Source: an archaeon GW2011_AR20
GTDB lineage: Archaea > Nanobdellota > Nanobdellia > SCGC-AAA011-G17 > GW2011-AR20
Reading direction: 5' to 3'
DNA: 64,000 nucleotides
Assembly: GCA_000830315.1 (NCBI GenBank)
Contig: CP010426.1
Coordinates: 588,663-652,662, forward strand
Shown here: one piece after another, positions 1-64,000 of the stretch
Position numbering within the stretch: position 1 is the first letter of the stretch
How the letters are laid out: each line of letters opens with the position of its first letter
Program-made: the position numbers and the translations under genes
The notes under the pieces: generated by a model
Seen by the model: the letters and a program-made list of their open reading frames with translations, nothing else
The model's database searches: none
Told to the model about the DNA's origin: nothing

Positions 1-1216
1 ATATTTATCAGGATTTTATAATACCTTAGAAGATAGGCATGTTTATGCCAAAATATGGTATGATGAAAGCAATGGGATGATTGGAAGAAAAGGCAAGCTT
101 GCTAGGGTAATTTACATGACCAATATAGGAACAATTCCGGACGAGACTTTTATCACAGTTAAAGTCGGGGAGCAGGTTATTGGTTATCTAGACGAAAATT
201 TTTTAGAGAGAATGAAGCACGGGGATGTGTTTAATTTAGGCGGACAAACTTATGAATTTAATTTTTCCCGCGGAATGGTTGCCCAGGCCAAAGCTTCTCC
301 TGGAAGACCTCCAACCATACCAAATTGGGTTTCAGAAATGCTGCCGTTAAGCTTTGATTTAGCCATGGAAATCGGAAAATTTCGCAGATTAATGGAGGAA
401 AAGTTCAAGAATAAAACAAAAAAGGAAATCCTCGAATTCATTGATTCTTATTTATATGTTGATAAAAATGCTTCTTTAGCAATTTATAATTATTTTAACG
501 AGCAGTATTTATATCTAAAGGAAATTCCGAATGACAAGAAGATATTGATTGAGCATTACAATGAAGATAACAAAAAATACGTTATTTTTCATACATTATT
601 CGGGAGAAGGGTAAATGACTGCTTATCCCGCGCTTTAGGGTATGCAATCGGAAAACTGCAGCACAAGGATGTTGAAATTGGAATCAATGACAATGGTTTT
701 TACTTAAGTTATGAGGGAAGCGTTCAGGTTGTCCAGACTTTTAAGTTATTAAAATCTGAAAAAATAAGAGAGCTGTTGGAGAGGGCAATAGAAAACTCTG
801 AAATATTAAAAAGAAGATTTAGGCATTGTGCAACCCGCTCATTAATGATATTAAGGGAATATAAAGGAATGAAGAAAAGAGTTGGAAGACAGCAAGTTTC
901 TTCTATGTTATTAATAAGTGCATTAAAAAGGATAAGCAATGATTTTTCCATCTTAAAAGAAGCTAAAAGAGAAGTTCTTGAGGATTTGATGGATGTTGAA
1001 AATACAACCAAGATATTAAAGAGGATTGAGAATGAGGAAATTAAATTAAAGGAAGTTCATACCACAATACCAAGCCCGTTTGCATTCAATATTGTCTTGC
1101 AGGGTTATCTTGATATATTAAAAATAGAGGATAAAATTAAATTCTTGAGGAATATGCATACCTTGATATTGGCTAAAATCGGGAAGGAGCATGAAATAGA
1201 ATATGAAAATTCATGA
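1..1216 (+). CDS. Lhr-like (Lhr-Core) ATP-dependent helicase, C-terminal part. The 5' end is truncated by the window edge.
   Basis: Frame 2 is open from nt 2 to the stop at 1216, so the gene begins upstream. I know the Lhr-Core + MPE pairing, and here a metallophosphoesterase follows with overlapping stop/start. The C-terminal domain has the character of Lhr winged-helix/domain-4 regions (inference). Confidence 0.55.
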   Translation, partial: YLSGFYNTLEDRHVYAKIWYDESNGMIGRKGKLARVIYMTNIGTIPDETFITVKVGEQVIGYLDENFLERMKHGDVFNLGGQTYEFNFSRGMVAQAKASPGRPPTIPNWVSEMLPLSFDLAMEIGKFRRLMEEKFKNKTKKEILEFIDSYLYVDKNASLAIYNYFNEQYLYLKEIPNDKKILIEHYNEDNKKYVIFHTLFGRRVNDCLSRALGYAIGKLQHKDVEIGINDNGFYLSYEGSVQVVQTFKLLKSEKIRELLERAIENSEILKRRFRHCATRSLMILREYKGMKKRVGRQQVSSMLLISALKRISNDFSILKEAKREVLEDLMDVENTTKILKRIENEEIKLKEVHTTIPSPFAFNIVLQGYLDILKIEDKIKFLRNMHTLILAKIGKEHEIEYENS

Positions 1217-1925
1217 TAATATTGAAATGATTGATTTAGGATTATATTTAAAGAATTATAAGACTTTAATTATTTCAGATTTGCATATTGGTTTAGAGGA
1301 AAGCTTGAATAAAAGAGGGGTTTTAATTCCGAGATTCCAGTTTGAGGATTTTTTGAATAAATTAAAATTAATATTTAATAAGGTTAAGGTTGATAGGGTG
1401 ATATTGAATGGTGATTTAAAGCATGAATTCGGTGAAATTTCCCAGCAAGAACAGAAAAATATATTAAGATTATTTGATTTTTTAAATGATAAAGAAGTTA
1501 TAATCATCAAGGGAAATCATGATCCAATTTTATTTCCAATAGCTGAAAAAAGAAATATGAAATTAGTTGAAAGTTATAATTTAGATGATATAACTATTTT
1601 GCATGGGGATAAGATACTGGTTAATTTGGGTAAAATATTGATTATAGGACATGAACATCCTGCTATCTTATTAAAAAAAGGAATCAGGACGGAAAAATAC
1701 TCCTGTTTTTTGAAAGGGAAATGGAAAAATAAAACATTAATTGTAATACCCTCATTTAATTTATTGACGCATGGAACAGATGTTTTGGATATTCTAAGTG
1801 AAAGATTACTCAGCCCTTTTTTAGATAATATTGATAATTACGAGGTTTTTATAGTAGAACCGAATGAAAAAGAAATATCAAAAACTTTATATTTCGGTAA
1901 AATTAAAGATATAAGGAAACTATGA
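1203..1925 (+). CDS. Calcineurin-like metallophosphoesterase (MPE partner of Lhr)
   Basis: The motifs DLHIG, GDLKHEFG and GNHD are the metallophosphoesterase signature motifs I-III. It is translationally coupled to the upstream helicase. Confidence 0.7.
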   Translation: MKIHDNIEMIDLGLYLKNYKTLIISDLHIGLEESLNKRGVLIPRFQFEDFLNKLKLIFNKVKVDRVILNGDLKHEFGEISQQEQKNILRLFDFLNDKEVIIIKGNHDPILFPIAEKRNMKLVESYNLDDITILHGDKILVNLGKILIIGHEHPAILLKKGIRTEKYSCFLKGKWKNKTLIVIPSFNLLTHGTDVLDILSERLLSPFLDNIDNYEVFIVEPNEKEISKTLYFGKIKDIRKL

Positions 1926-2257
1926 AACAAGTTATTTTAGTAAGAAAAGATTTGAAATTATCTAGGGGAAAGTTGGCTAGTCAATGCTCGCATGCAAGCG
2001 TTGAAGCTGTTTTAAAAAGTGATAAAGAGAAAATAAATGAATGGAGAAAATTTTCCAAGAAAGTCGTATTAAAGGTCAGGGATGAAAAAGAATTGCTTGA
2101 TCTTAAAAAGCTGGCAGATAGAGAGAAATTAGTTACGGCCTTAATAAAGGATGCTGGCAGAACAGAGATTAAACCAGGAACAATAACATGTCTGGCTATT
2201 GGCCCGGACGAAGATAAAAAAATAGACAAAATTACAGGAAAATTAAAAATACTTTAA
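1922..2257 (+). CDS. pth2: Peptidyl-tRNA hydrolase, archaeal type (Pth2)
   Basis: 111 aa, a typical Pth2 length and composition (KLSRGKLASQCSHAS...GPDED). It overlaps the stop of the MPE gene. Confidence 0.8.
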   Translation: MKQVILVRKDLKLSRGKLASQCSHASVEAVLKSDKEKINEWRKFSKKVVLKVRDEKELLDLKKLADREKLVTALIKDAGRTEIKPGTITCLAIGPDEDKKIDKITGKLKIL

Positions 2258-2258
2258 A

Positions 2259-2543
2259 ATGACCCACGAGATATTAGAGAAATTGGAAGAAAGATTAACT
2301 AATTTGGGGGATAAATGCGTTGATGGCAAAGACCATGAATTAGCACCGTTTGTTTATTATGGCAAAAAAAGTGATTTTGAAGATGTTTGCAATAAATGCG
2401 GCGGTTTTAAAATAAATCCAAAAGGCATTTACTCAAACACTGGTTTGCTGCACTATATTGACTCTGATAGATATGAAACTTTGTTAAAATATTCTAATTG
2501 TATAAAAGAAAAAAATGGGATGGATAAAAGAAAAAATCTATAG
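2259..2543 (+). CDS. Hypothetical small protein with a possible zinc ribbon (C-x2-C ... C)
   Basis: 94-aa ORF containing CNKCGG and other Cys residues. No family recognised. Confidence 0.35.
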   Translation: MTHEILEKLEERLTNLGDKCVDGKDHELAPFVYYGKKSDFEDVCNKCGGFKINPKGIYSNTGLLHYIDSDRYETLLKYSNCIKEKNGMDKRKNL

Positions 2544-2943
2544 GTTTTTGGAACTAGACAAGTTTGTTTATGATGAGATATTTATAAGCAGGAGCGTCAT
2601 TTACAGGATAATTGAGTTTGCCAATTCAAATTACCCAAAAGAATTTGTCGCTTTTTTAAAAGGCAAAATTTTAAATAAGAGATTAATAATAAATGACTTG
2701 GTTTATCAGCATTTTAAAGCAGGCTTTCATTCTGCAAGCGTTAACAAGCAATTGCCTCTGGGAAGAGAAATTTTTGGAACAATTCACAGCCATCCGGGCT
2801 ACAGCAATGGGCCGAGTTATCAGGATTTGCTGTTTTTTAATGACAATGGCACCTTACATTTAATTATTTGCAAGCCTTTTAATCTAAATTCAATAAGGGC
2901 TTATAATGCACTAGGAAAGGAGATAAATTTTAAAGTTTATTAA
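2515..2943 (+). CDS. JAMM/MPN+ family metalloprotease
   Basis: A perfect JAMM motif, HSHPGYSNGPSYQD (H-x-H-x7-S-x2-D), with an upstream conserved Glu (EFVAF). Confidence 0.75.
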   Translation: MGWIKEKIYRFLELDKFVYDEIFISRSVIYRIIEFANSNYPKEFVAFLKGKILNKRLIINDLVYQHFKAGFHSASVNKQLPLGREIFGTIHSHPGYSNGPSYQDLLFFNDNGTLHLIICKPFNLNSIRAYNALGKEINFKVY

Positions 2944-2995
2944 AAAACCACGAACGACAGCTTTATAAATATTAAATTTTATCAATCAAAACTTA

Positions 2996-3109
2996 GGACG
3001 ACCATAGTGGCTTGGATACACCCGATCCCATTCGAACTCGGAAGTTAAGCAAGCCTACGTTCCTGGTTGTACTGCACTCGGTTGTGGGAAGCCAGGAAAG
3101 TTGTCCGCC
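2996..3109 (+). rRNA. rrf: 5S ribosomal RNA
   Basis: GC-rich island of about 114 nt containing the conserved 5S core CCCGATCCCATTCGAACTCGGAAGTTAAGC. The terminal helix GGACGAC / GTTGTCC pairs. It lies in an intergenic region. Confidence 0.8.
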
Positions 3110-3138
3110 TTTATTCTTACCTTCCCGATAAATGAGAA

Positions 3139-3164
3139 AGTCACTAATTTAAGTCACTAATTTC
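3139..3164. repeat. Tandem 13-nt direct repeat (AGTCACTAATTT[A/C] x2) just downstream of the 5S rRNA
   Basis: Read directly from the sequence. It lies between the 5S 3' end and the 3' end of the convergent helicase gene, and could be a terminator-region element. Confidence 0.4.
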
Positions 3165-3278
3165 TATGATTTGACCTCCATATCTTTAATTTTCTTAATA
3201 TTATAAAGATATACTTATATTTTAGCTTTAAAATAAATAGTTATTTTTTGCTTTATTTTTAATTACATAAAATTTGTT

Positions 3279-4478
3279 TTATCTAAACCTTCTCCTATGA
3301 AAATCATTTCTTCTCTGTGACCTATTATCTCTTCTGAAATTTCTATTCTCGCTTCTTTCAACCCTGACCATCTGCACTTTGGGAAATTCAGGCAATTTTA
3401 ATTTTTTAACTATTAGGCTTCTGTCCTCCAAAACCCTTCTGAAATTATCATAATCTAATTCGCACAATAAAGAAATAACTTTTCCTTCATTTCCTGCCCT
3501 CGCAGTTCTTCCAATCCTGTGTATGTACTCATTTGAAGTTTTTGGAATATCATAATTAATAATATGAGTTACATTTTTAATATCCAAGCCGCGCGCAGCA
3601 ACATCGCTTGCAATCAAAACATCTGCTTTGCTGCCATGGAACATATCTATGGCCTGCTTTCTTCTGTTTTGGCTCATTCCGCCATGTAATTTTAAAGCTT
3701 TAATCCCGTTCGTGTATAAGTTTTTTGAAAGTATATCAACCATTCTTCTGGTTGCACAAAATATAATTGTTAACCCTTTTTCGTGTTTTAATAAATAAGC
3801 CAACAAAGAAAATTTATCTCTTGAAGGAACATCGTAATAATGCTGCACAAGCTTGCCTTCGTCAACATAAGACTTGACTTTTATCAACTCCGGGTTTTTC
3901 ATATAATTCTTTACAATATGGTGCACCTGGGATGAAATTGTAGCGCTAAAAAGCAGGGTTTGTCTGTTTTGCTTTAAATATGAGATTATTTTTTTTACGT
4001 CATCTATGAAGCCCATTTCAAACATTTTGTCTGCTTCATCCAAGACAAGAATATTAACCTTGTTTAAGATAATTGTTCTTCTCTGAATATGATCAAGAAT
4101 TCTTCCAGGCGTTCCGACAACGATTTCAGTATGTCTTAAACTATCTATCTGCGGATTAATTGAAACACCCCCGTAAACAGAAGTGATATTCATTTTCTTG
4201 TATTTTGAGAATTTATGCATCTCATTTGTAACCTGCACGCATAATTCCCTTGTTGGAACCAGGATTAGAACTTGAATTCCCTGCCCGTGTATTGTTTTTT
4301 CAATTATAGGAAGACCGAACACAGCAGTTTTTCCAGATCCGGTGCGGGACTGTGCAATTACGTCTTTTCCTTCCTGTATTTTTGGAATGCTTTTTTTTTG
4401 AATATCTGTCCATTCGGTAAATCCCAAATCATCTACAGCCTGGGCTATCTCCTGCTGCAAATGTATTCCTGTTATCAT
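3279..4478 (-). CDS. DEAD-box ATP-dependent RNA helicase
   Basis: Q-motif GFxxxTxIQ, Walker A SRTGSGKT, DEAD box (VLDEADKM), SAT, and HRIGRTARAG motif VI. Confidence 0.9.
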   Translation of the reverse strand: MITGIHLQQEIAQAVDDLGFTEWTDIQKKSIPKIQEGKDVIAQSRTGSGKTAVFGLPIIEKTIHGQGIQVLILVPTRELCVQVTNEMHKFSKYKKMNITSVYGGVSINPQIDSLRHTEIVVGTPGRILDHIQRRTIILNKVNILVLDEADKMFEMGFIDDVKKIISYLKQNRQTLLFSATISSQVHHIVKNYMKNPELIKVKSYVDEGKLVQHYYDVPSRDKFSLLAYLLKHEKGLTIIFCATRRMVDILSKNLYTNGIKALKLHGGMSQNRRKQAIDMFHGSKADVLIASDVAARGLDIKNVTHIINYDIPKTSNEYIHRIGRTARAGNEGKVISLLCELDYDNFRRVLEDRSLIVKKLKLPEFPKVQMVRVERSENRNFRRDNRSQRRNDFHRRRFR

Positions 4479-4516
4479 AATATAATTTCAGAAATTTGAT
4501 TTATAAAGCTTTGTTA

Positions 4517-5104
4517 TTATAATTTCTCAATATAACCTCTGCATTTTGAATTAAACAATTTTTCAAGAGTTTCAATGTCATTTTTGCAGTGTTCTTTTAT
4601 TTTTTCTAAATTATTTTCTTTCCACAGCCTTTCAACATCTTTTCCAGTAATCCCTTCATCAATAAATTCAATATTATTTAATTTGGCCAGAACTTTCAGG
4701 TTCGGATTTGTAAAAACATTCTGGGAAAATATGATCATAGTATCAAGATGATTGCTTTTAAGCATATTCCAGTGGTTTAAATTAATCTCCTTGCTTACCC
4801 TGAGGTTATTTATCATGCTTCTTATAATTATAAAAGGAATATCGAATTTGTAGCCATTATGAGTGACAATTACAGAATTGTTTGTTTTCATGAAATCCCA
4901 GAATTGAGTTAAAATCTCTTTCTCATCTCCAGTTAATAGCCTGACTTCATTATTATATTTCAATCCTATGACAATTATTCTGCTATAATGGGGATTTAAG
5001 CTTCTTGCAGCGTCAGTCAATTTTTTATCCATCAGGTATCTCATTATGAATTCGTCATTTATTTCTAATGGTACTGTTTCAATATCCAAAAACAAATATT
5101 CCAT
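4517..5104 (-). CDS. RNase H-fold 3'-5' exonuclease-like protein (DEDD type, PolB-exonuclease-like)
   Basis: The N-terminal FLDIETV acidic motif and a later HNGYKFD motif resemble DEDDy exonuclease motifs I/II. Confidence 0.5.
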   Translation of the reverse strand: MEYLFLDIETVPLEINDEFIMRYLMDKKLTDAARSLNPHYSRIIVIGLKYNNEVRLLTGDEKEILTQFWDFMKTNNSVIVTHNGYKFDIPFIIIRSMINNLRVSKEINLNHWNMLKSNHLDTMIIFSQNVFTNPNLKVLAKLNNIEFIDEGITGKDVERLWKENNLEKIKEHCKNDIETLEKLFNSKCRGYIEKL

Positions 5105-5154
5105 GGCAATATTAATCTAATAAGGTATATAAACCTTACATTATTTCCAGTTCT

Positions 5155-5544
5155 ATGGCTGATAAAACAGAGGAAGTTTGGAAAAAGAAATTAAGCAAGG
5201 AGCAATATCATGTTTTGAGGGAGAAAGGGACTGAAATGCCTTTTACAGGAAAGCTGCTTTTTAATAAAGATAAAGGGGTTTATACTTGTACAGCGTGCGG
5301 AAATGAGATTTTCTCTTCAGATGCAAAATTTGAATCAGGAACAGGCTGGCCCAGTTTCTTTCGCCCGATTTCAAAAGATGCTGTAGAAAAAAAGATAGAT
5401 GCAAGCAATGGAATTATAAGAACAGAGATAATATGCAGGAAATGCAAATCTCATCTCGGGCATGTTTTTGACGACGGTCCAAAACCAACTGGATTAAGAT
5501 ATTGCCTGAATTCTGTTTGTTTAGATTTTAAAAAGAAAAAATGA
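5155..5544 (+). CDS. msrB: Peptide-methionine (R)-S-oxide reductase MsrB
   Basis: Two CxxC pairs (CTAC..., CRKC) and the RYC active-site signature near the C-terminus (GLRYCLNS). 129 aa. Confidence 0.85.
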
Positions 5545-5639
5545 AAAATACTGAAAAAGCAGGAAAATTTTATCCTGTCGAACATCTAATCTTTTGTAAT
5601 GCTAAAAGGCATTTAAAATAATATTTATATTTCAATCCA

Positions 5640-6218
5640 CTATTTTTTATGAATTTTTCTTCTGGAGAAAGCGTGTCTTTTTTCAACGATGTAATTAAGA
5701 ACTATCGAAGCAGAAGAACTAAGATTCATGCTTTCAATAATTCCATACATGGGAATTTGGATACAGAAATCGCAGGCTTCCAAAGCTTCCTGTGACAAAC
5801 CACGTGTCTCATTGCCGAACCATATCGCCAAATGGTGTTGTGTATACTTTCCCTCAAAAAGAGGAATATTCTTTTTACCTAACGGATGTGGAGATGTTCC
5901 TACATTTATAAATTTCTTTTTAGCCAAGTGTTGCAAGCATTCAGCTGTAGAAGAAAATTTCCTTAAATATAGCCATTTGATTCCAGAGGAACTTAAGCTA
6001 ACTAATTTGGGATTATCGCGCATACTTTGCCAATTTTTTGGAAGTTTTAATCTACCCTCATCAATTAAATACACTTTGCCTACACCTAATGCTTCAGCTG
6101 TTCGAACTATTCCCATCAAATTGTTGATGAATTTAGGTTTTTCAACAACACAAACCAATGTCCTTGATCTAAAAACTGAAGCTTTGTTAGCCCTTTCTCT
6201 TAAAGTTATTCGTGACAT
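5640..6218 (-). CDS. SpoU/TrmH-family RNA 2'-O-methyltransferase
   Basis: C-terminal SpoU motifs (FGNETRGLS, IPMYG.IESMNLSSSASIVLY). GC content is noticeably higher than in neighbouring genes. Confidence 0.8.
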   Translation of the reverse strand: MSRITLRERANKASVFRSRTLVCVVEKPKFINNLMGIVRTAEALGVGKVYLIDEGRLKLPKNWQSMRDNPKLVSLSSSGIKWLYLRKFSSTAECLQHLAKKKFINVGTSPHPLGKKNIPLFEGKYTQHHLAIWFGNETRGLSQEALEACDFCIQIPMYGIIESMNLSSSASIVLNYIVEKRHAFSRRKIHKK

Positions 6219-6285
6219 TTTAATCTCCTTATAATTAATAGCTATATTATTTTATAAATATTTAGTATCTTATTAGAATAAACTA

Positions 6286-6405
6286 TGCTCCGTCCGGGAT
6301 TTGAACCCGGGTCTCGGCCTTTCTTCTCTTTGCTTTATTTTGCTGAAGCTTTTTTTTAAAACTTCCTCGAAAGGGCCGAATCCTTGGCCGCTAGACTAAC
6401 GGAGC
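6286..6405 (-). tRNA. tRNA-Glu (anticodon UUC) with an intron of about 45 nt after position 37
   Basis: Manual fold. Acceptor GCTCCGT/ACGGAGC, anticodon stem CGGCC/GGCCG, loop CTTTCG, T-arm CCGGG-TTCAAAT-CCCGG, discriminator A. Confidence 0.75.
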
Positions 6406-6409
6406 AATG

Positions 6410-6515
6410 TGGGCCTGAGCGGATTTGAACCGCCGACCACGCGTGCTCTTAGCTTACTAATGCACCTGGCATCGTCATATAAGACGCGTGCTCTACCAGG
6501 CTAAGCTACAGGCCC
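6410..6515 (-). tRNA. tRNA-Ile-like with anticodon UAU and an intron of about 32 nt
   Basis: Acceptor GGGCCTG/CAGGCCC, Ile-like D-arm GTAGCTTAGCCTGGTAGAGC, anticodon stem CGCGT/ACGCG, loop CTTATA followed by the intron. The loop nucleotides CTTA pair with TAAG at the intron 3' end, which is a canonical h' helix. It lies 4 nt from tRNA-Glu. Confidence 0.65.
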
Positions 6516-6595
6516 TTGAATAAAAAGCTTTAAGCCAGATATTTAAACCTTACTAAAAAGAAAGATTTTTATTAACATGAAATAGCAATTTATTA

Positions 6596-9136
6596 ATGCA
6601 ATTTTATAAGCTTGATAAAAAAGAGGTATTTAAATTCCTAGATTCTGATGAAGAAGGATTAACGAATCAAGAATCTAACTTAAGATTAGGAAAATATGGC
6701 TTAAATGAATTACAAGCCAAGAAGGAAAACAGGGCATTAAAGATTTTATTTTCCCAATTAAATAGCTTTGTTGTTTATATCTTAATTGCTGCGATGCTTA
6801 TCTCTTTCTTTGTAAGGGAATATTTAGATGGAATTGTTATCTGTGCGATTATAATACTAAACACCCTGCTTGGATTTTTCCAGGAATACAAGGCAGAAAG
6901 GGCAATTCAGGCATTAAAAAAACTTGAAACGAGTAAATGCCTGGTTGTAAGGGATAAAAAGCACATTATGATTGAGAGCAAATTTCTTGTTCCCGGCGAT
7001 ATAATTCTCCTAGAAGAAGGAAATAAAGTTCCAAGTGATTGTTATTTATTAGAGGCTTACGATGTAAAGGCAGACGAGAGCATTTTGACAGGTGAAAGTG
7101 TTCCTGTAAAAAAATTTGCCAATAAAATAGATCATGATGCCCAGATAGCGGACCAGAGCAATATGCTGTTCTCAAGCACCACTGTCGTAAGCGGCAAGGC
7201 AAAAGCAATTGTTGTCAAAACAGCAATGGAAACCGAAGTGGGCAAGATAGCAAATATCATACAGGAGGATAAAGAAAAAGCAACACCTTTGCAGAAGAAA
7301 TTAGCCTCTCTTGGAAAAACTCTTGGTATAGCCGTAATAATTATTGCATTAATAATTTTGTTTACCGGTTTATTGGAAGGGGAAGATTTAGGCAGCATGT
7401 TGTTGATAGCAATAAGCCTGGCTGTTGCGGCTGTTCCAGAAGGACTCCCGGCAGTTGTAACAATTTCCCTTGCTCTTGGCGTGCAAAGAATGGTCAAAAA
7501 AAATGTTTTGGTTAGGAAATTAAGTTCTGTTGAAACTTTAGGAAGCACAACCATAATTTGCTCTGATAAAACAGGAACCCTTACACAAAATAAAATGACG
7601 GTTACGAAAATGTTTTTAGACAATAAAGTTCTTGACATAAGCGAGAATTCAAAGAACAAGGACTTATTGTTGAAAATTATGGTTAACTGCAATGATGCTA
7701 AATTGCCTGATATAGGGGATCCAACTGAATTGGCGTTATTAAGAATAGAACCAAAAACCCCTGTTTATGCAAGAATAGATGAAATCCCGTTTAACTCTGA
7801 AAGAAAGTATATGATAACACACCACAAATTTGATAATAAGGTAATGACGTTTTCTAAATTTGCGCCTGAGAAAATTCTTGAGTTATGCTCTTATATTAAT
7901 GTTAATGGAAAGATAACAAAATTTACCAACGAGAAAAAAGCACATATCCTAAAAATTAACGAGGATTTGGCAAAACAAGCCTTGCGTTTGCTTGGATGTG
8001 CTTATTCCGACGGGAAAAAAACAAAAGATTTGATTTTTGTTGGCTTGGTTGGCATGATTGATCCGCCGAGGCCAGAAATTAAGAATTCTATTGAGATATG
8101 CAAAAGAGCAGGCATAAAATCCGTGATGATAACAGGGGATCATAAGATTACAGCACAGGCCATTGCAAGGCAGATAGGTTTAGATGATAGGGCATTAACC
8201 GGCCAGGAATTAGAAGAACTATCTGATGAAAGGCTTGAGCAGATTGTTAATGACATAAGCATATATGCAAGGGTAAATCCCGAGCATAAAGTCAGGATAT
8301 TAAATGCATTAAAGAAAAAGGGAAACATTGTTGCAATGACCGGAGACGGAATAAATGATGCACCTGCTTTGAAGAAATCAGACATTGGTGTGGCAATAGG
8401 AAGCGGAACAGATGTTGCCAAGGAAGCTTCTGACATGGTCTTGCTGGATAATAATTTTCATTCAATCACATTGGCAGTTGAAGAAGGAAGGGGGATATAT
8501 GACAATATTAAAAGATTTGTCAATTACCTATTATCAAGTAATTTCGGGGAGGTGTTAATTTTATTTGCCGCCATATTGATCGGATTTAAGGATGAACTTG
8601 GGGGAATAGCCCTGCCTCTGGGAGCATTGGAATTATTGTGGATAAATTTGGTTACAGACGGCTTGCCTGCATTGGCTTTGGGCGTTGATGCCATAACAAT
8701 AGAGTTAATGTCAAGAAAGCCAAGAAAGCCGAAGGAAAACATTATTTCAAAGACAATGACGTTTAACATAATTGCAACATCATTAATAATGGCTTTAATT
8801 GTCTTGTTTTTATTTAACAAGTTTTTATCCCAGGGTTTATTAAAGGCGCAGACAATTGCATTTACCACCATCGTGATTTTGGAAATGGCGCGTGTATTAA
8901 TAATACGCAGGGAGTATAAATTAAATTTATTTTCGAATAAATGGTTAATCTTGGCCATAATGAGCTCAATCACCCTCCAGTTGGTTGTGATTTATACGCC
9001 TTTGAACAAAATATTTGAAACAGTTCCATTAACCTTGATTGAATTGGGATATATCGGGGCAGCTGCACTGGCAATGTTTGTTTTTGGTGCAATAGCAAAT
9101 TATATAATAAGAAACTTTACCAAGGAAATGGACTAA
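6596..9136 (+). CDS. P-type cation-transporting ATPase (type IIA, Ca2+-ATPase-like)
   Basis: Phosphorylation motif ICSDKTGTLT, hinge TGDGINDAPAL, TGES motif, and about 10 predicted TM segments. 846 aa. Confidence 0.9.
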   Translation: MQFYKLDKKEVFKFLDSDEEGLTNQESNLRLGKYGLNELQAKKENRALKILFSQLNSFVVYILIAAMLISFFVREYLDGIVICAIIILNTLLGFFQEYKAERAIQALKKLETSKCLVVRDKKHIMIESKFLVPGDIILLEEGNKVPSDCYLLEAYDVKADESILTGESVPVKKFANKIDHDAQIADQSNMLFSSTTVVSGKAKAIVVKTAMETEVGKIANIIQEDKEKATPLQKKLASLGKTLGIAVIIIALIILFTGLLEGEDLGSMLLIAISLAVAAVPEGLPAVVTISLALGVQRMVKKNVLVRKLSSVETLGSTTIICSDKTGTLTQNKMTVTKMFLDNKVLDISENSKNKDLLLKIMVNCNDAKLPDIGDPTELALLRIEPKTPVYARIDEIPFNSERKYMITHHKFDNKVMTFSKFAPEKILELCSYINVNGKITKFTNEKKAHILKINEDLAKQALRLLGCAYSDGKKTKDLIFVGLVGMIDPPRPEIKNSIEICKRAGIKSVMITGDHKITAQAIARQIGLDDRALTGQELEELSDERLEQIVNDISIYARVNPEHKVRILNALKKKGNIVAMTGDGINDAPALKKSDIGVAIGSGTDVAKEASDMVLLDNNFHSITLAVEEGRGIYDNIKRFVNYLLSSNFGEVLILFAAILIGFKDELGGIALPLGALELLWINLVTDGLPALALGVDAITIELMSRKPRKPKENIISKTMTFNIIATSLIMALIVLFLFNKFLSQGLLKAQTIAFTTIVILEMARVLIIRREYKLNLFSNKWLILAIMSSITLQLVVIYTPLNKIFETVPLTLIELGYIGAAALAMFVFGAIANYIIRNFTKEMD

Positions 9137-9137
9137 A

Positions 9138-9569
9138 ATGAAAAAAGTCAATATAATAATATTCTTCTGCATTTTGGCAATGCTTACTTCTTTATATTTG
9201 ATTTATGTTCATTATTCAATCACAAGCTCATTCTGCGATATTTCTAACGCAGTTTCCTGTGACATTGTGAACAAAAGCCCTTATTCTGAATTATTCGGGA
9301 TTCCAGTGTCGTTTTTATCTTTCCTGATGTTTAGTTTTATATTATTAATTTCAGTTTATATTAAACAAGATAGAGAGTTTTCCGGCTTTAACAGGAAAGA
9401 ATTGATAAATATAATATTTTATTTGATGGTTTTCAGTTTATTGTTTGCCCTCTATCTGGTTTATATAGAATTGTTTGTTCTTTATTCAACCTGCATATTA
9501 TGCGTTTTACTTGATATAATAATTATAATTATTTTTATTATGGTAATTAAATTAAGAAAAACAGATTAA
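9138..9569 (+). CDS. Vitamin K epoxide reductase (VKOR) family membrane protein
   Basis: Four-TM protein with a loop Cys pair (FCDISNAVSCD) and a CxxC (CILC) at the start of the last TM. The start lies 2 nt after the ATPase stop. Confidence 0.7.
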   Translation: MKKVNIIIFFCILAMLTSLYLIYVHYSITSSFCDISNAVSCDIVNKSPYSELFGIPVSFLSFLMFSFILLISVYIKQDREFSGFNRKELINIIFYLMVFSLLFALYLVYIELFVLYSTCILCVLLDIIIIIIFIMVIKLRKTD

Positions 9570-9682
9570 TATGTGATAAAAATTAAATTTTTAGTTTTAA
9601 AATAATTTCTTTTTTTACTATTTACTTTATAATAGTTATAATAATCGGTTAGTTTTAAATACTTTAAAATCGCCTTTGTTTT

Positions 9683-10066
9683 ATGGCCTTGATGCCTATC
9701 GAAATCATTGCGTTTATTTTTATTGTAGTTGCTTTGTTAAAAATAGTTGTTGTAATCTTTAATAAAAAAATCTGGTATGCCAATGTGGTTAAACCAGTGT
9801 ATGGCAATCCTGAAATAAGCACGTTTGTCTTCATTCTCTTGGTATTAATTATTTTTTATTATGTTTTGAAAGATTTAATGCTTAAGGAGGTAATTGCAGT
9901 AATTGCATTGACAAGCATTTTGATGGCACTGGGATTTTTGCAATACCAGAAAGAATTGATGCCTCTGATTAATAGGATTTATAGCAAGAATCTTACCACA
10001 TGGCAGTGGATTTATATTGTTTTTTGGGTGTTTTTGCTTATCCTGGCGCTGTATGAAATATTCTAA
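9683..10066 (+). CDS. Hypothetical membrane protein
   Basis: 127-aa ORF with 3-4 hydrophobic segments. No motif recognised. Confidence 0.4.
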   Translation: MALMPIEIIAFIFIVVALLKIVVVIFNKKIWYANVVKPVYGNPEISTFVFILLVLIIFYYVLKDLMLKEVIAVIALTSILMALGFLQYQKELMPLINRIYSKNLTTWQWIYIVFWVFLLILALYEIF

Positions 10067-10081
10067 CAATAAATTTATATA

Positions 10082-11767
10082 ATGCCCTTTCTTCGTAATT
10101 ATATGGATGCATTCAAGCAGCATATTGTAAAATTACTTAAAAAAAATACCCAAATAAATGAGGACGAAATTTCTACGTTGTTGGAGGTTCCACCAAATCC
10201 AAATTTTGGGGACTATTCTTTTCCATGTTTCCTGCTTGCACAAAATTTAAAGCAAAACCCAGTTGAAGTTGCAAGTAATTTGAGCAAGTATTTTCTTAAA
10301 GATGAATTTATTTCAAGAGTAGAGTGCAAGGGGGCTTATCTCAATTTTTTCATTAACCAGGCCAAATTAAATGAGGTTACTGTGAAAGAAATCTTAAAAC
10401 TAAAAGAAAGATACGGAAGCATGCATCTTAAAGGGAAAAGGGCATTAATAGAGCATACATCAATAAATCCGAATGCAGAACCCCATGTTGGACGGGCGAG
10501 AAACGCGTTTATCGGGGACGCAATTGTAAGATTAATAAGGTTCAATGGATATAAGACAGAGGTTCATTATTATATTAATGACATCGGAAAGCAGATAGCC
10601 ATGCTGGTTTTGGCTGCAAATGGAAAAAAGCCGAAATTTCATGAATTAATTGATTTGTACATTGAAATAAACAAAAAAATAGAGAAAAACCCAGAAATTG
10701 AAAAGAAAGTCTTTGAATTATTAAATAAGCTTGAAAAGGGAAATAAAAAAGTAAAGAAGCAGTTTAATGACATTGTTAAAATATGTGTTGAAGGACAAAA
10801 CGAAATACTAAATGATCTGGGAATTAAATACGACTTCTTTGATTACGAAAGCAAGTACTTATTCAACAAAGACTGCGAGAACTTGCTGAAGGAATTAGTT
10901 AACACAAAAAAACTATTTACAGACAATGAGCAAAGGCAGGTTCTGGATTTGCGCGAATCTTTGGGAGAAGAGCAGGGATTTTTTGTCTTAACAAGGGCAG
11001 ACGGAACCTCTTTGTATGGATTAAGGGATTTGGCTTATACAATTTACAAGATTAAAAAGGCAAAAGACAGGAATATAGTTGTTCTTGGTGAAGATCAAAA
11101 ATTATACTTTACCCAATTAAGAGCCGCATTGAAATTGTTAAATTACAGGGCGCCTGAAATTGTTCATTATTCTTTTGTTTTATTGCAGGAAGGTAAAATG
11201 TCTACAAGAAAAGGCAATGTTGTTCTATTAAGCGAATTTATGAATGAAGCAGAGAAAAAGGCCCGGGGTGAACTGGATAAAAGAAAAAACCAAGATAAGA
11301 GATTAGCCAAGATAATTGGTTATGGGGCTTTGAAATACTCAGTATTAAAAAATTCTCCTGAAAAAAACGTGATATTTGACTGGGATCAGGCTCTGACGTT
11401 TGACGGAGAAAGTTCCCCATATATACAATACTCATATGCAAGGGCAAGTTCAATATTAAAGAAAGTCAAGATGGATAAAAAGTTTAAATTTGACTTATTA
11501 AATAATAAATATGAGATTGAATTAGTTAAATTATTAAGTAATTTTCCAGGCGTGATTAATAAAGCATCGAGAGATTTAAAGCCAAATTACATTGCGAATT
11601 ATTCATATGACCTTGCCCAGAAATTCAATGAATTTTATCATAATTGTCCTGTGATTAAGGAGAGCGGAGAATTAAGGAATACAAGATTAGCTCTGGTTTT
11701 GGCCTTTACTTATGTTATTCAAACTTCTTTGAATTTACTTGGAATAGAAGCTCCTGAAAAAATGTAG
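10082..11767 (+). CDS. argS: Arginyl-tRNA synthetase
   Basis: Class I HIGH-like motif (PNAEPHVGRARNAFIGD). The length (561 aa) and C-terminal DALR-like region fit ArgRS. Confidence 0.88.
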   Translation: MPFLRNYMDAFKQHIVKLLKKNTQINEDEISTLLEVPPNPNFGDYSFPCFLLAQNLKQNPVEVASNLSKYFLKDEFISRVECKGAYLNFFINQAKLNEVTVKEILKLKERYGSMHLKGKRALIEHTSINPNAEPHVGRARNAFIGDAIVRLIRFNGYKTEVHYYINDIGKQIAMLVLAANGKKPKFHELIDLYIEINKKIEKNPEIEKKVFELLNKLEKGNKKVKKQFNDIVKICVEGQNEILNDLGIKYDFFDYESKYLFNKDCENLLKELVNTKKLFTDNEQRQVLDLRESLGEEQGFFVLTRADGTSLYGLRDLAYTIYKIKKAKDRNIVVLGEDQKLYFTQLRAALKLLNYRAPEIVHYSFVLLQEGKMSTRKGNVVLLSEFMNEAEKKARGELDKRKNQDKRLAKIIGYGALKYSVLKNSPEKNVIFDWDQALTFDGESSPYIQYSYARASSILKKVKMDKKFKFDLLNNKYEIELVKLLSNFPGVINKASRDLKPNYIANYSYDLAQKFNEFYHNCPVIKESGELRNTRLALVLAFTYVIQTSLNLLGIEAPEKM

Positions 11768-11802
11768 AAAAGTTTAAAATCATTAAAGATTATAAATAAG
11801 AT

Positions 11803-11961
11803 ATGCCAAAAATACTTGAAGGAAAATCTGTTTTATGTTCTTTTGGTATTCATAAATGGAGTAATATAAAAATGCATATGATTGAAAGTTCTAATGTATG
11901 GGATAAGGAAAAATATTGTTTAAAATGTGGTAAATATAAAAGGTGGAGTGTTCTAAGATAA
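11803..11961 (+). CDS. Small Cys/His-rich protein (52 aa), possibly zinc-binding
   Basis: Unlisted short ORF MPKILEGKSVLCSFGIHKW...CLKCGKYKRW. Its stop abuts the next gene's ATG. Confidence 0.3.
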   Translation: MPKILEGKSVLCSFGIHKWSNIKMHMIESSNVWDKEKYCLKCGKYKRWSVLR

Positions 11962-11962
11962 A

Positions 11963-13240
11963 ATGAGTATCCTCTGTGAATATAAAAGTTGTGAAAGAAT
12001 AGTAACTTTACCTCATAAATGTAAATTTTGTCATAAGATTTATTGTAGTAATCATCTATTGCCGGAAGACCATAGTTGTCAAGAATTACTAGGGATTAAA
12101 AGCACCCCTCCACTTTACAGATATCCATTGAAACCAGATGAATCAAAATCACGACAACCCAATTCAGTTAAAATAAAAAAATCCGAAATTCCAAAGAGAA
12201 TAGAAAAATTTAAGTTTTTTTTAAGATCCAATTATTACAAACTTAAAAACCTGAGTTTAAGAAGAAACCATAATAAATATTCTAATTGGGGTTCTTTTTT
12301 TATGAATGTATTGTGGTTATCCTTAATTTCTTTATTATTTGCTATATTCTATTCGAATGCAGAACAATTAAACAGCATAAAAATATTATTTGTACCTCTG
12401 GGTTTAATTTTATTAATTATTTTTGGAGTAGTATGGATAAAATTTCTATTTAAACTCTTAAAAAAGATAAAATATTGGTTTATCGGAGAACGAAATATTG
12501 TCAGATATATTGTATTAATTTTATTAATTATTCTTGCTTGGTATGGTTATGAGAATAGAGACACAATTTTTAATCCATTAATAAGTTCTTATGAATCTAT
12601 TAATTTTACTGAGATAATACCTATAGATTCGAGTATATCTGATAATGATTATAAAACAACAAATTCTAATTCAAATGAGAATATTAATCAAATAAAACAA
12701 GATGTAGAAAATATATTTAAGAACGAACCAGAAAGGAAAGAGGAATGCAAACAAGGTCTTGATTATGTTAATATAGTAAGAAAAAGTTATGGAAAAACTA
12801 CTTTAGAATGGGATGATAATTTATATGATTTAGCAGTATATCGGGCAAAAGATATGTATGATAGAAAATACTTTGATCACACAACCCCCGATGGAGAATG
12901 TACAAAAGATTTTAAAGCTCAATACGGTTTATCTGAATATAGTATTGCAGAAAATATAGGAGCACAAACTTGGAATAGTGATTATTCTATAGGAAATATT
13001 GCTTATGTAGATACTATAAATGTTAAAGAACAGATAGATATTTGGTTGAGTAGTAGGGGGCATAGATATAACCTACTTTATGATGAACATATTAAAGGAG
13101 CAATTGGTTGTTATTATGGGGTATGTGTATTTTTAGGAGCAAATATAAATCCTTACGGCTTGGGTGCTGGAGAGTGCACAACTGGAGAACAAGGTTTAGC
13201 ATATTGGCAAACAGCTGAACAAGCTCAAGGAGAAGTTTAA
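11963..13240 (+). CDS. Membrane-anchored protein with an N-terminal AN1-type zinc finger and a C-terminal CAP/SCP/PR1-like domain
   Basis: C-x4-C-x9-C-x2-C-x4-C-x2-H-x5-H-x-C at residues 5-39. Two TM helices in the middle. The C-terminus carries CAP-like motifs (GHRYNLL, HIKGAIGCYYG). Confidence 0.55.
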   Translation: MSILCEYKSCERIVTLPHKCKFCHKIYCSNHLLPEDHSCQELLGIKSTPPLYRYPLKPDESKSRQPNSVKIKKSEIPKRIEKFKFFLRSNYYKLKNLSLRRNHNKYSNWGSFFMNVLWLSLISLLFAIFYSNAEQLNSIKILFVPLGLILLIIFGVVWIKFLFKLLKKIKYWFIGERNIVRYIVLILLIILAWYGYENRDTIFNPLISSYESINFTEIIPIDSSISDNDYKTTNSNSNENINQIKQDVENIFKNEPERKEECKQGLDYVNIVRKSYGKTTLEWDDNLYDLAVYRAKDMYDRKYFDHTTPDGECTKDFKAQYGLSEYSIAENIGAQTWNSDYSIGNIAYVDTINVKEQIDIWLSSRGHRYNLLYDEHIKGAIGCYYGVCVFLGANINPYGLGAGECTTGEQGLAYWQTAEQAQGEV

Positions 13241-13305
13241 TAAATGTTAAATTTAAATTCTATCTCATTAGTAAAACATTTAAACTTAGTTCTTAATTTA
13301 ATTCT

Positions 13306-14502
13306 ATGATAATTTCAGTATGCGGAAAACCCAGTGTAGGAAAATCAACTTTCTTTAAAGCAGCTACATTAGCAGAGGTTGAAATAGCCCCGCATCCATT
13401 TACAACAATTAAATCGCAGGAAGGAATTGCATTTGTCAAGATTCCATGTGCAGATAAAGACTTTAATGTTCAATGTAATCCAAGATATGGCTATTGCATA
13501 AACCATAATCGTTTTGTTCCAATAAAATTATTTGATATCCCTGGTTTAATAGAAAATGCCCATTTAGGAGAAGGGTTGGGACTGGAATTTTTAAATGATA
13601 TAAGAGAAGCAGATGCATTAATACATATCATTGATATTTCAGGAAGTACAGATGAAAAAGGAAACCAAGTTCCTCCTTTAAGCCATGATCCAGCAAAGGA
13701 TGTTAAATTTTTGGAAAATGAGCTCGATTACTGGTATTTAAGCGTATTAAAAAAAGGCTGGGAAAAATTCGTCAGAAACCTAAAACAGGAAAATTTGAAT
13801 ATTAAGCAGGCACTGGCAAAACAATTATCGGGGTTAAAAGTAACAGAAGAGATTGTTGAAAGTTCTATTAAAAAATTGAAATTATTGCATCACCCAAGTG
13901 AATGGAGCGAAGATGATCTATTTAATTTAGCAAAGGAATTAAGAAAGATTACAAAGCCAATGATAATTGCAGCTAATAAAATAGATGTAGAAGGAAGCGA
14001 GTTATATTTAGATAAATTAAAAGGAGAATTTCCAGAATATAAAATAATTCCATGTTCTGCAGACTCAGAAATCGCATTGAGGGAAGCTGCAAAACATAAT
14101 TTAATTAAATATGTTCCAGGAGAAAAGGATTTTGAAATTATAGACGAAGATAAACTAACATTAAACCAGTTAAAAGCATTAAGTTATATTAAGGATAATG
14201 TTTTAGAGAAATATGGAACTACAGGTATTCAGGATGTATTAAATTATGCTGTCTTTGAATTATTGAAATATGTTGCAGTATTTCCCGGGGGATTAAACAA
14301 GTTACAGGATTCAGAAGGAAGAGTATTGCCGGATTGTTTTTTGCTTCCTGAAAACTCAACCGCTCTGGATTTTGCATTTAAGCTACATACAGACATCGGA
14401 AATAGTTTTGTTAAGGCGATAAATGTTAGGACAAAGCAAGCCATTGGCAAAGAACATTTGTTAAAGAATTTAGATGTTATTGAGATTAAAACCAGCAAAT
14501 AG
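13306..14502 (+). CDS. Obg-family GTPase (YchF/Ygr210-like) with a C-terminal TGS domain
   Basis: G1 GKPSVGKST, G3 DIPGL, G4 NKID. C-terminal TGS-like segment (YVAVFPGG). Confidence 0.75.
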   Translation: MIISVCGKPSVGKSTFFKAATLAEVEIAPHPFTTIKSQEGIAFVKIPCADKDFNVQCNPRYGYCINHNRFVPIKLFDIPGLIENAHLGEGLGLEFLNDIREADALIHIIDISGSTDEKGNQVPPLSHDPAKDVKFLENELDYWYLSVLKKGWEKFVRNLKQENLNIKQALAKQLSGLKVTEEIVESSIKKLKLLHHPSEWSEDDLFNLAKELRKITKPMIIAANKIDVEGSELYLDKLKGEFPEYKIIPCSADSEIALREAAKHNLIKYVPGEKDFEIIDEDKLTLNQLKALSYIKDNVLEKYGTTGIQDVLNYAVFELLKYVAVFPGGLNKLQDSEGRVLPDCFLLPENSTALDFAFKLHTDIGNSFVKAINVRTKQAIGKEHLLKNLDVIEIKTSK

Positions 14503-14559
14503 TATTAATTCTAAAATTGTAACAAAATACTTATATATAAATAAGATTAGTTAATATTC

Positions 14560-15261
14560 ATGGAAATTATACTGAATAAAAAGCCGAAAAATCCGAGACT
14601 TATAGAAGGATTTCCGGGATTTGGGTTTGTCAGCACAATTACCACTGAATTTTTAATAGAGCATTTAAACGCCAAACAAATAGGAAGAATAGAAAGCAAT
14701 CATATCATGCCGATGGTTGCAATGCATAATTCAAAATTGGTTGATCCGTTAGGAATTTTCTACGATCCTGCGCATAATCTTGTGATATTTCATGCAATAA
14801 CAAATGTGGCTGGATTAGAATGGGAATTGGCCGAAAAATTAAATGCCTTGGCAAAGGAATTAAAGGTTAAGGAGGTTATTAGCATAGAAGGAGTTGCCAG
14901 CAATAGCGAGGACCCAAGGGCTTTTTTCTACAGCAACATAAGCAAATCAACGGAGTTATTAAAGAAAATCAAGATAGAACCATTGAAAGAAGGAATAATA
15001 ATGGGCGTTACAGGAGCATTATTATTGAAATCAAAACTTCCGATGAGTGCTATTTTTGTCGAAACACATTCGCAATTGCCTGATTCAAGGGCTGCTGCAA
15101 AGGTAATCGAAGTTCTTGATAAATATCTTAATTTGAAAGTTGACTACAAACCATTACTTGAGAAAGCAGAGCAATTTGAATCTAAATTGAAAACACTGAT
15201 GCAGCAGAAAAACAAGGCAGAAGAAGAAAAAGACAAAAAAGAGCTCAGTTATTTTGGATGA
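14560..15261 (+). CDS. PAC2-family proteasome assembly chaperone-like protein
   Basis: The N-terminal EGFPGFGFVS motif is typical of archaeal PAC2/PbaA-like proteins. The C-terminal tail is acidic/Lys-rich. Confidence 0.55.
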   Translation: MEIILNKKPKNPRLIEGFPGFGFVSTITTEFLIEHLNAKQIGRIESNHIMPMVAMHNSKLVDPLGIFYDPAHNLVIFHAITNVAGLEWELAEKLNALAKELKVKEVISIEGVASNSEDPRAFFYSNISKSTELLKKIKIEPLKEGIIMGVTGALLLKSKLPMSAIFVETHSQLPDSRAAAKVIEVLDKYLNLKVDYKPLLEKAEQFESKLKTLMQQKNKAEEEKDKKELSYFG

Positions 15262-15583
15262 AATGGATTTAAGCAGAAAGAAATGTGTTGCATGCGAAGG
15301 CTGGATGAAGCCAATGCCTATGTTCTTAGTTAAAAAATACTTAAAAAAAGTTAAAAATTGGAAATTAAAAAAAAGAAAATTATACAAGGAATTTAAATTT
15401 AGGGATTTCAAAACAACATTAAAGTTTGTTAATAAAATCGGGTCAATAGCAGAGAAGGAAGGCCATCATCCAGATATTTATTTTACATGGGGCAAGTGCA
15501 GCATTGAGCTTTACACCCATGCTATAAAAGGATTAAGCGAGAATGATTTTATCTTGGCAGCCAAAATTAATAAGATTAAATAA
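15254..15583 (+). CDS. Pterin-4a-carbinolamine dehydratase (PCD/DCoH)
   Basis: The EGHHPDI...W signature of the PCD family. 109 aa. Confidence 0.8.
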   Translation: MDEMDLSRKKCVACEGWMKPMPMFLVKKYLKKVKNWKLKKRKLYKEFKFRDFKTTLKFVNKIGSIAEKEGHHPDIYFTWGKCSIELYTHAIKGLSENDFILAAKINKIK

Positions 15584-15584
15584 T

Positions 15585-16139
15585 TTATTTCTTAGAGTTC
15601 CTTAATAATCTGGCAGCAATAACCGCACTTATTAAATGGAATGCAGCCATAATGATGAATAACAGCTTAAAGCCAAAATAGCTTACAATCATTCCTCCTA
15701 AAAATGCCGCAATCGAGATAGCCAATCCTGTTCCCATGTTCCAATAGCTCCATTCGCTGCTTTCTTTTCCCTTATCCAATGCCAATGAATAAAGGGCTTC
15801 CCATGCAGGCGCTACTATCGCAACACCAATTCCCATCAAAATTTGCACTAAATATAAATGCAATGCTCTTTGAACAAATAAGAATAATAAATTACCAATT
15901 ATGAGGATTAAATACCCGATAAAGACTGTTTCTTCTTTATTAAATTTCGTATCTTCTAATTTGCCAATGAATGTTGTAAGCAATGCGAACACAGCTGTAT
16001 AAATTGCAAATGAAATGCTCGCAACCATGACATTTCCCCCGATATTCTGCACAAACAATGCATAAATTGGCCCAAGTAAGCCAGAAGAAAAATTACCGAA
16101 GACACTTGCATACAATAATAGCTTTAATTTGATATTCAT
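15585..16139 (-). CDS. MFS-like six-TM membrane protein (half-size, possibly truncated transporter)
   Basis: 184 aa, six hydrophobic segments, MFS-like composition. Confidence 0.4.
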   Translation of the reverse strand: MNIKLKLLLYASVFGNFSSGLLGPIYALFVQNIGGNVMVASISFAIYTAVFALLTTFIGKLEDTKFNKEETVFIGYLILIIGNLLFLFVQRALHLYLVQILMGIGVAIVAPAWEALYSLALDKGKESSEWSYWNMGTGLAISIAAFLGGMIVSYFGFKLLFIIMAAFHLISAVIAARLLRNSKK

Positions 16140-16242
16140 TCAATATTTATACAAAGTTTTCATTTAAATAAATTACCATAACATAATTATCATTTTAAAG
16201 TGATACATAAACTATTTATAACGTGCTAATAGTTTAATTCTG

Positions 16243-18831
16243 ATGAAAACCAAAGAGCATAAACCCGGCATGGAGTTGGTTAAAAAATATGAAAAAAGAC
16301 TTCAGTTAATAAGGGATGAGAGCTCTAAAATTATTGTCGGCCAGGAGCAGGTGATTAATTCTTTATTGCGCGCTTTATTATGCGATGGTCATGTTTTACT
16401 TGAGGGAATCCCAGGAATTGCAAAGACGTTAATCGTACGTACGTTAGCTAAAGTTACAGGATGCGATTACTCAAGAATACAGTTTACAGCTGATTTACTG
16501 CCGACAGATCTGGTTGGATTAACAACTTATATCAAGGAAAAAAATGAATTTCGGGTAAACAAGGGTCCTGTATTTGCAAATTTTGTAATAGCAGATGAAA
16601 TAAACAGGAGTCCTCCAAAATGCGTTTTAGGGGATACAGAAATTTTAACAGCGAACGGGTCTTTAATTAATATTGAGAACATATTCAGCGAATATAGGGG
16701 AGATTTAGCTTCAAGGGAAGATAATGAAGAATTTTACACCTTAAATAAAGAGATTTATATAATGTCTTTTGACCCCAAAGATAAGAAAATAAAACCTAAA
16801 AAAGTTAAATATCTTTATAGACAATTAACCAACCAGCCTTATTATGAAATTATATTAAAATCCGGCAGAAGCATTAAAACCTCGAATATACACCCTTTCT
16901 TTAGTATAAAAGACGGATATATTTATAATTTGAGGGCTAATGAGTTAAAAATTAATGATTGCGTTTTGACTCCAAAAAACATTAGATTGGAAACTAATGA
17001 TAAGATAGAGTATAACGAGGGGGTGATGAAAGAGGTTAAGGTTGCCAAAGAAGAAATTTTTAAAAGGCAGAAGCTATACAATGAAGTTCAAAAATTAAAG
17101 AATAAAAAAATAAATTATATAAAGAATACCCTCGGTTTAGATAACAAATATGCTAATCTAGCTAAGTCATACCTTAAAAGAAAACCCAAGTACATTGATA
17201 TGAAAACAGATGAAAACTCTTTTATAATGTTGCCAAAAAATTATGGTGTTATAAATAAAATTAATATGCCTTCAGAAACTAATAAAGAGCTCATGCACTT
17301 CTTTGCTTTATTGATTTCAGAGGGAAATCAAAAAAATGGAAAATTTTATTTGTCGATGAGGGATAAAAATTTAGTTGAGTATTTTATAAAATTATTAAAA
17401 GAATTATTTAATATAAATACAAGATATTACATCGACAAAAGAAATGGCCAGTATAGGGTATCCTTAAGTTCCAAGCCATTAGAGAAATTAATTTATGCAA
17501 TGAATTATAAAATTAATTCAAATGCCAAAAATAAAGATATTCCAAATTTTATCATGAAAGCGAGTAATGAAAATGTTAAGGAATTTTTAAAAATGTATTA
17601 TGAAGGTGATGGCGGTGTTAGCAGGGATTGCGTAAAAGTCACAAGCAAAAGCAAAATGGTAGCAAATAAACTTAGCTATTTATTGCTAAGATTTGGTTTA
17701 ATAGCCAGAATAAGTTATGAATACAGCAAAAACAATGAAGGGTTTGGTGATTATTATTATAACCTGAGGTTTTACGGGAATGACTTAAATCTTTTTAGAG
17801 AAAAAATGGGGTTTATTTCTGAGGATAAAAATAGCAAACTAGAACAATGCTGCGGGAATGTATCCCTAAATAAAAATGATACTATCCCATTTATCCATTC
17901 TAAAATAAGAGAATTGAGAAAAAATAATAATATTACACATAGAGAATTTTATGAAGCAACTAGAATGCATGCTCATAATATTGAAAATCCTAATAACAGA
18001 TTTGGAATAAGTAGGTATTCTCTAAATTTAATTTGTAATTCATTAAATGGTTTTGAAGAGATTAAGGAAATTATTTTGGGAGATTTTTACTGTGATTATG
18101 TTAAATCAATTAATATCATCTATCCGGAAAAAGATTATTACTTATATGACTTTACAATTGAAGATACACATTCTTTTGTAGCGGGTTTTGGAGGAATAAT
18201 TTCACATAATACCCAATCAGCTTTATTAGAGGCAATGCAGGAACGCCAGGTAACTATTGGAACTAAAACTTATCCTTTGCCTGATCCATTTTTTGTCATG
18301 GCAACTCAGAATCCCATTGAAAGCTCAGGTGTTTACCCGTTGCCAGAAGCTCAGATTGACAGGTTTTTATTCAAGACAAAAATTGTTTATCCAAAACTGA
18401 ATGAAGAAAATGAAATTCTTAAGAAAAATATAACATTGCAGAGATTTGAAGAGATTAAACTAGAGAAAGTGACAAATCAAAACGAATTGATTCAGATGCA
18501 GGACTTCGTAAAGAAGATTTACTTGAGCAAGGAAGTTGAGAATTATGTCATCAGATTAGTTGATGCTACAAGAAATCCGGGCAAATATAAGATTAATTCT
18601 GGTAAATATATTGAATGGGGTGCATCTCCAAGAGGAAGCATTGGCTTGTATATAGCGGGAAAGGCAGAAGCATTAATTCAGGGAAGCAATTTTGTTACCC
18701 CCGTTAATATTAAAACTGTTGCGCATGATGTTTTGCGCCACAGGTTATTACTGAATTATGAAGGGCAGGCTGAGAACATAAAAACAGATGATATCATAAC
18801 CGAAGTTTTGGAAAAAGTTCCTATTCCTTAA
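16243..18831 (+). CDS. MoxR-family AAA+ ATPase interrupted by a 530-aa intein
   Basis: Extein: Walker A GIPGIAKT, Walker B/sensor block ADEINRSPPK | TQSALLEAMQE. This block is contiguous in uninterrupted MoxR proteins. Confidence 0.9.
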   Translation: MKTKEHKPGMELVKKYEKRLQLIRDESSKIIVGQEQVINSLLRALLCDGHVLLEGIPGIAKTLIVRTLAKVTGCDYSRIQFTADLLPTDLVGLTTYIKEKNEFRVNKGPVFANFVIADEINRSPPKCVLGDTEILTANGSLINIENIFSEYRGDLASREDNEEFYTLNKEIYIMSFDPKDKKIKPKKVKYLYRQLTNQPYYEIILKSGRSIKTSNIHPFFSIKDGYIYNLRANELKINDCVLTPKNIRLETNDKIEYNEGVMKEVKVAKEEIFKRQKLYNEVQKLKNKKINYIKNTLGLDNKYANLAKSYLKRKPKYIDMKTDENSFIMLPKNYGVINKINMPSETNKELMHFFALLISEGNQKNGKFYLSMRDKNLVEYFIKLLKELFNINTRYYIDKRNGQYRVSLSSKPLEKLIYAMNYKINSNAKNKDIPNFIMKASNENVKEFLKMYYEGDGGVSRDCVKVTSKSKMVANKLSYLLLRFGLIARISYEYSKNNEGFGDYYYNLRFYGNDLNLFREKMGFISEDKNSKLEQCCGNVSLNKNDTIPFIHSKIRELRKNNNITHREFYEATRMHAHNIENPNNRFGISRYSLNLICNSLNGFEEIKEIILGDFYCDYVKSINIIYPEKDYYLYDFTIEDTHSFVAGFGGIISHNTQSALLEAMQERQVTIGTKTYPLPDPFFVMATQNPIESSGVYPLPEAQIDRFLFKTKIVYPKLNEENEILKKNITLQRFEEIKLEKVTNQNELIQMQDFVKKIYLSKEVENYVIRLVDATRNPGKYKINSGKYIEWGASPRGSIGLYIAGKAEALIQGSNFVTPVNIKTVAHDVLRHRLLLNYEGQAENIKTDDIITEVLEKVPIP
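16621..18210 (+). other. Intein with a LAGLIDADG homing endonuclease domain inside moxR
   Basis: Begins with Cys (CVLGDTEI), ends in SHN followed by Thr +1. Internal motifs FALLISEGN and YYEGDGG. The flanking extein sequence is seamless. Confidence 0.8.
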
Positions 18832-18832
18832 A

Positions 18833-19726
18833 ATGCCCAAGAAATTCTTCAAAGTTGATTTAGTGCCTGCATTAAGAAGGCTTGAGATGCTTTCTAAGAG
18901 TTTAACTACATCAAGGGTTGTAGGTGCTTACAGGAGCGTTTTTAAGGGGAAGGGTCTGGAGTTTAGCGGTTATCGCGAGTATACTTCAGAAGACGACGCT
19001 AACTTAATTGACTGGAAAGCTAGTGCAAGAACAAATGAAATCCTGCTTAAGGAATACAGTGAAGAGCGTGAGATAGATGTTTTTTTCCTGATTGATTCAA
19101 GCTCGAATATGCTGTTCGGAAGCACGCAGAAGTTAAAGGCAGAATATATAATTGAGTTAACAGCATCGTTAAGTCATGCTATTTTAGAAGCCGGAGACAA
19201 TGTTGGAATGGCACTTTATACAGACAAGGCCAAGTCACCTTTAATCCCTTCTCGTGGAAAAACTCAATTCTATCAAATTTCAAAAGTTTTACTCAATGTA
19301 GAAAATTACGGCGGCAATTTTGATTTGAAAGATGCGGCCAAATTTATTTTCAATTACCTGAAGAAGAACGCAGTTATAATTATAATTTCTGATCTTCTTG
19401 GCTGGAAAGATGAATGGGAAGATGTAATGGAAACATTAAATACAAGATTTGATGTTATCTGCATAATGGTCCGCGACCCCAGGGATAAGACCTTGCCGGT
19501 TGATGTCGGAGAAGTTGTGATTCAGGATCCTAAAACAGGCAAGACATTATTAATTGAGCCAGAATTAATCAAGCATTCTTACGAAAGTATAGTTAAGGAA
19601 CAGGAGGAAAAAATTAAAAAAACTTTATTTAAGGCAAATGTGGACTTTGTTGATATTACAACAGACGAATCTTTTGTTAAACCAATATTAAACTTATTCT
19701 TGAGGAGAGCGAAAAGATGGCGTTAA
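18833..19726 (+). CDS. DUF58-family protein (MoxR-associated)
   Basis: Signature GYREYTSEDDANLIDWKASAR. Adjacent to moxR with a 1-nt spacer. Confidence 0.85.
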   Translation: MPKKFFKVDLVPALRRLEMLSKSLTTSRVVGAYRSVFKGKGLEFSGYREYTSEDDANLIDWKASARTNEILLKEYSEEREIDVFFLIDSSSNMLFGSTQKLKAEYIIELTASLSHAILEAGDNVGMALYTDKAKSPLIPSRGKTQFYQISKVLLNVENYGGNFDLKDAAKFIFNYLKKNAVIIIISDLLGWKDEWEDVMETLNTRFDVICIMVRDPRDKTLPVDVGEVVIQDPKTGKTLLIEPELIKHSYESIVKEQEEKIKKTLFKANVDFVDITTDESFVKPILNLFLRRAKRWR

Positions 19727-20646
19727 CATTCACTGATCCAGAATACTTGTGGTTTTTATTAGTTATCCCATTGCTTGTAATTGCACATTTTGCCAGTTTA
19801 AGATCAACAAAAAGAAAGGCATTGAAATTTGCCAACTTCGAGGCCATAGAAAGGGTAACTGGGGGGGAGATCTTATCAAAGAACCTAAGCTTATTAATTA
19901 TTAGGCTGACGATTGTTGTTTTGTTTGTATTAGCTTTGTCTGGCACAACTTACTGGTACTCTGGCCCAGGAAGCGATTTTGATTTTGTATTGGCAATAGA
20001 TGCCTCGAGCAGCATGCTTTCAGCTGATTTCACCCCAAACAGAATAGAAGCTGCTAAAATAAGGGCAGAAGAATTTATTGATTTGATTTCTCCAAGCAGC
20101 AAAGTAGGAGTGTTAAGTTTTGCAGGTACGTCAATAATAGAACAGAGGCCAACAGAGAGTTTTTCAGAAGTTAAAAAGGCCATAAGAAATATTGAAGCAA
20201 GGAACATTGGGGGAACAGATATCGGGGAAGCGATTGTTACGAGTTCTAATTTATTTACAAATCCTGAAAGGGCAGGGGTAATTGTTTTATTGACAGACGG
20301 GCAGAGCAATGTTGGAGTAAAATTACAGGATGCCTTGGATTACATCAGAGACAAATCAGTCATAATTTACAGCATTGGAATTGCTACTGAAGCAGGGGGC
20401 AGTTATCTTGGAAATGTTTCCCTGAAGCTGGATGAGGAAAATTTAAGGTTAATTGCAGAGAATACAGAAGGAAAATACTTCATAGCAAAGGATGTGCAAT
20501 CTCTGCGTGAAACATACGAGCAAATTGCCAAAATTACAGAGACAAGAATTAAAAGAGAATTGTCCTTAACCTTCTTCGTTATTTCTTTGGTTTTAGTTTT
20601 GATAGAGTGGGTAATGATAAACACGAAATACAGAACAATACCTTAA
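19717..20646 (+). CDS. von Willebrand factor A domain protein, BatA-like
   Basis: N-terminal TM pair, MIDAS motif (DASSSM ... GGTDIGEAI ... TDG), C-terminal TM. Overlaps the DUF58 stop. Confidence 0.8.
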   Translation: MALTFTDPEYLWFLLVIPLLVIAHFASLRSTKRKALKFANFEAIERVTGGEILSKNLSLLIIRLTIVVLFVLALSGTTYWYSGPGSDFDFVLAIDASSSMLSADFTPNRIEAAKIRAEEFIDLISPSSKVGVLSFAGTSIIEQRPTESFSEVKKAIRNIEARNIGGTDIGEAIVTSSNLFTNPERAGVIVLLTDGQSNVGVKLQDALDYIRDKSVIIYSIGIATEAGGSYLGNVSLKLDEENLRLIAENTEGKYFIAKDVQSLRETYEQIAKITETRIKRELSLTFFVISLVLVLIEWVMINTKYRTIP

Positions 20647-20710
20647 CACCCTATATGAAGTAAGGTATAGAAAGGTTTAAATTCTAACTATTCTTATTAG
20701 TTTAAGAGAA

Positions 20711-21103
20711 ATGAAAAAAATAATCTTAATTTTATTTTTAGTTGGTGTGTTAGTTCTGTTAGGATGTACATCAAATAAAAACTCTTTTGTAAATGAACAA
20801 ACTGAATGTGAATCTAGGGGGGGTGTTTGGAATAAATACTTGCTGCCTTCTGGCGAACTTTTAGATAAACCTTTTTGTACACTTCTTTTTTTAGATTATG
20901 GTAAAAAATGTACTGATTCTAGCCAATGTATTGGAAATTGTGAACCACCAAATGAATTTTTAAACAGAGAAGGTGGCAATTGGGTAACTCTTTATAGAGA
21001 AAATGTATCTGGAACTTGTTCTAAATTTACTAAAGGTTGTGAAAGCTATCAAATTATAAATGGAGTTCTGGATTTGGAGTCACAAGCTGTTTGTGTTGTC
21101 TAA
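20711..21103 (+). CDS. Cys-rich secreted lipoprotein, hypothetical
   Basis: Signal peptide with lipobox LLGC, and 9 Cys in the mature part. Confidence 0.45.
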   Translation: MKKIILILFLVGVLVLLGCTSNKNSFVNEQTECESRGGVWNKYLLPSGELLDKPFCTLLFLDYGKKCTDSSQCIGNCEPPNEFLNREGGNWVTLYRENVSGTCSKFTKGCESYQIINGVLDLESQAVCVV

Positions 21104-21179
21104 AATATACCTTACTTTGTATAACATAACTTAGAACAATAAACAAAATATTTAAATAGGTTATAATTATTATAATAAT

Positions 21180-21389
21180 ATGGCAAAGAAATTTACTGTT
21201 GTTGTTGAAGAAGGAGAAGATGGTTATTTAATTTCCGATGTAGTTGAACTTCCAGGATGTCATACTCAGGCTAAAAATTATGACGAGTTAATGAAAAGGA
21301 CTAAAGAAGCAATATCATTATATTTAGAGGTTAAAAAGCCACTTGAAATTAGAAACAAATTTCTTAGTTTACAGCAACTTGAGGTTTAA
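21180..21389 (+). CDS. hicB: HicB-like antitoxin (UPF0150)
   Basis: 69 aa, resembling the HicB N-terminal domain (EEGEDGYLISDVVELPGCHTQ). Directly upstream of hicA. Confidence 0.65.
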   Translation: MAKKFTVVVEEGEDGYLISDVVELPGCHTQAKNYDELMKRTKEAISLYLEVKKPLEIRNKFLSLQQLEV

Positions 21390-21391
21390 TA

Positions 21392-21619
21392 ATGTCAAAA
21401 GTGCCACTTCTTACGGCAAGAGAAGTTGCTAAAATTTTAGAAAGATTAGGTTTTGTATTCAAAAGACAAAAAGGAAGTCATATGTTTTTTGAACACCCCG
21501 ATGGTAGAACCACTGTAATTCCAAATCATCCTAGCGAAAAAATTGATAGAGGCTTGCTAAATAAAATAATAAAACACGATTTACAAATAAATAGAGAAGA
21601 ATTTCTTAAACATTTATAA
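21392..21619 (+). CDS. hicA: HicA toxin (YcfA-like mRNA interferase)
   Basis: The motifs KILERLGF...KRQKGSHMFFEHP match the HicA consensus. Confidence 0.75.
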   Translation: MSKVPLLTAREVAKILERLGFVFKRQKGSHMFFEHPDGRTTVIPNHPSEKIDRGLLNKIIKHDLQINREEFLKHL

Positions 21620-21682
21620 TTTTAATACTATATCTTATGGTGTGATATAAAGAACAATACCTTAATCTTATGAATTTTTTGT

Positions 21683-22645
21683 TTATCCTATAATCTTTCC
21701 AGTGTGGCTTTCAACTGCGGGTAATTGCGGAGGCATGACTTTTCCATAGAATACTCGGATAGTATTCTCATTGATTTTCAAGACAGAGGGATCATATACA
21801 CTATCTTCTTGGAAAACTGCTATTGGTTCGCCGAATTCAATTCCATCAGACGATTCCATATGATAAATTCCTTTGGGAACTTTAGCAAATCTTTCATCTA
21901 TAGAAGCTACAAAAAGTACATATTTGTCAGCGATTCTGATTAATGCTGGATCAACCAGATTTGGAACTCTTATTCCTGTTTCTTTTACAAAGTTAAGACC
22001 ATCAGAAGATATGGCTGATCCAATTCCATGCTGCATTTCTGCTCCTGTTACATAATATATTCTTACTCGGCCATCGGGAAGGATTATTGCATCGGGAACA
22101 GAAGCCCAACCATTATCACCATTTGTCTCTGAATCTATTCTGAGTCCTTCTTTTTGGAAAGTCAAACCACCCGAAGAAATTGCAGAATAAATTTTGTGTA
22201 TAGACTGCCCCGGTCCCGGGTTCTGGCTATCCGCACCCTTATAGTACATTCTTGTTTTCCCATCTGGAAGATCTACGACAGTTGGATCGCAAACATTAGA
22301 TTCAAATCCTGTTCCTGGAGAGATTCTAACTCCTGGCTCTTTTACAAAATTAAGACCGTCATTGGAAATCGCAGACAATATTCCTTTGCTATTGCAATAG
22401 TACAAGCGAACCTTTTCATCCTTCAAACGATGGACAAAAGGAACAGATCCATCTTCAATTCTTGAGTTATCATCTTTCTCCCAAGAAAGAGACAATTTTT
22501 TTGCAACCGGTTCTACTTGCATATTTTTGACATTGGAGAGTGCATCTTGAGATGGGAATTCTTTTTCAGATGGTGTTCTAGGAGTGCAAGATATAACAAA
22601 AACTACAAAAAACAGAAGAATAATTGTATATATTTTGGTTCTCAT
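21683..22645 (-). CDS. Secreted beta-propeller protein (glycoside hydrolase GH32/43/130-like or sialidase-like repeats)
   Basis: Signal peptide. Repeated SAIS.DGLxFxKE.G.R and YYK/YYV blade motifs occur three times. The gene is GC-richer than its surroundings. Confidence 0.4.
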   Translation of the reverse strand: MRTKIYTIILLFFVVFVISCTPRTPSEKEFPSQDALSNVKNMQVEPVAKKLSLSWEKDDNSRIEDGSVPFVHRLKDEKVRLYYCNSKGILSAISNDGLNFVKEPGVRISPGTGFESNVCDPTVVDLPDGKTRMYYKGADSQNPGPGQSIHKIYSAISSGGLTFQKEGLRIDSETNGDNGWASVPDAIILPDGRVRIYYVTGAEMQHGIGSAISSDGLNFVKETGIRVPNLVDPALIRIADKYVLFVASIDERFAKVPKGIYHMESSDGIEFGEPIAVFQEDSVYDPSVLKINENTIRVFYGKVMPPQLPAVESHTGKIIG

Positions 22646-22656
22646 TATTCTACACC

Positions 22657-24204
22657 TTAATTTAATTTGTCATGAGTAATTTTTCCAGACTCAAGTTCCA
22701 TTAGCTTGTTATAAAGTTCATTTCTTTCTTTCTGCAATATCCTTATCTGCTTTGGCTGTCTTTTAATTTCTTTGGATTTAACCTCTTTATGCTCAATCTC
22801 AACCTTGGGTTGTTTATAAATGAAATCAAATTTTTTATTGTAATTGTCAACTAGATTGATTGTTTTTTGCTTTAATTCTGGTTTGGTTATTTTGCCGCCA
22901 ATAACGCTCCCAAATCTTTCCAAGTCCTGTTTAAAATTATTATTAATCTTGGCTTCTTCCTTAGTCAAGAAATGACTTAATTTTCTTTCTTCATGCTTTA
23001 ATTTATGGGAAAATTCCTTTAATCTTGTGGAAGCAAGCAATTCCTCCCTTTTAATGAAATTGTTTAACGTGTTTAACAAGCCAATGCTTTTTCTAGAAAT
23101 ATGCTTTCCTTGATGCTTCATCTCAATTAAGCTTTTTGAAATGTCCAAAAATGTTTTTTCATGAATTCTCTTATGCAAAATTCTATTATGGAGATCCATT
23201 AAATTATCCATGATTTCTTTTTCTTCCTGTATCGGCAGTTTATAATATGCCAATAATGCCCGGGCATAATAACGTTTTGCAATTAAAGGATTTCTTTCTA
23301 TAATCATTTTACCCCTATTAATCAGTTTTAGTATCCTGAACTTCTGAATTTTAGTAGACAAATTTCTAAACAATGAAAATCTAGGCTTCTTTTCTACTTC
23401 AAATTCCTCCAGATTCGGAATTTCAATCTTCTTTATTTCCAGGGGTTTAACTTCAACATGCTCTTTCTTTCTGAATAAACTGAAAAATTTAGCAAATATA
23501 TTTTTTTCAGGCTCTAATTTTACAGGAACTGCTTTAACCGGAACCTTGATTTTTGTTTCCTTAACTTCAACATATTCTTTTTTCCCGAATAATGTTAAAA
23601 AGTTCTCTTTAACCCTTTCCCAGAACCTTAATTCGTGTTTAATCTTTTTGACTTTGCTTTCTGACAATAGATCTCCGAATTCCTTAAATAATAATTTAAC
23701 CTGGGAAGAATCTAATACTGCCCCGGAGTATCTCAATAAGGAAAGTTTTTCAGCTAATTTTACATCTTTTATATGCCCTTTAACTAATTCATTTAATTCA
23801 GCAAACGCAAATTCATGCTTAATTCCGAATTTGTCCTTGAAGAATTCTTTTGCAATTTCATTTAGCTCATTAAACGCCTGTTCATTATTTATTTTATGCA
23901 GGTTTTCCCTTAGTATGCTGAATTTATTCCGATAATCAAACATCTTGATTTCTTTAACAGCTGAACTTTTTTCATGATGTTTTTTAAACTTAATCTTGCC
24001 AATGTCTATTTTTGGCAGCTTAAATTTTCCGATATTATCCTTTAAGATTAATCCTAAAAAAAACAAGACCATTATGGCCATCAAAAATATCGGGGCTACT
24101 AAGATTAAGGAATATGTGTTGCCGAATAATGTTACCTCGGTCTGTGCATATGCTGTTTTTAAATTAAATAATAATGCTAAGGTCAGAATAACCCCTTTTT
24201 TCAT
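22657..24204 (-). CDS. Membrane-anchored Lys/Glu-rich coiled-coil protein, hypothetical
   Basis: N-terminal signal/TM followed by a long charged region with internal repeats (FGKKEYVEVKE / FRKKEHVEVKP). Confidence 0.5.
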   Translation of the reverse strand: MKKGVILTLALLFNLKTAYAQTEVTLFGNTYSLILVAPIFLMAIMVLFFLGLILKDNIGKFKLPKIDIGKIKFKKHHEKSSAVKEIKMFDYRNKFSILRENLHKINNEQAFNELNEIAKEFFKDKFGIKHEFAFAELNELVKGHIKDVKLAEKLSLLRYSGAVLDSSQVKLLFKEFGDLLSESKVKKIKHELRFWERVKENFLTLFGKKEYVEVKETKIKVPVKAVPVKLEPEKNIFAKFFSLFRKKEHVEVKPLEIKKIEIPNLEEFEVEKKPRFSLFRNLSTKIQKFRILKLINRGKMIIERNPLIAKRYYARALLAYYKLPIQEEKEIMDNLMDLHNRILHKRIHEKTFLDISKSLIEMKHQGKHISRKSIGLLNTLNNFIKREELLASTRLKEFSHKLKHEERKLSHFLTKEEAKINNNFKQDLERFGSVIGGKITKPELKQKTINLVDNYNKKFDFIYKQPKVEIEHKEVKSKEIKRQPKQIRILQKERNELYNKLMELESGKITHDKLN

Positions 24205-24295
24205 TATAAACTCGATGTAATTATAGTATAAAAATCTTATGTTACACTACAAAGAATAAAAAGAAAAAATTAGAAATATCAAAAACTTAACGTTT

Positions 24296-25171
24296 TTAAG
24301 CGGTTTCAATTAGCTTTTTCCTAGTTTCATAACTCTGTGCTGCTCTTTCTAAGGCATTTTTTCTTATTGAAGCTATTAAAGAGTCATTTTTAGCAATTTC
24401 TTCTAAATTCAAGCCTGAAAAATTTTTTGCGAAATGCATCCGACCAGCGCCACACGAGTCAGGCAAGATACCGCTCCCAGTAGACAGACTAGACCTATCG
24501 CGGACGAGCCCACGAAGACCGCTTCTTGTAGTATATAAATTTCTATCCCCTTCTTTATCTAATTCATATGGGAATCCTGTTTTTAACAATCCAGGGTCTT
24601 TAGAGCTGAATTTTCCGTCGCCTTTGCTTAATACAGGAACTTGAGTTACTATTGTTAATCCGTCTTTATTAAAATCTAACCTTAAGCCATATTCATAATC
24701 ATCGTCCTTGACAACATCCATTAGTCCTTCAACAACAAATGGAACTTCCAAATCTATGTTTAAAAAATAAGATTTAACCTGATCTCTAAGATGCTGCCAT
24801 GATTTTGGATTAATTGCTCTTTGCGGATAATTTGTAAATCCGGAGTCTTCATAGGTGTTATTAACATCTTCTAATTTACCTTTGCTTAAGAATAACTCGC
24901 TTATAAACTGGGTCATCGGAATAATATCTTCATTGCTTAATTCCCTAATAATATTAGACAAAGCTGTTTTATAAAAGAAATTGCAGCCTTTAATATCCCC
25001 CTGTTTAGCCTTAAAATCTAATTCTGGAATTATAACAGCTGTTCCTTGGTATCTTTCCCTAAGTAATTTCAAAGCATCCCTTGTTAAATTATAATCGTAT
25101 CTGGCTAAAAATATGGTCGGGTTTTTCTCTATTAATTCAGTCTCTAAAATGTCGTTGTACTTTGCTTTCAT
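24296..25171 (-). CDS. Uncharacterized protein, paralog A of a two-member family (the other copy is at 53920..54786)
   Basis: Clear similarity to ORF 53920..54786 (TYED.G...P...NP..W..LR.QVKS.F, PFV..GLM.VVK, G..L..KTGFP). Contains a GC-rich segment of about 100 nt near its 3' end. Confidence 0.6.
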   Translation of the reverse strand: MKAKYNDILETELIEKNPTIFLARYDYNLTRDALKLLRERYQGTAVIIPELDFKAKQGDIKGCNFFYKTALSNIIRELSNEDIIPMTQFISELFLSKGKLEDVNNTYEDSGFTNYPQRAINPKSWQHLRDQVKSYFLNIDLEVPFVVEGLMDVVKDDDYEYGLRLDFNKDGLTIVTQVPVLSKGDGKFSSKDPGLLKTGFPYELDKEGDRNLYTTRSGLRGLVRDRSSLSTGSGILPDSCGAGRMHFAKNFSGLNLEEIAKNDSLIASIRKNALERAAQSYETRKKLIETA

Positions 25172-25301
25172 TTTGATATCTGAATGAAGGAAATTAACAA
25201 TTATATAAAGCTTTCCGTATTATATTACTTTCAAGTGATTATAAGATAACTAGCAAATTTTTACACAAATATTAATAATCTTTTCTAACTTGTAATATAA
25301 C

Positions 25302-26483
25302 ATGAAATTTGCCCATTTAGCAGACTGCCATGTTGGAGGATGGAGGGAAGACAAGTTAAAAGAATTAAGCATCAAGGCTTTTGAGGAAGCTGTTAATATC
25401 TGCATCAAGGAGAATACGGCCTTTGTCTTAATTTCAGGAGATTTATTTAATACCAGTTTGCCTAATTTAGATATAATAAAAAGAACAGCCGAAGCACTTG
25501 ACAGGTTAAGGCAGAATGACATTTCATGCTATATAATTCCTGGAAGCCATGATTTTTCTCCTTCTGGAAAAACAATGCTTGATGTTCTAGAAAAAGCCGG
25601 TTTAATGGAAAATGTCATGAAATTTAATAATAACAAATTAGAGTTCACATTAGACAAGACCAACACAAAAATTACAGGAATTTTTGGATTAAGGCAGGGT
25701 TTAGACAGGAAATATTACGAAAACTTGGACAAAGAAAGTTTAGCAAAGGAACAGGGATTCAAGATATTCATGTTTCATGCCACATTAGACGAATTTAAGC
25801 CAAAAGACCAGGAGCTGGTTTTTGGACAAAGTTACCAGGATTTACCTAAAAATTTTAATTATTATGCAGGAGGACATACCCATATTGTATTCAATGAATT
25901 TAAGGACGGATACGGGTTAATCGCTTATCCGGGTCCATTATTTCCGAATTCTTTCAAGGAGTTAGAGGAGTTAAAGGCAGGGGGATTTTATATCCTTGAT
26001 GAAAAGCTTAATCTTAGAAGAGAAGAGATAAAATTAAAGGATGTTGAATCATTTTTTATTGATTCAAACAACAAAACCCCCGAGGAAATAGAAAAGGAAT
26101 TAAAAAATATAAAAAATACAGAAGATAAAATTGTTTTGATAAGGATAGAGGGTGTTTTAAAGACTGGAAAACCGAGCGAGATTGATTTTAAGGAAATTTT
26201 TGACAGTTATAAGGCATACATTGTTTTAAAAAATACAAATAAATTAAAGAGCCTGGAGTTTGAGGGTTATGAAACAAAGCACGGGGATATTGAGGAAGTT
26301 GAATCTATAATCATAAAAGAAAATTTGAGCAAGATTAATACTGTGTTTAACCAGGAAGAAATTGCCAAGCAATTAATGCATTCTTTAAATCTTGAAAAAG
26401 ATGAAGGCGAGAGAAACATTGATTTTGACATGAGGTTAACAAGGGATATAATGAATATCTTTGATCTGGAAAATGTTGATTAA
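25302..26483 (+). CDS. mre11: Mre11 double-strand-break repair nuclease
   Basis: Phosphoesterase motifs (HLADCH, GDLF, GSHD) and archaeal Mre11 length. Overlaps the rad50 start. Confidence 0.9.
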   Translation: MKFAHLADCHVGGWREDKLKELSIKAFEEAVNICIKENTAFVLISGDLFNTSLPNLDIIKRTAEALDRLRQNDISCYIIPGSHDFSPSGKTMLDVLEKAGLMENVMKFNNNKLEFTLDKTNTKITGIFGLRQGLDRKYYENLDKESLAKEQGFKIFMFHATLDEFKPKDQELVFGQSYQDLPKNFNYYAGGHTHIVFNEFKDGYGLIAYPGPLFPNSFKELEELKAGGFYILDEKLNLRREEIKLKDVESFFIDSNNKTPEEIEKELKNIKNTEDKIVLIRIEGVLKTGKPSEIDFKEIFDSYKAYIVLKNTNKLKSLEFEGYETKHGDIEEVESIIIKENLSKINTVFNQEEIAKQLMHSLNLEKDEGERNIDFDMRLTRDIMNIFDLENVD

Positions 26484-28527
26484 AAAAATTAAACTGGAGA
26501 ATATAAGAAGTTATGTTAATGAGGAGATTGACTTGCCTCTTGGATCAACTTTATTAGCCGGTGATATCGGAAGCGGGAAGAGCAGCATTTTATTGGCGGT
26601 AGATTTTGCATTATTTGGAATAAGACAGGGAGAGTTATCGGGAAACGCCTTATTGAGAAACGGCACAAATGAAGGGCTGGTTGAGCTGCATTTTGAATTA
26701 GAGAATAATAATGTTGTAATACAAAGAAGATTGAAAAGGACCCAAAATTCTGTTGTGCAGGATTCTGGCTATATAATCATGAACAATGAGAGGCAGGATA
26801 AAAGTGCAATTGAATTAAAGCAGGACATTCTTAACTTGTTGAATTATCCAAAGGAATTGCTCACGAAACACAAATCATTAATTTACAGGTATACTGTTTA
26901 TACTCCTCAAGAGGAAATGAAGAGCATTTTGCTTGGCGAGAAAGATGCCAGGTTAGATACATTAAGAAAAGTTTTTGACATTGATAAATATAAAAGGATT
27001 AAGGAGAATACGAAGATATTTATTGCAAATTTAAAGCAAAAACGAAGGGAACTTGAAGGAAAAATTTATGATTTGGAGGATAAGAAGAAGCTTGTTCAAA
27101 GTAAAATCATGGAATTTTCCGAGATTGATTTGCAATTAAAAGAATTAATTCCAAGAATAACTCAGATAAGCAAATTAGTTGATGAAAAAAGAAAAGAGAT
27201 TAAATTGTTAGAGGAGAACATTAAAAAATTAAATGAGTTAAAGAAGGAATTTGAATTAAGCAGGTTTAAGCTTGAAAATGCACAGGCCTCATTTGACAAG
27301 AATGAATCTGAGTTAAAGAATCTGGACTTAAAAATTCAGAAATTGGAGAAGGAAACCAAAGATGTTAAAATTGATATTGACGAATTAAATGAAAAAATTG
27401 ATGATTTCAATGAAATTATTCCTAAGAATAAGCTGGAACTAGAAGCAGTAAACAAAAAAATAAGTGAGTTAGAAACAAGAAAGTTAACTGCGATGGATAT
27501 TATTTCAAAGGTAATGAAAATAGACAAATGTCCTTTGTGCCAGCAGAATGTAACACATGAACACAAAGATAATATTTCCGAGGATGAAACAAAGAAGATA
27601 AATGAATATGAGAATGAATTAAATGAAAATAACCGGAAAAAAGCTTTATTGAAAGATAAGATTAAGCAGTTAGAAGCCGATTTTGAGATATTAAGGGAGC
27701 AGAAAAGCAATTATGAATTAAATAAATTGAAATTAGATGATTTAAATGATAAGAAATCAAAAAAAGAATTCTTATTAAAAGAACAACTGGAAATAAATGA
27801 GGATATTTCAGAAATTAAAGACAAGATTGGATTGCTTGAAACTGAAATCAATGAATTCAGGGACTTAAATTACGACGAGAAAAAGATTGAGTTAGATGAT
27901 TTATTAAAAAGAGAAAGGGATTTAGAGATTGAAAGGGCATCTTATCTTGCAAATATCCAAGAATTAAATAAAAGCGTTGAGGAACTGGGCATAGAAATAA
28001 CATTGAAGATGCAGACTAAAAAAAACATCGGCAGGATAAATGATGTACAATTCTGGCTCGAAGAATATTTTGCCAATGTTGTTGATTTAATTGAAAAACA
28101 AATTATGCTTAAAGTGCATCGCGATTTTAATGGCTTATTTGAAAAATGGTTTAATATGCTGATGGAGAATGAGAATTTTAATGTAAGATTGGATGATGAA
28201 TTCTCTCCCCTGATACAGCAGAATGGCCATGACATAGATTATTTGTATTTATCAGGAGGGGAAAAAACAGCTATTGCATTGGCTTACAGGCTTGCATTGA
28301 ACCAGGTTATTAATAATTTGATGACATCAATCAAGACAAGGGATTTATTGATATTGGATGAACCGACAGACGGTTTTTCAGATGAGCAGTTAGACAGGGT
28401 AAGGAATGTTTTAAGCGAGTTAAACTTGAAACAGTTGATTTTAGTAAGCCATGAGCAGAAAATAGAAAGCTTTGTTGATAATGTAATAAGATTGAATAAG
28501 GAGCAGCATATTACAAAAATAATTTAA
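26461..28527 (+). CDS. rad50: Rad50 ATPase (SMC-like)
   Basis: Walker A GDIGSGKSS, a long coiled coil with a zinc hook CPLCQ, signature LSGGEK, and D-loop LDEPTDGF. Confidence 0.85.
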   Translation: MIWKMLIKKIKLENIRSYVNEEIDLPLGSTLLAGDIGSGKSSILLAVDFALFGIRQGELSGNALLRNGTNEGLVELHFELENNNVVIQRRLKRTQNSVVQDSGYIIMNNERQDKSAIELKQDILNLLNYPKELLTKHKSLIYRYTVYTPQEEMKSILLGEKDARLDTLRKVFDIDKYKRIKENTKIFIANLKQKRRELEGKIYDLEDKKKLVQSKIMEFSEIDLQLKELIPRITQISKLVDEKRKEIKLLEENIKKLNELKKEFELSRFKLENAQASFDKNESELKNLDLKIQKLEKETKDVKIDIDELNEKIDDFNEIIPKNKLELEAVNKKISELETRKLTAMDIISKVMKIDKCPLCQQNVTHEHKDNISEDETKKINEYENELNENNRKKALLKDKIKQLEADFEILREQKSNYELNKLKLDDLNDKKSKKEFLLKEQLEINEDISEIKDKIGLLETEINEFRDLNYDEKKIELDDLLKRERDLEIERASYLANIQELNKSVEELGIEITLKMQTKKNIGRINDVQFWLEEYFANVVDLIEKQIMLKVHRDFNGLFEKWFNMLMENENFNVRLDDEFSPLIQQNGHDIDYLYLSGGEKTAIALAYRLALNQVINNLMTSIKTRDLLILDEPTDGFSDEQLDRVRNVLSELNLKQLILVSHEQKIESFVDNVIRLNKEQHITKII

Positions 28528-28564
28528 AAGACAGGTTTATTAATTTTTCTTTATCATAAATTTT

Positions 28565-28954
28565 ATGTATAAGCAAGTTTTAGAAGAATTTTATAGGAAT
28601 GATAAAAATTTATTATCTAAAGTTATAGATATGGATAAAATTAATTATATTAGGTTTATTGTTTATAATAATAAAGAAGAAGATCCTGCTCTTAATATTA
28701 TGCCTAATAATAGTCCTGGAACATTAGAAACAATGTTAGATATGATTAATTTTATTGGTAAGAAAATTGACCCAAGTCTGGTATTATCTGATATCAGAAA
28801 ATCTAAAAGTTATAAAGACGGAATAGACCTTGTGTTTACAACAAGATCTAAAGATGTTGTTGGTATGAGCAACGCTATCGGAGTTGCTGGCGTTGCTATT
28901 TCTAATTATTTAAAAAGAATTAGAGAAAAATTTAATCTGGAATCATACTTATAG
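28565..28954 (+). CDS. Hypothetical protein
   Basis: 129-aa ORF downstream of rad50. No motif recognised. Confidence 0.35.
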   Translation: MYKQVLEEFYRNDKNLLSKVIDMDKINYIRFIVYNNKEEDPALNIMPNNSPGTLETMLDMINFIGKKIDPSLVLSDIRKSKSYKDGIDLVFTTRSKDVVGMSNAIGVAGVAISNYLKRIREKFNLESYL

Positions 28955-29414
28955 CCTGCTTAATATTAATATTCTCCTTTAAAACCAAATTTTTGATTTC
29001 ATCTGTATTTAAGTTAGAATATTTATTCTCGATTTTATTTAATAATGGTTTGATGCTTTTATAGGCTAATATTGCAGAGATTAAGGCATCGTTTTCATGC
29101 TTATTATTAATTTCAATATTTCTCTTCTTCAGGAATTTTTTTACCAATCTTGATTTGTGCTTGCTCTGCAAATCAGTTTGTGGCTTGAATACTTTGGCGC
29201 CTAAACCAGATGCAATTTTCTCGACGAAATTAGGAACTTTTTTTACATCGGTTCCAATCAAGACTGGTTTTCCGAATTTAAACACATTATTTGTTATTTT
29301 GCTTGCATCAAGTTTCTTGCTGGATTTAACTTCGAGAATATTTCCGTTTAAATCAAGAACAGCATAGCTTTTGGTTGTACCCGGGTCTATGCCGATTATA
29401 GTTAATTTATCCAT
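28932..29414 (-). CDS. RNase H-fold nuclease, RuvC/YqgF-like
   Basis: N-terminal IIGIDPGTTKSYAVLD, the typical first acidic motif of RuvC/YqgF-fold nucleases. Confidence 0.45.
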   Translation of the reverse strand: MDKLTIIGIDPGTTKSYAVLDLNGNILEVKSSKKLDASKITNNVFKFGKPVLIGTDVKKVPNFVEKIASGLGAKVFKPQTDLQSKHKSRLVKKFLKKRNIEINNKHENDALISAILAYKSIKPLLNKIENKYSNLNTDEIKNLVLKENINIKQAISMIPD

Positions 29415-29458
29415 CTAAAAGTTAATTATATAAAGCTCATTTAAATATTTTTCTTTAT

Positions 29459-29545
29459 GGGGCTATGGTCTAGCTTGGCTATGATATACGCTTAGGGACA
29501 AAAGCTGAAAAGCGTATGACCCCAGTTCAAATCTGGGTAGCCCCA
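29459..29545 (+). tRNA. Intron-containing tRNA of unresolved isotype (Val-like D-arm). Anticodon is GAA if the 13-nt intron lies after position 33, or AGG if it is canonical 37/38.
   Basis: Acceptor GGGGCTA/TAGCCCC + A. D-arm GTCT-AGCTTGGCTA-TGAT. Eight-bp continuous helix ATACGCTT/AAGCGTAT around a 15-nt loop. T-arm CCCAG-TTCAAAT-CTGGG. Confidence 0.55.
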
Positions 29546-29559
29546 TTCAATAACAAAAT

Positions 29560-30453
29560 TTATTTTCTTATCTTGGCAACAAAAAATCCCTCTGTGTCAT
29601 TATCCTGTGGCCAGATTCTCAGGCATTTTTTAATCTCTTCATTATAATTTTTCTCTTCATACTCTAAAATTACAGGGCTTTTTTTAATATCCAGATCAAT
29701 TTTTTCTAATTTTGCATCCCTGTTTTTTAATAAGAAATCAATGACTTCCTCATTTTCTTCAGGATCAACAGAGCACGTGGAATAAACTAAAACACAATCG
29801 TCATTTAAAGAATCAAATGAATTTAATATTAATCTTTTCTGGTCATTCGCTAATTTCCTAATCATATTATTGTTCCATATCTTTAATGTCATTAATGACT
29901 TGCGTATAGCGCCTGTGCCAGAACAAGGAGCATCTAATAATATCTTGTCAAATTTTATGTTCTTAAAATTAGTCCTTAATGTTATAATTGTGTTTAATAT
30001 ACCGCATCTCTGCAGGTTAATGCTTAGTGCTTTTAATCTGTCATATTTAATGTCATTTGCCACAATAATTCCTTTATTATTCATCATAGCAGCCATTTGG
30101 GTTGTCTTGCTTCCTGGCGCAGCTGCTAAATCAAGAATTAATTCATTTTCCCGAGGGTTTAAAACAACCGGAGGAATCATTGAAGCTGCTTCCTGAACAT
30201 AAAAATACCCTAAACTATGCTCTGGTAAATTTCCCAAATCTGTCCTTGGTCCCTTTATCCAAAACCCTTCTTTGCACCAGGGAACTTGCCTAAAGTTATA
30301 ATTATTTAATTTCTCTTTTAATTCTTTTACAGATATTTTTAAGGTATTAACGCGGATGCTTTTATTTAAGGGCTTAACGCAATATTCACAGAATCTGTTA
30401 ATGTCTGTAAACTTAGAATACTTCTCTAAAAATTTCTCTTTGAATTTATACAT
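29560..30453 (-). CDS. NOL1/NOP2/Sun-family RNA cytosine-C5 methyltransferase
   Basis: SAM motif DLAAAPGSKT, catalytic motifs LDAPCSGTG and YSTCS. Confidence 0.85.
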   Translation of the reverse strand: MYKFKEKFLEKYSKFTDINRFCEYCVKPLNKSIRVNTLKISVKELKEKLNNYNFRQVPWCKEGFWIKGPRTDLGNLPEHSLGYFYVQEAASMIPPVVLNPRENELILDLAAAPGSKTTQMAAMMNNKGIIVANDIKYDRLKALSINLQRCGILNTIITLRTNFKNIKFDKILLDAPCSGTGAIRKSLMTLKIWNNNMIRKLANDQKRLILNSFDSLNDDCVLVYSTCSVDPEENEEVIDFLLKNRDAKLEKIDLDIKKSPVILEYEEKNYNEEIKKCLRIWPQDNDTEGFFVAKIRK

Positions 30454-30470
30454 AAAAAAGAAAAAAGAAA

Positions 30471-30854
30471 TTACTTCTTAAAAGCTTTTTGCAAAGAGAG
30501 TTTTCCTGCCCCTAAGAAAGCTAAAGTGACTAATCCTGCCAATAACGTTAATGGGAATTCATATCCTCCCTGCCCAGTAAATCCGTTTTTTAAATGCACG
30601 AGTAATATAGCTACGACCATGTTTATTATTAATATCACGCTTGCAACTTTCACAATTAATCCTAAGATTAGTGCAAGTCCTCCAAATAATTCAATTATTC
30701 CAACCAGATATGCAAAAAATCCAGATAAAGGAATTCCAATGTTTGAGAAAAAACTGGTTGTTCCATCAATTCCTCCAAATAGCTTTAAGTAACCATGAAC
30801 TAAAAATACTAATCCAAGAACTAATCTCAATGGTAAACCAGCATATTCTTTCAA
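30471..30854 (-). CDS. DoxX-family membrane protein
   Basis: Four-TM, 127-aa protein with the typical DoxX start (LRLVLGLVFLVHG). Confidence 0.65.
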   Translation of the reverse strand: MKEYAGLPLRLVLGLVFLVHGYLKLFGGIDGTTSFFSNIGIPLSGFFAYLVGIIELFGGLALILGLIVKVASVILIINMVVAILLVHLKNGFTGQGGYEFPLTLLAGLVTLAFLGAGKLSLQKAFKK

Positions 30855-30910
30855 TATTCCACCCGATAATGTTTGTATATCTTATAGTATTTATATTTTA
30901 TGTTTTAAAG

Positions 30911-31018
30911 TGCAGTAGCCGGGATTTGAACCCGGGTCGATGCCTTTTTGCTTTTGATTAAACTTTTTCTCAAAAGTTTATTGGCAAGGCACCATACTAA
31001 CCACTATACTACTACTGC
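30911..31018 (-). tRNA. tRNA-Gly (anticodon GCC) with an intron of about 36 nt
   Basis: Acceptor GCAGTAG/CTACTGC + A, anticodon stem GTGCC/GGCAT, loop TTGCCA | intron, T-arm CCGGG-TTCAAAT-CCCGG. Confidence 0.7.
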
Positions 31019-31055
31019 ATATGATAAAAGAGAAAATAACTTTATTTAAGCTTTA

Positions 31056-31649
31056 TTATTTAACAATACTCTCTAAACTCTTCCCATTGGTTTTTGGCGG
31101 AACTTCTGGAAGTAATACAGCTGCAGCAATAACTGTTGTCCATAAACCATTTTTATCACCTTCAGCAGACTGCGTAATATTATATGTTCTAACTATCTTT
31201 TCAGACATTTTAAATTGTTTTTCACGTTCATTCCAAGCCTGATTTGGGTCAAATTCTAAACCAAGAGTTGTAGCAAGCATTGTCGCTGCTAAATCCTCTG
31301 CATATTCTCCTGCTTTTTCATCAGTTTCTCCAAAAGGATGATGCTCTGATAAATAACCATATTGTGTTTTGTCTGCAGGTTGTGCTACTCCCAAAGAGGC
31401 TGCAACTAATCTATTTGGCTCGTTTGTAGCATTTCTAGCCATTACACAAAAAGCAATTGAACCTGGCGGGATGTATCTTATACCTTCTTCCTTATTTATT
31501 TTCTTGCAACCAGGCGGATAAATACTAGAAACAGTAACAATATTATATTTCTCAATGCCAGCATCTCTTAATGCAAGTTCAAAAGATTGTAAATAATCTT
31601 TATGCCTTCCTACACCTTTCGTAAAGAATATTGCTTCAGGAACAAACAT
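31056..31649 (-). CDS. pdaD: Pyruvoyl-dependent arginine decarboxylase
   Basis: N-terminal FFTKGVG...SF..AL.DAGI...N...VSSI matches the PdaD proenzyme consensus around the Ser-Ser cleavage site. Confidence 0.8.
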
Positions 31650-31719
31650 TTTTGTAAATTTTTTGAGAAATTTTAATCAATTTATTAGTTTAAAAGCCTT
31701 TTTATTTTTGCAAAATTAG

Positions 31720-31792
31720 TGGGCCTGCCAGGACTCGAACCTGGGACCTTCACGGTGTAAACGTGACGTTATAGCCGCTAAACTACAAGCCC
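31720..31792 (-). tRNA. tRNA-Val (anticodon UAC), no intron
   Basis: Acceptor GGGCTTG/CAGGCCC + A, anticodon stem TCACG/CGTGA, loop TTTACAC, T-arm CCAGG-TTCGAGT-CCTGG. Confidence 0.8.
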
Positions 31793-31877
31793 TTAAATTT
31801 TATTCATTATTTGCGGTATTTAAAATTTGTGATTAAAATTCTTCACTCTAAATTTTATTATATGGTTTAAATTTATC

Positions 31878-32314
31878 CTATAATTTTAATTGATGCTTTT
31901 TCCTTTTCAATTTTAAATGCAAACGATAAATACGCATTCTCAAATTTCCATACTTATTATATACCCGCCCCAAAATAGATAGAATTATAACTAAAATAAA
32001 TGGAATTATAAGAATGTAAGCTATATATTTTGCTATTGGTTTTAAAGAAATTTGATAATAAACATAGGAAATAACAGAAATTATCAAAAGAGTTATATGC
32101 CCTCCTTGACCATCAAAAGCCAACATATCTGCAATTGTATCTTAGAAATATCGTTATTTAGTTTATTATTATCTATATGGTGAACTTGATACTCTGAAAA
32201 TCTTAATGGATATTTCTGCCTATTTTTTTGATAAATATATTTATATGCTATCTGCCTATGAACAAGATTATTATTCTCATCTTTTAAATACCCATTTTTA
32301 TCTACATAAACCAT
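31878..32314 (-). pseudogene. HNH-endonuclease-domain gene apparently split by a frameshift (HNH part at 32093..32314, hydrophobic tail at 31878..32126)
   Basis: The HNH motif VHHID.NKLNN is followed by an ORF break. An overlapping second-frame ORF continues with GGH and TM-like residues. Confidence 0.35.
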
Positions 32315-32442
32315 ATCTATAATAAAGAGTAGTAAGTTTATATACTTTCACTACATAACCATAAATTACGATTAAATAAAGTTTAGATAGAGTTCTACTT
32401 TTGATTAAAAACATTTAAATAAACTTGAATATTAAATATTTT

Positions 32443-32574
32443 ATGAAATACTGCCCCAAATGTAAAAGCCCGGATATAGTCCCGGCATTGGCAGGTTTTC
32501 TCAATTCTTACAAATGCAAAAAATGCGGATACATAGGAAACTTGGTGATTGAAGTTGAATCAGACCATAAATGA
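32443..32574 (+). CDS. Small zinc-ribbon protein (43 aa)
   Basis: Unlisted ORF MKYCPKCKSPD...YKCKKCGY with two CxxC pairs. Confidence 0.35.
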   Translation: MKYCPKCKSPDIVPALAGFLNSYKCKKCGYIGNLVIEVESDHK

Positions 32575-33175
32575 AATATTAAAATTTTTATCAAAAAGCA
32601 CCGGATTTTTCTTGATTAACATAGCTGTAATCTTAATTTTATTCGCGTTCTTTGCAAATTCCACCATTAAGAATGTTGATGTGCTGGAGAATGAGCTAAA
32701 TCTTTATTTTCAGCAGCCCGCGAATCAGACTTCTTTAGAAAATGTCCAGGAACCCCCAAGATTGTTTGATGTCGAAACAGTTAAAGGCTATATTATCATG
32801 TCATCATTCATTGCATCATTTCTATTTTTAATAGGATTTATGTTTGTTTATCTGTCAAGTTTGAGCTTCTTAGCCTCATTTTACAAGATAAGCATACATC
32901 TTACAGTTAACAATTTCCTGGCCGCATTATATTTTAATCTCATCCCAGATATTGTTAATAAAATTTTAGTTCACCCATCTTTTCAGCAGATTACGAACGG
33001 GATACCAGAAGAATTTGTACAGGAAATAACAAGAATTATCTTGGAATGGATTAAAATCCCTGTTTTTGTCACGGTTAAACTCACGATTACCCTGGGAATA
33101 ATATTTTTAATTATCTCGGTGACATTATATTTCATGAAAAAGAAAGCTTTAAAAGAAGAAAAGAAGAATAAATAA
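32549..33175 (+). CDS. Hypothetical membrane protein
   Basis: 208 aa, with 4-5 hydrophobic segments. Confidence 0.4.
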   Translation: MKLNQTINEILKFLSKSTGFFLINIAVILILFAFFANSTIKNVDVLENELNLYFQQPANQTSLENVQEPPRLFDVETVKGYIIMSSFIASFLFLIGFMFVYLSSLSFLASFYKISIHLTVNNFLAALYFNLIPDIVNKILVHPSFQQITNGIPEEFVQEITRIILEWIKIPVFVTVKLTITLGIIFLIISVTLYFMKKKALKEEKKNK

Positions 33176-33177
33176 TT

Positions 33178-34908
33178 ATGGATAAGCAGGTAAAAATTCC
33201 GGATGAGTTAAAGAAGAAATTTGAGCAATTAAAGATTAAGCTTGATAAATTCAAGAAAAGAGTTCTAAAGGAATTTAATGAATATATAATTGGAATTACG
33301 TTGCTTCCTCCAAAAGAAGACAACAAAGAAGCAATTAATGTTCTTGTCTTGGTTGACGATTCTGACAGCAAGAAAATGTCCAAATTCGAGTTAAAGGACA
33401 AATTAAGCAATATAATCCATAAATTTGCAGAGGAAATCGATAAAAATCTTAATGTTGAAACTTTAATTTTATCTGAGCTAAAGGAAAACTGCTTTGACGG
33501 AAAATATGAAATCCTGCAGTTAATTGCAATGAGCGCGCCAGTTTATGATCCAAAGGAGATGCTTGCAGCCATAAAAATAGCAGAAGTGCATAAGTCCATG
33601 GTGTTAAAGAAATTTGAAAAATACATCATGAGTTATGTTGCAGCAGGATCATTGTTTAGGGGGGATAAGAAAGCCAATGATATTGATGTTTTTATTATTG
33701 TTGATGATACAGATGTTAAAAGAATGTCCCGCTATGAACTAAAGGAGAGGTTAAGGTATATTATTATAGAGCAGGGTTACCAGGCCAAGGAGTTAACAGG
33801 TGTAAATAAAGACTTTCATGTCCAGACTTATATTTTAACTGATTTCTGGGATTCTGTAAAAGACGCAAATCCTGTAATATTCACGTTTTTAAGAGACGGT
33901 GTTCCTTTATTTGACAGGGGGGTATTTATGCCATGGAGATTGTTACTGCAGATGGGAAGAATAAAGCCAAGTCCAGAAGCAATTGATATGCAGATGGATA
34001 TCGGGGCTAAGCTGCTTGACAGGGTAAAAGGAAAATTATTAAGTGTTGTAGCAGAGGATATTTATTATGCTGCCCTAAATCCGGCCCAGGCTGCTTTAAT
34101 GCTTTACGGGGTTAATCCTCCAACACCCCTTGAAACCATTGAATTAATGAGGGAGATTCTTGTTAATAAGGAAAAATTAATCGAGGAAAAGCATGTTAAA
34201 TTCCTTGAAAAAGTAAGAAATTATTACAAGGACATTGAGCATGGAAAAATCAAGGAGGTAAGTGGCAGGGAAATTGATGAATTAGTAAAAGAAACCAAAG
34301 AATATTTAGAAAGAATAAAGAAACTATTTGTACAATTGGAGAAGAGAAAAGAAAGCGAAAGCATTCTTGATATATATAATGCATGTATTGCCGTAACAAG
34401 GGACTTATTCACGGTATTAAATATAAAAGAAGAATCAAGTTTAGAAAATACACTAAAAAAAGTCGTTGATTCAGGCGAATTGCCAAGAAAGTTCCTGGAT
34501 GTTCTGAAGAGGGTTATTAAAGCAAGGGACAGCAAGCTAAGCAAAGCAGAAAATGAAAAAATAAGAAGGGAAGCACGCTCGTATATTAAAAACGCCTTGG
34601 AGTTCATACAGAGAAAAAGAGGATTTGAAAAAGAAAGAAGCAAGGTCAAATTCAAGTACGGGGAGAAAGAAGGAGAACTTTATTTGCTTGATAAAAAAAT
34701 TTTCTTAATCAAGGATATAAAAGAAAAGGAAATAATGAAGACTAATTTAAATGAAAATGGTTCTTTTGGAAACCTAAGCAAAAGCTCGCAGGAAGAATTA
34801 GAGGAAGAACTAAAAAACATAAAGGCGCATGACATTTATCTTAAGGAAAAAACAGTTAATTCTTTAAAGCAACTTATTGGAAAAGACGTAGAAATTCTAG
34901 TCGGATAA
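33178..34908 (+). CDS. Protein with two tandem minimal nucleotidyltransferase-fold domains and a helical, HEPN-like, Lys/Glu-rich C-terminal half
   Basis: Repeated ...VLVLVDDSDSKKMSKFELK... and GSLFRGD..NDIDVFIIVDDTDVKRMSRYELK (GS...D.D pol-beta-type motif). Confidence 0.5.
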   Translation: MDKQVKIPDELKKKFEQLKIKLDKFKKRVLKEFNEYIIGITLLPPKEDNKEAINVLVLVDDSDSKKMSKFELKDKLSNIIHKFAEEIDKNLNVETLILSELKENCFDGKYEILQLIAMSAPVYDPKEMLAAIKIAEVHKSMVLKKFEKYIMSYVAAGSLFRGDKKANDIDVFIIVDDTDVKRMSRYELKERLRYIIIEQGYQAKELTGVNKDFHVQTYILTDFWDSVKDANPVIFTFLRDGVPLFDRGVFMPWRLLLQMGRIKPSPEAIDMQMDIGAKLLDRVKGKLLSVVAEDIYYAALNPAQAALMLYGVNPPTPLETIELMREILVNKEKLIEEKHVKFLEKVRNYYKDIEHGKIKEVSGREIDELVKETKEYLERIKKLFVQLEKRKESESILDIYNACIAVTRDLFTVLNIKEESSLENTLKKVVDSGELPRKFLDVLKRVIKARDSKLSKAENEKIRREARSYIKNALEFIQRKRGFEKERSKVKFKYGEKEGELYLLDKKIFLIKDIKEKEIMKTNLNENGSFGNLSKSSQEELEEELKNIKAHDIYLKEKTVNSLKQLIGKDVEILVG

Positions 34909-35166
34909 AGGCTTTAATGACTCTAATTTTCTAACTATATCCTTTTCGCCATTCAGATCCCCGTTTAGGGTATGCAATTGTACTTCTGTTAAGTCTTCTG
35001 CCCCGAAACCATGATAGATATGAATTAAGATGTTGTCATCTAATTTATAACCTACAAGCTTTTTTCTATGCATTTTCATATCTGTGGTTTTTTCTATATC
35101 ATCATACTCGTTAATTATCTTCTGAATCTGGCTTACTTTATCCCCTTGAAATCTGTATTCTATCAT
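34897..35166 (-). CDS. Hypothetical protein
   Basis: 89-aa ORF. No motif. Confidence 0.3.
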   Translation of the reverse strand: MIEYRFQGDKVSQIQKIINEYDDIEKTTDMKMHRKKLVGYKLDDNILIHIYHGFGAEDLTEVQLHTLNGDLNGEKDIVRKLESLKPLSD

Positions 35167-35216
35167 AAAATAATCATGTTAGAAAGATTTTTAAATGCTT
35201 TACTTAACTAAGTTTT

Positions 35217-35474
35217 ATGGAAGCTGTAATATCTAATTTTCGCAGTGGAAGGCATAATCAAGTCACTAATCAGATGATACTGCTGATTGATGGAATAGAT
35301 AAGAAAGAGAAAACAAAGGATTTAATGGGAAAAAAAGTAACCTGGAAATCGCCAAAAGGAAAGGAATTAAGGGGAGAAATAATAAGGGCTCACGGCAATA
35401 AAGGGGCTGTAAGGGCAAGATTTGAAACAGGAATGCCCGGACAATCAATAGGAACAAAAGTTATAATAAAATAA
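35217..35474 (+). CDS. rpl35ae: Ribosomal protein L35Ae (eL33)
   Basis: 85 aa, conserved GK.V...SP.GK.L.G...R.HGN.G.VRA.F. Confidence 0.8.
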   Translation: MEAVISNFRSGRHNQVTNQMILLIDGIDKKEKTKDLMGKKVTWKSPKGKELRGEIIRAHGNKGAVRARFETGMPGQSIGTKVIIK

Positions 35475-35655
35475 TTCTATTTTTTAATTTTATAAAAATA
35501 AATGGTTAGATTTAATTTATTTAAGTAAAAAGACTTGATTATCCTTTTTCAAAAGTCTCTGGAAACCACGTTCTAGCATTATTAATTATACGGTTTCCAA
35601 TTGATTTTCTAGCATCTTTTTCATTCTTTGAAAACCCATTAAGAATGGTTGTGGT

Positions 35656-35988
35656 ATGGTTAAAGGTGTAGAGCATATAAGAAACGCTGGAATTTCTAAA
35701 AAGGATAACAATAATATGATAGAACGTTATCATAATGAATTTAGAGAGTTTGAAAAGATTAGAAGGAATTTCAAAAGAGTAAAAACTTTAGAGGAATGGA
35801 ATGATAATTATAGATTATACCACAACTACATTAAACAACATATGGCTTTAAATAATTTAACACCTTCACAATCAGCTAACATTAAGTTACCTTTAGAAAA
35901 TAACAGATGGTTAAGTTTATTGAAATTAAGCTTAAATCAACCGAATGTGACAAAAGAACAAGAAGTTAAGAAATCAACCGAAGATTAG
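35656..35988 (+). mobile_element. Relic of a DDE transposase/integrase (C-terminal fragment only)
   Basis: 110-aa ORF ending ...ERYHNEFREFEK..R.FK......NYI.QHMALNNLTPSQ, the typical C-terminus of an IS6/rve-type DDE core. No N-terminal catalytic region and no inverted repeats were found. Confidence 0.45.
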
Positions 35989-36039
35989 ACAGCTCATTAA
36001 TTAGTAAACTTTATAAATCAAATTTAAACTTCTTTAAAC

Positions 36040-36561
36040 ATGGCAGGTTTAAGAAAAGGACATTGTTACAGTAAATTAACAAGAGCGTATACAAGATATT
36101 CCAGGGTGAAGGCTAAAAATTACATTAAAACAATTCCAACAAGCAAAGTAGTAAGATTTAACATGGGTGATCAGGCAAGAAATTTTGAGTATGAAATCGC
36201 ATTAATAAGCAATAAAGATCACCAGATAAGGCACAATGCTTTAGAGTCAAGCAGGCAGTTAATCAACAGAAGATTATACGAGAAATTAGGGCCAAAAGGC
36301 TATTTTTTAAAATTGAAAATCTATCCTTACCAGGTTTTGAGAGAGAATAAAATGCTTGGCGGTGCACATGCAGACAGATTGCAGACAGGAATGGCACATT
36401 CATTTGGCAAGCCAGTCGGATTAGCAGCAAGAGCACAAAAAGGGAAAGAAGTTTTCATCGCGAAAGTTGATAAGAATGGCTTGGATATTGCAAAAGAAGC
36501 ATTAACCTTAGCAAAACCAAGAATGCCGGGCAAATACCTTGTTAACGTCAAAAAATTATGA
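36040..36561 (+). CDS. rpl10e: Ribosomal protein L10e (uL16)
   Basis: The N-terminus MAGLRKGHCYSKLTRAYTRYSRVK is diagnostic of L10e. 173 aa. Confidence 0.9.
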   Translation: MAGLRKGHCYSKLTRAYTRYSRVKAKNYIKTIPTSKVVRFNMGDQARNFEYEIALISNKDHQIRHNALESSRQLINRRLYEKLGPKGYFLKLKIYPYQVLRENKMLGGAHADRLQTGMAHSFGKPVGLAARAQKGKEVFIAKVDKNGLDIAKEALTLAKPRMPGKYLVNVKKL

Positions 36562-36567
36562 TTTATA

Positions 36568-36978
36568 TTAATTAATTTTATTAACCAATTTTAAAAATGT
36601 TTTAACATCCCTGCTTAACCCTTTGCTTATTGTAGCATACATAATTTTATCATCAACATCGCCATACTGATGGGCAATTATGTTGCGCATACCTTTCATG
36701 TTTCTTAATTTATTGGCTAAATCGATATTTATTATTTTTTCATTTTCGAGTATATTAAATGCCTCATAATCCTGTTCTGGAATTTGTAAATTTTTTTCTT
36801 TGATTACAAGAATAGCAAGATCAAATGTTGCTTCTGCTATTTTTTCAAAATATCTCTCACACGCCGCCTTGGTCTTAAAATCTTTCTCATATTCATTAAA
36901 AGTTTTTGATTTAATCTTAGACAATTGTTTAAGATATATTGTAATATCCTGAATTTTATCTTTAATGCGCTTGTTCAT
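36568..36978 (-). CDS. hepT: HepT-like HEPN toxin (DUF86)
   Basis: Rx4-6H motif RNIIAHQY. 136 aa. Overlaps the upstream MNT gene. Confidence 0.75.
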   Translation of the reverse strand: MNKRIKDKIQDITIYLKQLSKIKSKTFNEYEKDFKTKAACERYFEKIAEATFDLAILVIKEKNLQIPEQDYEAFNILENEKIINIDLANKLRNMKGMRNIIAHQYGDVDDKIMYATISKGLSRDVKTFLKLVNKIN

Positions 36979-37546
36979 ATAACACCTTTCCTTTATTTGA
37001 AATCTCCCTCTTTATCTTACCTTGGAGGATATTATATACTTGTATATCGGTCTTTTCATTTATTTTACCCATGACCTCTTTTCTGAAATTGGTGGCTTCT
37101 TCTTCACTTATTTTATTGAATTCAACAGCAACATCAATATCCGAATTTAAATTTAGCTTATTTTCTGCAGCAGATCCAAACAAAATTATTTTTTTAACAC
37201 GTGAAAATAATCTATTTTGAAATATAACTTCTTTGGCTTCTTCTAATATTTTTTTTATTTCTGCCCCCTTTTTAAGGTCAAATTCCAGGCTAAATTTTGA
37301 TAATTCTTTTATTGCTTCTAGTTTCTTTCTTATGTCTCTAGACAACCTGGTTCTCTCTGATTCTTTTAATGGAACTCCCAGAAGTTGTTTTTTGATAATA
37401 ACTAGCTCCTTCTTACCAAAAATTCTTCTCAAATTCGTGTTTTTATCAATTATATTTAATAGGCTCATTTTATCACCATTCTGATAATAATTATCATAAT
37501 CCTGATAATATATAAACTTTTCGGTTTTTCCATCATTCCCAGCCAA
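36962..37546 (-). CDS. mnt: MNT-type nucleotidyltransferase antitoxin with a long N-terminal extension
   Basis: C-terminal ILFGSAAENKLNLNSDIDVAVEF (GS...DxD). A 110-aa charged extension lies upstream. Confidence 0.7.
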   Translation of the reverse strand: MAGNDGKTEKFIYYQDYDNYYQNGDKMSLLNIIDKNTNLRRIFGKKELVIIKKQLLGVPLKESERTRLSRDIRKKLEAIKELSKFSLEFDLKKGAEIKKILEEAKEVIFQNRLFSRVKKIILFGSAAENKLNLNSDIDVAVEFNKISEEEATNFRKEVMGKINEKTDIQVYNILQGKIKREISNKGKVLYEQAH

Positions 37547-38174
37547 ACTCCCCTTTTAGCGGTACAAAAATAAAATTTCCTAAAACTTTTTTTTCTAATT
37601 TTCTTCCTCTTTTAATGCCTTTAACCATTTCCTGTCCTAAAACCCCTCCGACAGGTGCAATAATTATTCCATTGTTTTTTAATTGTCTTATTAATGGCTC
37701 TGGAAAATCAGGGCAAGCCGCATTTATCAGAATTTTATCATAGGGAGAATATTCTTTAATTCCTAAACTTCCGTCTGCATATAAGACCTTAACGTTTTTT
37801 ACTTTAGCTTTAATTAAATTCTGCTCTGCTTTTAATGCTAAACCTGAAATTATTTCTGTTGTATAAACTCTTGTTTTAGTTATTTCTGAGATTAAAGCAG
37901 CTGAATAGCCGGAGCCTGTTCCGATTTCCAAAACCTTTTCCTTTTTCTTAAGCCCCAATTCCTGCAGCATAAATGCTATTGTATACGGCTGGGAAATTGT
38001 CTGGTTATTTCCAATCTGCAAAGGCATGTCCTCATAGGAATAATTTTCTAATTGCTTTGGAACAAATAAATGCCTGGGAATTTTCAGCATTGCTTTTAAT
38101 ACATTTTTATCTTTGATACCATAATTCTTAATAACTTTAATCATTGATTTTTTCTTTTCCAGAAACTTATCCAT
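37533..38174 (-). CDS. pcm: Protein-L-isoaspartate O-methyltransferase
   Basis: SAM motif VLEIGTGSGYSAALI and typical PIMT length. Confidence 0.85.
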   Translation of the reverse strand: MDKFLEKKKSMIKVIKNYGIKDKNVLKAMLKIPRHLFVPKQLENYSYEDMPLQIGNNQTISQPYTIAFMLQELGLKKKEKVLEIGTGSGYSAALISEITKTRVYTTEIISGLALKAEQNLIKAKVKNVKVLYADGSLGIKEYSPYDKILINAACPDFPEPLIRQLKNNGIIIAPVGGVLGQEMVKGIKRGRKLEKKVLGNFIFVPLKGEFGWE

Positions 38175-38201
38175 AAATTTAGCAAGGTTTATTAATATAA
38201 A

Positions 38202-38804
38202 ATGTTTTCTAGTTATATGGGCTTTAAAGAAGAGGATGCTGTTAAAACAATTGGAGATTTATTGAATTATAATGATATGTCTAAGATTAGGGCTATCTTA
38301 AACGGCATAAATCCAAATATTTTTTCAAATTCTGACGTGAAATCAAAATTCAAGGAAGTCCTAGTTAATATGTACAATGCAGAAGATTTAGGTTATTTAA
38401 AGGAGCTGTTAAATGATTTTCTCAGGACTTATAACCAGTATAAAGGAGTTTTTCACTTTGGTTTTTGCTCAGAGGAATTTAGAAATAAATTTAAGAGAAG
38501 CGATTTTAACAATCCATTTGAGCTTAACCGTTTTAGGGAGATAATAGCAAAGATAGTTGAATATGGAAAAAATTACCCTAAAGAAACTCTTGGTGAATTT
38601 TTTATCAGTCCGAGGGGAAGAGAGAAACACAGAATAGCGTGGTTTGTTAAGGAAGATATGGTTTATTTTTGCGAGCCATTTCATCATGACAAGGAATATG
38701 ATAAATTTTGCAATGAAGCGAGTAAAAGAAAAATCTTAAAGGGTAATTACCACAATTGGAATTATGTTGAAGAATTTATGCCTTTAAATTTAAAAGCAGC
38801 ATAA
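38202..38804 (+). CDS. Protein with a C-terminal RelE/ParE-like toxin fold and a 120-aa N-terminal extension
   Basis: The C-terminus LGEFFISPRGREKHRIAWFVKEDMVYFCEPFHHDKEY fits the RelE/ParE core (R.G.YRI.Y...D..V.....H..Y). Confidence 0.4.
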   Translation: MFSSYMGFKEEDAVKTIGDLLNYNDMSKIRAILNGINPNIFSNSDVKSKFKEVLVNMYNAEDLGYLKELLNDFLRTYNQYKGVFHFGFCSEEFRNKFKRSDFNNPFELNRFREIIAKIVEYGKNYPKETLGEFFISPRGREKHRIAWFVKEDMVYFCEPFHHDKEYDKFCNEASKRKILKGNYHNWNYVEEFMPLNLKAA

Positions 38805-39250
38805 TTAAACAGTTCTTCTAATGTTGTTTGGTTATTTACAATTCTCTTTTCATATTTTACACTTCCTCTCAGTACACCTTGTTTATGGCTCAATATTTTA
38901 TTATAATCTGTTTTAACTGCTGATAAAAATTCATTATCGGTTCTATTTAAATCACTAAATGTTCTTTTAAAATAATTAACATCAGAAGTAAAGTAAATTA
39001 CTTTTGTAAATCCTAGTTCTGGTTTATAGTATACAGAAAATGATTCAAAATCCAATGCGTTATCTGAATAGTTTCTTGATAAAGTTACTGATTTGAAACC
39101 ATAGTTATTTGACAACACCAAATCTATGTCTTGCAAGCCTGTTTTTTCTTTAGAATCTATTCTAACAATTCTTAAATTGAAATCTTTGGACAATTTATTA
39201 GCTAAACCTTCTAAATCTATTTCGCTTTCAGTTTGAATTTCTTGTTGCAT
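38762..39250 (-). CDS. Hypothetical protein (last gene of the minus-strand operon)
   Basis: 162-aa ORF. No motif. Confidence 0.4.
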   Translation of the reverse strand: MQQEIQTESEIDLEGLANKLSKDFNLRIVRIDSKEKTGLQDIDLVLSNNYGFKSVTLSRNYSDNALDFESFSVYYKPELGFTKVIYFTSDVNYFKRTFSDLNRTDNEFLSAVKTDYNKILSHKQGVLRGSVKYEKRIVNNQTTLEELFNYAAFKFKGINSST

Positions 39251-39341
39251 TTTAATTTTCCTTTAATTTATTCTATCTTTATATTTTAATGAGATGTATT
39301 TTTTGAATGTTCTAAATCCATTTTATTTTTAATAAAAATAA

Positions 39342-40910
39342 TTATAATTTGCCTTTTATATCAAGTCTTAATTGTCTTTGTGAGTTATAATATATATCCG
39401 ATGCTATTTCCTTTGTTTTCAAAATTATATCTTCCACGCTTGGTCTTTCTTCTGTTTCTCTTGTCAATAGAGTTTTAGCTGCGGCAAAACCAACTTCCTT
39501 TGACATTATATCTAACAAATAGTCCGCTCTCTCAAATTCATCTTTATTTTTAAAATACTTTTCATAATCTGAATGGTTGGTGTTTACTTTTATGACCTTG
39601 CCAACTAATTTACTTCTCAACTTAGCTTCGCTTAAACCAAAACCTTCGAAATCTGGTATGAATGGAAAAACTTTTCTAGCTCCGCTTCCGCCTCCTGATT
39701 TTACTCTAGTTGGCTTTTTTATGCCTTCTTCGTCTGTTTTTTCCTGCGTCTCAACTATCTTTCTTGGACCAGACACCCTAAATAAGTTTCCCAATCCCAA
39801 ATCCCTATACACTTTATCAATTACTTGGACAACCTTGTCTGCAAGATCATAACTGCTTCTATCTTTTCTAACAGTATTTTTTTTAATTTGCACTTCTAAT
39901 GATTCACCAATTTCGTACATTTTAGGCAACCACAAATTCAAATTATTGTTAAACTCAAATGCATTTCTCGGAGCATTTAATGTTAAGAAATCATCATCTA
40001 CAAAACCTTCTAATTTACCAGAATTCCATGGTTCCTTGCCTAAAAACTCCAATGAGGCAATATCTCCGTTTACTTTTACTCCTTTATGATATACCCTGAC
40101 TTTGCCATCACTTATTTCCGGGTTTAATGTTATATGGAAATCAATTCTTCCAGTTCCTACAGTACCATCTTTTAATTTTACCCCTTCAACACTTAAATAA
40201 TCATCTTCATTCAATAAAACCTCTCCATCAAAACTTAATGGTTCTGGTTTTGCGAATCTTGTTTTTCCATCTCTGCTTAAATAACCAATGCTCATATCAA
40301 TACTGCCTTTTTTTAGTATTGGTGTATAAACCTCGCTCATTAATGATTCTAATTTTGATAAGAAAAAGTTTCTGCTCATTATTTCCTGATCAATATCTTC
40401 TAAATAAACGATAGTTCCTATTGATAATTTCGAAACTAAACTTTTTATGGCCTCGGGCACATTATTAAGATGTTCTGGATTTACAGTATTGAGGCGATAA
40501 TTTAATGCAGGATCTGCTTCAAGCAAATTTAGCAATGAGGATTCCTCGTCATTTCTTGATATAAAGATTAATTTATTCGCCTTTAGTCTTAAGTATGCTA
40601 AGTTACCTATGCCTTTTTCACCCTTCTGGGTTTTAGCAAATTCTTTTGCAGATTCGCCCACTAATGAAAAAGATTCTTTTAATCTGCCATAACTTATTCC
40701 AACACCGTTATCATAAACAGATACCCATCTTTGTGTCGGATTTACTGTTATATTGACCAAACCATTACTTATACCTCTTTCATCAATAGCATCTACAGCA
40801 TTTGTTGTATATTCCTTAAATGCTTCACCAGCTGTTGAATATAAGGATCCTAATAGCTGAATAATATGCTCGGCTTTTCTAGTTGAAAGACCAATTCTAC
40901 CTGTAATCAT
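39342..40910 (-). CDS. GHKL-superfamily ATPase (MutL/Hsp90/MORC-like Bergerat fold)
   Basis: N-box EYTTNAVDAID, G1 VYDNGVGIS, G2 KGEKGIGNLA. 522 aa. Its start overlaps the stop of the upstream gene. Confidence 0.7.
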   Translation of the reverse strand: MITGRIGLSTRKAEHIIQLLGSLYSTAGEAFKEYTTNAVDAIDERGISNGLVNITVNPTQRWVSVYDNGVGISYGRLKESFSLVGESAKEFAKTQKGEKGIGNLAYLRLKANKLIFISRNDEESSLLNLLEADPALNYRLNTVNPEHLNNVPEAIKSLVSKLSIGTIVYLEDIDQEIMSRNFFLSKLESLMSEVYTPILKKGSIDMSIGYLSRDGKTRFAKPEPLSFDGEVLLNEDDYLSVEGVKLKDGTVGTGRIDFHITLNPEISDGKVRVYHKGVKVNGDIASLEFLGKEPWNSGKLEGFVDDDFLTLNAPRNAFEFNNNLNLWLPKMYEIGESLEVQIKKNTVRKDRSSYDLADKVVQVIDKVYRDLGLGNLFRVSGPRKIVETQEKTDEEGIKKPTRVKSGGGSGARKVFPFIPDFEGFGLSEAKLRSKLVGKVIKVNTNHSDYEKYFKNKDEFERADYLLDIMSKEVGFAAAKTLLTRETEERPSVEDIILKTKEIASDIYYNSQRQLRLDIKGKL

Positions 40911-41515
40911 TTTCTTCTCCTTGGTCTATAGTCTGCCATTAAAATCCATGATTTGAATCTATCATTATCAAACATTGCGTTTAATGCACTTATTAAGTAA
41001 CCAACATCTTCTTTCTTCAAGCTCTTTGTGATTGTTTTTGTTAAAGCCTCAACTTTGTCCGGATTTTCCCTGTAATATTGTGATAGTAAAACAACTTGAT
41101 CTATTGATGTATTTACTGAATTAGAAAGCATTTTGGCCCTTTCTTCAGCGCTTGGCTCGTATCCTGAACCATCAAGATTTCTTGCCAATTCATCTAATTT
41201 ATGTAGTTCTGAAAGTAATTGTGTTAAATTAAGCTTACCTTGTTCAATAGAGTTCTGTGTTGCTTTAAGCATAAGGCTGGCTGGTTGAATATACGCTTTT
41301 TTAATGGATTCTAATCCCGTGAATGTATATAAGGCATCAATATATTTTTGATTGGATATCCCAGCAGTTTTTCCATTAATTTGATCTCCAAAAGTAGTTC
41401 TTGGTATTTTAACACCTGTTTTTTCTTCTAATTTCTCCAAAAAGTTTTTGGTACTAGGATACTTACTTAAAATATATCCTTTTAAATCATCATTCCATTT
41501 TCTATCGTCTGTCAT
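40907..41515 (-). CDS. Hypothetical protein (possible N-terminal HTH)
   Basis: 202 aa. Translationally coupled to the GHKL ATPase. Confidence 0.45.
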   Translation of the reverse strand: MTDDRKWNDDLKGYILSKYPSTKNFLEKLEEKTGVKIPRTTFGDQINGKTAGISNQKYIDALYTFTGLESIKKAYIQPASLMLKATQNSIEQGKLNLTQLLSELHKLDELARNLDGSGYEPSAEERAKMLSNSVNTSIDQVVLLSQYYRENPDKVEALTKTITKSLKKEDVGYLISALNAMFDNDRFKSWILMADYRPRRRK

Positions 41516-41573
41516 AATGGTTCAATATTTTTATGCGTTTATAAATCTTTCGTTTATTATTACTTTAAAGTGG

Positions 41574-42962
41574 TTATCTTTTTAACCTAAACCCAAAGGC
41601 AATCATGCTATGGACGCTATCACTATATCTTTCCAAAAATAATTTCTCTAAATCAAAATTGAATTTTTTAGCATATTCAGACAATAATTCAGATGCCAGT
41701 TTATACTGGTTTGTTGTAATATATCCTTTGATGCCATTTCCTCTTGATTTAATTACCCTTATTCTTTCCAAAGCAGTATCATTTAAAGTCATGAATATAA
41801 GCGAATTATTTTCCAGCATGTTTTTTTCAAATAAATGTTTTATAGCTTCTTCCTTATCAAAGGACCATCCCCCTTCATAATCCAAATTTAATAAATTGAA
41901 TTTTATGTTCTTGTATCTTTTATCCCTTAATGCGTCTAATAATTCTCCTTTATAAACATTTAAACCATTAAATATCTCTCCTCCTTTAATCAGGTCATTA
42001 TTACTGATTATTGACTGCATAATATTGGCTCTTTTCTCATCCCTTTCTGGAATCAGGCTTTCTTCCTGCAGTAAATTATTGAACGCAACAAAGGACATAT
42101 AACTTATAAAATTATTTCCTTCTAAACCCAAGTATTTTATTTTTTTGCTTTCTAAATATTCCAATAAAGAATTTATTTCTTTCTCCCTGATTCTCTGCTT
42201 TTCCTTGCCACTATAAACTTTTAATCCCAATATGCTCTTAGTTGCAATGGCTTCTAGTGTGCTTAGTTCCTGTTCAACAAATTCTTTGCTCAAAACTCCA
42301 TTTCTTTTCAGATATTCTTTTATTGTTTCTTCACTTAGCCTGAATTTTCTTCCTATTCTTGCAATATTGCCGTGATCTTTCCACTCTTCATATATCTTTT
42401 TTACCAAAACACCTTTATACCTAACTTTATCTTTTTTATTAAAAATAATTTTAGGTTTGCTGATTGTATGCATCATATTTTGATAGTTTGGTAAATCAAC
42501 ATCACCATAAATCAGGCCGTAATTATGCGTTAATTTTTCCCATAAATCCGGAGTTAATTCATTTTTAATTAAGTCAAGTATTTTCTCAAGATTTTTTCTC
42601 TTAATCGGCAAAATTACTTCTTTTTCTCTCCCCAATAAGACATCTAGGCTGTATGAATCTACAAGATTATTCTCAATAAACACATTATTTCTTACCAATA
42701 ATTTGCTTAATTCAAATATGTCTAAGTTATTTGATACAGCAAAACTCTTTAAATCTGTCTTTTGACTATTATTTCTATGTTTTTTCTTGCCAGAATCAAT
42801 GCTATTCTTAGCGTCGCTTAATTCCATAATTAATTCATCTTTTGTATGCTTAAAACCAGCATTCTTAAATTGCTTAATTACATCATTAATGCTCTTATTT
42901 CTAGCTAAAAAGTAAATTAGATAGAGTCTTTCTTCTGGCAGAAAATCCGGTTCGTTTGTCAT
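41574..42962 (-). CDS. Hypothetical protein with an internal HTH-like segment
   Basis: 462 aa. IARIGRKFRLSEETIKEYLKRNG resembles a sigma/wHTH helix-turn-helix. Confidence 0.45.
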   Translation of the reverse strand: MTNEPDFLPEERLYLIYFLARNKSINDVIKQFKNAGFKHTKDELIMELSDAKNSIDSGKKKHRNNSQKTDLKSFAVSNNLDIFELSKLLVRNNVFIENNLVDSYSLDVLLGREKEVILPIKRKNLEKILDLIKNELTPDLWEKLTHNYGLIYGDVDLPNYQNMMHTISKPKIIFNKKDKVRYKGVLVKKIYEEWKDHGNIARIGRKFRLSEETIKEYLKRNGVLSKEFVEQELSTLEAIATKSILGLKVYSGKEKQRIREKEINSLLEYLESKKIKYLGLEGNNFISYMSFVAFNNLLQEESLIPERDEKRANIMQSIISNNDLIKGGEIFNGLNVYKGELLDALRDKRYKNIKFNLLNLDYEGGWSFDKEEAIKHLFEKNMLENNSLIFMTLNDTALERIRVIKSRGNGIKGYITTNQYKLASELLSEYAKKFNFDLEKLFLERYSDSVHSMIAFGFRLKR

Positions 42963-42979
42963 TTTAAAAAATAAAAAAC

Positions 42980-44269
42980 TTATCGATATGGAACCCAGGA
43001 ATTACCGGTGTACATGTGGGTATAGATAAAATTCCTTATAGTTGGCAATTGATATTTCCCTTTCTTATTTAATTTTAAAATGCCTTCAGAAGTTAATTTA
43101 GTCATTGAATCATTGTCTAAATTTAACATGCCCTGTAATTCTTCACGAACAATTCCTTTCTTTAATTTTCTTTTCTTTGCTTCAATCTTGTACAACAAAC
43201 TCATCCTGTACAAGTGATTTTCAAATTCTTTTACAGGAACTAAATAAGTGTCTTTGCTTTCAATTATGTTTATCCTGTTTCTGGCTTTTAAATCAGATAC
43301 TCTGGATACATAATTGTGCAGTGAAATATCTTTTCCAGTAAGCTTTTGTTCAAGATCTTTCCACAACTTTGCAGCATCTCTGATTGAATAGCCTTGTTTC
43401 TTAGTCAAGTTTTCGTCAATTTTGTCTGCATCATAATATCTTTCACCTTCTCTAACTTCTGGTTTAACGACCCCTTTCTTTACAAGCCATGCAAGGCTTG
43501 CAGGATTTATACTGTATTTGCTATAAATTTCCTTAGGAGTGTAGAATTTTTTTTTGCTGATTTCGTGTTTGAACAAGTAACCTCCTTTATCATCATATAA
43601 GCTGAATCTGACATTCGCTTTCTTTAATCTGTCTAAATCTAGTTCGCTTTGGTTTTCAAATAACAGCCCCTTAAGATTTTGTAAGGATTTTTTAGCTTTC
43701 TCGGTCTCTTTATTTGGTTTTGCTGCTATTATTATCAAGCCATCCTTTTCTGTGCTTGAAATATCATCCAAAGTTAAATTAGCATCTTTTAATTTTTGAA
43801 CTTGTTCATTAAACCAAATGCCTACTGCTCCATATAGATCATAAGACAAGTTTTTTTGTTGTGGCACCCTATCTTCGCCATAAACAGGCAATACAAAAAC
43901 CAATGAATCATCTAAGCTAATTGCTCCTTGAACTTCTAAATCAGTTTTTACCCTGCCAAGGTTGGAGTCAAGGTTTTCATAACTTTTAATTTTGTTTTTA
44001 GCATTTTCATAAGCTGCTTTAATTGCTTTAGGAACTCTTTTCTTTTTTTCTACAAATCTTACAACATCAATATCGTCTTTGTTTTCTACTTTTAACCTAT
44101 TATACGTTTCTACAGCTTCTTCCAGAGGACTTATTTTTTCCAGCTCTTGCACTGCTAAAGCCCTTTCTCTAAGTAAATCTGCACCTCTTCTAACAGAGTG
44201 CATTATCGCGTCTTTTAATTCAACCAAAGACCTTTGTTCTGTTTTTCTTATGATATCTGAGATGCTCAT
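42980..44269 (-). CDS. Hypothetical Lys/Glu-rich protein
   Basis: 429 aa, no recognised family. Overlaps the upstream ORF by 4 nt. Confidence 0.45.
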   Translation of the reverse strand: MSISDIIRKTEQRSLVELKDAIMHSVRRGADLLRERALAVQELEKISPLEEAVETYNRLKVENKDDIDVVRFVEKKKRVPKAIKAAYENAKNKIKSYENLDSNLGRVKTDLEVQGAISLDDSLVFVLPVYGEDRVPQQKNLSYDLYGAVGIWFNEQVQKLKDANLTLDDISSTEKDGLIIIAAKPNKETEKAKKSLQNLKGLLFENQSELDLDRLKKANVRFSLYDDKGGYLFKHEISKKKFYTPKEIYSKYSINPASLAWLVKKGVVKPEVREGERYYDADKIDENLTKKQGYSIRDAAKLWKDLEQKLTGKDISLHNYVSRVSDLKARNRINIIESKDTYLVPVKEFENHLYRMSLLYKIEAKKRKLKKGIVREELQGMLNLDNDSMTKLTSEGILKLNKKGKYQLPTIRNFIYTHMYTGNSWVPYR

Positions 44270-44646
44270 TTTGATTCTCCGAAGCCGTTATATTGTGAAT
44301 AGCTAACAAGCTGTTTTGATAGTGAATTCCTTTCAGAATATAATAAGTTTAATTTTTCTCTTACCTCATCTTTTTCTGATTCTGCTTTTAGTTCTTTTTC
44401 ATATCTTGATACTTCAGTGTTTATTTCATCCAATCTCCTTTTTGTATCATCATGCTTAAACCTATTAACTGCGATTTTATCATTTTGCGGGATATCTTCA
44501 ATTGTTACTAAGCCTTCTAATTTGTCCTCGCTTAAGCTAAAATCTTTTATATCTAAACCAATTTTTATGGCCTTATTTGTTAATCTAAATAAATCTATAT
44601 GATACCTTAGTGCAATATCCCTTAAATCTATATTTCTTTTAGTCAT
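44266..44646 (-). CDS. Hypothetical protein
   Basis: 126 aa, charged and helical. Confidence 0.4.
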   Translation of the reverse strand: MTKRNIDLRDIALRYHIDLFRLTNKAIKIGLDIKDFSLSEDKLEGLVTIEDIPQNDKIAVNRFKHDDTKRRLDEINTEVSRYEKELKAESEKDEVREKLNLLYSERNSLSKQLVSYSQYNGFGESK

Positions 44647-44713
44647 TTTAGCTCAGTTTATCCTATAAAATCCTGTTTTATAAATCTTTCGGTTTGTAAC
44701 TACTTTAAAGTTA

Positions 44714-45022
44714 TTATTTTAATTTGAAACCCAAATATTTCTCAATTAAGAGGAATCTTGATACACTATAACCTCCACTATAATGCCATACTCCCCTGTC
44801 TTTATCTCCAAAATAATATACTTTCTCAGCAATAGTTCCCGGGTATGGGCATATTTCTATTTTTTGAAGTTCCCTATCTAAATCAAAAGTTAATTTATAT
44901 TCAAATTTTTTAGTTTTCCAGCTTATTATGTCATTTTTTTCAAATGAATTTTTTAGTCTAGCAAACTCTCTTCCATACATTTCTAATGCTTTCAATGTTT
45001 TTTCTAATTTTGATTGTGTCAT
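44714..45022 (-). CDS. Hypothetical protein
   Basis: 102 aa. Confidence 0.4.
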   Translation of the reverse strand: MTQSKLEKTLKALEMYGREFARLKNSFEKNDIISWKTKKFEYKLTFDLDRELQKIEICPYPGTIAEKVYYFGDKDRGVWHYSGGYSVSRFLLIEKYLGFKLK

Positions 45023-45029
45023 TTTAATC

Positions 45030-45560
45030 CTATTTTTTAATTATGGAAGTTGCAATATCAGCGAGAGTTTCTTCTCCACCACATTCTGATCTGATAAATT
45101 TAATACCTAGTTTTCTAGCATGTTCTATTTTTTTATCAATATCACATCCGCATCCAACTAAAGTTAATTTACTGGAATGATCTTTTCCTAGTCTATGAAC
45201 TAAGCCCAATGAAGTTTCTAACCCATATCTTCCACAATAAACTATTATTTCAGAGAAACTATCGCTCGGTTCAGATCCAAACAAATCATAAAATTTACTT
45301 GAAACTACACCCGCTGAATATTCTCCTGCTTGATAAGTTTCAGATTGTGAATGATAAGCTACAGGACTATAATGACCTTCTCCTCTAAAGATGATTAATT
45401 TACCATCTCCAAAGATTCCTTCTCCAAATCCTTTTACATCTCTGTAAGTAAGTATTAAACTCAATGGTTTTTTTAATTGTGATTTATCGATTTTCATTTT
45501 CTTTCTCCTTTCATATCCAATCTTATGTTGAATCATGAATATATTACTATAAAGTAACAC
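45030..45560 (-). CDS. Hypothetical protein (first gene of the operon)
   Basis: 176 aa. A Gly-rich N-terminal half (GFGEGIFGDG, GEGHY) and C-terminal LVGCGCD...SECGGE. No family recognised. Confidence 0.4.
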   Translation of the reverse strand: MLLYSNIFMIQHKIGYERRKKMKIDKSQLKKPLSLILTYRDVKGFGEGIFGDGKLIIFRGEGHYSPVAYHSQSETYQAGEYSAGVVSSKFYDLFGSEPSDSFSEIIVYCGRYGLETSLGLVHRLGKDHSSKLTLVGCGCDIDKKIEHARKLGIKFIRSECGGEETLADIATSIIKK

Positions 45561-45714
45561 TTATATAAAAAGATATTCCTAAAATAATGAAAAATATTAC
45601 AATAAAAACCGAAATATTTATAAATAATGGAAATATATTCCATTTTAGGTATAAATAACTACAAAAACAAAAGATTTAAATATTTGAACATATTAAACGT
45701 AATAAACATAATTT
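45561..45714. promoter_or_regulatory. AT-rich divergent promoter region between the operon (minus strand) and vapB (plus strand)
   Basis: 154-nt intergenic region, over 80% AT, with multiple TATA-like elements (TTTATAAATA, TATATAAAAA). Confidence 0.3.
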
Positions 45715-45954
45715 ATGGAGGTAAACAAAATGGTAAGTATTACGTTAGCTGTTCCAGAAGAATTAAAGAAAGAGATGGATAAACATCCTGAATTGAATTG
45801 GAGTGAAGTAGCTAGATCAGCTATAAGGGAAAAGTTAGTTGTCTTAAATAAATTAAACAAAATCTTGGCAAAAAGCAAGTTTACAGCAGAAGATGCTTTA
45901 GAATTAGGAAGAAAAGTAAATAAAGCCGTATCTAAAAAATATTTGGGGGAATGA
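45715..45954 (+). CDS. VapB-like antitoxin (small DNA-binding protein)
   Basis: 79 aa. Lies immediately upstream of the PIN gene (4-nt spacer). Confidence 0.5.
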   Translation: MEVNKMVSITLAVPEELKKEMDKHPELNWSEVARSAIREKLVVLNKLNKILAKSKFTAEDALELGRKVNKAVSKKYLGE

Positions 45955-45958
45955 AATA

Positions 45959-46363
45959 TTGGATATCGTCGTAGACGCAAACATATTATTTTCTGCATTA
46001 ATTAAAGATGATCATATAAGAGGGCTTTTGTTATTTATTAAGCACAAAATTTATGTTCCTGAATTTATTTTGGACGAAATAAATAAATATAAAGAAGAGA
46101 TTATTAAAAGGGGAAATATCTCGGAAGAAGAATTTAAGGAAGTGTTTAATGAAATTCTTGAGAATTCAAAGATTAATATTGTTCCTAAGGAAGATTTTGA
46201 GAGTTATATAGGAAAAGCTAGAGAAATTTCTCCAGATTTAAAAGATATTCATTATTTTGCATTAGCTTTAAAATTAAATTGTCCGATTTGTAGCGATGAT
46301 AAAGATTTTAAAAGACAAGACAAAGTAAAGATATTGAAGACTTCAGAAGTTGATATTTATTAA
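45959..46363 (+). CDS. PIN-domain VapC-like toxin
   Basis: IVVDANILFSAL first acidic motif and a distal SDDKDF. Confidence 0.7.
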   Translation: MDIVVDANILFSALIKDDHIRGLLLFIKHKIYVPEFILDEINKYKEEIIKRGNISEEEFKEVFNEILENSKINIVPKEDFESYIGKAREISPDLKDIHYFALALKLNCPICSDDKDFKRQDKVKILKTSEVDIY

Positions 46364-46366
46364 AAA

Positions 46367-46813
46367 ATGAAACTAGACAAAAAAGATCTAAAAATACTTG
46401 AAATATTAAAAGAAAATAGCAAATTAACAACTAGCCAGATTTATAAAAAAACAAATATTCCAATAACAACAGTTCACAATAGAATCAAGAAATTAGAAAA
46501 TCTAGGCATTATAAGGAGTTATACTTTAAAATTAGACTATAATAAATTAGGAAAACCAATAACAGGATTTATTTTAGTTACAATTAATTATATTCTGCCA
46601 GATGGAACAAAGATTAAGCAGGAACATGTTGCTCAAGAAATAAGCAAGCTAGAGGGTGTAGAGGAGGTTAACATTATGACGGGCGCAACAGACATATTAA
46701 TTAAAGTTAGAGTCTCAAGCATAGAAGAATTAAACGAATTTGTTATAAAGAAATTAAGAAATATTAATGGTGTAGATAAAACTCAGACAATGATTACATT
46801 AAGTAGTTATTAA
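46367..46813 (+). CDS. Lrp/AsnC-family transcriptional regulator
   Basis: N-terminal HTH (DLKILEILKENSKLTTSQIYKKTNIPITTVHNRIKKLENLGII) plus a RAM domain. Confidence 0.85.
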   Translation: MKLDKKDLKILEILKENSKLTTSQIYKKTNIPITTVHNRIKKLENLGIIRSYTLKLDYNKLGKPITGFILVTINYILPDGTKIKQEHVAQEISKLEGVEEVNIMTGATDILIKVRVSSIEELNEFVIKKLRNINGVDKTQTMITLSSY

Positions 46814-46948
46814 TAACCTATTTATACAATTAAATAACAATTTTGTAATGTAAAGATTTTATGGTTTTCAGAAACGAGCAATGAAGATAAGAAGATATGG
46901 GCTGAAGCAAAAGAGAATATTTAAATAGTAATCAAAAATTTTATTAGT

Positions 46949-47380
46949 ATGGCTTTTTGGGACAAATGGTTTAAACCTTCGGAAGAAGAGCAGAATAAAA
47001 TAAAATTACGCGCAAAAATTCAGGGATTAATTAAAATTTGTAATTCTTTAATTGAAGATTTGCATGCCAAGCTTAATCAAAATAAAGATAAGGCAACACA
47101 GGCATCAATAAAGAAAGTTAGAAGCCAGATTCAGGAATCTTTGGGGCATTTGGAAGGCGCTGATAAATCCTTAAATGAGTTAAATGTTGAATTAACAATA
47201 GAAGAGCTGGAAGAAGCTGATAAGGATATTAACTCTAAAAATTTGAGCGATAGCGCAATACACTATCTAGTATCTCAGGTTAAGATATTATCAAAAAAAT
47301 ACTTAAGTGATATAAGCTATATAAGAACAAATATAGACAACCTGATAAGGGTAGATTTGCCGGGTTTTAAGCTAAAATGA
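46949..47380 (+). CDS. Hypothetical coiled-coil protein
   Basis: 143 aa. Overlaps the start of the next gene. Confidence 0.4.
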   Translation: MAFWDKWFKPSEEEQNKIKLRAKIQGLIKICNSLIEDLHAKLNQNKDKATQASIKKVRSQIQESLGHLEGADKSLNELNVELTIEELEEADKDINSKNLSDSAIHYLVSQVKILSKKYLSDISYIRTNIDNLIRVDLPGFKLK

Positions 47381-47673
47381 ATTTCAATGAAAAGGTTTAT
47401 AATTTATGCAGGAAAATTCCAAAAGGAAAGATTTCTACATACAAAGGAGTTGCACATGCTTTAAATTCTAAAGCTTACAGGGCAGTTGGAAATGCATTAA
47501 ATAAAAACCCTTATGCTCCGGAAGTTCCATGTCATAGAATTGTTGGAAGCTCTGGAAATTTAGTTGGATTTGCTTCTGGATTAAGAAATAAAGCAAGATT
47601 ATTGAGAAAAGAAGGTATTGAAATAAAAAATAATAAGGTTTTGAATTTTGAGGATGTATTATATAAATTTTAA
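47377..47673 (+). CDS. ogt: Methylated-DNA-protein-cysteine methyltransferase (Ogt/MGMT catalytic domain only)
   Basis: Active site VPCHRIV and HTH YKGVAHAL. 98 aa. Confidence 0.8.
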   Translation: MNFNEKVYNLCRKIPKGKISTYKGVAHALNSKAYRAVGNALNKNPYAPEVPCHRIVGSSGNLVGFASGLRNKARLLRKEGIEIKNNKVLNFEDVLYKF

Positions 47674-47734
47674 CAAAAAGCTTTATAAATTTTTATATCT
47701 TACAAATATTAAGGGAAAAAGGGGATAAAGTTCT

Positions 47735-48745
47735 ATGATAGAAAAAAAAGTGAAGGATATAAACAAAGAAGTTGGTTTATTAAAGAAAGAGCTAAATGTC
47801 CTGAAGCGTAATTTTAGAAAGAAGTTTAACCTGATCATAAATGAATTGCAGAAATTTGGCTATGATTATGAAATTATCTTAGAACCGGAGAATCAAGAAC
47901 TGGATTCGCATGAATATTATCCAAGCTTAATTGAAAAGATTATTCCAAAGAAATCATTCAAGGATGTTATATTAAATGAGGATATAAAATCACAGTTGAA
48001 CATGGCTCTGTCGCAGATAAAAAATCACAATAAGTTAATGAATGAATGGAAACTAAGCAATATTCAGGATGGAAATGCATTATCAATGATATTCTCAGGA
48101 CCTTCTGGAACAGGAAAAACATTGACTGCAGAAGCATTGGCGAAGGAATTAAAAAACAAGCTTTACATCGTGCGTTATTCAAACTTGGTTGACAGTTTTA
48201 TTGGGGAAACTGGAAAAAACATTGTCAAGGTTTTTGAAATTGCAAAGAAAAACAAGGCAATATTATTCTTTGATGAAGCAGATGCAATTGCCTCAAGCAG
48301 AACAAACATCTTTTCCTCGACGGATTCGGAAACAAATCTAACGAAAAACGTTTTATTGAAGGAATTGGAAAAGTTTGATGGCATTGTTATATTCGCAACT
48401 AATTTGGCAAGCAATTTTGACAAGGCGTTTGAAAGAAGAATTAATCTTCATATAAACTTTAAAATGCCGAACATTGATGAAAGAGAGCAGATCTGGAAAT
48501 TATTGAGCAAGGCACTGCCTTTAAATAAAGATGTTAATTTCAATGATATAGCAAAAGAATTTGAATTTTCAGGGGGACATATCAAAAATTCTGTTATCAA
48601 TGCAGCAAGGTTAGCAATTTCAAATAACTCGGATGATATAAAGAAAGAGCATTTTGTCAAGGCAGCCAGATTAGTCAGAGAAGGGCGAAATATTCTGCAG
48701 CAGTTTGAAGACGAGAATAAAGATAAATTAAATTATTTGGGATAA
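47735..48745 (+). CDS. AAA-family ATPase (single AAA domain)
   Basis: Walker A GPSGTGKT, Walker B ILFFDEAD, and sensor/arginine-finger region. Confidence 0.8.
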   Translation: MIEKKVKDINKEVGLLKKELNVLKRNFRKKFNLIINELQKFGYDYEIILEPENQELDSHEYYPSLIEKIIPKKSFKDVILNEDIKSQLNMALSQIKNHNKLMNEWKLSNIQDGNALSMIFSGPSGTGKTLTAEALAKELKNKLYIVRYSNLVDSFIGETGKNIVKVFEIAKKNKAILFFDEADAIASSRTNIFSSTDSETNLTKNVLLKELEKFDGIVIFATNLASNFDKAFERRINLHINFKMPNIDEREQIWKLLSKALPLNKDVNFNDIAKEFEFSGGHIKNSVINAARLAISNNSDDIKKEHFVKAARLVREGRNILQQFEDENKDKLNYLG

Positions 48746-50388
48746 ATTATTCCAAACAAGTCTGTTAAATTTAATTCTAATGCGCTTACAGGCACTTCTA
48801 AATTCCAATTTTCTAAAACCGAGGGATGTATTTCCCCGATATAAGCAATATTTTTTCCATTTAAAGAAACTCTTCCAGCCCTTCCAGAAATAAATGAATT
48901 ATGTTCAATTTCTTTAATATCATATTTTAAATCTAAGCTCGAAAACAATGAATCAAGGATTTGCTTTATCTGTGTGAAATCTGCTTTATTATGGCATACT
49001 GCTATTGCCAATCTCTCTTGCTCGATTACACCCGTTTCAGAATTGCCTTTTTTAAAGATATTTCCGATTTCAAATATATTCTGGGGATATTCATTATGCT
49101 TGTTCTTGCTTAATATTTCTAACAAATTAGGAATTATCCAAGATCTTAAAGCATCATAACCTTGAGATAAAGAATTAGCTAAAGAAACAGTCTCTTGCTC
49201 ATTTAAATTCATCTTATTATATAAATTATTTTTGTTTGTTAAATTATAATTTCTAACTTCAATTAAATTTAATCCTATTAATATATCAATTATTTTTTCT
49301 TTAAATTCATAATATTTATCTTCTTTTGCAATTGTAGCTATATTTGGGATTGTTTCTGTAAACTTATCATATCCATAAGCAATTGCAATATCCTCGACTA
49401 AATCAATTTCATGTAAGATGTCTGCCCTGTAAGCTGGGATTAAAACCTTTTTATCCTTATAGCCATAACCCATTTTCTCTAATAACTTTTTAACATCATT
49501 TTCTTTTAAATCTAAGCCAAGAATTTTATTGGCATAATTAATATTTATCCTCATTTCTTCTGGTTCTAAATTTGGAGTAATCTCTTTTTTATTTCCATAT
49601 GTTAATTCATTTTCATATATTATTCCATTTAAATCGGCCAATGCACAAACAATAATATTCAGGCATTTCTTTAACACTTTTAAATCAAAGCCAGAACATT
49701 CAACAAAAACATCTTTTGTCTTTTCTGCAACCCTGCCAACTTTTTCAGAATTTATAATTGGTGGCATTGATAAAATATTATTGTTGGCATCAATAAATAA
49801 AGGATAAACCTTAGCATCTTTTAATAAATGCCCATATTCTTTTCCAGTAGAATGTTTTTCTAATATTTCATTAGCACTTATTTCATTATTTGAATCAAGA
49901 GGCTGGAATTTAATTTCATTTGGAGATTTAGCCAAAAATCTTATTGGAAATTTTATTTTTTCTAAAGGGTAAATTCCTATAGCTACTTTCTTCCTGTTTC
50001 TTCCATAAGTAATATGTAATTTTTCCTGCAATTGAATAATTTCCTTAATTCTTGCTTCATTCAAATTTAAATTTTTAACAACAGCGCAGACAGTATAAGG
50101 ACGAACTTGTTTTACAGAATCTTCAATAATTATCTTATAATCTGATTTTTCTGTTTTATATCTTTTTAATCCTAGTTTATGTTCTATAAGTTGTGCTAAT
50201 GAACGCGCTAATCCCGCTTCACTTAGCAAATCCGGCCTGTTTGGAAATATTTCAACAATTATTTCTTCATCTGTAATTTCATCTAAATCTGTCCCCAGAG
50301 ATGTTATTTTCTCTTTTAATTCTTCTAAACTTAATTTTTTTCCAATTAAATTTTCAACTTCCTTCCTGTTCAGATTTACTGTTGGCAT
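48733..50388 (-). CDS. pheT: Phenylalanyl-tRNA synthetase beta subunit (archaeal type)
   Basis: 551 aa. N-terminal B1-like and B3/B4 region, with the archaeal PheT pattern (FPNRPDLLSEAGLARSL). Confidence 0.85.
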   Translation of the reverse strand: MPTVNLNRKEVENLIGKKLSLEELKEKITSLGTDLDEITDEEIIVEIFPNRPDLLSEAGLARSLAQLIEHKLGLKRYKTEKSDYKIIIEDSVKQVRPYTVCAVVKNLNLNEARIKEIIQLQEKLHITYGRNRKKVAIGIYPLEKIKFPIRFLAKSPNEIKFQPLDSNNEISANEILEKHSTGKEYGHLLKDAKVYPLFIDANNNILSMPPIINSEKVGRVAEKTKDVFVECSGFDLKVLKKCLNIIVCALADLNGIIYENELTYGNKKEITPNLEPEEMRININYANKILGLDLKENDVKKLLEKMGYGYKDKKVLIPAYRADILHEIDLVEDIAIAYGYDKFTETIPNIATIAKEDKYYEFKEKIIDILIGLNLIEVRNYNLTNKNNLYNKMNLNEQETVSLANSLSQGYDALRSWIIPNLLEILSKNKHNEYPQNIFEIGNIFKKGNSETGVIEQERLAIAVCHNKADFTQIKQILDSLFSSLDLKYDIKEIEHNSFISGRAGRVSLNGKNIAYIGEIHPSVLENWNLEVPVSALELNLTDLFGIIYPK

Positions 50389-50389
50389 T

Positions 50390-52081
50390 TTATTTCATCC
50401 ATAATCTCATTTCTCTTAATTGTTTTAAATCATTTTTATACAATTCACGAATATCTGTAATTTTGTAGTATTCCAAAATGCCCCTTTCTAAACCCTGGCC
50501 AAAAGCCAATACAGGAACATTAATTCCTAATAAAGGCTTAACAACTTCTGGTCTAAACATACCGGCCCCGCCCAATTCAATCCATTTATTTCTTTCAGGA
50601 ATATAAGCGATACAATCAACCGACATTTCAGTATAAGGGTAATAAGAAGGCCTGAACTTAACTTTATCAATCCCTAATTTATTATAATACTCCCTTAAAT
50701 AACCAAGTAAATTTTTAAAATTAACACTCTCATCTATAATAATGCCTTCAATTTGATGTAACTCAAACAAATGAGCCCAATCAATTGCTTCATTTCTAAA
50801 TATTTTGCCAACAGAAAAAAACTTGGCTGGCAACTCCTCTTTCCTTAAAGCAGCAATTGTTCTTGCACTCAATACAGTAGTATGGGTTCTTAAAACTAAT
50901 TTTTTAGCTTCTTCCTCACTCCATTTATAATTCCAACCAGAACTTCCAGTTGTCCATCCATTTTCATGAACAGCTTTAACTCTTTTAACAATCTCGCTAT
51001 TAGGCAATTTTCCTTTGCCATTAATAAAAAAAGTATCTTGCATTTCTCTCGCTGGATGATCTTGCGGAACGAACAGCGCATCAAAATTCCAAAAGCTAGT
51101 TTGTACTAAATTTCCAGTCATTTCTTTAAACCCCAGTTCAAGCCATATTTTTCTTATGTAATTAATGGCTTCATTGACAAAATGTCTTCTTCCAGGATAA
51201 ATTCTTGGTATTTCTGATTGAATATTAAATCTCCTGAATGTCTTGTTTTTCCAGGATTTTTTTAACAGCATTTCCTGGTTCAATGATTCAATTAAATTGG
51301 TTTTTAGCTTATGATTAATTAATTCTTTTCCTAAATCAGTTAACCCAGCATAAATTGTTTTTTTAACATCTGTTTTAATTATTTCTTTTCTTGATCCGAG
51401 CTCATTGTAAATTAATTTATCTTCTTTGTTTAATTTTAACAATTCTAACGGTAATTTTTTTAAGAATAATTCTTCTTTGCTTTTTTCTCTCAATAATTTA
51501 TTTCCTTCATCTGTAACTGTAATTTCCTTTTTAAAATTAATCGCATTTAATCTCTTTAGTTTTCCGATAGAAACATTAATTTCATCCTGATTCAGGTGTT
51601 TCCTCAAGTTTTCTAGATTATTCGGAAGTAATTTTAGAAATTGTTTTTCGGGAAATCCTTTTTTTAGGTAAATTAACCCGTTCTTATCTAAATTTATGAT
51701 TTCCTTTTCTTCTTTGTTTATCTTAATTAAATTTTTAGCCTCTAACCAGCCCAATGCACGTAAGACTTCTATTTGCTGTAATCTTGATATTTCAGCTATC
51801 TTGCTTAATTCATTCTCTTCTTTTAATATTGGAAATACTTTTCTTTCTGATGGTGTAAGGCTTTCAATCAATTTCTCTTTTTCTGACTTTTCTTTAGGGG
51901 CATGAAGTTCATTCAAGAATTCCTGCTTGATTTCTTCCAGGTTCTTAGGCAGTTCTTTTCCTAGATATCTGCTTTTTTTGAGAAATTTGTTACTTTGCCT
52001 TATTGTATGAAATAAATACCAATAATCCTGGCCTTTAATATTGACTTTTTTAACATAAGCCATAAAATAATTAATTACCAC
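50390..52081 (-). CDS. pheS: Phenylalanyl-tRNA synthetase alpha subunit (archaeal long form)
   Basis: Class II motifs (FVPQDHPAREMQDTFF, GLERGIL). 563 aa. Abuts pheT. Confidence 0.9.
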   Translation of the reverse strand: MVINYFMAYVKKVNIKGQDYWYLFHTIRQSNKFLKKSRYLGKELPKNLEEIKQEFLNELHAPKEKSEKEKLIESLTPSERKVFPILKEENELSKIAEISRLQQIEVLRALGWLEAKNLIKINKEEKEIINLDKNGLIYLKKGFPEKQFLKLLPNNLENLRKHLNQDEINVSIGKLKRLNAINFKKEITVTDEGNKLLREKSKEELFLKKLPLELLKLNKEDKLIYNELGSRKEIIKTDVKKTIYAGLTDLGKELINHKLKTNLIESLNQEMLLKKSWKNKTFRRFNIQSEIPRIYPGRRHFVNEAINYIRKIWLELGFKEMTGNLVQTSFWNFDALFVPQDHPAREMQDTFFINGKGKLPNSEIVKRVKAVHENGWTTGSSGWNYKWSEEEAKKLVLRTHTTVLSARTIAALRKEELPAKFFSVGKIFRNEAIDWAHLFELHQIEGIIIDESVNFKNLLGYLREYYNKLGIDKVKFRPSYYPYTEMSVDCIAYIPERNKWIELGGAGMFRPEVVKPLLGINVPVLAFGQGLERGILEYYKITDIRELYKNDLKQLREMRLWMK

Positions 52082-52159
52082 TTATTTATAAATCTTTCTA
52101 TTAATTACCACGATATTACATACCACAAATATAAAGAATCTAATAGTTAATTACCACAA

Positions 52160-52513
52160 TTAAGCCACTTTTTGTTCTAAACGTTGCACTTTTTTATAAT
52201 CAAAAATATCTTGTTCTATTTCATCAGCTTTAGGCCCCATAATGAAAATATTAACTAAACCACTATCATGCCTTTCTAATTTTACTTCATTTTTCAAGCC
52301 ACGATAAGTGTGGGATACTATCTTATGAAAATCCTTAATAAAATGTAAACCAAATCTTCCAAGTAAATAAACACTTGATTGAATAATTTTATGAATAGTA
52401 CTCAAGTCCTCTTTTGTTAATGTGTTCAATGAGAAGGTTATGCGATTATTATAATTTCCAGTTAACAAACTTGTCTTTTCATTCTCATATTGTATTTCGC
52501 CGTAGGATTTCAT
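52160..52513 (-). CDS. Hypothetical protein
   Basis: 117-aa ORF downstream of the GC-tailed ORF. Confidence 0.35.
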   Translation of the reverse strand: MKSYGEIQYENEKTSLLTGNYNNRITFSLNTLTKEDLSTIHKIIQSSVYLLGRFGLHFIKDFHKIVSHTYRGLKNEVKLERHDSGLVNIFIMGPKADEIEQDIFDYKKVQRLEQKVA

Positions 52514-52518
52514 TTTTT

Positions 52519-53130
52519 TTAAACTTCAAAATTTTTGCGCGATTCACGCACCCCGAGACCCCCATTCGAGTAAAAGGGACTCCCCCTACAGTTGAGGTAA
52601 GCCCAGTCCGAGCCAGCGACGAACCTCGCGACACGACCATCTATTGGTGAAAAATAAAAGATTTCCTTACCTCGCAATTTTGTAACTAATCCATCTTCAT
52701 TAATATGCTTAAAACTAGTCCAACCACCCATCATCAAAGGTTTAATTTCTTTGATAGAAGTTGGACTTATTTTATCATTAATAACCTTAAATCCAGATTC
52801 CATGTACCACTTTTCATCATATTTAAAAAATCTATTTCCGAAATATTCAGCCCTCCAAGGAGTCCTTCGATCAATCATTTCATCAAGTAAACCTTGTTTT
52901 TCTAAAGTGCTTACTAAACTGCCTTTTCCATCATAAGTTTTTTTTCTTGAATCTAATAAATCTCTTAAATCTAAAAAATCCCTAATCTCACACATATCTC
53001 CTTTTCTTTCAGCTAATTTTCTTATTTGTTCTTCCCAATCATGCTTGTACAGAACTCTATTTTTAGCCGAATATAAATTAGAATCCCTATCTTTTATTAA
53101 AATATAATCTGCTGGATTTATTTCTGCCAT
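52519..53130 (-). CDS. Hypothetical protein whose last roughly 40 codons are encoded by a sharply GC-rich segment (52519..52640)
   Basis: The ORF is open through the GC island. Codon usage in the tail (cgt, gtc, gcg, ggc, tcg, ctc, ggg, ccc) is alien to the rest of the genome. The tail peptide resembles the C-terminal module of the 24296/53920 paralogs. Confidence 0.45.
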   Translation of the reverse strand: MAEINPADYILIKDRDSNLYSAKNRVLYKHDWEEQIRKLAERKGDMCEIRDFLDLRDLLDSRKKTYDGKGSLVSTLEKQGLLDEMIDRRTPWRAEYFGNRFFKYDEKWYMESGFKVINDKISPTSIKEIKPLMMGGWTSFKHINEDGLVTKLRGKEIFYFSPIDGRVARFVAGSDWAYLNCRGSPFYSNGGLGVRESRKNFEV

Positions 53131-53131
53131 T

Positions 53132-53923
53132 TTACTTTAAACTTTCCCAGGTTAAATTAAACATCTGCTCTAGTGCTGAAGCAAAATAGCTTGTATCTAC
53201 CCATACTCCTGTATCATAACTTTCATGAACCTTGTCATCTTCCATCATCATGAACAGCAATTCCTTTCCATCTACAACGCAGAATCTTGCATTCACCTTG
53301 TCTATATTCCTGACATCTGCATATTTTCTTAATATTTCAACAGTATCCTTATTATCCTTTGTAATGGGGGCAGCTATTCTTACCTTAACATTCTTGAATT
53401 TCTTTAATAATGGAACCAGAATTTCAGATTTTCTCTGCAATCCTTTTGCTGTGGTCATTATTGTAACACTTTTCTGGGCTTTTCTCATCATATCCTCTAA
53501 TAAATCATAAACTTTGCTTCTTCCTTTTAATGCCCCTGATAAATCACTTGGGTCAACTTTCTTAATGCCCTGGTCATGCAATAATTGTAACTCGCGATAT
53601 AATTCTGTTTTTCTTACATCTTCAAGCATCTTAACCTGCTCTTCTGCCTTTCTTGACAATTGTGACTTAACCCTTCTAAGAATTTCCTCGGGTTTAACAG
53701 CCATATACTTTATTGGCTTTCCTAATTTCATTATGATAAAGCCTTTCTTTTCTAGACTTTCTAGAACATCATAGCTTCTTGATCTAGGAACATTGCTAAT
53801 TTCGGATAATTCTCCAGCTGCACTTACACCCCTGCTTAATAATGCCGTCCAGATTTTTACCTCATATTCATTTAAATCAAATGCGCTTCTTAATTTTTTT
53901 AAAAAATCTTCTTTGACTATCAT
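53132..53923 (-). CDS. TrmB-family transcriptional regulator
   Basis: N-terminal TrmB wHTH (LNEYEVKIWTALLSRGVSAAGELSEISNVPRSRSYDVLESLEKKGF) plus a C-terminal TrmB domain. Confidence 0.8.
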   Translation of the reverse strand: MIVKEDFLKKLRSAFDLNEYEVKIWTALLSRGVSAAGELSEISNVPRSRSYDVLESLEKKGFIIMKLGKPIKYMAVKPEEILRRVKSQLSRKAEEQVKMLEDVRKTELYRELQLLHDQGIKKVDPSDLSGALKGRSKVYDLLEDMMRKAQKSVTIMTTAKGLQRKSEILVPLLKKFKNVKVRIAAPITKDNKDTVEILRKYADVRNIDKVNARFCVVDGKELLFMMMEDDKVHESYDTGVWVDTSYFASALEQMFNLTWESLK

Positions 53924-54786
53924 ATTATTCTCCTTAACTTAATATTTCTGACTTGTTTAACAGCTAATTCATATTGTTGTTGTAATTCTTTTTCTTTTTT
54001 TAATCTTTCCTGCTCTAGTTTAGCAACTCGTTCATCGAGACTTCCACTGGAAAAATTTCGTACGACGTTCACCCTGCCATTGACATTCGAGCCAGCCAAG
54101 TTCTCGCCCCTGGCATTGAGGCTCAAGTTCCCGTACCGATAGAACCCGAAGACGCCATTATTGTTGTCTACATATAAAGTTCTGTTTCCTCTTCCTAACT
54201 TGCTTGGAAATCCTGTCTTCTGTAAACCCTTGTCACTGGAATCAAATTTGCCTGTTTTTCTATTTAAAATTGGAACATTATAAACTTCTGTTAATTCATC
54301 TGCATTTAATCCTAGACCATTTTCATAAGTTGAATTTTTAACAACATTCATTAATCCAGTTATTACAAATGGTTTGCTTAATTTAACATTAGGAAAATCA
54401 CTTTTAACCTGCTCCCTTAAGTTTTCCCATAAGTTGGGGTTAACTCCTTCTTTTGGATAAACTATTAATCCCAAATCTTCGTAAGTTGAAGTCGGATCTG
54501 TTAAAGTATCATTTGCTAAAGCAATTTCACTTTCTCTGGCGTTTATTGGATGAACATTTTCTCCTGTAATTTGTCTGTAAGCATTTACAACTGCATTTCT
54601 AAAATAAATATTGCTTCCTCTTACAGGACCTTGAGATTTGATATCTAAAGTAACTAAAGCTGCTTTTGTATCCTTATAATCTGTCAATACTTTCTTAACA
54701 GCTTCTCTTCCAGCTTCATCGTATTGCAATTGAAATATCTGAGGAACATCTACTTTAATTATCGGTTGCCCTTGTGTTGATTTCAT
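53920..54786 (-). CDS. Uncharacterized protein, paralog B of the family at 24296..25171
   Basis: Shares multiple conserved blocks with paralog A. Contains a 110-nt GC-rich segment (about 54058..54170) near its 3' end. Overlaps the trmB start. Confidence 0.6.
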   Translation of the reverse strand: MKSTQGQPIIKVDVPQIFQLQYDEAGREAVKKVLTDYKDTKAALVTLDIKSQGPVRGSNIYFRNAVVNAYRQITGENVHPINARESEIALANDTLTDPTSTYEDLGLIVYPKEGVNPNLWENLREQVKSDFPNVKLSKPFVITGLMNVVKNSTYENGLGLNADELTEVYNVPILNRKTGKFDSSDKGLQKTGFPSKLGRGNRTLYVDNNNGVFGFYRYGNLSLNARGENLAGSNVNGRVNVVRNFSSGSLDERVAKLEQERLKKEKELQQQYELAVKQVRNIKLRRII

Positions 54787-54864
54787 TTTAACTCGAGTAA
54801 ATTAGAAGTAAGTTAGTATTTATAAAGCTTTCGTTTTATGCGCACTTTAAAGTAGTTACATTTA

Positions 54865-55995
54865 TTAAAATTTTAGAACAAATTTCTCAACCAATTTTCC
54901 GGCTTTTCTTCTCTTTTCCTGGTGTTTTTTCAGAAATTTGTTTAATTTCTCTATTAAGATTTGCTTTAGCTCGGATGTTAATAAACTGCCTGATTTATAA
55001 TCATCATAAATTTTTTTTAGTTTTTCATCATTGTCTTCAAAATAAGTCAGCCATTGATAACTTACATCCACGTCCGGATTTCCGCCTTTTTTTCTGTGTT
55101 CTTCAATTGTGCTTCTGCCGCCGGAAAAGGCATATTTCCTGATTTTAGTTTCAATTTCTTTTTCTGAATCTGTGGTTAATATGGAAAGATTATCTTCAGA
55201 ACTTGACATTTTTCCTTCCATGCCTGTTAAGGGAGGCATGAATTTGGAATGAAGGATTGCTGGTTTATGATAACCAAGTTTTTCAACTACATCCCTGCTT
55301 ATTCTAAAATGAACGTCCTGGTCAATTGCCAGAGGAATCAGGCACGGCCTGTTTTCTTTTCTTAGAATATTTGGCAGAAACACAGGAACAGTCTGCATTG
55401 CAGTATAGAAAATGCTCCCTATATTATTTGAATCCGTAAATCCAAATGCTGCTTTAATTGTTGAGAAATTTATTTTTTTTGCTACCTTGATTGCCTCCGG
55501 GTACAGCAAGCCCGCGTGTTTTGTATCTATTAAAAAATGCGTGTTTTTCGGATTAAAGCCAAGTGCAATAACATCCAGCATGTTTTCATAAGTCCATTTC
55601 TGAATCTCATCATAACTCTTGCCTTTAAACAAAAACTTTTCATCGTCTGTGAATTGAAACCATAATTCTGTCTTAAATTTGTCCTGCAGCCATTTTGTAA
55701 ATGACCAAACAGATAAATGCCCTATGTGAATTGGGCCAGAAGGACCGCATCCCGTATATAAAAAGAATTTATTTCCTTTTTCATATTCGTCCAAGCACCA
55801 TTTCAAATCACGCTGGGCAAAGAATATTTTTCTTCTTAAATAAGGGTGCAGATCTTTTGTATATTTTTTTATCCTGCTTAAATCCTCATCGCTTATTTTA
55901 TTAACACCAAATTCTTTTATTAATTTATCATAGTCAATCTTGCCCCTGACTTCATAAGGACCAACACTAAATTCTCTTTTTTGCATATTTAACAA
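54865..55995 (-). CDS. trpS: Tryptophanyl-tRNA synthetase (archaeal/eukaryotic type)
   Basis: HIGH motif GPSGPIHIGH and KMSSS motif. Confidence 0.9.
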   Translation of the reverse strand: MLNMQKREFSVGPYEVRGKIDYDKLIKEFGVNKISDEDLSRIKKYTKDLHPYLRRKIFFAQRDLKWCLDEYEKGNKFFLYTGCGPSGPIHIGHLSVWSFTKWLQDKFKTELWFQFTDDEKFLFKGKSYDEIQKWTYENMLDVIALGFNPKNTHFLIDTKHAGLLYPEAIKVAKKINFSTIKAAFGFTDSNNIGSIFYTAMQTVPVFLPNILRKENRPCLIPLAIDQDVHFRISRDVVEKLGYHKPAILHSKFMPPLTGMEGKMSSSEDNLSILTTDSEKEIETKIRKYAFSGGRSTIEEHRKKGGNPDVDVSYQWLTYFEDNDEKLKKIYDDYKSGSLLTSELKQILIEKLNKFLKKHQEKRRKAGKLVEKFVLKF

Positions 55996-56016
55996 AAATT
56001 AAGTTAATATTTAAAT

Positions 56017-57585
56017 TTAACCACTAAACCATTTCTTTGTAAGCTCTCTTAATAAATAAACTGCTACAAGCAACAATGCAATATACCCTACCAAGGTATA
56101 AATCTGGGGCAAAACAGCGTCCAAGCCCTGGTTAAATAATAATATCTTTCTTAATGCAGTTTCTCCTTGTATGTATGGATTAAACTGCACAATATCACGC
56201 AAAGAGCCGGGCAGTGTTTCCAGAGGCAAGATTGTGTTTGAAAAGAACAATAATATTGCACCCAAAGATACAGAAGCGATGTTTGCTGTCTCGCCTGATT
56301 TGAATAAATAACCAATTAGCATTCCAAGGAGTATGAAAACGCTTCCAAGCAAAATTAATATGATAAATGCATTAAACAAAGCAACATCTGTCACAACTGT
56401 GTCTGTTATTCCAAACATAACAATGAATATTATGACTAATTGCACCAAAACAATCAGCACGCTTGAGATATAATTTCCCATGATAAATATGATATCCGGC
56501 GTCGGAGTAATAAAATTCCTGAAATATGCCTTGCTTTCTTTTTCCTGCACAATTGTAGTTGATGCAAGCAATAATCCTGCAAACAATAAAACTAGAACAA
56601 CTAAAGTCGGGAATGTATAATTCAAATTAGTTGATTCTGCGGCAACGGGCTTTATTTCAGTTGTCACAGGAGAAACAATTCTTGCAACATCCCTTATTTC
56701 AATTGAGTCAATATCAGCATTTATTTCCTTAATTGTTTTTTCCAAATCTTTCGTGTTCTTAATATCCTCATTTAATTTAGTTTTTACATTTAATAAAGAT
56801 CCTTGATTATCGTCGCGAAGACCTTTAACAGAGGCAACCAAAACAATATATTCATCTTCTATATTCTCGATCACATCTCTCAAATCCCTGTATTTGGCGG
56901 AATTTGGAACACATTCGCCGGTTTCTGAATCAACTGCACAATCATCCTTCTCCAGCACCTTAATCTCCTCATCAACCTCTGAGAAATTGCCTGTTGTATT
57001 CAAATTTAATGCGTTTAAATCATCTATGATATCATTTACAGAATTTCTTGATTCAGTCAATGAGGCAGACAGTGACGTCACTGAACCGGATTTTTCGGTT
57101 AATTTTGTATCGACGTTATTCAGGCTTGTTAATAGCCTGCTTGTCAATGCAGTGCTTAACTCTGTCGATTTTGTCGCAATTTTACTAGAGATCCTGTCTA
57201 AGATAATATAAACAAAATTAATTCTGGATTTATCAACATGAAATACAATTTTGTCATTTGTTTTTAAGCTTAGATCTGGCGGAAAAATCGTGCATACATG
57301 CACATCCCCTGATTTGATCATGTCAATACATCTTGCTTCACTATCAACTTTAATGACTTTGAACTGCTCGTCCTGCAGTTTCTCAACAATGGAATTGCTT
57401 AATTCGCTGTAACTGCCTGAATATGTTCCAACCTTTATATCAAATAACGAGCTTGTGTTAAATGCTAATCCGATTAATAACATTAAAGCTAAGGGTCCTA
57501 ATAAGACAATTAATGCAGAGCTCTTGCTCCTTATTAATAACTTAATATTTTTCTTTATTATCTCTAGTAACTTTGACATTCTCAA
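56017..57585 (-). CDS. ABC-2-type transporter permease with a large extracytoplasmic domain
   Basis: N-terminal TM, a roughly 280-aa soluble loop, and a C-terminal cluster of 5 TM segments. Downstream of the ABC ATPase. Confidence 0.65.
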   Translation of the reverse strand: MRMSKLLEIIKKNIKLLIRSKSSALIVLLGPLALMLLIGLAFNTSSLFDIKVGTYSGSYSELSNSIVEKLQDEQFKVIKVDSEARCIDMIKSGDVHVCTIFPPDLSLKTNDKIVFHVDKSRINFVYIILDRISSKIATKSTELSTALTSRLLTSLNNVDTKLTEKSGSVTSLSASLTESRNSVNDIIDDLNALNLNTTGNFSEVDEEIKVLEKDDCAVDSETGECVPNSAKYRDLRDVIENIEDEYIVLVASVKGLRDDNQGSLLNVKTKLNEDIKNTKDLEKTIKEINADIDSIEIRDVARIVSPVTTEIKPVAAESTNLNYTFPTLVVLVLLFAGLLLASTTIVQEKESKAYFRNFITPTPDIIFIMGNYISSVLIVLVQLVIIFIVMFGITDTVVTDVALFNAFIILILLGSVFILLGMLIGYLFKSGETANIASVSLGAILLFFSNTILPLETLPGSLRDIVQFNPYIQGETALRKILLFNQGLDAVLPQIYTLVGYIALLLVAVYLLRELTKKWFSG

Positions 57586-58552
57586 CCTCTTTTTTTACAT
57601 CCTTTGCTTCTAATTTTGTTAATTCCTCGAATAATTCAGTTAAACTCGGCTTGCCCACTCCAACGCTGATTATCTTTGTCTTGCCTTTTTTTGCCAGGCT
57701 AATCATGTTTTTCAATGCTTTTTCGTTTTTTTGTGTTGTGTAAATATAAATTTTGTTTCCCCTTATGGAATATTTCTTAACATCTTTTTTTCTTTTTAGT
57801 TTCTTGATTAAATGCGAATAATCCCTATCTTCTGTTTCCAGGCTGATTTCAGAGTATCTTGCATATTTATTTTTTAGTTCATTTATATTTCCAGAATCAA
57901 CCACTTTTTTCTTGTCTAAAATTGCTACGTCCCTGCAAATGTATTCAACTTCATCTAATAAATGAGAAGTAATAATTATTGTGATATCTTTTTCCCTGTT
58001 AATCTTATGCAACAAGTCTAAAATTTCATTTCTTAATGCAGGATCTAGATCCTCTGTTGGTTCGTCAAGAATTAAGACTTTTGGGTCATGTATTAACGCA
58101 CACGCAATATCTAAACGTTTTTGCATGCCAGAACTGAGTTTCCACGCAATTAGATCATGCGCATCCTCTAGTTCAACCAATCTTAATAACTCGGGAATTT
58201 TTTCTTTTAAAACATTTGTGGGAATATTATACATCTTTCCAAAGTACCATAAATTTTCATCTACTGTTAACTTGGGATAAAAGCTACCTTCCTGTGCTGC
58301 AAATCCAAACTGTTGCTGTATGCTCTGTAAATCCCTATGTATGTCTCGAGATTGAAATAGAATTTGTCCTTTATCCGGCTTCAAAAATCCAACCAGTAAG
58401 CTAAGAAGTGTTGTCTTTCCAGATCCTGATCTTCCGATGATTCCGAAGATATCCTTATACGGGATGCTTAGGCTTAAATTATCAAGGATTACTTTTGCGC
58501 CGAATGATTTGGTTATGTTTTCAAACTGTATAAAAGGTTGTTCAGCCATCAA
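57542..58552 (-). CDS. ABC transporter ATP-binding protein
   Basis: Walker A GRSGSGKT, signature LSSGMQKR, Walker B ILDEPT. Confidence 0.85.
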   Translation of the reverse strand: MMAEQPFIQFENITKSFGAKVILDNLSLSIPYKDIFGIIGRSGSGKTTLLSLLVGFLKPDKGQILFQSRDIHRDLQSIQQQFGFAAQEGSFYPKLTVDENLWYFGKMYNIPTNVLKEKIPELLRLVELEDAHDLIAWKLSSGMQKRLDIACALIHDPKVLILDEPTEDLDPALRNEILDLLHKINREKDITIIITSHLLDEVEYICRDVAILDKKKVVDSGNINELKNKYARYSEISLETEDRDYSHLIKKLKRKKDVKKYSIRGNKIYIYTTQKNEKALKNMISLAKKGKTKIISVGVGKPSLTELFEELTKLEAKDVKKEVENVKVTRDNKEKY

Positions 58553-58652
58553 TATACTTTAATCAAAAATCATATTTAAAGTTAATCTAGTTACTTTAAA
58601 GTGGGTATTAAGAATAAAAGTTAATTTTTTAAACAAATTAGTAATTAAGATA

Positions 58653-59501
58653 TTGATGAAACATACTTTATTCATAACAATTACATTGGCATTATTATTT
58701 TTGGCGTCTCACGCAATGGGCCTGGTTATAATCGATGAATATCTGCCAAAAACATTATCAACAGGAGAAATTGTTGAAAGAGAACTGCCTTTGAACATTG
58801 AAAGACCCGAGGTAAGGGAAGAAACTTCATTTATTCCAATATTTTTTATAATATTATTTGCAACAATAATCGCACTGCTGTTTATCAAATTCCAGTTATT
58901 CAAATTATGGAAACTCTGGTTTTTTATTTCAATAGCATTAACATTAATAATTGCGTTCTCTGCATTCATTAATCAGGTTTATGCAATCATTTTGGGAATT
59001 GTTCTGGCTTTAATGAAATTATTTAAGCCAAGCACAATAATGAACAATTTAATCGAGATATTCATTTACGGCGGATTAGCTGCCATATTTGTTCCAATAT
59101 TTAATCTGCTCTCAATAAGCATTTTGTTGATATTAATTTCAATATATGATGCCTATTCTGTCCTGAAAAGCAAGCACATGATCAAACTGGCTAAATTTCA
59201 GACAAAAGCAAAAGTATTTACTGGCTTGAGCATTCCATACCAATTTAAGAAAGAGAAAAGAAAGATTGAATTTACAACAGCCATTCTTGGAGGGGGCGAT
59301 ATTGGATTCACATTGTTTTTTTCAGGCGTAATCTTAAAAGAATTTAATTTGCTTGCTGCGTTAATAGTTTCATTCGTTACAATGCTTTCATTGCTTGTTT
59401 TATTGTTTTACGGAAAAAAAGGAAAATTCTATCCTGCAATGCCCATATTGACAATGGGATGTTTCTTAGGCTATTTGACAGTTAAATTTATATTATTTTA
59501 A
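58653..59501 (+). CDS. Presenilin/signal-peptide-peptidase-like intramembrane aspartyl protease (A22 family)
   Basis: Multi-TM protein with YD (ISIYDAYSV) and GxGD (LGGGDIGF) motifs in adjacent TM segments, and a PAL-like YPAMP near the C-terminus. Confidence 0.55.
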   Translation: MMKHTLFITITLALLFLASHAMGLVIIDEYLPKTLSTGEIVERELPLNIERPEVREETSFIPIFFIILFATIIALLFIKFQLFKLWKLWFFISIALTLIIAFSAFINQVYAIILGIVLALMKLFKPSTIMNNLIEIFIYGGLAAIFVPIFNLLSISILLILISIYDAYSVLKSKHMIKLAKFQTKAKVFTGLSIPYQFKKEKRKIEFTTAILGGGDIGFTLFFSGVILKEFNLLAALIVSFVTMLSLLVLLFYGKKGKFYPAMPILTMGCFLGYLTVKFILF

Positions 59502-59960
59502 AGTAGTAACAAAATTGAAAGATTTATAAACTAGTTAATTTAATGAATAATATGGTAAAAGACTTAAGATATGCTAAAGAAAGGAGAATTAAGGATATGA
59601 ATAGTAGAATAGAGTCTACTCAAGTAATTAATCCACTAACTGGTCAACCATATTTAGATGATAAATACCCTAAAGTAAGAAGACTTGAAGATCCTATTCA
59701 AACCCACCTTAGGATGATGTAAGAAAGAAATTCATCTGAAGAAAATCATAAACAAGGATTTTTAAAAAATCTTGCAGATGCGCTGCATTTTATTGATAGG
59801 GCTTTAGAATATAGAATAAAATTTCATATTTTTAAAATAAGCCCAACAAAAAAATAAGTGAGTTAGAAAGCAAGATTGAAAAAAACCCATATAACAATAT
59901 GATAGAGAATGATTATATTAAAAATAACCTATATAAAATATTAAATTAAAAATTAAATAA

Positions 59961-62900
59961 TTATCTTATTCTAATAGCTTCCAAATTCTTCGGGGCATTT
60001 GTCTCTATCCTGAACATCTTATGCAAATTACTTGCTAAATCAAGGCAATTAGAATTATCCCCATGCAATAAAATTATTCTTTTCGGTTTTGGATTTAAAT
60101 GCCTGACAAATGATATCAATCTTTCTCTCGTGCTATGTCCTGTAAATCCCCTGATGGCTGCAATCTCCATCTTCAGAGAAATCTGTTTTCCGTCCAAGTT
60201 GAATTCTTTTTCGCCTTCCATTACTCTTCTTCCTAAACTTCCCCTGCCCAGGTAACTTGAAAATATCAATGAGTTTTTTGGATTATCTGATAATTCCTTG
60301 AAATATTCTACTGATGCTCCTCCAACCAGCATTCCGGAAGTCGCTAGAATAATGCAGGGACCAGATTGAATAACTTCCTGCATCTCCTGCCTTGATCCGA
60401 CCCTTTTAAAAACTTCATTCAAGAACGGATTTTGGTCTTTATGAAAAACCATCTTTCTTATGTTTGAATTAAAGAAATCAGGATATGCTGTATGTATTGC
60501 TGTAATATCCCAAACTGTTCCCTGCACGTAAACCGGAATTTTATCAAGCATTCCATTCCTGATCATTTTATCAATTATGACCATTATTTCCTGAGCTCTT
60601 CCTGTTCCCAAGACAGGCATCAAAACCTTTCCCCCTCTTTCAATTGTTTTTTTGATTGTATCAACTAAAATATCTTCTGCCTCTCTTCTGCTGGGGTAAT
60701 TTTCATTGCTTCCGCCGTAAGTTGCTTCCATTATCATTGTCTCTAATCTTGAGAATCTTGTCATAGCCGCGCTTAATAAATTACTTGTCTCATAATTCAT
60801 GTCCCCTGTATAAAGAATATTATGCAGCCCGTTTCCAATATTCAAATGAACCATTGCGCTTCCCAATGTATGTCCTGCATCATAAAATGTAATTCTAATG
60901 TCGGGGGTAATGTCAGTAACCTCATCATATTCTAATGTTATGGAATGCTTGACCATCTCTTTTATATCTGCACTTCCAAAAATTACCTTGCGGTTTTCTT
61001 TCTGGCTTACACTTATGTAATCAAGTGCCATTAAAGCTGCTATATCAAGTCCAGGCTCTGTATAATACACCGGTCCTTTAAAACCCATTTTATACAAGTA
61101 AGGGACAAATGCAGAGTTATGAACAACAACCCCATTAGCTACGAAATTTTGATTAGGTTCTACTTCTATATCAACCAAATAAGGATAAGGATTTTCTTTT
61201 TTCTCTATTTTTGTAATCTTTTGCCATATAACAGGCATTTCAACTAATTTTTTTAATTTATTAATATTATCTTGAGTTTTTAAGATTTTTATTTCTATCA
61301 GTTCATTTAATTTCTTATTCATCATTTCATAATATTTATCTTTTATATCAAAAACTTCCCTATTTTGAACGATTCCATAAGTAGTTTCAATCATTTGAGC
61401 AATATCTTTTCTAGGTAAAGAAATAGATTTTCTTTTTTTAGATATAGAAGAATTATTTTTCTCTTTTAAGTAAGTTAATCTTTCTTCAAGAAGTTCAATT
61501 AATTTATTAATGGTATTTTTATCTGCATAACTATTTCCTTTTCTTCTATACCGATCTAATAAAGCCGCTGGAAAATCGCTTATTTTAAATTCTTTATGGA
61601 CTTTTCCTAAAAATCCCGCATCCATTAAAATTTCTTTTAATTTAATTGAGGAAATAGGAATTATTTCTTTTAAATTCGTATCTCTCAATTTATTAACCAA
61701 GTTTTCTAATTTTAATTTTTTATCAATATGATTAAATCCAATTAAATTATAATACCTTTTAATAGAGTATGAAGAAGCTATATTAACAACCTTGTTTTTA
61801 TAATTTATATTGGATAATATCCCTAGTGTTGATAACATATGTTGTAGTGTTTCTAAAATTTTTTCTTGAGACGATGAAATTGATATGCAATTGTTTACAG
61901 AGCCTTCTGCATCGGCAATTCCTCTTAAAAATGCCCTTATAATATTATTTGAGCTAAAGATAATCTTTTCTGAGATATCTCTTTTTTTATTTTTTCCTAA
62001 AATTCCCTTAAAATTATCTTCAAAAAACTTCACAATGCCCGCATTATTTATTTCAATTATATGAGCATTTTTAGATTTATCCGGATGGTGTTTTAAAATA
62101 GGATCATAATTGAATATATTTTTTATTATATTTTTATATTCTTTTAAACAATCTGTTGACTGGTCAGTTATCCTAAATGTTCTTTCGCTTGCTAGTCCGC
62201 CGTCTCCAGTCATATATCCGGCCACTTGAGCCAATTCTTCATTAATATATTTAGGATAAACTGTCTTATTTATATTATACTTAGCCGCAAAATCATTAAA
62301 ATCAATTCCATAGAATCCTAAAATCTCTTTTAAAGTATTAATGTAAATATGCTTGTTCTTATTTTCCAGGTCAGAAATCAAATTTGTATGTTTTTTCAAA
62401 TGACTTACAATATAATCTTGAGTCCAATTCCTCTCTTTTCTTATAATTTTTAGTTTTTCAACTGCTTCTTGAGGTAATTCCAATCTTTCAAAATATTCCG
62501 GTTCTTTAAGTTCAATTCTTTTAAACTCATTTTCCTGTCCCATGTAACAAGGAATAACCATTCCTTCTCTTAAATTTTCAGCAGTGACTTCTTTAATTTC
62601 TAAATCTTTATCAATAACAAAAAATTTATGGTTTCTAGAAGATCCAATTGTATAATAAGATGTTTTAATTTTATAAATTTCTTTATGCTTTGTATTTTTC
62701 TTATAATTACATTTACCAATAACTCTCTTTCCAGTCTTCCAATCAATTCCAATTAATTTATCCCCTACTTTTATATCATCTATGGGCTTTATAGTTCCAT
62801 TTTCCAAATAAACGGGTGTATTTGGTGGTAAACAATGGTCAGCGTGCGCATGCGTAACAATAATAGCATCTAATTTGTTAATGTCAAATTCAGGGGCGTC

Positions 62901-63566
62901 CAGCATTGGATAAGAATCCTCTGGGTTATCTGCAGCAACATCTACTCCGCAGTCAAGCAATATTCTTGATTCAGGCGTCTGCAATAACAGGCATGATCTT
63001 CCTACCTGCCTTCCTGCCCCAAGAAAACTGATTCTGATCCATTCGTCTTTTTTCTCGTTTGTCCATCCGCCGTAAATTCTTTCACCGACCTTATTCAGGA
63101 ATTTTTTTCTGTAATCATTATGCTCGTATAAAACATCCCTTATTTTGTCTGTGATCTGGGATTTAATCGGGGGAGTTCTCCTGACTAAAGGAATCCAGAA
63201 TGTTTTTCTCTTTATTTCTTTTAATATATCCCCTGATTTTCCAATAGCTAACCCGGGCTTGCTGGCTTCTATTATAACCTTGCTTCTTGAAATATCAAAT
63301 ATGACGTTCGCCAAGCCAGCTTCTTCAGGAATTAATTTTTTAATCTCATTTTCTGCTTTTTCCTCTTCCATTAATAAGCTTTCATGAGGCCTTAACTCAA
63401 TTCTTTTTTTAACAGCTTCTACAATTGTTTTAATAACCTCGGAATTGTCCAAGAAAAATTCCTTGCTCTTGGTATAAAGAATAATATTTGCTCCTTCAAA
63501 TCCAGATTCAACTATGTTTGCGTTCTCTGGTACATACTTTAATACTTCTTTCAAAATTTCATTCAT
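59961..63566 (-). CDS. aCPSF1/FttA (KH-KH-metallo-beta-lactamase-beta-CASP RNA endonuclease) interrupted by an intein of about 573 aa
   Basis: N-terminal KH domains. The MBL motif THAHADH is immediately followed by the intein. The C-extein carries the beta-CASP and MBL motifs (GHTLGSA, ATYGG, LLHGD). Confidence 0.9.
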   Translation of the reverse strand: MNEILKEVLKYVPENANIVESGFEGANIILYTKSKEFFLDNSEVIKTIVEAVKKRIELRPHESLLMEEEKAENEIKKLIPEEAGLANVIFDISRSKVIIEASKPGLAIGKSGDILKEIKRKTFWIPLVRRTPPIKSQITDKIRDVLYEHNDYRKKFLNKVGERIYGGWTNEKKDEWIRISFLGAGRQVGRSCLLLQTPESRILLDCGVDVAADNPEDSYPMLDAPEFDINKLDAIIVTHAHADHCLPPNTPVYLENGTIKPIDDIKVGDKLIGIDWKTGKRVIGKCNYKKNTKHKEIYKIKTSYYTIGSSRNHKFFVIDKDLEIKEVTAENLREGMVIPCYMGQENEFKRIELKEPEYFERLELPQEAVEKLKIIRKERNWTQDYIVSHLKKHTNLISDLENKNKHIYINTLKEILGFYGIDFNDFAAKYNINKTVYPKYINEELAQVAGYMTGDGGLASERTFRITDQSTDCLKEYKNIIKNIFNYDPILKHHPDKSKNAHIIEINNAGIVKFFEDNFKGILGKNKKRDISEKIIFSSNNIIRAFLRGIADAEGSVNNCISISSSQEKILETLQHMLSTLGILSNINYKNKVVNIASSYSIKRYYNLIGFNHIDKKLKLENLVNKLRDTNLKEIIPISSIKLKEILMDAGFLGKVHKEFKISDFPAALLDRYRRKGNSYADKNTINKLIELLEERLTYLKEKNNSSISKKRKSISLPRKDIAQMIETTYGIVQNREVFDIKDKYYEMMNKKLNELIEIKILKTQDNINKLKKLVEMPVIWQKITKIEKKENPYPYLVDIEVEPNQNFVANGVVVHNSAFVPYLYKMGFKGPVYYTEPGLDIAALMALDYISVSQKENRKVIFGSADIKEMVKHSITLEYDEVTDITPDIRITFYDAGHTLGSAMVHLNIGNGLHNILYTGDMNYETSNLLSAAMTRFSRLETMIMEATYGGSNENYPSRREAEDILVDTIKKTIERGGKVLMPVLGTGRAQEIMVIIDKMIRNGMLDKIPVYVQGTVWDITAIHTAYPDFFNSNIRKMVFHKDQNPFLNEVFKRVGSRQEMQEVIQSGPCIILATSGMLVGGASVEYFKELSDNPKNSLIFSSYLGRGSLGRRVMEGEKEFNLDGKQISLKMEIAAIRGFTGHSTRERLISFVRHLNPKPKRIILLHGDNSNCLDLASNLHKMFRIETNAPKNLEAIRIR
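61116..62834 (-). other. Intein with a LAGLIDADG-type homing endonuclease inside aCPSF1
   Basis: Starts with Cys right after HAHADH and ends in VVHN with Ser +1. Internal motifs VAGYMTGDGG and LRGIADAEGS. Coordinates are from frame arithmetic, +/-3 nt. Confidence 0.75.
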
Positions 63567-63587
63567 TTTATCTTAAAGAAAAAATAA

Positions 63588-64000
63588 CTATAATGTAAAT
63601 TTAATTTCCTTTTCCAATACTTTCTTAGCCCCGTCTTTTGTTATTGTCACGACATCATAACCTGAACCAGATGCAACGTCCCTTTGTAATGCTGAGTTTA
63701 ACGCCTTTAATGCTAATTTAACCCCATCATCCACATTAATATCCTTGTTATAACCAGACTCGAGAACTCCCATCGCAAATTCAGAGCCGGATCCTTCGCA
63801 GTAATATTCATCCTGCAATGATACGCTTCCATCCACGCCAATGTCATATAAATGATATCCTTTGTCATCTCTTCCAGCAAGCATGAATCCAACTATTCCT
63901 GGAATAGTACTAAACTTTCTGATATTTCCATAAACTAATGAGCCTACTAGATTAGCAACTTCTTTTGTGCTGGGCTTTTTACCCCTTCTTATTGTATCCA
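63588..64000 (-). CDS. psmB: Proteasome beta subunit. The N-terminal part is truncated by the window edge.
   Basis: C-terminal region AMGVLESGY...LALKALNSALQRDVASGSGYDVVTITKDG. The reading frame stays open to the window end. Confidence 0.75.
   Translation of the reverse strand, partial: DTIRRGKKPSTKEVANLVGSLVYGNIRKFSTIPGIVGFMLAGRDDKGYHLYDIGVDGSVSLQDEYYCEGSGSEFAMGVLESGYNKDINVDDGVKLALKALNSALQRDVASGSGYDVVTITKDGAKKVLEKEIKFTL

Follow-up and report, generated by a model that had tools for sequence, protein, structure and literature searches.

The moxR gene of the archaeon GW2011_AR20 is interrupted in frame by a 530-aa insertion, which constitutes a canonical class-1 intein and includes a LAGLIDADG homing endonuclease (HEN) of the two-motif type. 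In the window (the whole stretch of 64,000 nucleotides that was analysed), the open reading frame at 16243..18831 (+) encodes an 862-aa MoxR AAA+ ATPase with the insertion at aa 127–656. The host sequence runs up to ADEINRSPPK, whose last residue is aa 126, and resumes with TQSALLEAMQE at aa 657 (Table 1). The insertion opens with CVLGDTEI and closes with GGIISHN, and is followed by Thr. The original prediction had placed an insertion exactly between these two stretches; its coordinates are correct to the base, and the length of 530 aa, the initial Cys, and the final His-Asn before Thr are all borne out by the translation. The public record of this protein (AJF62876.1, archaeon GW2011_AR20) is annotated solely as AAA_3/AAA family ATPase of 862 aa. 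Very probably, the insertion is a full-length intein in which a HINT domain encloses the endonuclease and two helical accessory regions, and which would both splice out of the MoxR AAA+ core and home into empty alleles. This reading draws on how the element is built and folded, on the conservation of its catalytic residues, on purifying selection, and on an exact presence/absence polymorphism, from which splicing and DNA cleavage are predicted.

Table 1. Features of the MoxR locus of GW2011_AR20 (positions within the window) and related inteins at a second MoxR site.
Feature	Position	Strand	Basis or remarks
MoxR N-extein, aa 1–126	16243..16620	+	Walker A GIPGIAKT, Walker B VIADE, end ...DEINRSPPK; AAA_3 positions 1–78 = aa 50–127; aligns to 2R44
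Whole intein, 530 aa, Cys1 ... His529-Asn530	16621..18210	+	Intein models, AF2 model, Foldseek, absence from syntenic orthologues
HINT N-terminal lobe, intein aa 1–122	16621..16986	+	Block A CVLGDT; TIGR01445 = aa 1–94; all-beta in model
Block B, GRSIKTSNIHPFF	16864-16902	+	Within HINT N-terminal lobe
Lys-rich helical linker, intein aa 123–198	16987..17214	+	Helices H133–158, 164–171, 175–186 (model)
LAGLIDADG homing-endonuclease core, intein aa 199–397	17215..17811	+	LAGLIDADG_3, model fold, Foldseek
LAGLIDADG motif 1, ELMHFFALLISEG	17290-17328	+	Within endonuclease core
LAGLIDADG motif 2, EFLKMYYEGDGG	17581-17616	+	Within endonuclease core
Helical accessory domain, intein aa 398–487	17812..18081	+	Six helices (model)
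HINT C-terminal lobe, intein aa 488–530	18082..18210	+	Block F YLYDFxxxxxHSF, block G GGIISHN; TIGR01443 = aa 507–530
MoxR C-extein, aa 657–862	18211..18831	+	+1 Thr first: TQSALLEAMQE, sensor 1 ATQNP, Arg finger region DRF, AAA_lid_2
DUF58 gene, MoxR operon partner	18833..19726	+	PF01882 8.5e-47; same order in intein-free L003–L005, L019
BatA/VWA gene, MoxR operon partner	19717..20646	+	PF07584, PF00092, PF13519; syntenic in intein-free loci
MoxR site-b inteins			P0031, P0032, P0213, P0222, P0226, P0265, P0273, P0290, P0325, P0332; L017

Judged against the curated cut-offs of Pfam and NCBIfam, the insertion matches Intein_splicing (E=7e-20, 71.8 bits; cut-off 35.8), LAGLIDADG_3 in two stretches (E=1.3e-16, 61 bits; cut-off 22.5), and both TIGR01445 (intein_Nterm, E=5.8e-14) and TIGR01443 (intein_Cterm, E=4e-6), the latter two also past cut-off. 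Sequence matches in the PDB include PI-PkoII (1.4e-19) as well as the VMA, TFIIB, RadA, and KlbA inteins. The AlphaFold (AF2) model of the intein has a pLDDT of 91.9 and a pTM of 0.91, and its best Foldseek matches are HEN-containing inteins (7qss, 2.6e-28; 2cw7, 5.9e-26; 1dq3, 4e-22; also 7qst and PI-SceI). For the HINT fold, matches to mini-inteins have an rmsd of 1.6–3.0 over approximately 120–130 columns, and those to full-size inteins have E<=1e-22. The profile models and the predicted intein-plus-HEN fold thus agree with the LAGLIDADG-type intein proposed originally.

The residues expected for splicing are present in blocks A (Cys1), B (S88-x-x-H91), F (D510 and H517), and G (H529-N530 with the +1 Thr), and are conserved in the homologs. 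C1, S88xxH91, D510, H529, N530, and the +1 Thr are unchanged in all 30 sequences compared, as are E234 and D330 of the endonuclease; H517 of block F is kept in 29/30. The invariant set of the N-terminal lobe (n=30) comprises C1, T6, G13, G82, R83, S88, H91, P92, F93, and F94. Block B reads S88-N-I-H91, with Ser substituted for the consensus Thr in 30/30 sequences, and aligns with ITSGH of PI-PkoII. Because this Ser is invariant in the family and adjoins T87, it is probably a conservative variant that is tolerated. Bacterial intein-like (BIL) domains have no HEN insert and no strict +1 nucleophile context, and occupy variable host positions. For the AR20 element, a BIL or Hedgehog-type HINT domain is ruled out by the presence of the HEN, the site at a conserved motif, and the invariant +1 Thr.

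The flanks of the intein belong to one ATPase. AAA_3 (PF07726) matches them with an E-value of 3.8e-56 in a Pfam profile search, split into profile positions 1–78 and the rest; the C-extein holds this second stretch and AAA_lid_2 (PF17863, 2.6e-15), and aligns without gaps to both 2R44 and the intein-free orthologue P0066. When the insert is removed, a 332-aa MoxR results in which the AAA_3 core, Walker A and B, sensor 1, and AAA_lid_2 are all contiguous. This spliced extein shares 94% of its amino acids and 91% of its nucleotides with P0066 (locus L001), and aligns end to end with the MoxR protein 2R44 of Cytophaga hutchinsonii in the PDB (E 5e-97), as anticipated by the suggestion that the exteins rejoin into a canonical MoxR. 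Compared with 2R44, the AR20 gene needs protein splicing to yield an equivalent protein. The intein boundaries correspond to an exact gap in the intein-free P0066/L001 and L019. The insertion site lies seven residues past the Walker B Glu and approximately 35 residues before sensor 1 (ATQNP), inside neither motif. The association of MoxR with DUF58 and VWA genes is conserved across orthologous loci, and the order Pterin4a-MFS-MoxR-DUF58-BatA is common to the AR20 locus and the intein-free L003–5 and L019. Moreover, the exact AR20 protein was found on 53 index blocks and on 37 contigs of up to 829 kb; therefore, the insertion is not an assembly artefact. The GC content is 27.6% in the intein, 36.5% in the extein, and 31.7% in the 64-kb window. 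The low value in the intein could reflect relaxed codon constraints instead of foreign origin.

Within the endonuclease, the two LAGLIDADG-like motifs that had been pointed out, FALLISEGN (insertion aa 227–236) and YYEGDGG (aa 326–332), are present and sit in predicted helices (H222–234 and H316–330). The catalytic acidic residues E234 (...ALLISE234G) and D330 (...YYEGD330G) end these helices. The order alpha-beta-beta-alpha-beta-beta-alpha occurs twice over in the model, giving a single-chain pseudo-dimeric fold, and Foldseek matches of the HEN part are I-DmoI, I-Tsp061I (TMt 0.6–0.66 for these two), and the HEN domain of PI-PfuI. Conservation differs among the parts of the intein. The C-terminal lobe of HINT is the most conserved domain (identity 0.72), and the HEN domain (0.53–0.65) is comparable to the extein (0.61). 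The linker is the least conserved part, with a mean pairwise identity of 0.375 versus 0.53–0.72 in the other domains; profile searches assigned no family to it, and its role as a linker is presumed. The accessory domain has seven invariant residues (H440, F443, N453, E455, N456, S464, and R465). Its assignment to HTH families was not accepted, as the HTH_26/HTH_3 hits were sub-threshold (E 0.03–0.1, in 2–3/9 members), and it is possibly an HTH-type DNA-binding domain.

In overall architecture, the MoxR intein is similar to TliVMA/PhoVMA (7qss, 7qst), PI-PkoII (2cw7), and PI-PfuI (1dq3), in all of which a two-motif LAGLIDADG endonuclease breaks the HINT horseshoe, extra DNA-binding or accessory domains are present, and the ends are Cys1 and His-Asn. 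The target-normalised Foldseek TM scores against these solved inteins are 0.63–0.81. However, the sequence identity is just 17–20%, and the solved inteins reside in V-ATPase A, DNA polymerase, or RNR, not in MoxR. The MoxR intein carries a 76-aa Lys-rich helical linker and a 90-aa helical domain, which are at most possible counterparts of the 'stirrup'/DRR domains. The nearest sequence relatives outside MoxR are P-loop inteins (GxxGxGK/T; a slash denotes the junction here and below) of a TIP49/RuvBL-like protein (P0052), HerA (P0055), and an Lhr-type helicase (P0060), with 23–29% identity over the full length (E 1e-72 to 3e-21). These share the junction residues (Lys at −1, Cys1, HN, and Thr or Ser at +1), but are located in Walker A, whereas the MoxR intein is located past Walker B (...SPPK/TQ...). 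It may be speculated that the MoxR allele came from ectopic transfer out of a P-loop site.

According to a published survey (Novikova et al., 2016; PMC4760082), inteins cluster in ATP-binding motifs as a general rule, and those at PolIII gamma site a and MCM sites d/e are found around Walker B or directly behind it. The MoxR site fits this rule, although the PolIII gamma and MCM hosts described there are replisome proteins and MoxR is a chaperone-like ATPase. The survey does not mention MoxR in its main text, nor is MoxR one of its top 15 hosts. A second MoxR site (site b, as opposed to site a of AR20) is occupied in other archaea, past sensor 1 (ATQNPxExxG/S...GINHN/TYPLPEAQ). Site-b inteins resemble those of site a in host family, HINT plus LAGLIDADG organization, and +1 Thr, but begin with Ser1 instead of Cys1 and are approximately 25% identical to the site-a intein. 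At least eight clusters (50% identity) contain them, in some cases within strongly acidic exteins, and L017 has both sites occupied. Another candidate host, P0196 (916 aa, four matched stretches), proved to be two MoxR copies fused in tandem, with no intein.

As to the supposition that MoxR has not been catalogued as an intein host, searches of the full-text literature, including the main text of PMC4760082, found no description of MoxR inteins; similarly, nothing relevant was found in the literature for inteins of DPANN archaea, including AR20 and Woesearchaeota. The allele itself is not rare, with site-a inteins in at least 29 protein clusters (90% identity) from Woesearchaeota, Pacearchaeota, and Nanoarchaeota MAGs, and precomputed Pfam annotation already flags intein domains on these proteins. 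The AR20 element is of a well-known kind, here in a new host and at a new site, and leaves the current understanding of inteins unchanged.

GW2011_AR20 is a tiny DPANN archaeon. It is reportedly a member of the Woesearchaeota (Castelle et al., 2015), an assignment that rests also on the names of the homologous MAGs. The site-a inteins form one coherent clade confined to this MoxR site in DPANN archaea, and their presence is patchy: exteins with and without the intein are 95–99% identical in at least three separate pairs. In the pair of L009 (filled) and L019 (empty), the exteins are 99% identical and the break in their DNA alignment coincides precisely with the ends of the intein. For each of five intein-bearing exteins in the AR20 clade, the nearest neighbor is intein-free (84–99% identity). 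The empty site of L001 and L019 reads ...GAAATAAACAGGAGTCCTCCAAAA/ACACAAAGTGCTTTACTGGAAGCAATGCAG.... In addition, two 4.6-kb haplotypes are separated solely by a 129-bp mosaic patch within the intein and are otherwise identical, a pattern that is consistent with recombination between intein variants. Among all window ORFs of at least 80 aa, a phmmer search found no further copies of this intein (self only). The same 64-kb window contains a second intein, in FttA, which is of a different lineage from the MoxR intein.

An initial signal of target-site immunity or co-conversion, namely synonymous differences just 3' of the junction, was not upheld. At codons +3/+6, filled alleles have TCN (Ser) and TTR/ATH and three empty alleles have AGT and CTN, but four further empty alleles (L021–L024) also carry TCN and TTA, like the filled ones. 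No consistent target-site difference was found between filled and empty alleles among those compared; therefore, there is no direct sign of immunity or recent co-conversion. A sliding tally of the positions at which the AR20 extein and L001 differ gave no clear peak at the junction that would mark a co-conversion tract, and the divergence is simply greater across the N-extein half.

In the proposed mechanism, translation would yield the 862-aa precursor, and Cys1 would carry out an N-S acyl shift at Lys126-Cys. The +1 Thr hydroxyl would then attack the thioester to form a branched intermediate, and cyclisation of Asn530, aided by His529, would release the intein. A final O-N shift would generate a Lys-Thr peptide bond and a normal 332-aa MoxR, which would act together with the DUF58 and VWA proteins encoded downstream. 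The freed intein may in turn cut intein-less MoxR alleles across ...CCT CCA AAA/ACN CAA..., and repair off the intein-bearing copy would copy the element in. Such homing would account for the patchy presence among near-identical Woesearchaeota, Pacearchaeota, and Nanoarchaeota hosts.

Alternatively, the intein may splice but no longer home, either with an inactive nuclease or without access to empty alleles, such that it is inherited vertically and its patchiness arises by occasional precise deletions. The pairwise divergences of intein and extein correlate (Spearman 0.56), and much of the history of the intein is therefore vertical, with ongoing homing not required in the AR20 lineage. The confinement of the family to a single coherent clade at one site in DPANN archaea points in the same direction. 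Furthermore, to our knowledge the cell-to-cell DNA transfer required for homing is uncharacterised in DPANN organisms, which also counts in favor of this alternative. However, the catalytic acidic residues and LAGLIDADG helices are invariant, and purifying selection acts on the intein, HEN included. The dN/dS is 0.07 for the intein overall, 0.13 for the HEN (vs. P0003), and 0.07 for the extein, such that the HEN is conserved like the host ATPase, whereas decay would be expected of a nuclease that had lost its activity. The filled and empty alleles with near-identical exteins and the recombination patch within the intein also speak against a loss of homing, which we consider unlikely, if still a serious contender to an intein that both splices and homes.

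A domesticated switch is very improbable. Under this hypothesis, splicing responds to a cue (e.g., redox) and gates the MoxR ATPase post-translationally, and the intein is kept by selection at the host level instead of mobility. With its AAA+ core broken up between Walker B and sensor 1, the precursor is expected to be inactive; the intein is conserved as much as its host, and C114, C337, and C491 are near-invariant besides Cys1. Conditional splicing is also documented in other inteins (e.g., PMC5238726 and PMC6195587). Yet the closest orthologues lack the intein with no apparent disadvantage, and a regulatory role would not need an intact endonuclease. As a broader proposal, it is a long shot that DPANN MoxR inteins are, beyond selfish passengers, retained as redox- or stress-responsive splicing switches gating MoxR-DUF58-VWA chaperone assembly. 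Such a switch, if true, would account for the conservation of a 530-aa element like its host over approximately 45% sequence divergence, and for the second occupied site in the same ATPase core. Finally, a non-splicing lineage-specific insertion (a BIL/Hedgehog-type HINT, a degenerate remnant, or an assembly chimera), for which no support was found and only the block B Ser and the low-complexity Lys-rich linker were noted, is effectively refuted by the profile and Foldseek matches, the four intact splicing blocks and +1 nucleophile with their invariant residues, boundaries that match the orthologue gap exactly, and the recovery of the identical protein from dozens of independent contigs in several samples.

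With a spliced and homing intein as the preferred reading, the list of intein hosts gains MoxR, which is a chaperone-like AAA+ ATPase and does not belong to the group of replication, repair, and nucleotide-metabolism hosts. The two independent MoxR sites, past Walker B and past sensor 1, again support the targeting of ATPase active-site motifs by inteins. For annotation, the record of 862 aa stands against a predicted mature product of 332 aa. An intein with a Lys/Thr junction and an apparently intact LAGLIDADG nuclease is also a candidate reagent. For the organisms themselves, the presence or absence of the MoxR intein in near-identical Woesearchaeota populations, together with the FttA intein, could mark DNA exchange in uncultured, host-dependent DPANN archaea.

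The insert in the MoxR gene of the window is a standard bifunctional intein. When the flanking strings ADEINRSPPK (up to residue 126) and TQSALLEAMQE (from residue 657) were located in the translated ORF, the coordinates of the original prediction proved exact. The predicted ends were likewise found, with Cys at the start (CVLGDTEI), His-Asn at the end (GGIISHN), and Thr thereafter. In Pfam, the insert scores 71.8 bits with Intein_splicing, against a cut-off of 35.8 (E = 7e-20), and matches LAGLIDADG_3 over two stretches (E = 1.3e-16). The NCBIfam models intein_Nterm (TIGR01445; 5.8e-14) and intein_Cterm (TIGR01443; 4e-6) also match, each above its cut-off. Partial matches involve the intein portions of the NCBIfam models for RpoA'', Tes, RFC, DnaB, V-ATPase A, PolII, and GyrA. 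Among PDB sequences, phmmer matched PI-PkoII (1.4e-19), the Pho and Tli VMA inteins, and the TFIIB, CDC21, KlbA, and RadA mini-inteins. An AlphaFold2 model with 29 homologues as input is confident (mean pLDDT 91.9; pTM 0.91; zero segments below 50), and its top Foldseek matches in the PDB are solely inteins and LAGLIDADG enzymes, in the order TliVMA (7qss; 2.6e-28), PI-PkoII (2cw7), PI-PfuI (1dq3), PhoVMA (7qst), and PI-SceI. Lower matches link mini-inteins to the HINT lobes and I-DmoI and I-Tsp061I to the nuclease core. The domain borders were drawn from this model; the similarity of the accessory domain to HTH profiles stays below threshold. Both the observation and its interpretation as an intein were right.

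Thirty MoxR inteins at site a, the insertion point after Walker B (SPPK/TQ), were aligned (43–98% identity to the window copy). All four splicing blocks (A, B, F, and G) are present, and the consensus Thr of block B is replaced by Ser in all members. No residue that canonical class-1 splicing requires is missing, nor any that a two-metal LAGLIDADG active site requires, and both chemistries would be expected to run.

Features of the MoxR and FttA inteins in the window (nt), with parts of the MoxR intein (aa)
Feature	Position	Strand	Remarks
MoxR ORF with insert	16243..18831	+	862 aa
MoxR intein insert	nt 16621-18210	+	530 aa, between residues 126 and 657
HINT N-lobe	intein aa 1-122		model
Lys-rich helical linker	intein aa 123-198		model
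LAGLIDADG core	intein aa 199-397		model
Helical accessory domain	intein aa 398-487		model
HINT C-lobe	intein aa 488-530		model
Block A, invariant	Cys1, Thr6, Gly13		30-intein alignment
Block B, invariant	G82, R83, S88-x-x-H91, P92, F93, F94		30-intein alignment
LAGLIDADG, invariant acidic	E234 (...LISEG), D330 (...YYEGDG)		30-intein alignment
Block F	D510 invariant; H517 in 29/30		30-intein alignment
Block G	H529-N530 invariant; +1 Thr in all		30-intein alignment
FttA/aCPSF1 intein	61116-62834	-	573 aa, within ORF 59961-63566 (-)

For the host gene, the flanks of the insert match AAA_3 (3.8e-56), whose profile is divided at position 78, together with AAA_lid_2. The conceptually spliced product of 332 aa aligns over its full length to the MoxR structure 2R44 (E = 5e-97); ADEVNRSPAKVQSALLECMQE runs uninterrupted in that alignment. 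Intein-free orthologues (331–350 aa each) share 94% (P0066), 87% (P0067), 86%, 83%, and 82% identity with the spliced extein, and over 999 nt the P0066 gene (locus L001) is 91.1% identical to the spliced gene of the window, with zero gaps. At the sequence level the extein rejoins as predicted, and the insert is cleanly absent from these orthologues. In a filled/empty pair with 99% identical exteins, L009 (P0003) and L019 (P0071), the DNA alignment breaks precisely at the intein ends, and nt 1395–2981 of L009 have no counterpart. The gene order Pterin-4a/MFS/MoxR/DUF58/BatA-VWA is common to the window and the intein-free loci L003–L005 and L019. In L003 and L005, a 600-aa ORF with no Pfam match separates the Pterin-4a and MFS genes; it is missing in the window (15254–16139), where these genes are adjacent. 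The insertion point follows the Walker B Glu by 7 residues and precedes sensor 1 by about 35, so the AAA+ core of the unspliced precursor would be interrupted.

The dN/dS values against P0003 are 0.07 for the intein, 0.13 for the HEN core, and 0.07 for the extein. Mean pairwise identity is 0.57 in HINT-N, 0.38 in the linker, 0.53 and 0.65 in the HEN halves, 0.51 in the accessory domain, and 0.72 in HINT-C, compared with 0.61 for the extein core; the nuclease is not in decay. The GC content of the insert is 27.6%, versus 36.5% in flanking coding sequence and 31.7% in the window. Its minimum (23–25%) lies near 17300–17600 and 17900–18200, and the intein is 9 points below its host gene. Foreign origin, relaxed constraint, or a Lys/Asn-rich composition may underlie this low GC. 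Relative to the 99%-identical haplotype L008 (P0001), the window has 29 differences in 4.6 kb, none in the extein and 28 within a 129-bp patch of the intein (nt 16918–17046, + strand; 78% identity to L008; 9 aa changes). Recombination with a diverged intein variant, leaving what looks like a gene-conversion tract, is the best reading of this mosaic patch; less interestingly, it may stem from strain mixing during assembly.

In the first database search, at least 29 clusters (90% identity) have an intein at exactly site a (DE[IV]NRxxxK/C...HN/T[QH]); where given, their names are Candidatus Pacearchaeota, Nanoarchaeota, or 'archaeon'. Scanning the species representatives of GTDB by pattern added nine loci, every one at MoxR site a, in Woesearchaeota, Pacearchaeota, and Nanoarchaeota MAGs and in two short contigs binned as bacteria, which are probably mis-binned. 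These are L013 (JAFCCB010000045.1; Dojkabacteria) and L015 (Bacteroidetes). L013 has an 11-aa tandem duplication (TQSALIEGMQE-TQSALIEGMQE) directly after the intein, around locus nt 3976–4040, and its N-extein frame contains stop codons upstream of nt 2200; its gene is possibly a pseudogene or an assembly error. The window protein is identical to AJF62876.1 and MBS3160845.1, and its public annotation, 'ATPase associated with various cellular activity AAA_3 [archaeon GW2011_AR20]', leaves the intein unmentioned. It is present on 37 contigs (longest 829 kb) and in 53 index blocks, and is therefore real and public. In the window's clade, the nearest neighbor of each filled extein is empty (95%, 99%, 91%, 88%, and 84% identity), which is the scattered occurrence that a homing element should show. 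Pairwise identities of intein and extein are nevertheless correlated (Spearman 0.56), so vertical descent prevails over longer distances.

The nearest non-MoxR relatives are P-loop inteins of a TIP49-like ATPase, HerA, and an Lhr-type helicase. Their site (GK/C...HN/T or S) shares the -1 Lys and hydroxyl +1 with the MoxR intein, which possibly arose by an ectopic jump out of a P-loop site. Within the MoxR family, site b, after sensor 1, holds an intein in P0031, P0032, and eight more representatives at 50% identity (P0213, P0222, P0226, P0265, P0273, P0290, P0325, and P0332). Unlike those at site a, these inteins begin with Ser1 (ATQNPxExxG/SL...GINHN/TYPLPEAQ); they range from about 300 to about 600 aa, and the exteins of certain hosts are very acidic and halophile-like. 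A single MoxR gene in L017 (Nanoarchaeota MAG JAHJRB010000048.1) is filled at both sites. Archaeal MoxR thus hosts inteins recurrently. Many DPANN MoxR homologues with an empty site a (P0033–P0051 and P0198–P0209; 450–680 aa) have N-terminal extensions of 150–420 aa without Pfam annotation. P0196 is a tandem MoxR-MoxR fusion, and the N-terminal region ahead of it resembles an FHA domain by eye.

The window's other intein splits the aCPSF1/FttA beta-CASP ribonuclease just past metallo-beta-lactamase motif 2 (THAHADH/CLPPNT...GVVVHN/SAF) and matches Intein_splicing (4.9e-20), LAGLIDADG_3 (7e-16), and HTH_19 (1.6e-7). It is unrelated to the MoxR intein, and phmmer with the latter as query did not detect it. 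An intein in MoxR is unsurprising to a specialist because inteins favor ATPase motifs and archaeal genomes are intein-rich; the window itself holds this second intein. MoxR is not known to be listed in InBase. In the full-text literature searched, a MoxR intein is undescribed, with co-mentions only in phage papers where the terms stand apart; searches for COG0714 with intein found nothing, and those for inteins with DPANN, Woesearchaeota, AAA_3, or methanol-dehydrogenase-regulator found nothing relevant. The main text of a large prokaryotic intein survey (PMC4760082) leaves MoxR unmentioned, also among the top hosts; the inteins it describes near Walker B are those of PolIII gamma, immediately following the motif, and those of MCM, around it. 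New here are the MoxR host gene and site, the distribution across DPANN archaea, the polymorphism between filled and empty alleles, and a second occupied site in the MoxR family.

Follow-up and report, generated by a model that had tools for sequence, protein, structure and literature searches.

Two hypothetical proteins of the woesearchaeote GW2011_AR20 are very probably DGR variable proteins whose GC spikes mark their variable regions

ORF A and ORF B, two genes annotated as hypothetical in the genome of GW2011_AR20, very probably belong to a DPANN-archaeal family of variable proteins of diversity-generating retroelements (DGRs), and the GC-rich spike in each gene is then the footprint of its variable region (VR). 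GW2011_AR20 (Woesearchaeota, 829,411 bp) has what we take to be the first closed Woesearchaeota genome, and we analysed a 64-kb stretch of it, which is referred to below as the window. ORF A (AJF62884.1, QT11_C0001G0745) occupies positions 24296..25171 on the minus strand and encodes 291 aa, and ORF B (AJF62925.1, QT11_C0001G0789) occupies 53920..54786 on the minus strand and encodes 288 aa. The assignment is carried by the membership of both proteins in one family, by complete DGR cassettes in three relatives, by differences between template repeat (TR) and VR that are specific to adenine, and by the codon-position signature found in both ORF A and ORF B.

BLASTP aligned ORF A with ORF B at 41% identity over 247 aa with an E value of 8e-54, and the three motif blocks that a sequence-only reading of the window had quoted as shared were present in both proteins in this alignment. 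That reading had called the two paralogues a two-member family. This is correct inside the window; beyond it, however, a profile search of 1.84 billion representatives retrieved 261 clusters at 50% identity. Close members are rare, with 11 matches among 5.8 billion proteins. No Pfam domain was found in the family with either single proteins or profiles, nor was one found in the 261-cluster family. Sequence searches of the PDB returned nothing meaningful either, whether a single protein or one of two profiles (12 and 93 members) served as the query. The earlier statement that the family has no assignable domain thus stands for curated domains, but the family itself can be assigned to the DGR variable proteins, with the spike as the VR.

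The two GC spikes described earlier are real. The 100-nt GC peaks were 57% at 24425-24524 in ORF A and 53% at 54050-54149 in ORF B, compared with a window mean of 31.7% (sd 6.4%), and the spike in each gene extends over ~85 nt with 53-59% GC in a genome of 32% GC. The VR of ORF A lies at 24437..24520 on the minus strand (59% GC, 14% A) and is homologous to the VR/TR pairs of two cassette-bearing loci, L001 and L006. The VR of ORF B lies at 54070..54155 on the minus strand (55% GC) and keeps several AAY (Asn) codons; its 3' end is nearly identical to the VR of the cassette-linked relative in a third locus, L017. Synonymous codon choice switches inside the spikes, where arginine is encoded by CGT, CGC, CGG or AGG, leucine by CTN or TTG and glycine by GGY or GGG, whereas AGA, TTA and GGA are used elsewhere. 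The tail is thus anomalous at the nucleotide level, as had been supposed. Adenine at the third codon position accounts for 6% in the spike of ORF A and 41% in the rest of the gene, and the corresponding values for ORF B are 0% and 48%. The same GC-rich tail was found in all nine family genes with DNA, ORF A and ORF B included, where GC reaches 51-63% in the VR but 25-33% outside it, and third-position A amounts to 0-6% in the VR compared with 41-53% elsewhere in the gene; codon usage of this segment is atypical in every lineage. We also scanned all ORFs of at least 110 aa in the window, in 19,299 windows of thirty codons, for third-position A of at most 4% combined with GC of at least 45%. Three places only were returned, namely the ORF A segment, the ORF B segment and 52537-52644, which belongs to a third gene (ORF C). 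In an AT-rich genome, a local loss of third-position A that coincides with a GC spike is a simple statistic that finds DGR VRs with no reverse transcriptase (RT) or TR in view.

Complete cassettes with the order target gene, RT-16 RNA, TR and DGR reverse transcriptase were found in three independent relatives (L001, L006 and L017), the RT-16 RNA being matched by Rfam in L001 and L017 only. In L001, the target gene (10001-10852) is followed by the RT-16 RNA (10898-11046, 77.6 bits), the TR (11047-11116) and an RVT_1 gene (11183-12220). The L006 cassette consists of the target gene (4113-4970), the TR (5171-5251) and an RVT_1 gene (5279-6307). The target gene of L017 (238-1092), which is close to ORF B, is followed by RT-16 (1126-1282, 87.8 bits), the TR (1284-1351) and then the RT, which is 75% identical to that of L001. 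The RVT_1 genes of the relatives are located ~310-330 nt 3' of the target, and the DGR hallmark LGNLTSQ and the YVDD motif are present in the RTs of L001 and L006; both motifs can be seen in the aligned L017 RT as well.

The differences between TR and VR fall almost entirely at TR adenines, with 7/8 in L001, 5/5 in L006 and 12/12 in L017 (24/25 in total), and the binomial P values for adenine specificity were 1e-3, 3e-3 and 2e-7, respectively. The adenines of the TRs are distributed over codon positions 1, 2 and 3 as 11/10/0 (L001), 12/12/1 (L006) and 10/9/0 (L017), and the TRs, read in the frame of the gene, show runs of AAY codons. Substitution of A by G accounts for 23 of the 24 adenine substitutions in these three TR/VR pairs. 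This bias is much stronger than the roughly random A-to-N change that is usually described for DGRs. Bases other than G do occur at the variable sites that distinguish two sister-lineage loci (L012 and L016) and at those of ORF C.

The layout of these cassettes is the one that defines a DGR, in which an adenine-error-prone RT copies an invariant TR into the VR of a target gene. In this known mechanism, TR RNA is reverse-transcribed with misincorporation opposite adenines. The cDNA then takes the place of the VR, a stretch of ~85 nt close to the 3' end of the gene, and a set of surface residues is rewritten in this way. Constant residues have to be coded without adenine, and variable residues are coded by AAY-type codons that carry adenine at codon positions 1 and 2 only. 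In a 32% GC genome with A-rich codons, such avoidance of A would create a sharp local GC spike and a codon usage of foreign appearance, and repeated A-to-G/N replacement in the VR would raise the GC content further. The TRs of L001, L006 and L017 have 43-49% GC, compared with 52-66% in the VRs derived from them. The GC spike of the VR can be explained by both effects, because scaffold residues must avoid A and templated A is replaced, here mostly by G.

The homology between TR and VR ended at the same place in all three cassettes, where the VR reads ..GGGTG.. and the TR reads ..GAATG(A/G)CCTTA.., just upstream of the conserved 3' flank of the VR. The conserved GCAAAAAATTTTTC is located directly 3' of the VR. 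In ORF A, the flank CATTTCGCAAAAAATTTTTCAGGC (24413..24436, minus strand) encodes HFAKNFSG and is conserved in ORF A, L001, L006, L012 and L013; from this conservation, we regard it as a putative element of the IMH type for homing or target recognition. A conserved GC-rich hairpin downstream was not found. No small ORF that could be an Avd accessory gene lies between target and RT, and none was seen beside the RTs by Pfam labels; the genes downstream of the RT encode HSP20 in L001 and ScpB in L006. The RT-16 RNA corresponds to Rfam RF03019, and the elements of L001 and L017 (~150 nt) match the full-length model above the gathering score of 50. The counterpart in L006, at ~5000-5170, scored below it.

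Two further features of these cassettes were observed. The 5' part of the RT-16 element (CCTAGCTT; TTATCTAT) is complementary, by eye, to ATAGATAAG upstream and AAGCTRGG downstream of the TR. Between loci, U-A pairs change to U-G, and the pairing suggests a structure that may enclose the TR. In addition, the TRs of L001 and L017 contain homologous AT-rich insertions with lengths that are multiples of three, of 24 nt at 11117-11140 in L001 (ATTTATTATAAAAATAAACGAGAT) and 21 nt at 1352-1372 in L017 (ATTTATTAATATAAACGAGAT). The insertion is flanked by CTCG...CGAG in a hairpin-like arrangement, and neither the VRs nor the L006 TR contain it. Each VR of L001 and L017 matches its own TR at the non-adenine positions on both sides of the insertion, so the insertion seems to be skipped in retrohoming, by a template jump, RNA processing or some other route. 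A bulge-helix-bulge intron was considered by eye for this insertion and did not fit. TR/VR indels are documented in about 7% of DGRs (PMC5758913).

Variation within the family is concentrated in the segment that matches the spike. Among three near-identical members (P0002, P0003 and P0004), most differences fall within the ~30 residues of this segment, and the scaffold G-x-R-x-x-R...L......L..S...GRV is fixed among the three and recurs across the wider family. Comparison of L012 with L016, a sister lineage, showed ~18 differences in the 85-nt VR against 2 in the 457 nt upstream, and an N-terminal patch was variable too. A search of genome contigs for related loci returned one Woesearchaeota MAG only, SRP178908_co2_276, which carries two family paralogues (L014 and L015). 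Neither an RT nor a TR lies within 10 kb of one of them (L005/L014), and the other is cut by the contig end after ~125 residues. One protein record in nr (P0008, 399 aa), labelled "RuBisCO long chain, Form III-b [uncultured archaeon]", is a chimera, with its first ~157 residues from ORF A (99% identical) and a RuBisCO large subunit as the remainder; this is probably an assembly or annotation artefact in the public record.

The neighbours of the two genes are those reported earlier. ORF A is flanked by Mre11 (Metallophos) and Rad50 (SMC_N/AAA_23), with a gap of 91 nt to the next gene, and the stop codon of ORF B overlaps the start of a TrmB-family regulator gene (53132..53923, minus strand). 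PF01978 was matched on the identical TrmB gene in two other contigs (L018 and L019), and this gene is given here as context, outside the DGR target family. The earlier reading had stressed these contexts, and they are not conserved. Relatives lie beside Kae1 and HSP20 (L001), eRF1 and ScpB (L006), ribosomal proteins (L005), or PEP carboxylase and an aminotransferase (L007), and since these neighbourhoods are unrelated, the Mre11-Rad50 and TrmB associations are incidental for the family and uninformative about its function. Furthermore, one related genome has the order TrpRS-TrmB-ORF C without ORF B, which indicates that ORF B is an insertion into a conserved TrmB-ORF C pair.

ORF C (QT11_C0001G0787; 52519..53130, minus strand, 203 aa), the third gene returned by the A-depletion scan, is located two genes downstream of ORF B, past TrmB, and shows no sequence relationship to ORF A or ORF B. 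Its VR (~52537-52644) lies at the extreme C-terminus, and the protein ends with ...GRVARFVAGSDWAYLNCRGSPFYSNGGLGVRESRKNFEV, which is coded by a segment of 60% GC without third-position A. The nearest relatives of ORF C are 94-95% identical, and the differences are found at the C-terminal end, in and just after the GC-rich segment. The strain contig L018 showed no difference from the window over ~10.2 kb (62887-52545) except for 12 substitutions within 66 nt (52562-52627), all in the VR of ORF C. Hypervariability confined to the VR among near-identical sequences was thus clearly found in ORF C. A second ORF C paralogue is also present in L018, and its VR shares the same invariant positions. ORF C looks like a second, unrelated type of DGR target with a classical C-terminal VR. 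Because the 12 differences separate strains that are otherwise identical, retrohoming on ORF C-type targets must have been very recent in the AR20 lineage; recent retrohoming was observed for targets of this type and was not detectable for ORF A or ORF B. Right after the ORF C stop (window 52512 onward), L018 (10618-12895) diverges completely from the window and contains a 509-aa protein without a Pfam match and then the second ORF C paralogue, with the contig ending inside its VR; at this place, the window contains a 117-aa ORF and PheRS alpha.

The machinery seen in the relatives has no counterpart near ORF A and ORF B. Within the 64-kb window, a regular-expression search for RT motifs found no ORF with YxDD or GxxxSQ, repeat searches including blastn-short found no repeat (TR) of the VR of ORF A, B or C, the Rfam search found no RT-16 motif, and the conserved words of the TR flank and spacer had no copy. 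As a control, blastn-short recovered the TR in L001, L006 and L017 and gave none in the RT-less loci L005 and L007. Counted per contig, the exact protein was found 47 times for ORF A and 52 times for ORF B, compared with 48 and 54 times for the neighbours Mre11 and TrmB, respectively. The mates of ORF B in its 90%-identity cluster have an identical VR, ORF B of L018 is identical with its VR included, and no near-identical VR variant of ORF A was present in the protein collection searched. The AR20 population sampled is almost clonal, so the invariance of a VR says little on its own, but ORF C provides an internal control. Together with the lack of RT, TR and RT-16 in the window, the invariance of both VRs on ~50 contigs points to targets that are either orphaned, or remote and static. 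ORF A and ORF B would in either case have been diversified in the past, and their TR and RT would since have been lost, or they would be rarely used remote targets of an element elsewhere in the 829-kb genome. We lean towards orphaned genes with frozen VRs.

It is less probable that ORF A and ORF B are still being diversified in trans, as remote targets of a DGR that lies elsewhere in the 829-kb AR20 genome and has an RT and at least one TR. In its favour, strains with no other difference over 10.2 kb are distinguished at 12/66 VR positions of ORF C, two genes from ORF B, the sequence GCAAAAAATTTT is common to the VR 3' flanks of ORF A and ORF C, and targets more than 100 kb from the RT are documented for non-phage DGRs (PMC5758913). 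However, apart from the shared 3'-flank motif, the VRs of ORF A, B and C are unrelated in sequence, and separate TRs would thus be needed. In addition, no VR variants of ORF A or ORF B were found among ~50 contigs, whereas variants of ORF C were present (39 exact contigs, as opposed to 52-54 for its neighbours), and no AR20 protein was among the best 120 of the 6,485 relatives of the family's cassette RT. These observations speak against live remote targets; the RT count is suggestive only, since AR20 may have a more distant RT.

The structure of ORF A was modelled by AlphaFold2 with an alignment of 93 sequences, which gave a pLDDT of 90.3 and a pTM of 0.82. In the model, the globular domain (~residues 19-249) begins with a strand (19-22) and two helices (28-41 and 65-79), followed by a mixed beta region with inserts. 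The strands at 210-230 run into the VR loop, the VR covering ~residues 218-245, and a short strand (246-249), which is coded by the invariant 3' flank, precedes a 35-residue terminal helix (256-290). Foldseek ranked TaqVP first among PDB structures; this DGR variable protein of Thermus has a C-type-lectin fold of the FGE type, but the match was insignificant (E 0.38, TM 0.28). The FGE-like PvdO was third and also weak. The best matches among viral structures were phage tail-fibre and tail-collar proteins, which were weak as well (E 0.17-0.8). These weak matches would be compatible with a divergent scaffold of the C-type-lectin kind. The sequences show no evident signal peptide or transmembrane segment. 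We infer that the protein acts as a receptor that binds a ligand; its fold is probably C-type-lectin-like, and the C-terminal helix may serve oligomerisation or docking.

The family was compared with known DGR systems. Variable proteins of this class have been proposed to let small DPANN symbionts recognise their hosts or partners. AvpA and AvpA-like proteins (Nanoarchaeota and groundwater DPANN; Handa et al. 2016, PMC5006420) resemble the present family in being small, single-domain archaeal DGR proteins of ~250-290 aa, and in both the strand after the VR is coded by the invariant homing element. The VR of AvpA is internal, and 46 residues of helical extension come after it (PMC5006420); the internal VR (~218-245), the strand at 246-249 and the helix at 256-290 form a parallel here. 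AvpA-like orphans without a DGR were reported from Woesearchaeota AR3 and AR17 (PMC5006420), and DGR-less orphan homologues in Woesearchaeota are common to both families. The two families differ in VR length, which is ~28-30 codons here and 23-27 in AvpA. The AvpA chain in the PDB was matched by neither the 12-member nor the 93-member profile, regular expressions for the AvpA motifs GxxVVVYAH, HPxxxPFxG and RFxGV gave 0 matches each in the 93 aligned members, and AvpA was not among the top 50 Foldseek matches.

The FGE-type C-type-lectin DGR proteins, such as Mtd of a Bordetella phage, TvpA of Treponema and TaqVP of Thermus, are likewise DGR targets in which the VR is a variable binding surface. 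As in the present family, their TRs follow the AAY-codon design, substitutions are specific to adenine, and the VR is followed by a strand that does not vary. However, the present family has no Pfam match to FGE-sulfatase or DUF1566, and its VR is internal with a helical tail instead of being located at the extreme C-terminus. Unclassified VR groups of CPR/DPANN DGRs are reportedly also the subject of work by Paul et al. from 2017.

The unclassified VR groups of CPR/DPANN DGRs (UVR1-6 and ungrouped) described by Wu et al. 2018 (PMC5758913) resemble the present family as targets from DPANN and groundwater lineages without a recognisable domain, with cassettes in small genomes and with targets that can be non-adjacent or remote. 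The RT-16 RNA (RF03019) is a feature of the L001 and L017 cassettes and is absent from the AR20 window. DGRs are known to be abundant in DPANN archaea, Woesearchaeota included (PMC8421398, PMC5758913), and remote targets and length differences between TR and VR are documented (PMC5758913). The main text of Wu et al. makes no mention of AR20. Judged by it, the AR20 genes and the Pfam-less 261-cluster family appear not to have been catalogued as DGR targets, and the same appears to hold for the arrangement of three VRs in the window and for the contrast between active and frozen targets.

The assignment gives a mechanistic identity to two hypothetical proteins and to ORF C, which can be described as retroelement-diversified and probably ligand-binding. 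The known picture of DGR biology is unchanged by this, and no new mechanism is involved. The contrast between a varied ORF C and the frozen ORF A and ORF B within one clonal population offers a starting point for studying how DGR targets are switched off or become fixed. Tentatively, and as a possibility that we consider doubtful, the family may be a previously unclassified DGR scaffold, with no sequence link found to AvpA, Mtd or TvpA and no significant match among solved structures, of which diversified copies (ORF A, ORF B and the genes of L005 and L007) are kept as frozen, TR-less orphan receptors while ORF C, a gene of another family, is still diversified. If so, specificities made by a retroelement would become fixed and domesticated while neighbouring ORF C keeps diversifying in the same genome.

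Two other explanations of the spike were weighed, and both are very improbable. GC spikes in AT-rich archaeal genomes are usually structured RNA genes, and the other strong GC spikes in the window are indeed 5S rRNA and tRNA genes. An embedded structured non-coding RNA, or an RNA element with a frameshifting or regulatory structure, would nevertheless hardly fit the data, because the sense-strand folds of the spikes were weaker than those of shuffled controls (z +1.5 and +0.7), the anomaly is specific to codon position, and the segment varies more than any other part of the gene instead of being its best conserved part. Rfam gave no match at the gathering score for the spike segments, and a scan of the ORF A region at E<=1 gave one match, which was upstream of the VR and far below threshold. 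That the spike simply follows from the Gly/Arg/Ser/Ala content of a flexible tail, or is a patch gained by horizontal transfer, is just as improbable: the segment is abundant in Gly, Arg and Ser, but synonymous codon choice shifts sharply inside it with amino-acid content controlled, the ORF B segment is Asn-rich and still has 55% GC, and the presence of the same feature at the homologous position in all family members argues against recent transfer.

A few other features of the window were observed. Rfam detected tRNA genes of 87-120 nt at 6286-6515, 29459-29545 and 30911-31018 that were missed by ARAGORN, and their length and the missed detection imply introns; tRNA introns are common in DPANN archaea. 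The gene of a MoxR-type AAA ATPase (16243-18831, plus strand; 16341-18929 in L009) contains an intein with a LAGLIDADG endonuclease domain, and another intein-containing gene (CTP_transf_3 / beta-CASP) is present in L018.

Follow-up and report, generated by a model that had tools for sequence, protein, structure and literature searches.

In a tiny groundwater archaeon, GW2011_AR20, a rare block of eight genes joins a predicted DNA-binding methyltransferase to an Hsp90-like ATPase. Is this block a conflict system that has not been described before, as a sequence-only reading had proposed, or does it serve the host or a mobile element? We analysed the block (g1 to g8) within a 64,000-nucleotide stretch of contig CP010426.1, hereafter the window, and compared it with related loci (L numbers) in other genomes.

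Layout of the block and its promoter-like elements

Eight collinear open reading frames of 176, 102, 126, 429, 462, 202, 522 and 162 aa are present as first described, on the minus strand from 45560 to 38762. However, they are not one tightly coupled operon. The junctions from g1 to g8 measure, in order, 7, 67, -4, 17, 58, -4 and 91 nt; only g3/g4 and g6/g7 overlap (by 4 nt), although all junctions had been described as overlapping or near-abutting. An element of about 60 nt is present twice, in the 67-nt and in the 58-nt gap; it ends in CGAAAGATTTATAAA, an archaeal BRE/TATA-like sequence found 22-30 nt before the ATGs of g3 and g6. Upstream of g3 (44677..44720, minus strand) the palindrome ACTTTAAAGT is followed by CGAAAGATTTATAAA, 30 nt before the ATG, and the second copy upstream of g6 (41538..41580, minus strand) likewise combines the palindrome with the BRE/TATA-like sequence, 22 nt before the ATG. 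Because of these promoter-like elements, which contradict a single co-translated eight-gene operon, the block looks like three or four transcription units. In L001 three module genes, and in L005 g6, are preceded by the same element. The palindrome also occurs at two other promoters within the window, suggesting that the module is integrated into host regulation.

The first two genes differ from the rest in their conservation. The g1 frame reaches a GTG at 45560 (176 aa), but its start is probably the ATG at 45497 (g1, 45030..45497, minus strand, 155 aa), which has GGAG 8 nt upstream and is where the homolog alignment begins. This alpha/beta protein carries invariant C-x-C and C-G-G motifs and has no match in Pfam or PDB. 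Its homologs are encoded upstream of relatives of g5 (the g5C family, see below) in the more distant loci L018, L020 and L021 (E 1e-5 to 1e-12), those of L020/L021 being fused to a receiver-like domain; g1 is an accessory component outside the type A core. Whether g2 (44714..45022, minus strand, 102 aa) is a real gene is uncertain, since no homolog was found in any locus examined; its similarity to the g5 C-terminus is not above that of shuffled sequences.

Proteins encoded by the block

The putative core enzyme of the module is g5 (41574..42962, minus strand, 462 aa), in which a helical N-terminal domain and an HTH precede a class I SAM methyltransferase fold at the C-terminus. The HTH and methyltransferase domain, predicted with high confidence for residues 185-462 (41577..42410, minus strand), defines the g5C family, across 35 diverse members of which E306 (PERD) and D361 (NLDYEGG) are invariant. 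The GHKL ATPase had been credited with seven family-less partners, which is wrong for g5, a protein that we predict to be a previously unrecognised DNA-binding methyltransferase. The top structural neighbours of its methyltransferase domain are RsmD/Trm1-type amino-methyltransferases, and these nearest relatives methylate RNA (rRNA, tRNA), not DNA. The known RsmD/Trm1 enzymes are universal housekeeping genes; g5 differs from them in its fusion to HTH domains and in lacking sequence-level membership (no Pfam or NCBIfam match). Its motif IV reads D-Y-E-G instead of (D/N)PP(Y/F), as against DPPF or DPFG in RsmD/Trm1, and motif I is also atypical, so its catalytic competence is only putative.

Directly upstream of g5 is its conserved partner g4 (42980..44269, minus strand, 429 aa), with a MerR/excisionase-type HTH at about residues 243-302 (Pfam MerR_1, E 5.9e-4, just below the cut-off) and orthologs in L001 (46%), L005 (32%) and L007 (24%). 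The stop of the small protein g3 (44266..44646, minus strand, 126 aa) overlaps the g4 start by 4 nt; g3 has homologs in L001 (41% identity) and L007. Similarly, the stop of g6 (40907..41515, minus strand, 202 aa) overlaps the g7 start by 4 nt, and g6 is always directly upstream of the GHKL gene (L001, L005, L007, L003 and L008). Read by eye and without database support, g6 would combine an N-terminal XRE-like HTH with a helical C-terminal domain. HTH-like segments had been noted in two partners; they are indeed present, in three proteins (g4, g5 and g6), all weak and below Pfam cut-offs.

That the 522-aa protein g7 (39342..40910, minus strand) is a GHKL ATPase was borne out by Pfam PF13589 (HATPase_c_3, E 1.1e-8, 35.6 bits against a cut-off of 25) and by intact N-box (E33..N37..D40), G1 (D67-x-G-x-G71) and G2 (G97-x-K-x-x-G102) residues, invariant in five homologs. 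The label 'MutL/MORC-type' was too specific. The ATP-binding domain (about residues 15-190) finds its best solved-structure matches in Hsp90 N-domains (E 7.5e-7), whereas the NCBIfam MutL model gives 13 bits against a cut-off of 391; g7 is thus a genuine GHKL protein, but closer to Hsp90 N-domains than to MutL. The middle domain that comes next is conserved (PWNSGKL..G.ID..F..L...R); a linker of low complexity leads from it to a helical C-terminal domain, in which the motif F..RS..IN..H.D[FY] is invariant.

The last gene, g8 (38762..39250, minus strand, 162 aa), lies 91 nt downstream of g7 and is kept only in L001 and L002. Its 3' end overlaps by 43 nt that of a convergent gene for a 200-aa protein, p200 (38202..38804, plus strand), with a RelE-like C-terminus (PADLOC CARF_RelE, E 9.3e-7). 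Across the eight proteins of the block, no nuclease, helicase, toxin or other effector domain was recognised.

Related loci and chromosomal setting

What is conserved is the run g3-g4-g5-g6-g7, to which some loci add g8; about six lineages of groundwater archaea of the Woesearchaeota type have it. The order g4-g5-g6-g7 was found in L001, L005, L007/L015 and L014 and the order g5-x-g6-g7 in L003 and L008, at 24-56% identity. The genes g1 and g2 lie outside this core; L001 has a methyltransferase-like gene of 291 aa in their place, and such a second, canonical gene (motif LADLGSGDG) follows the GHKL gene in L008. Related loci also gain or exchange modules such as MoxR-VWA, APH-type kinases and receiver domains, a flexibility that conflict systems typically show and that points to such a character here. 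Another type of g5C-family locus is without any GHKL gene. In type C loci, kinases and receiver domains accompany a divergent AbrB-type regulator, whose N-terminal domain is MazE/AbrB-like. The block is extremely rare and patchy, with 3-6 homologs per module protein among 5.8 billion proteins searched and a single match to the close family among 185,579 species genomes.

Over their whole length, including the C-terminal INTxHxDF motif, two proteins from bacteria, P0142 and P0143, are collinear with g7. Each belongs to a four-gene cassette, unnamed and found in this analysis, in the order multi-HTH protein, GHKL, 295-aa protein and Dam-type methyltransferase (PF02086 and PADLOC Type II MTase, E 1e-78). 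One cassette (L032) lies in an element that resembles a prophage and encodes a serine recombinase and a terminase, the other directly after a MazE-PIN pair (VapBC).

The flanks of the block are as the sequence-only reading described them: HepT (PF01934, E 9e-27) and MNT (PF01909/PF18765), the RelE-like p200 and PIMT (PCMT, E 5e-57) on one side, VapBC (PIN, E 2e-26) and an Lrp/AsnC regulator on the other. Toxin-antitoxin modules are found close by in the window and likewise in L011 and L033, and positions 35656-35988 hold an IS fragment. However, the defence-island context is not conserved, because L001 is without the VapBC-Lrp insert and the flanks of L007 are housekeeping genes, as are the neighbours of L011. 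In two genomes the block occupies the same site, adjoining u143-MGMT-AAA, although the orthologs are only 41-70% identical; together with the host-like GC content this points to stable vertical inheritance rather than defence-island turnover. No integrase, att repeats or other flanking direct repeats, adjacent tRNA or GC deviation was found in the block and its flanks, and the proposal of an integrated or mobile element is unsupported as far as recent mobility is concerned.

Possible functions and comparison with known systems

On the best explanation, the block belongs, as a compact representative, to a family of loci, mostly archaeal and not described before, around the DNA-binding class I SAM methyltransferase g5, which would work with its upstream partners g3 and g4 and, in the subtype of the block, is joined to the Hsp90-like g7 and the HTH adaptor g6. 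We tentatively favour a restriction-modification-like (paraMORC- or BREX-like) epigenetic conflict module that would tell self from foreign DNA, at a probability somewhat short of even. The g4/g5 unit, targeted by its HTH domains, would methylate an exocyclic amino group in the cell's own DNA (rather than RNA) and so mark it as self. On DNA without the mark, the g6/g7 unit may then dimerise as an ATP-gated clamp or looping motor and block, cleave or signal through an effector, with a restriction or abortive outcome; candidates are the g7 C-terminal domain, g8 and p200, which is possibly an effector or a mere neighbour.

This conflict-module reading draws on the HTH and methyltransferase fold of g5 with its invariant E306 and D361, the fully conserved ATP-binding motifs of g7, the recurring gene orders, the second methyltransferase-like gene in L001 and L008, the swapped modules, the very sparse distribution and the nearby toxin-antitoxin modules. 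The bacterial g7 relatives, paired with a Dam-type methyltransferase in prophage-like or MazE-PIN surroundings, also argue for it, as does the precedent of GHKL ATPases in restriction-modification systems (PMC2292703). The undescribed status that had been claimed stands: searches of PADLOC 2.0, Pfam, NCBIfam and PHROGs gave no match beyond the generic GHKL domain and no PADLOC system model fits. Equally, no Top6A, MutS or histidine-kinase partner was found, in keeping with the claim that this is not a housekeeping cluster of those kinds. Of the proposed conflict system, novelty and the methyltransferase-GHKL pairing are upheld; a defence function is what we infer, no effector having been found.

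Against defence count the RNA-directed structural relatives of g5 and its atypical motifs, the site shared by diverged genomes with host-like GC, the palindrome common to other promoters, the missing effector and PADLOC match, the g5C loci without GHKL and the housekeeping flanks of L007. A rival reading is a host system peculiar to the lineage, serving epigenetic or transcriptional control, the organisation of chromatin or the modification of RNA; the methyltransferase and the HTH-rich proteins would regulate host nucleic acid or mark it, with the Hsp90-like ATPase remodelling the complex. It is favoured by the RNA-directed relatives of g5, the shared site with host-like composition and no signs of mobility, the palindrome common to other host promoters and the missing effector, and also by the housekeeping neighbours of L007 and L011 and the type C loci, which are reminiscent of signalling. 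We nevertheless consider a host system rather unlikely, given the extreme patchiness and variable gene content, the Type II Dam-like partner of bacterial g7 relatives inside a prophage-like element, and the many HTH domains, which argue for dsDNA over RNA substrates.

Less probable still is an origin in an integrated mobile element (provirus or plasmid), of which the block would be a remnant or the cargo; the HTH proteins, methyltransferase and ATPase would then serve to maintain the element, to counter restriction or to exclude superinfection. The genes, poorly characterised and rich in HTH segments, all run in one direction and have promoters among them, which would fit, as would the IS fragment, the toxin-antitoxin modules, the prophage-like setting of L032 and weak PHROG matches, in which g6 hits a small terminase (E 0.003) and g7 phrog_6203 (E 6e-13). 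However, the g7 phage matches span only the generic GHKL domain, in rIIA-like proteins, g5C relatives were absent from IMG/VR and GenBank phages, structural and replication hallmark genes are missing, and the chromosomal position is kept across deep divergence without the mobility signatures sought above. An addiction or abortive-infection module, in which the methyltransferase/ATPase proteins check the RelE-like p200 or a hidden toxin, is very improbable: L001 keeps p200 (51% identical) with g8 in an identical 43-nt convergent overlap and its synteny ends just beyond p200, but p200 is on the opposite strand and is absent beside the module in L005, L007, L003 and L008, where the downstream genes are unrelated.

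Compared with named systems, the conflict module that we favour resembles each only in part. Most g7-family members match the NCBIfam 'HSP90 family protein' models, but the scores are 18-34 bits against cut-offs of 371-455, the middle and C-terminal domains are unmatched and the operon context of Hsp90/HtpG is different. The best NCBIfam match of g7 is to the BbrUII/HgiDII restriction enzymes (NF050001, E 2.3e-7), far below the cut-off (29.7 bits against 550), with residues 21-180 aligned to positions 14-174 in the N-terminal region of the 659-aa model and the rest unmatched. BREX/Pgl and MADS are, like the module, multi-gene systems with a DNA methyltransferase and an ATPase and without an obvious classical nuclease, and their kinases recall the APH-type kinases in relatives of the block. 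This resemblance appears to be one of logic only, since PADLOC detected no PglZ, BrxC, PglX, PglW or Mad proteins apart from a lone match of the g4 HTH to mad1 (15.5 bits).

The pairing of a methyltransferase with a GHKL ATPase is a theme of the MORC/paraMORC restriction-modification systems, for which the 2008 survey of Iyer, Abhiman and Aravind found only three archaeal MORCs (PMC2292703). The module has no superfamily II helicase or RE-fold/HNH/Vsr nuclease partner, the S5 domain is not demonstrated in g7, whose ATP-binding domain scores best with Hsp90, not MutL or MORC, and its methyltransferase would represent a new RsmD/Trm1-like family, not Dcm or Dam, with HTH proteins as partners and DPANN-type archaea as hosts. 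Both share a sporadic distribution, a GHKL ATPase with a conserved region and C-terminal extension beside a methyltransferase gene, and, as the proposed role, that of an ATP-driven engine which clamps or loops DNA within an epigenetic self/non-self system (PMC2292703). The bacterial cassette, in turn, has a classical D12/Dam enzyme where the module has g5C, and its HTH partner and 295-aa protein have no detectable similarity to g3, g4, g6 or g8. It nevertheless shares with the module a full-length GHKL protein of the g7 family, an HTH protein encoded directly upstream in a gene overlapping the GHKL gene, a methyltransferase in the same operon, and toxin-antitoxin or prophage genes nearby.

Gene order and promoter-like elements of the block

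Eight collinear ORFs run along the minus strand from 45560 to 38762 and encode proteins of 176, 102, 126, 429, 462, 202, 522 and 162 aa (g1 to g8 in transcription order), exactly the sizes given by the sequence-only reading. The uniformly tight coupling described there was not borne out, the junction gaps being 7, 67, -4, 17, 58, -4 and 91 nt. In the six-frame ORF list, overlaps were confined to g3/g4 and g6/g7, each through an ATGA, and the block is best read as the sub-operons g1-g2, g3-g4-g5, g6-g7 and g8.

An element of ~60 nt was found in two copies, one in the 67-nt spacer between g2 and g3 and the other in the 58-nt spacer between g5 and g6. It comprises a perfect 10-bp palindrome, ACTTTAAAGT, followed by CGAAAGATTTATAAA, which reads as a putative archaeal BRE and TATA box 22-30 nt before the ATG. 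The palindrome is often extended to ..GT(A/G)GTTA and lies directly upstream of a strong BRE/TATA-like stretch, CGAAAG(A/C)TTTATAAA. Four promoters in the window carry the element (41538-41580, 44677-44720, 54819-54858 and 58588-58607), with three exact 15-mer matches; in L001, a related locus, it was also located upstream of three module genes (about 1240-1275, 2140-2180 and 5300-5340), and in L005 upstream of g6 (about 2525-2565). A module-specific operator was ruled out, since the palindrome also occurs, at 54839-54858 and 58588-58607, in two window promoters that are unrelated to the block, and the element therefore belongs to the promoter/operator repertoire of the host and carries no module-specific signal. 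A host transcription factor possibly binds at this element. In its place, two spacers of the module copy in a Woesearchaeota MAG (L007, 8289-8343 and 11048-11150) hold short AT-rich repeats in tandem, (TTGAAATTTA)x3 and repeated AAAAAATTAATATAAAAAA.

The toxin-antitoxin flanks proposed from sequence were confirmed by Pfam, with matches to HepT (PF01934), MNT (PF01909/PF18765) and PIN (PF10130/PF01850) families; the 79-aa VapB candidate had no Pfam match. The window, which is identical to a scaffold from the Rifle aquifer metagenome, is archaeal, with a 5S rRNA and long tRNA matches (106-120 nt) in which introns may be present. Rfam placed five tRNAs in the window, several of 87-120 nt and likely intron-containing (6286-6515, 29459-29545 and 30911-31018), and ARAGORN returned one only. 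Between an L35Ae-like gene and L10e, a 110-aa ORF (35656-35988) gave weak rve_3 and DDE_Tnp_IS240 matches (E 3e-4) and is probably an IS transposase fragment. A minus-strand ORF of 1201 aa (59961-63566) resembles, by eye only, a beta-CASP/metallo-beta-lactamase RNase (..THAHADH|C...VVVHN|S..) with an intein-like insertion bearing LAGLIDADG-type motifs.

The GHKL ATPase, the HTH-methyltransferase and their partners

Assignment of g7 to the Bergerat-fold ATPases held, with a match to PF13589 (E 1.1e-8) above the cut-off. As expected of a GHKL protein, the N-box, G1 and G2 residues E33, N37, D40, D67, G69, G71, G97, K99 and G102 were invariant across five homologs. The narrower label of 'MutL/MORC-type' had to be dropped: g7 is not specifically MutL- or MORC-like, and the solved structures best matched by its family profile were Hsp90 N-terminal domains (E 7.5e-7, residues 19-126). 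Nor is g7 a full-length Hsp90/HtpG protein, being aligned at residues 19-126 only and scoring 15-18 bits in NCBIfam against cut-offs of 371-455. It has no Pfam domains beyond HATPase and reached 13.4 bits for MutL (cut-off 391) and, over the N-terminal domain only, 23.5 bits for Top6B (cut-off 274). Its NCBIfam matches as a whole ('HSP90 family protein', BbrUII/HgiDII restriction enzyme, Top6B and MutL) amounted to tens of bits against cut-offs of hundreds. The absence of a Top6A or MutS partner was upheld, with no Toprim protein in the block (Pfam) and no MutS gene in the window region. The ATP-binding domain of g7 is followed by a conserved middle domain (PWNSGKL..G.ID..F..L...R), then by a linker of low complexity and a helical C-terminal domain, in which the motif F..RS..IN..H.D[FY] is invariant throughout the family. 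A sequence profile search against the PDB gave no solved-structure match for the middle and C-terminal domains, and plasmid and phage matches to g7 extend over the generic GHKL domain only. The GHKL family with the IN-x-x-H-x-D-[FY] C-terminal domain is absent from Pfam, NCBIfam and PADLOC.

All seven partners of g7 had been described as family-less. This is wrong for g5, the best-conserved protein of the block, which has a class I SAM methyltransferase fold, and the description therefore conceals the system's second putative enzyme. No match to g5 was found among PDB sequences by phmmer or profile searches, and a full-length AF2 model from five aligned sequences was of low quality (pLDDT 59), its N-terminal domain giving no Foldseek match. 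The AlphaFold model of g5C (g5 residues ~185-462 and the corresponding family), built from a 35-sequence alignment, reached a pLDDT of 96.3 and a pTM of 0.91. Foldseek returned 258 PDB matches for it at E<=1e-3, of which the best 50 were all methyltransferases or methyltransferase-like. On this model, g5C is predicted to place an HTH ahead of a class I SAM methyltransferase fold, with the seven-stranded Rossmann-like core and C-terminal beta hairpin of that class; the nearest structural relatives of the domain are RNA methyltransferases. E306 (in P-E-R-D) and D361 (in N-L-D-Y-E-G-G) were invariant across the family, G279 and G364 nearly so, and in the alignment the two acidic positions are consistent with an acidic motif II and a variant motif IV. 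The presumed motifs I (Y-L-G-L-E-G) and IV (D-Y-E-G) are atypical compared with the glycine-rich motif I and (D/N)PP(Y/F).

An exhaustive HMMER search of 1.84 billion representatives yielded 137 g5C clusters (at least 137 at 50% identity), 55 of them at E<=1e-30. These have in common only g5 residues about 185-461, their N-termini being very diverse. No Pfam domain covered the g5C region in any of the 137, and the HTH-methyltransferase family is absent from Pfam, NCBIfam and PADLOC.

For g1-g8 and p200, a convergent plus-strand gene of 200 aa (38202..38804) with a RelE-like C-terminus, searches of Pfam, PADLOC, PHROGs and NCBIfam revealed nothing beyond the GHKL domain and weak HTH matches. 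The latter include a MerR-type signal in g4 (residues 243-302) and an HTH_28 signal in g5 (residues 193-220). By eye, the alignment of g6 displays an XRE-like HTH and a helical domain with no database match; g3 has an HTH-like N-terminal segment, again by eye only, and g8 no recognisable features. The product of g1 is a new alpha/beta domain with invariant C-x-C and C-G-G motifs and no PDB sequence match by phmmer or profile. No relative of g2 was found in any locus. Two origins for it were considered and rejected. No similarity was found between g1-g2 and the 291-aa methyltransferase in L001, of which the pair is therefore not a split form, and protein comparison gave no sign that g2 arose by decay of a duplicated g5 C-terminus (z about 0), the DNA repeat spanning ~60 nt only, promoter included.

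Related loci in archaea, bacteria and plasmids

Homologs of the block are extremely rare, with 3, 5 and 6 matches per search of 5.8 billion proteins and one locus among 185,579 species genomes, a Candidatus Woesearchaeota MAG. Despite this rarity, the gene-neighbourhood check called for by the sequence-only reading showed that gene order is conserved. Using local HMMs on 37 fetched loci, we assigned three locus types; collections were scanned by narrow peptide patterns, and the locus counts are therefore lower bounds. In Type A (the window, L001, L005, L007/L015 and L014), g1-g2 or a 291-aa methyltransferase-like gene may precede g3, g4, g5, g6 and g7, with g8 optional. Type B (L003/L016 and L008/L010) has a g5-like gene, x261, a g6-like gene, g7, optionally a 291-aa-type gene, x314, a MoxR-type AAA+ gene, a VWA gene and further genes including a receiver domain. 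Type C (L017-L026) carries no GHKL gene and has a divergent AbrB-type regulator with an N-terminal MazE/AbrB-like domain, small ORFs, g1-like genes and a 650-860-aa protein with a C-terminal g5C, with APH-type kinases nearby; in two of these loci g1-like genes are fused to a receiver domain. Locus L011 has a 423-aa protein and a g5C protein only, beside a DNA ligase. The HTH-methyltransferase is therefore the invariant core of a wider family; g6-g7 are an add-on pair, always found together, and g1 is an accessory component. A correspondence of g4 to the N-terminal half of the fused proteins that end in g5C (650-860 aa) is tentative, the match being weak (HMM E 0.0013, hhalign probability 10%).

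Several of these loci show further features. The Type B relatives L003 (5001-18964) and L008 (905-11874) contain about 15 co-directional genes. Downstream of the GHKL gene these encode, among others, a MoxR-type AAA+ ATPase, a VWA protein, a receiver domain and a 2OG-Fe(II) oxygenase, and one gene is dCTP-deaminase-like. Their x314 protein (306/314 aa) starts with ..IDACCLEDI.. and ends with ..YTKDRDI.., resembling a PIN-like nuclease by eye only. In L018, L020, L021 and L022 (about 4-11 kb of each), the g5C-family gene without GHKL is accompanied by a divergent AbrB-type regulator, a g1-like gene with receiver fusion and nearby APH-type kinase genes.

In L001 the block occupies the same chromosomal site as in the window, beside the flank genes u143-MGMT-AAA. 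Orthologs of the two are 41-56% identical inside the block and 53-70% in the flanks; compared with L001, the window has gained VapBC and Lrp between u143 and g1, and synteny stops just past p200. The tail-to-tail overlap of g8 and p200 is exactly 43 nt in both the window (38762-38804) and L001 (7982-8024), and these proteins are 46-51% identical.

A g7-family profile search recovered two bacterial relatives, P0142 and P0143 (E 1e-15 to 1e-18), which align collinearly with g7 from end to end and share its C-terminal motif (IN-T-x-H-x-D-F). Each belongs to a four-gene cassette (L032 2942-7677 and L033 8454-13385; also L034). The first gene codes for a multi-HTH protein of 455 or 515 aa with DNA-binding motifs of the HhH/sigma-r4 type, and its stop overlaps the GHKL start; after the GHKL gene come those for a helical protein of 295 aa and a methyltransferase of Dam type (PF02086; PADLOC Type II MTase, E 1e-78). 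One cassette lies in a prophage-like region (serine recombinase, ParB-methylase and terminase), the other directly after a MazE-PIN pair; neither PADLOC nor NCBIfam names the cassette beyond its MTase. Using hhalign, no relation was detected between g6, g8, g3, g4 or the N-terminal part of g5 and the bacterial partners or x261/x314. One ATPase family is therefore accompanied by an HTH protein and a methyltransferase in archaea as well as in bacteria, the methyltransferase family differing between the two. A GHKL cassette is also found in plasmid context: on the Roseomonas mucosa plasmid p2-AD3 (L035 3199-7476), a protein with a DGQHR (DndB-like) domain and a 547-aa hypothetical protein accompany a 527-aa GHKL 'ATP-binding protein' that matches g7 over residues 16-246.

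Possible function and comparison with known systems

Our leading reading, held tentatively and at somewhat less than an even chance, is that the block works in a restriction-modification-like manner, as has been predicted for MORC/paraMORC ATPases (PMC2292703). What the analysis shows are the folds and motifs, the order and overlaps of the genes, the promoter copies and the pairing across domains. That g5 of the archaeal block acts on DNA, and that it cooperates with the ATPase, is argued most strongly by the bacterial cassettes, in which a functional equivalent takes the place of the methyltransferase. Substrate, purpose of the mark, mode of clamping and outcome are all inferred, as follows. 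The g3-g4-g5 proteins would form a DNA-targeted methyltransferase unit marking self DNA, g6-g7 would act as an HTH-guided, ATP-gated clamp or looping engine on unmarked DNA, and this step would then pass to an effector. Counting against the restriction-modification-like reading are the lack of a nuclease or helicase in any locus and of a PADLOC match, the RNA methyltransferases as nearest structural relatives, the atypical motifs I and IV, and the features of a block that is stably inherited at a single site, is host-like in composition and has a promoter element of host type. The bacterial Dam cassette is experimentally tractable in E. coli and offers a route to the role of GHKL ATPases in methylation-based systems, a question open since the paraMORC prediction of 2008 (PMC2292703).

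A broader proposal, possible yet in our view doubtful, is that the g5C loci together represent a new class of methylation-based immunity, modular, centred on archaea and equipped with an effector of non-canonical type, its GHKL half shared with the bacterial/prophage Dam cassette. The window would then hold one compact subtype of a large and so far unrecognised family. If so, a g5C core would be combined with interchangeable add-ons, namely an Hsp90-like GHKL with HTH adaptor, MoxR-VWA, APH-type kinases, receiver-fused g1 domains and a second methyltransferase. In the tiny genomes of DPANN archaea, restriction-modification and CRISPR are reported to be depleted (PMC12988326), and the block is a concrete conserved candidate for the way in which these archaea handle viruses and foreign DNA. 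Such immunity would be native to DPANN and other archaea otherwise apparently poor in both defences (PMC12988326).

Among the alternatives, a lineage-specific epigenetic or regulatory system of the host survives best, unlikely as we judge it; were its function regulatory, the block would be a rare case of machinery dedicated to epigenetic control in a minimal archaeon. That it is a mobile-element remnant or cargo is improbable. The block had been put forward as a possible integrated element, in keeping with its toxin-antitoxin flanks, but we found no integrase, GC shift (0.28-0.33, as in the remaining window) or viral hallmarks, nothing relevant among Rfam RNAs, terminators, att repeats and tRNA targets in or around the block (the nearest tRNA is 7 kb away), weak PHROGs matches only, and no g5C relatives in IMG/VR or GenBank phages. 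Least probable is a toxin-antitoxin-like module centred on the RelE-like p200, which is missing beside the module in L005, L007, L003 and L008.

Set against known systems, the block's candidacy as an undescribed system stood: in an HMM check of the nine proteins it matched no system of PADLOC-DB 2.0 (BREX, DISARM, MADS, Mza, Tiamat and others). The sole matches were g4 to mad1 (E 0.0037, HTH only) and p200 to CARF_RelE, and PADLOC found none on the related loci besides the bacterial Dam MTase. With MORC/paraMORC systems the block shares the methyltransferase linkage (g5 here, Dam in the bacterial relatives). In contrast, the linkage to SFII helicases and RE-fold/HNH nucleases (PMC2292703) was not found in any block locus. 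In MORC/paraMORC proteins the GHKL domain is followed by an S5-fold domain; g7 has a conserved middle domain, for which a profile search gave no solved-structure match. Type II restriction-modification pairs its methyltransferase with a cognate restriction endonuclease, whereas none of the nine proteins matched a REase model in PADLOC, Pfam or NCBIfam. The block is compatible with, though not demonstrably part of, the paraMORC group and, by analogy, would work most like a paraMORC/restriction-modification or BREX-type methylation-associated system. What is new here is the HTH-methyltransferase family, the GHKL family and their HTH partners, in DPANN-type archaea.

Follow-up and report, generated by a model that had tools for sequence, protein, structure and literature searches.

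How an AT-rich gene comes to end in GC-rich codons that look foreign to its genome is the question raised by ORF C of archaeon GW2011_AR20, a DPANN archaeon whose source genome is an 829-kb contig (829,411 bp). The window analyzed here is a 64-kb stretch of that contig. The ORF C product is identical to a hypothetical protein of the same archaeon (QT11_C0001G0787), and the products of ORFs A, B and C and of the 117-aa ORF next to ORF C matched no Pfam family. The initial annotation described a GC island with foreign codon usage at the 3' end of the ORF at 52519..53130 and read it either as a peptide module common to three paralogs or as an embedded structured RNA.

The island exists as described. 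It comprises the final ~37 codons of ORF C (minus strand), and the GC content of 100-nt segments peaked at 0.62 at about 52536-52635, the top value of the 64 kb and about 4.7 standard deviations above the mean (0.317, sd 0.064). The next peaks, at 24.4 kb and 54.1 kb, fall in ORF A and ORF B, respectively, and no GC island of the window is stronger than the modules in ORFs C, A and B. The earlier statement that every other GC island was an RNA gene applies to the remaining islands (5S rRNA and tRNA genes) but not to the modules of ORFs A and B. Codon usage in the tail was indeed foreign. The GC content of third codon positions (GC3) was 0.62 in the island vs. 0.19 in the rest of the gene, and the island had a GC content of 0.58 where the same peptide in host codon usage would have 0.44. 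The fraction of A was 0.15 in the island vs. 0.39 in the rest of ORF C. GC3 was also higher in the islands of ORF B (0.74 vs. 0.18) and ORF A (0.47 vs. 0.26) than in the rest of these genes. Neither ordinary paralogy nor amino-acid composition accounts for the foreign composition, and copying from a retroelement template does. The ORF C island is very probably the variable region (VR) of a diversity-generating retroelement (DGR) target gene. DGRs are already known in these tiny archaea, and the island is a further example of a kind that is not new. The features discussed below are:

52519..53130, minus strand: ORF C, 203 aa, predicted to encode the variable (target) protein of a DGR, with a C-type lectin fold
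52546..52632, minus strand: putative VR, with an 87-nt scaffold that five alleles of three genes share base for base
52546..52557, minus strand: IMH-like 3' end of the VR, CTCGGGGTGCGT, with the GGGGT motif, invariant in all alleles
52536..52550, minus strand: weak hairpin after the IMH, TGCGT-GAATC-GCGCA, with a 5-bp stem
52524..52538, minus strand: A-tract/T-tract (A5T4) palindrome, GCAAAAATTTTGAAG, just past the homing site
53920..54786, minus strand: ORF B, 288 aa, whose VR-like island (54063-54156) is internal and precedes a long C-terminal helix
24296..25171, minus strand: ORF A, 291 aa, with a VR-like island (24429-24520) and a more degenerate IMH-like end

Variation among strains and alleles

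The mechanism of DGRs, in which the RNA of a template repeat (TR) is copied by a reverse transcriptase (RT) and the product replaces the VR, is established for DGRs in general. The ORF C island varied as a VR is expected to vary, with hypervariation confined to it in near-identical genomes. The L001 contig aligned with the window over 10,378 bp with 21 differences, all 21 of which were located in 52517-52627 as substitutions at recurrent sites (52562-52627) and a small rearrangement directly after them. The probability of this clustering is ~1e-41 for one pre-chosen 111-nt span. The L002 contig also had 21 differences, of which 15 were within the same 70 nt of the VR. Variable sites in the VR were observed from 52558 to 52627. 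L002 differed from the window at a further five positions inside 25 nt (52225-52249) of the 117-aa ORF, where there is no GC island, and this cluster could be a recombination tract.

The scaffold was carried by ORF C of AR20, L002 and L001, by the second target of L001 and by a target in L006/L007, and the upstream flanks of the scaffold-carrying genes were unalignable. The alignment of these five alleles contained 65 invariant columns (23 G, 21 C, 17 T and 4 A) and 22 variable columns. The variable sites were fixed, and 19 of the 22 were at codon positions 1 (11 columns) and 2 (8 columns), with three at position 3. Invariant and variable columns together imply a template with an A content of ~30%, and the mean of related templates was 0.29. 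Judged from these columns, the allele pattern is what copies of one template would look like if every adenine had been randomised, and the template of the AR20 lineage would read approximately GTCGCAAGGTTCAACGCTAACTCGAACAGGGCTAACCTCAACTGTAAAAGGAATCCCTATAACTCGAATGAGGGACTCGGGGTGCGT. In pattern form, such a template would be GGTTCNNCGCTNNCTCGNNCNGGGCTNACCTCNACTGTNNNNGGANTCCCTNTNACTCG with A at the N positions. At least 24 contigs, drawn from many samples, carry exactly the AR20 allele, and the VRs of L049, L050 and L051 were 100% identical to it. The recurrence of the unchanged allele fits a quiescent or stranded VR.

Templates and homing-site signals in related loci

The search for homologues of ORF C yielded 21, every one of them from an uncultured archaeon. 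The initial annotation had asked whether the ORFs of relatives stop before the island; all homologues, down to 28% identity, read through it. Their tails are built on the scaffold G.VA.F.A.S..A.L.C....P..S...LGVR, and each sequence has residues of its own at the intervening positions. Two proteins that are 94-95% identical (P0002 and P0003) nevertheless differ at the hypervariable tail positions. A scan of species-representative genomes detected 41 loci with ORF C homologues, 40 of them in assemblies labelled Nanoarchaeota, Woesearchaeota, Pacearchaeota or archaeon and one on a contig labelled Maribellus. A second copy of the tail, the TR, was located 214-2,908 nt downstream of the homologue in 17 of the 41 loci, and 159 of the 162 TR/VR mismatches in these loci were at TR adenines. 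About 20 loci encode an RT within a few kb (Pfam RVT_1) with the DGR signature GMPLGNxTSQ...YIRYVDDF. Several elements, such as that of L010, serve two or three VRs up to ~8.5 kb apart. The homologue P0018 had no RT within 10 kb. The longest contig listed for an RT relative (P0090) has the length of the P0018 contig, 240,126 bp, which suggests that the two may lie on one contig at a distance of more than 10 kb. Among the 17 template/VR pairs, GC content was 0.33 for the locus, 0.485 for the TR and 0.565 for the VR. The non-A template bases were 68% G+C, and the fraction of A decreased from 0.29 in the TR to 0.16 in the VR.

The 3' boundary of the island resembles that of the related VRs, all of which end in ...CTCGGGGTACG, while their matching TRs end in ...CTCGGAATA. 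The difference between GGGGT in the VR and GGAAT in the TR was universal among related pairs and corresponds to TGGGGT (IMH) vs. TGGAAT (IMH*) in nanoarchaeal DGRs (Paul et al., 2015, PMC4372165). A GC-rich IMH is present at 52546-52557 as judged against these related pairs, the IMH* of the AR20 lineage itself not being among them. GC hairpins followed the VRs of the 17 loci (e.g., GCGCC-GTCA-GGCGC and GCAGC-GAA-GCTGC), often with GAA or 4-nt loops, and the AR20 hairpin is a degenerate counterpart of these. It folded as DNA at -4.5 to -5.1 kcal/mol (z=-1.6) vs. -10.9 kcal/mol (z=-2.1) for the hairpin of the active relative L010, and the 5-bp stem was lost in the L001 and L007 alleles. Inverted repeats downstream of the IMH were reported in only 34% of DGRs (PMC5758913).

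A palindrome like AAAAATTTT was present not only after the ORF C VR but also after the VRs of ORF B (54049-54062) and ORF A (24416-24430) and after several VRs of relatives. The L001 and L007 alleles, which have a 4-nt deletion, retain AAAAAATTTTGAAG but change the frame, so that the protein ends in ...AQKILK*. Because the palindrome was kept despite the frameshift, the "[RK]NF" ending that the initial annotation had taken for a shared peptide motif is not a peptide motif but mainly a signal at the DNA level. The palindrome is probably a cis-acting DNA element of the homing site, and it may extend a cruciform.

Two explanations that do without a retroelement were weighed against these data. 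An unannotated structured small RNA gene, on either strand, could overlap ORF C or extend it artificially; the GC content of the island is like that of the 5S rRNA and tRNA genes of the same AT-rich window, and small local hairpins are present. These hairpins were not significant, as the folding energy of the island was no different from that of dinucleotide shuffles (MFE z=-0.13 sense and -0.29 antisense). Rfam, the covariance-model scan that had been proposed, gave no match at the gathering threshold and none at E<=1 when the region was searched alone, and ARAGORN found no tRNA at the island. Homologous ORFs all cross the island with their scaffold residues conserved, and the changes among alleles follow codon positions 1-2 and are not compensatory. 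The RNA-gene explanation is already largely refuted, and we give it almost no credence. The part of the initial annotation that called the island a shared coding module fared better, as homologues read through it and keep the scaffold residues in the protein, but it missed the cause, template copying. An ordinary conserved module would owe its GC content to Gly, Arg, Ala and Pro and its variability to point mutations under diversifying selection. In its favor, Gly, Arg, Ala and Ser are abundant in the peptide, and the scaffold residues are conserved in the protein. Host codons, however, fall well short of the observed GC and GC3 contents, and genes with non-aligning flanks carry one and the same 87-nt nucleotide scaffold. 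Moreover, 12-15 substitutions per 70 nt contrast with zero across the other ~10 kb, the invariant columns are nearly without A (4 of 65), and adenine-specific templates exist beside homologues. An ordinary module is very improbable.

ARAGORN and Rfam together detected a 5S rRNA gene and five tRNA genes in the whole window. Four of the tRNA genes contain introns of 18-50 nt (6286-6405, 6410-6515, 29459-29545 and 30911-31018); Rfam found all four and ARAGORN in bacterial mode none. Another gene of the window with an intervening element encodes a 1201-aa beta-CASP/KH RNase (59961-63566) with an intein that contains a LAGLIDADG endonuclease domain, a call based on the precomputed Pfam families of the identical gene in L049 and L050.

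ORFs A and B form a second family of lectin-fold targets; their islands are its VRs and would need separate templates. ORFs A and B are paralogues with 41% identity, and BLASTP detected no similarity of either to ORF C. The claim of three paralogs with a common ~40-residue tail module was correct in that islands exist in ORFs A and B, but these two proteins are not similar to ORF C, nor is the module a tail in them, as ~45 residues of predicted helix come after it. ORF C shares a fold and a mechanism with ORFs A and B, not a sequence. The model of ORF B (pLDDT 75) matched lectin folds including TvpA and AvpA and contained a long helix (residues 250-287) after the VR. The scaffold of this family is G.RR..R....L.L.A....LA.S...GRV..VKNF, with hypervariable positions between. 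A nucleotide alignment of the three islands contained only ~40% invariant columns, and the possibility that they are copies of one template was rejected.

Homologues of the A/B family provided further detail. A close pair (P0146 and P0148) had 10 of 21 differences in the island. The other 11 were in a second patch at residues ~64-97 (window ~54496-54597), which is not GC-rich; either recombination or a second variable surface could account for this patch. A template and two RVT_1 ORFs lie behind the homologue P0150, and the two ORFs resemble the halves of a single split RT gene. The ORF B island was identical in all close strains and thus gives no sign of current rewriting as far as these sequences indicate. 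An element of ~48 nt, TTTATAAAGCTTTCG...ACTTTAAAGT, is present upstream of ORF A (25202-25249), one other gene (44677-44724) and ORF B (54819-54866). The element resembles a common archaeal promoter (TATA/BRE-like palindrome), and ORFs A and B may therefore be co-regulated.

Source of the AR20 variable regions

We infer that the AR20 VR was written, formerly or still, by a DGR-type element. The 64-kb window contained no TR in an adenine-tolerant scan and no RT motif in a six-frame scan, and repeat finding in the window detected the promoter-like elements only. The scaffold pattern had no match in a genome contig collection that does not include AR20 itself and none in viral contigs; it matched two loci in metagenome contigs, both of which were another VR and not a template. 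Among the best 120 of more than 7,800 relatives of a related RT, none was from AR20. A template from the metagenome of L007 (L151) was considered for the ORF A VR and rejected, as comparison by eye revealed too many non-adenine mismatches.

The region directly after ORF C is polymorphic among strains (window 52160-52518 vs. L001 10607-12895). In L001, ORF C is followed by an ORF of 519 aa and by another target of the ORF C family, which has a VR of its own; the contig ends inside this second target. AR20 and L002 have the 117-aa ORF instead. A strain-variable DGR cassette may have its edge here. The L001-type cassette is absent after ORF C in AR20, which leaves two options for the AR20 VR, a remote (trans) target or a stranded one.

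A stranded VR would be a fossil, written by the DGR of an ancestor and then frozen and inherited after the AR20 lineage had lost template and RT. We consider this a serious possibility, at somewhat less than even probability. It is consistent with the absence of both TR and RT from the 64-kb window, the 117-aa ORF in place of the L001 cassette region, the identity of the AR20 allele across many samples and the weakness of the hairpin after the IMH. L002, however, combines the AR20-type downstream flank with a different VR allele, which indicates that rewriting or allele exchange has happened in this arrangement. In addition, the other ~765 kb of the AR20 genome lie outside the analyzed sequence, and remote targets are documented for DGRs (PMC5758913).

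The related templates contained an additional feature that bears on how a template RNA may be processed. Ten of them carry an insert of 18-36 nt, CUCG-AAA-[stem-loop]-CGAG-NN-N, just before the IMH*, at these approximate positions:

L005, ~5952
L010, ~10836
L014, ~13550
L015, ~4224
L016, ~13382
L017, ~1456
L019, ~11475
L054, ~11129
L152, ~383
L153, ~2682

Sixteen cognate VRs lacked the insert with identical boundaries, leaving a junction of CTCG, two mutated A's and T or C. One VR of L016 keeps the insert and another VR of the same element is without it. The central helix of the insert (CUCG:CGAG) and its 5' bulge (AAA) resemble those of a bulge-helix-bulge (BHB) motif, defined here by a 4-bp central helix, 3-nt bulges 3' of each strand and flanking helices, with cuts after the second bulge nucleotide; this geometry was verified on the textbook BHB of the tRNA-Gly intron in the window (30911-31018). 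The segment absent from the VRs starts behind the second bulge A and stops two nt past CGAG, and in all 16 VRs its boundaries coincide with the archaeal BHB cut positions. The central helix was invariant and the inner stem covaried among the ten templates (UCU/AGA, UCUU/AAGA, UCUUGU/ACAAGA, UUUAC/GUAAA and UUUA/UAAA). The outer helix was weak or absent, and RNAalifold supported only the invariant central helix. The agreement of boundaries suggests that the template RNA may be spliced at the BHB-like insert before reverse transcription; a rival explanation is that the RT jumps over the hairpin and the insert is lost from the VRs in that way. Viral loci that matched the insert motif had no DGR RT motif in the loci inspected and were taken as chance matches. 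The literature searched contained no mention of BHB together with DGRs, with Paul et al. (2017, Nat Microbiol) outside that search.

A broader reading combines these observations. The three AR20 VRs, which belong to two target families, would stand alone and be serviced in trans by a strain-variable DGR cassette, located in L001 directly after ORF C, and the BHB intron of the template would be removed by the tRNA-splicing machinery before reverse transcription. We propose this reading tentatively and regard it as rather unlikely. As part of the same reading, CTCG-NN-T in the ORF C VR (52564-52570) would mark where an RNA splice junction had been copied back into DNA, which is likewise doubtful.

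Predicted mechanism and relation to known systems

The VR of ORF C is located at or near the 3' end of the ORF within a C-type lectin fold. ORF C would thus encode a small C-type-lectin-fold protein whose last ~30 codons form a variable ligand-binding surface. A dedicated RT is predicted to reverse-transcribe the TR RNA with misincorporation opposite template adenines, and the cDNA would replace the VR, guided by the GC-rich IMH (CTCGGGGTGCGT) at its 3' end, with the hairpin and the A/T palindrome past the IMH as probable further guides. The non-adenine bases of the template (~68% G+C) would be copied faithfully and its ~30% adenines randomised. Faithful copying of GC-rich non-A bases together with randomised adenines would leave a VR that is A-poor, GC-rich and "foreign" in its codons within a 32% GC genome, so that the composition of the island is a by-product of the templating chemistry and a GC-rich scaffold.

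The closest known systems are the DGRs of Nanoarchaeota (Paul et al., 2015, Nat Commun, PMC4372165). They likewise occur in DPANN hosts, pair a GGGGT IMH with a GGAAT IMH*, have GC hairpins with GRA/GAA loops inside or just past the target gene, include multiple cassettes as well as "fragmentary" VRs that lack an RT of their own, and have target proteins without a Pfam family. Unlike them, the AR20 window contains VRs only, with no RT or TR, and its hairpin is degenerate; the AR20 targets (203 aa and ~290 aa) belong to other sequence families. The nanoarchaeal variable protein AvpA (PDB 5IOO; Handa et al., 2016, PMC5006420) has a sequence identity of ~9-10%. ORF C is structurally closer to TaqVP of Thermus aquaticus (PDB 5VF4), a bacterial protein of 381 aa with 9% identity, than to AvpA. 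The prototype DGR of Bordetella phage BPP-1 (Mtd/TR/Brt/Avd; PMC5758913) also has a VR at the 3' end of a lectin-fold gene, a GC-rich IMH, adenine-specific mutagenesis and a downstream inverted repeat. It is, however, a compact phage cassette in which the target adjoins TR and RT, and the present analysis identified no avd-like gene. A bacterial parallel for the remote relationship that we infer for AR20 is TvpA of Treponema denticola with its remote targets.

With this reading, three "hypothetical proteins" of a reference DPANN genome become predicted hypervariable ligand-binding proteins, and a compositional anomaly that was otherwise open to misannotation as an RNA gene or as horizontal transfer is explained. 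The signs used here amount to a recipe for detecting stranded or remote DGR targets before an RT is known: a patch rich in GC and poor in A where a gene ends, a GGGGT-type end and site-restricted variation between strains. If confirmed, the BHB-like insert, present in templates and precisely missing from VRs, would link archaeal RNA splicing to the diversification of proteins by retroelements. The finding fits the idea that host-dependent, genome-reduced archaea invest in fast-evolving surface and interaction proteins.
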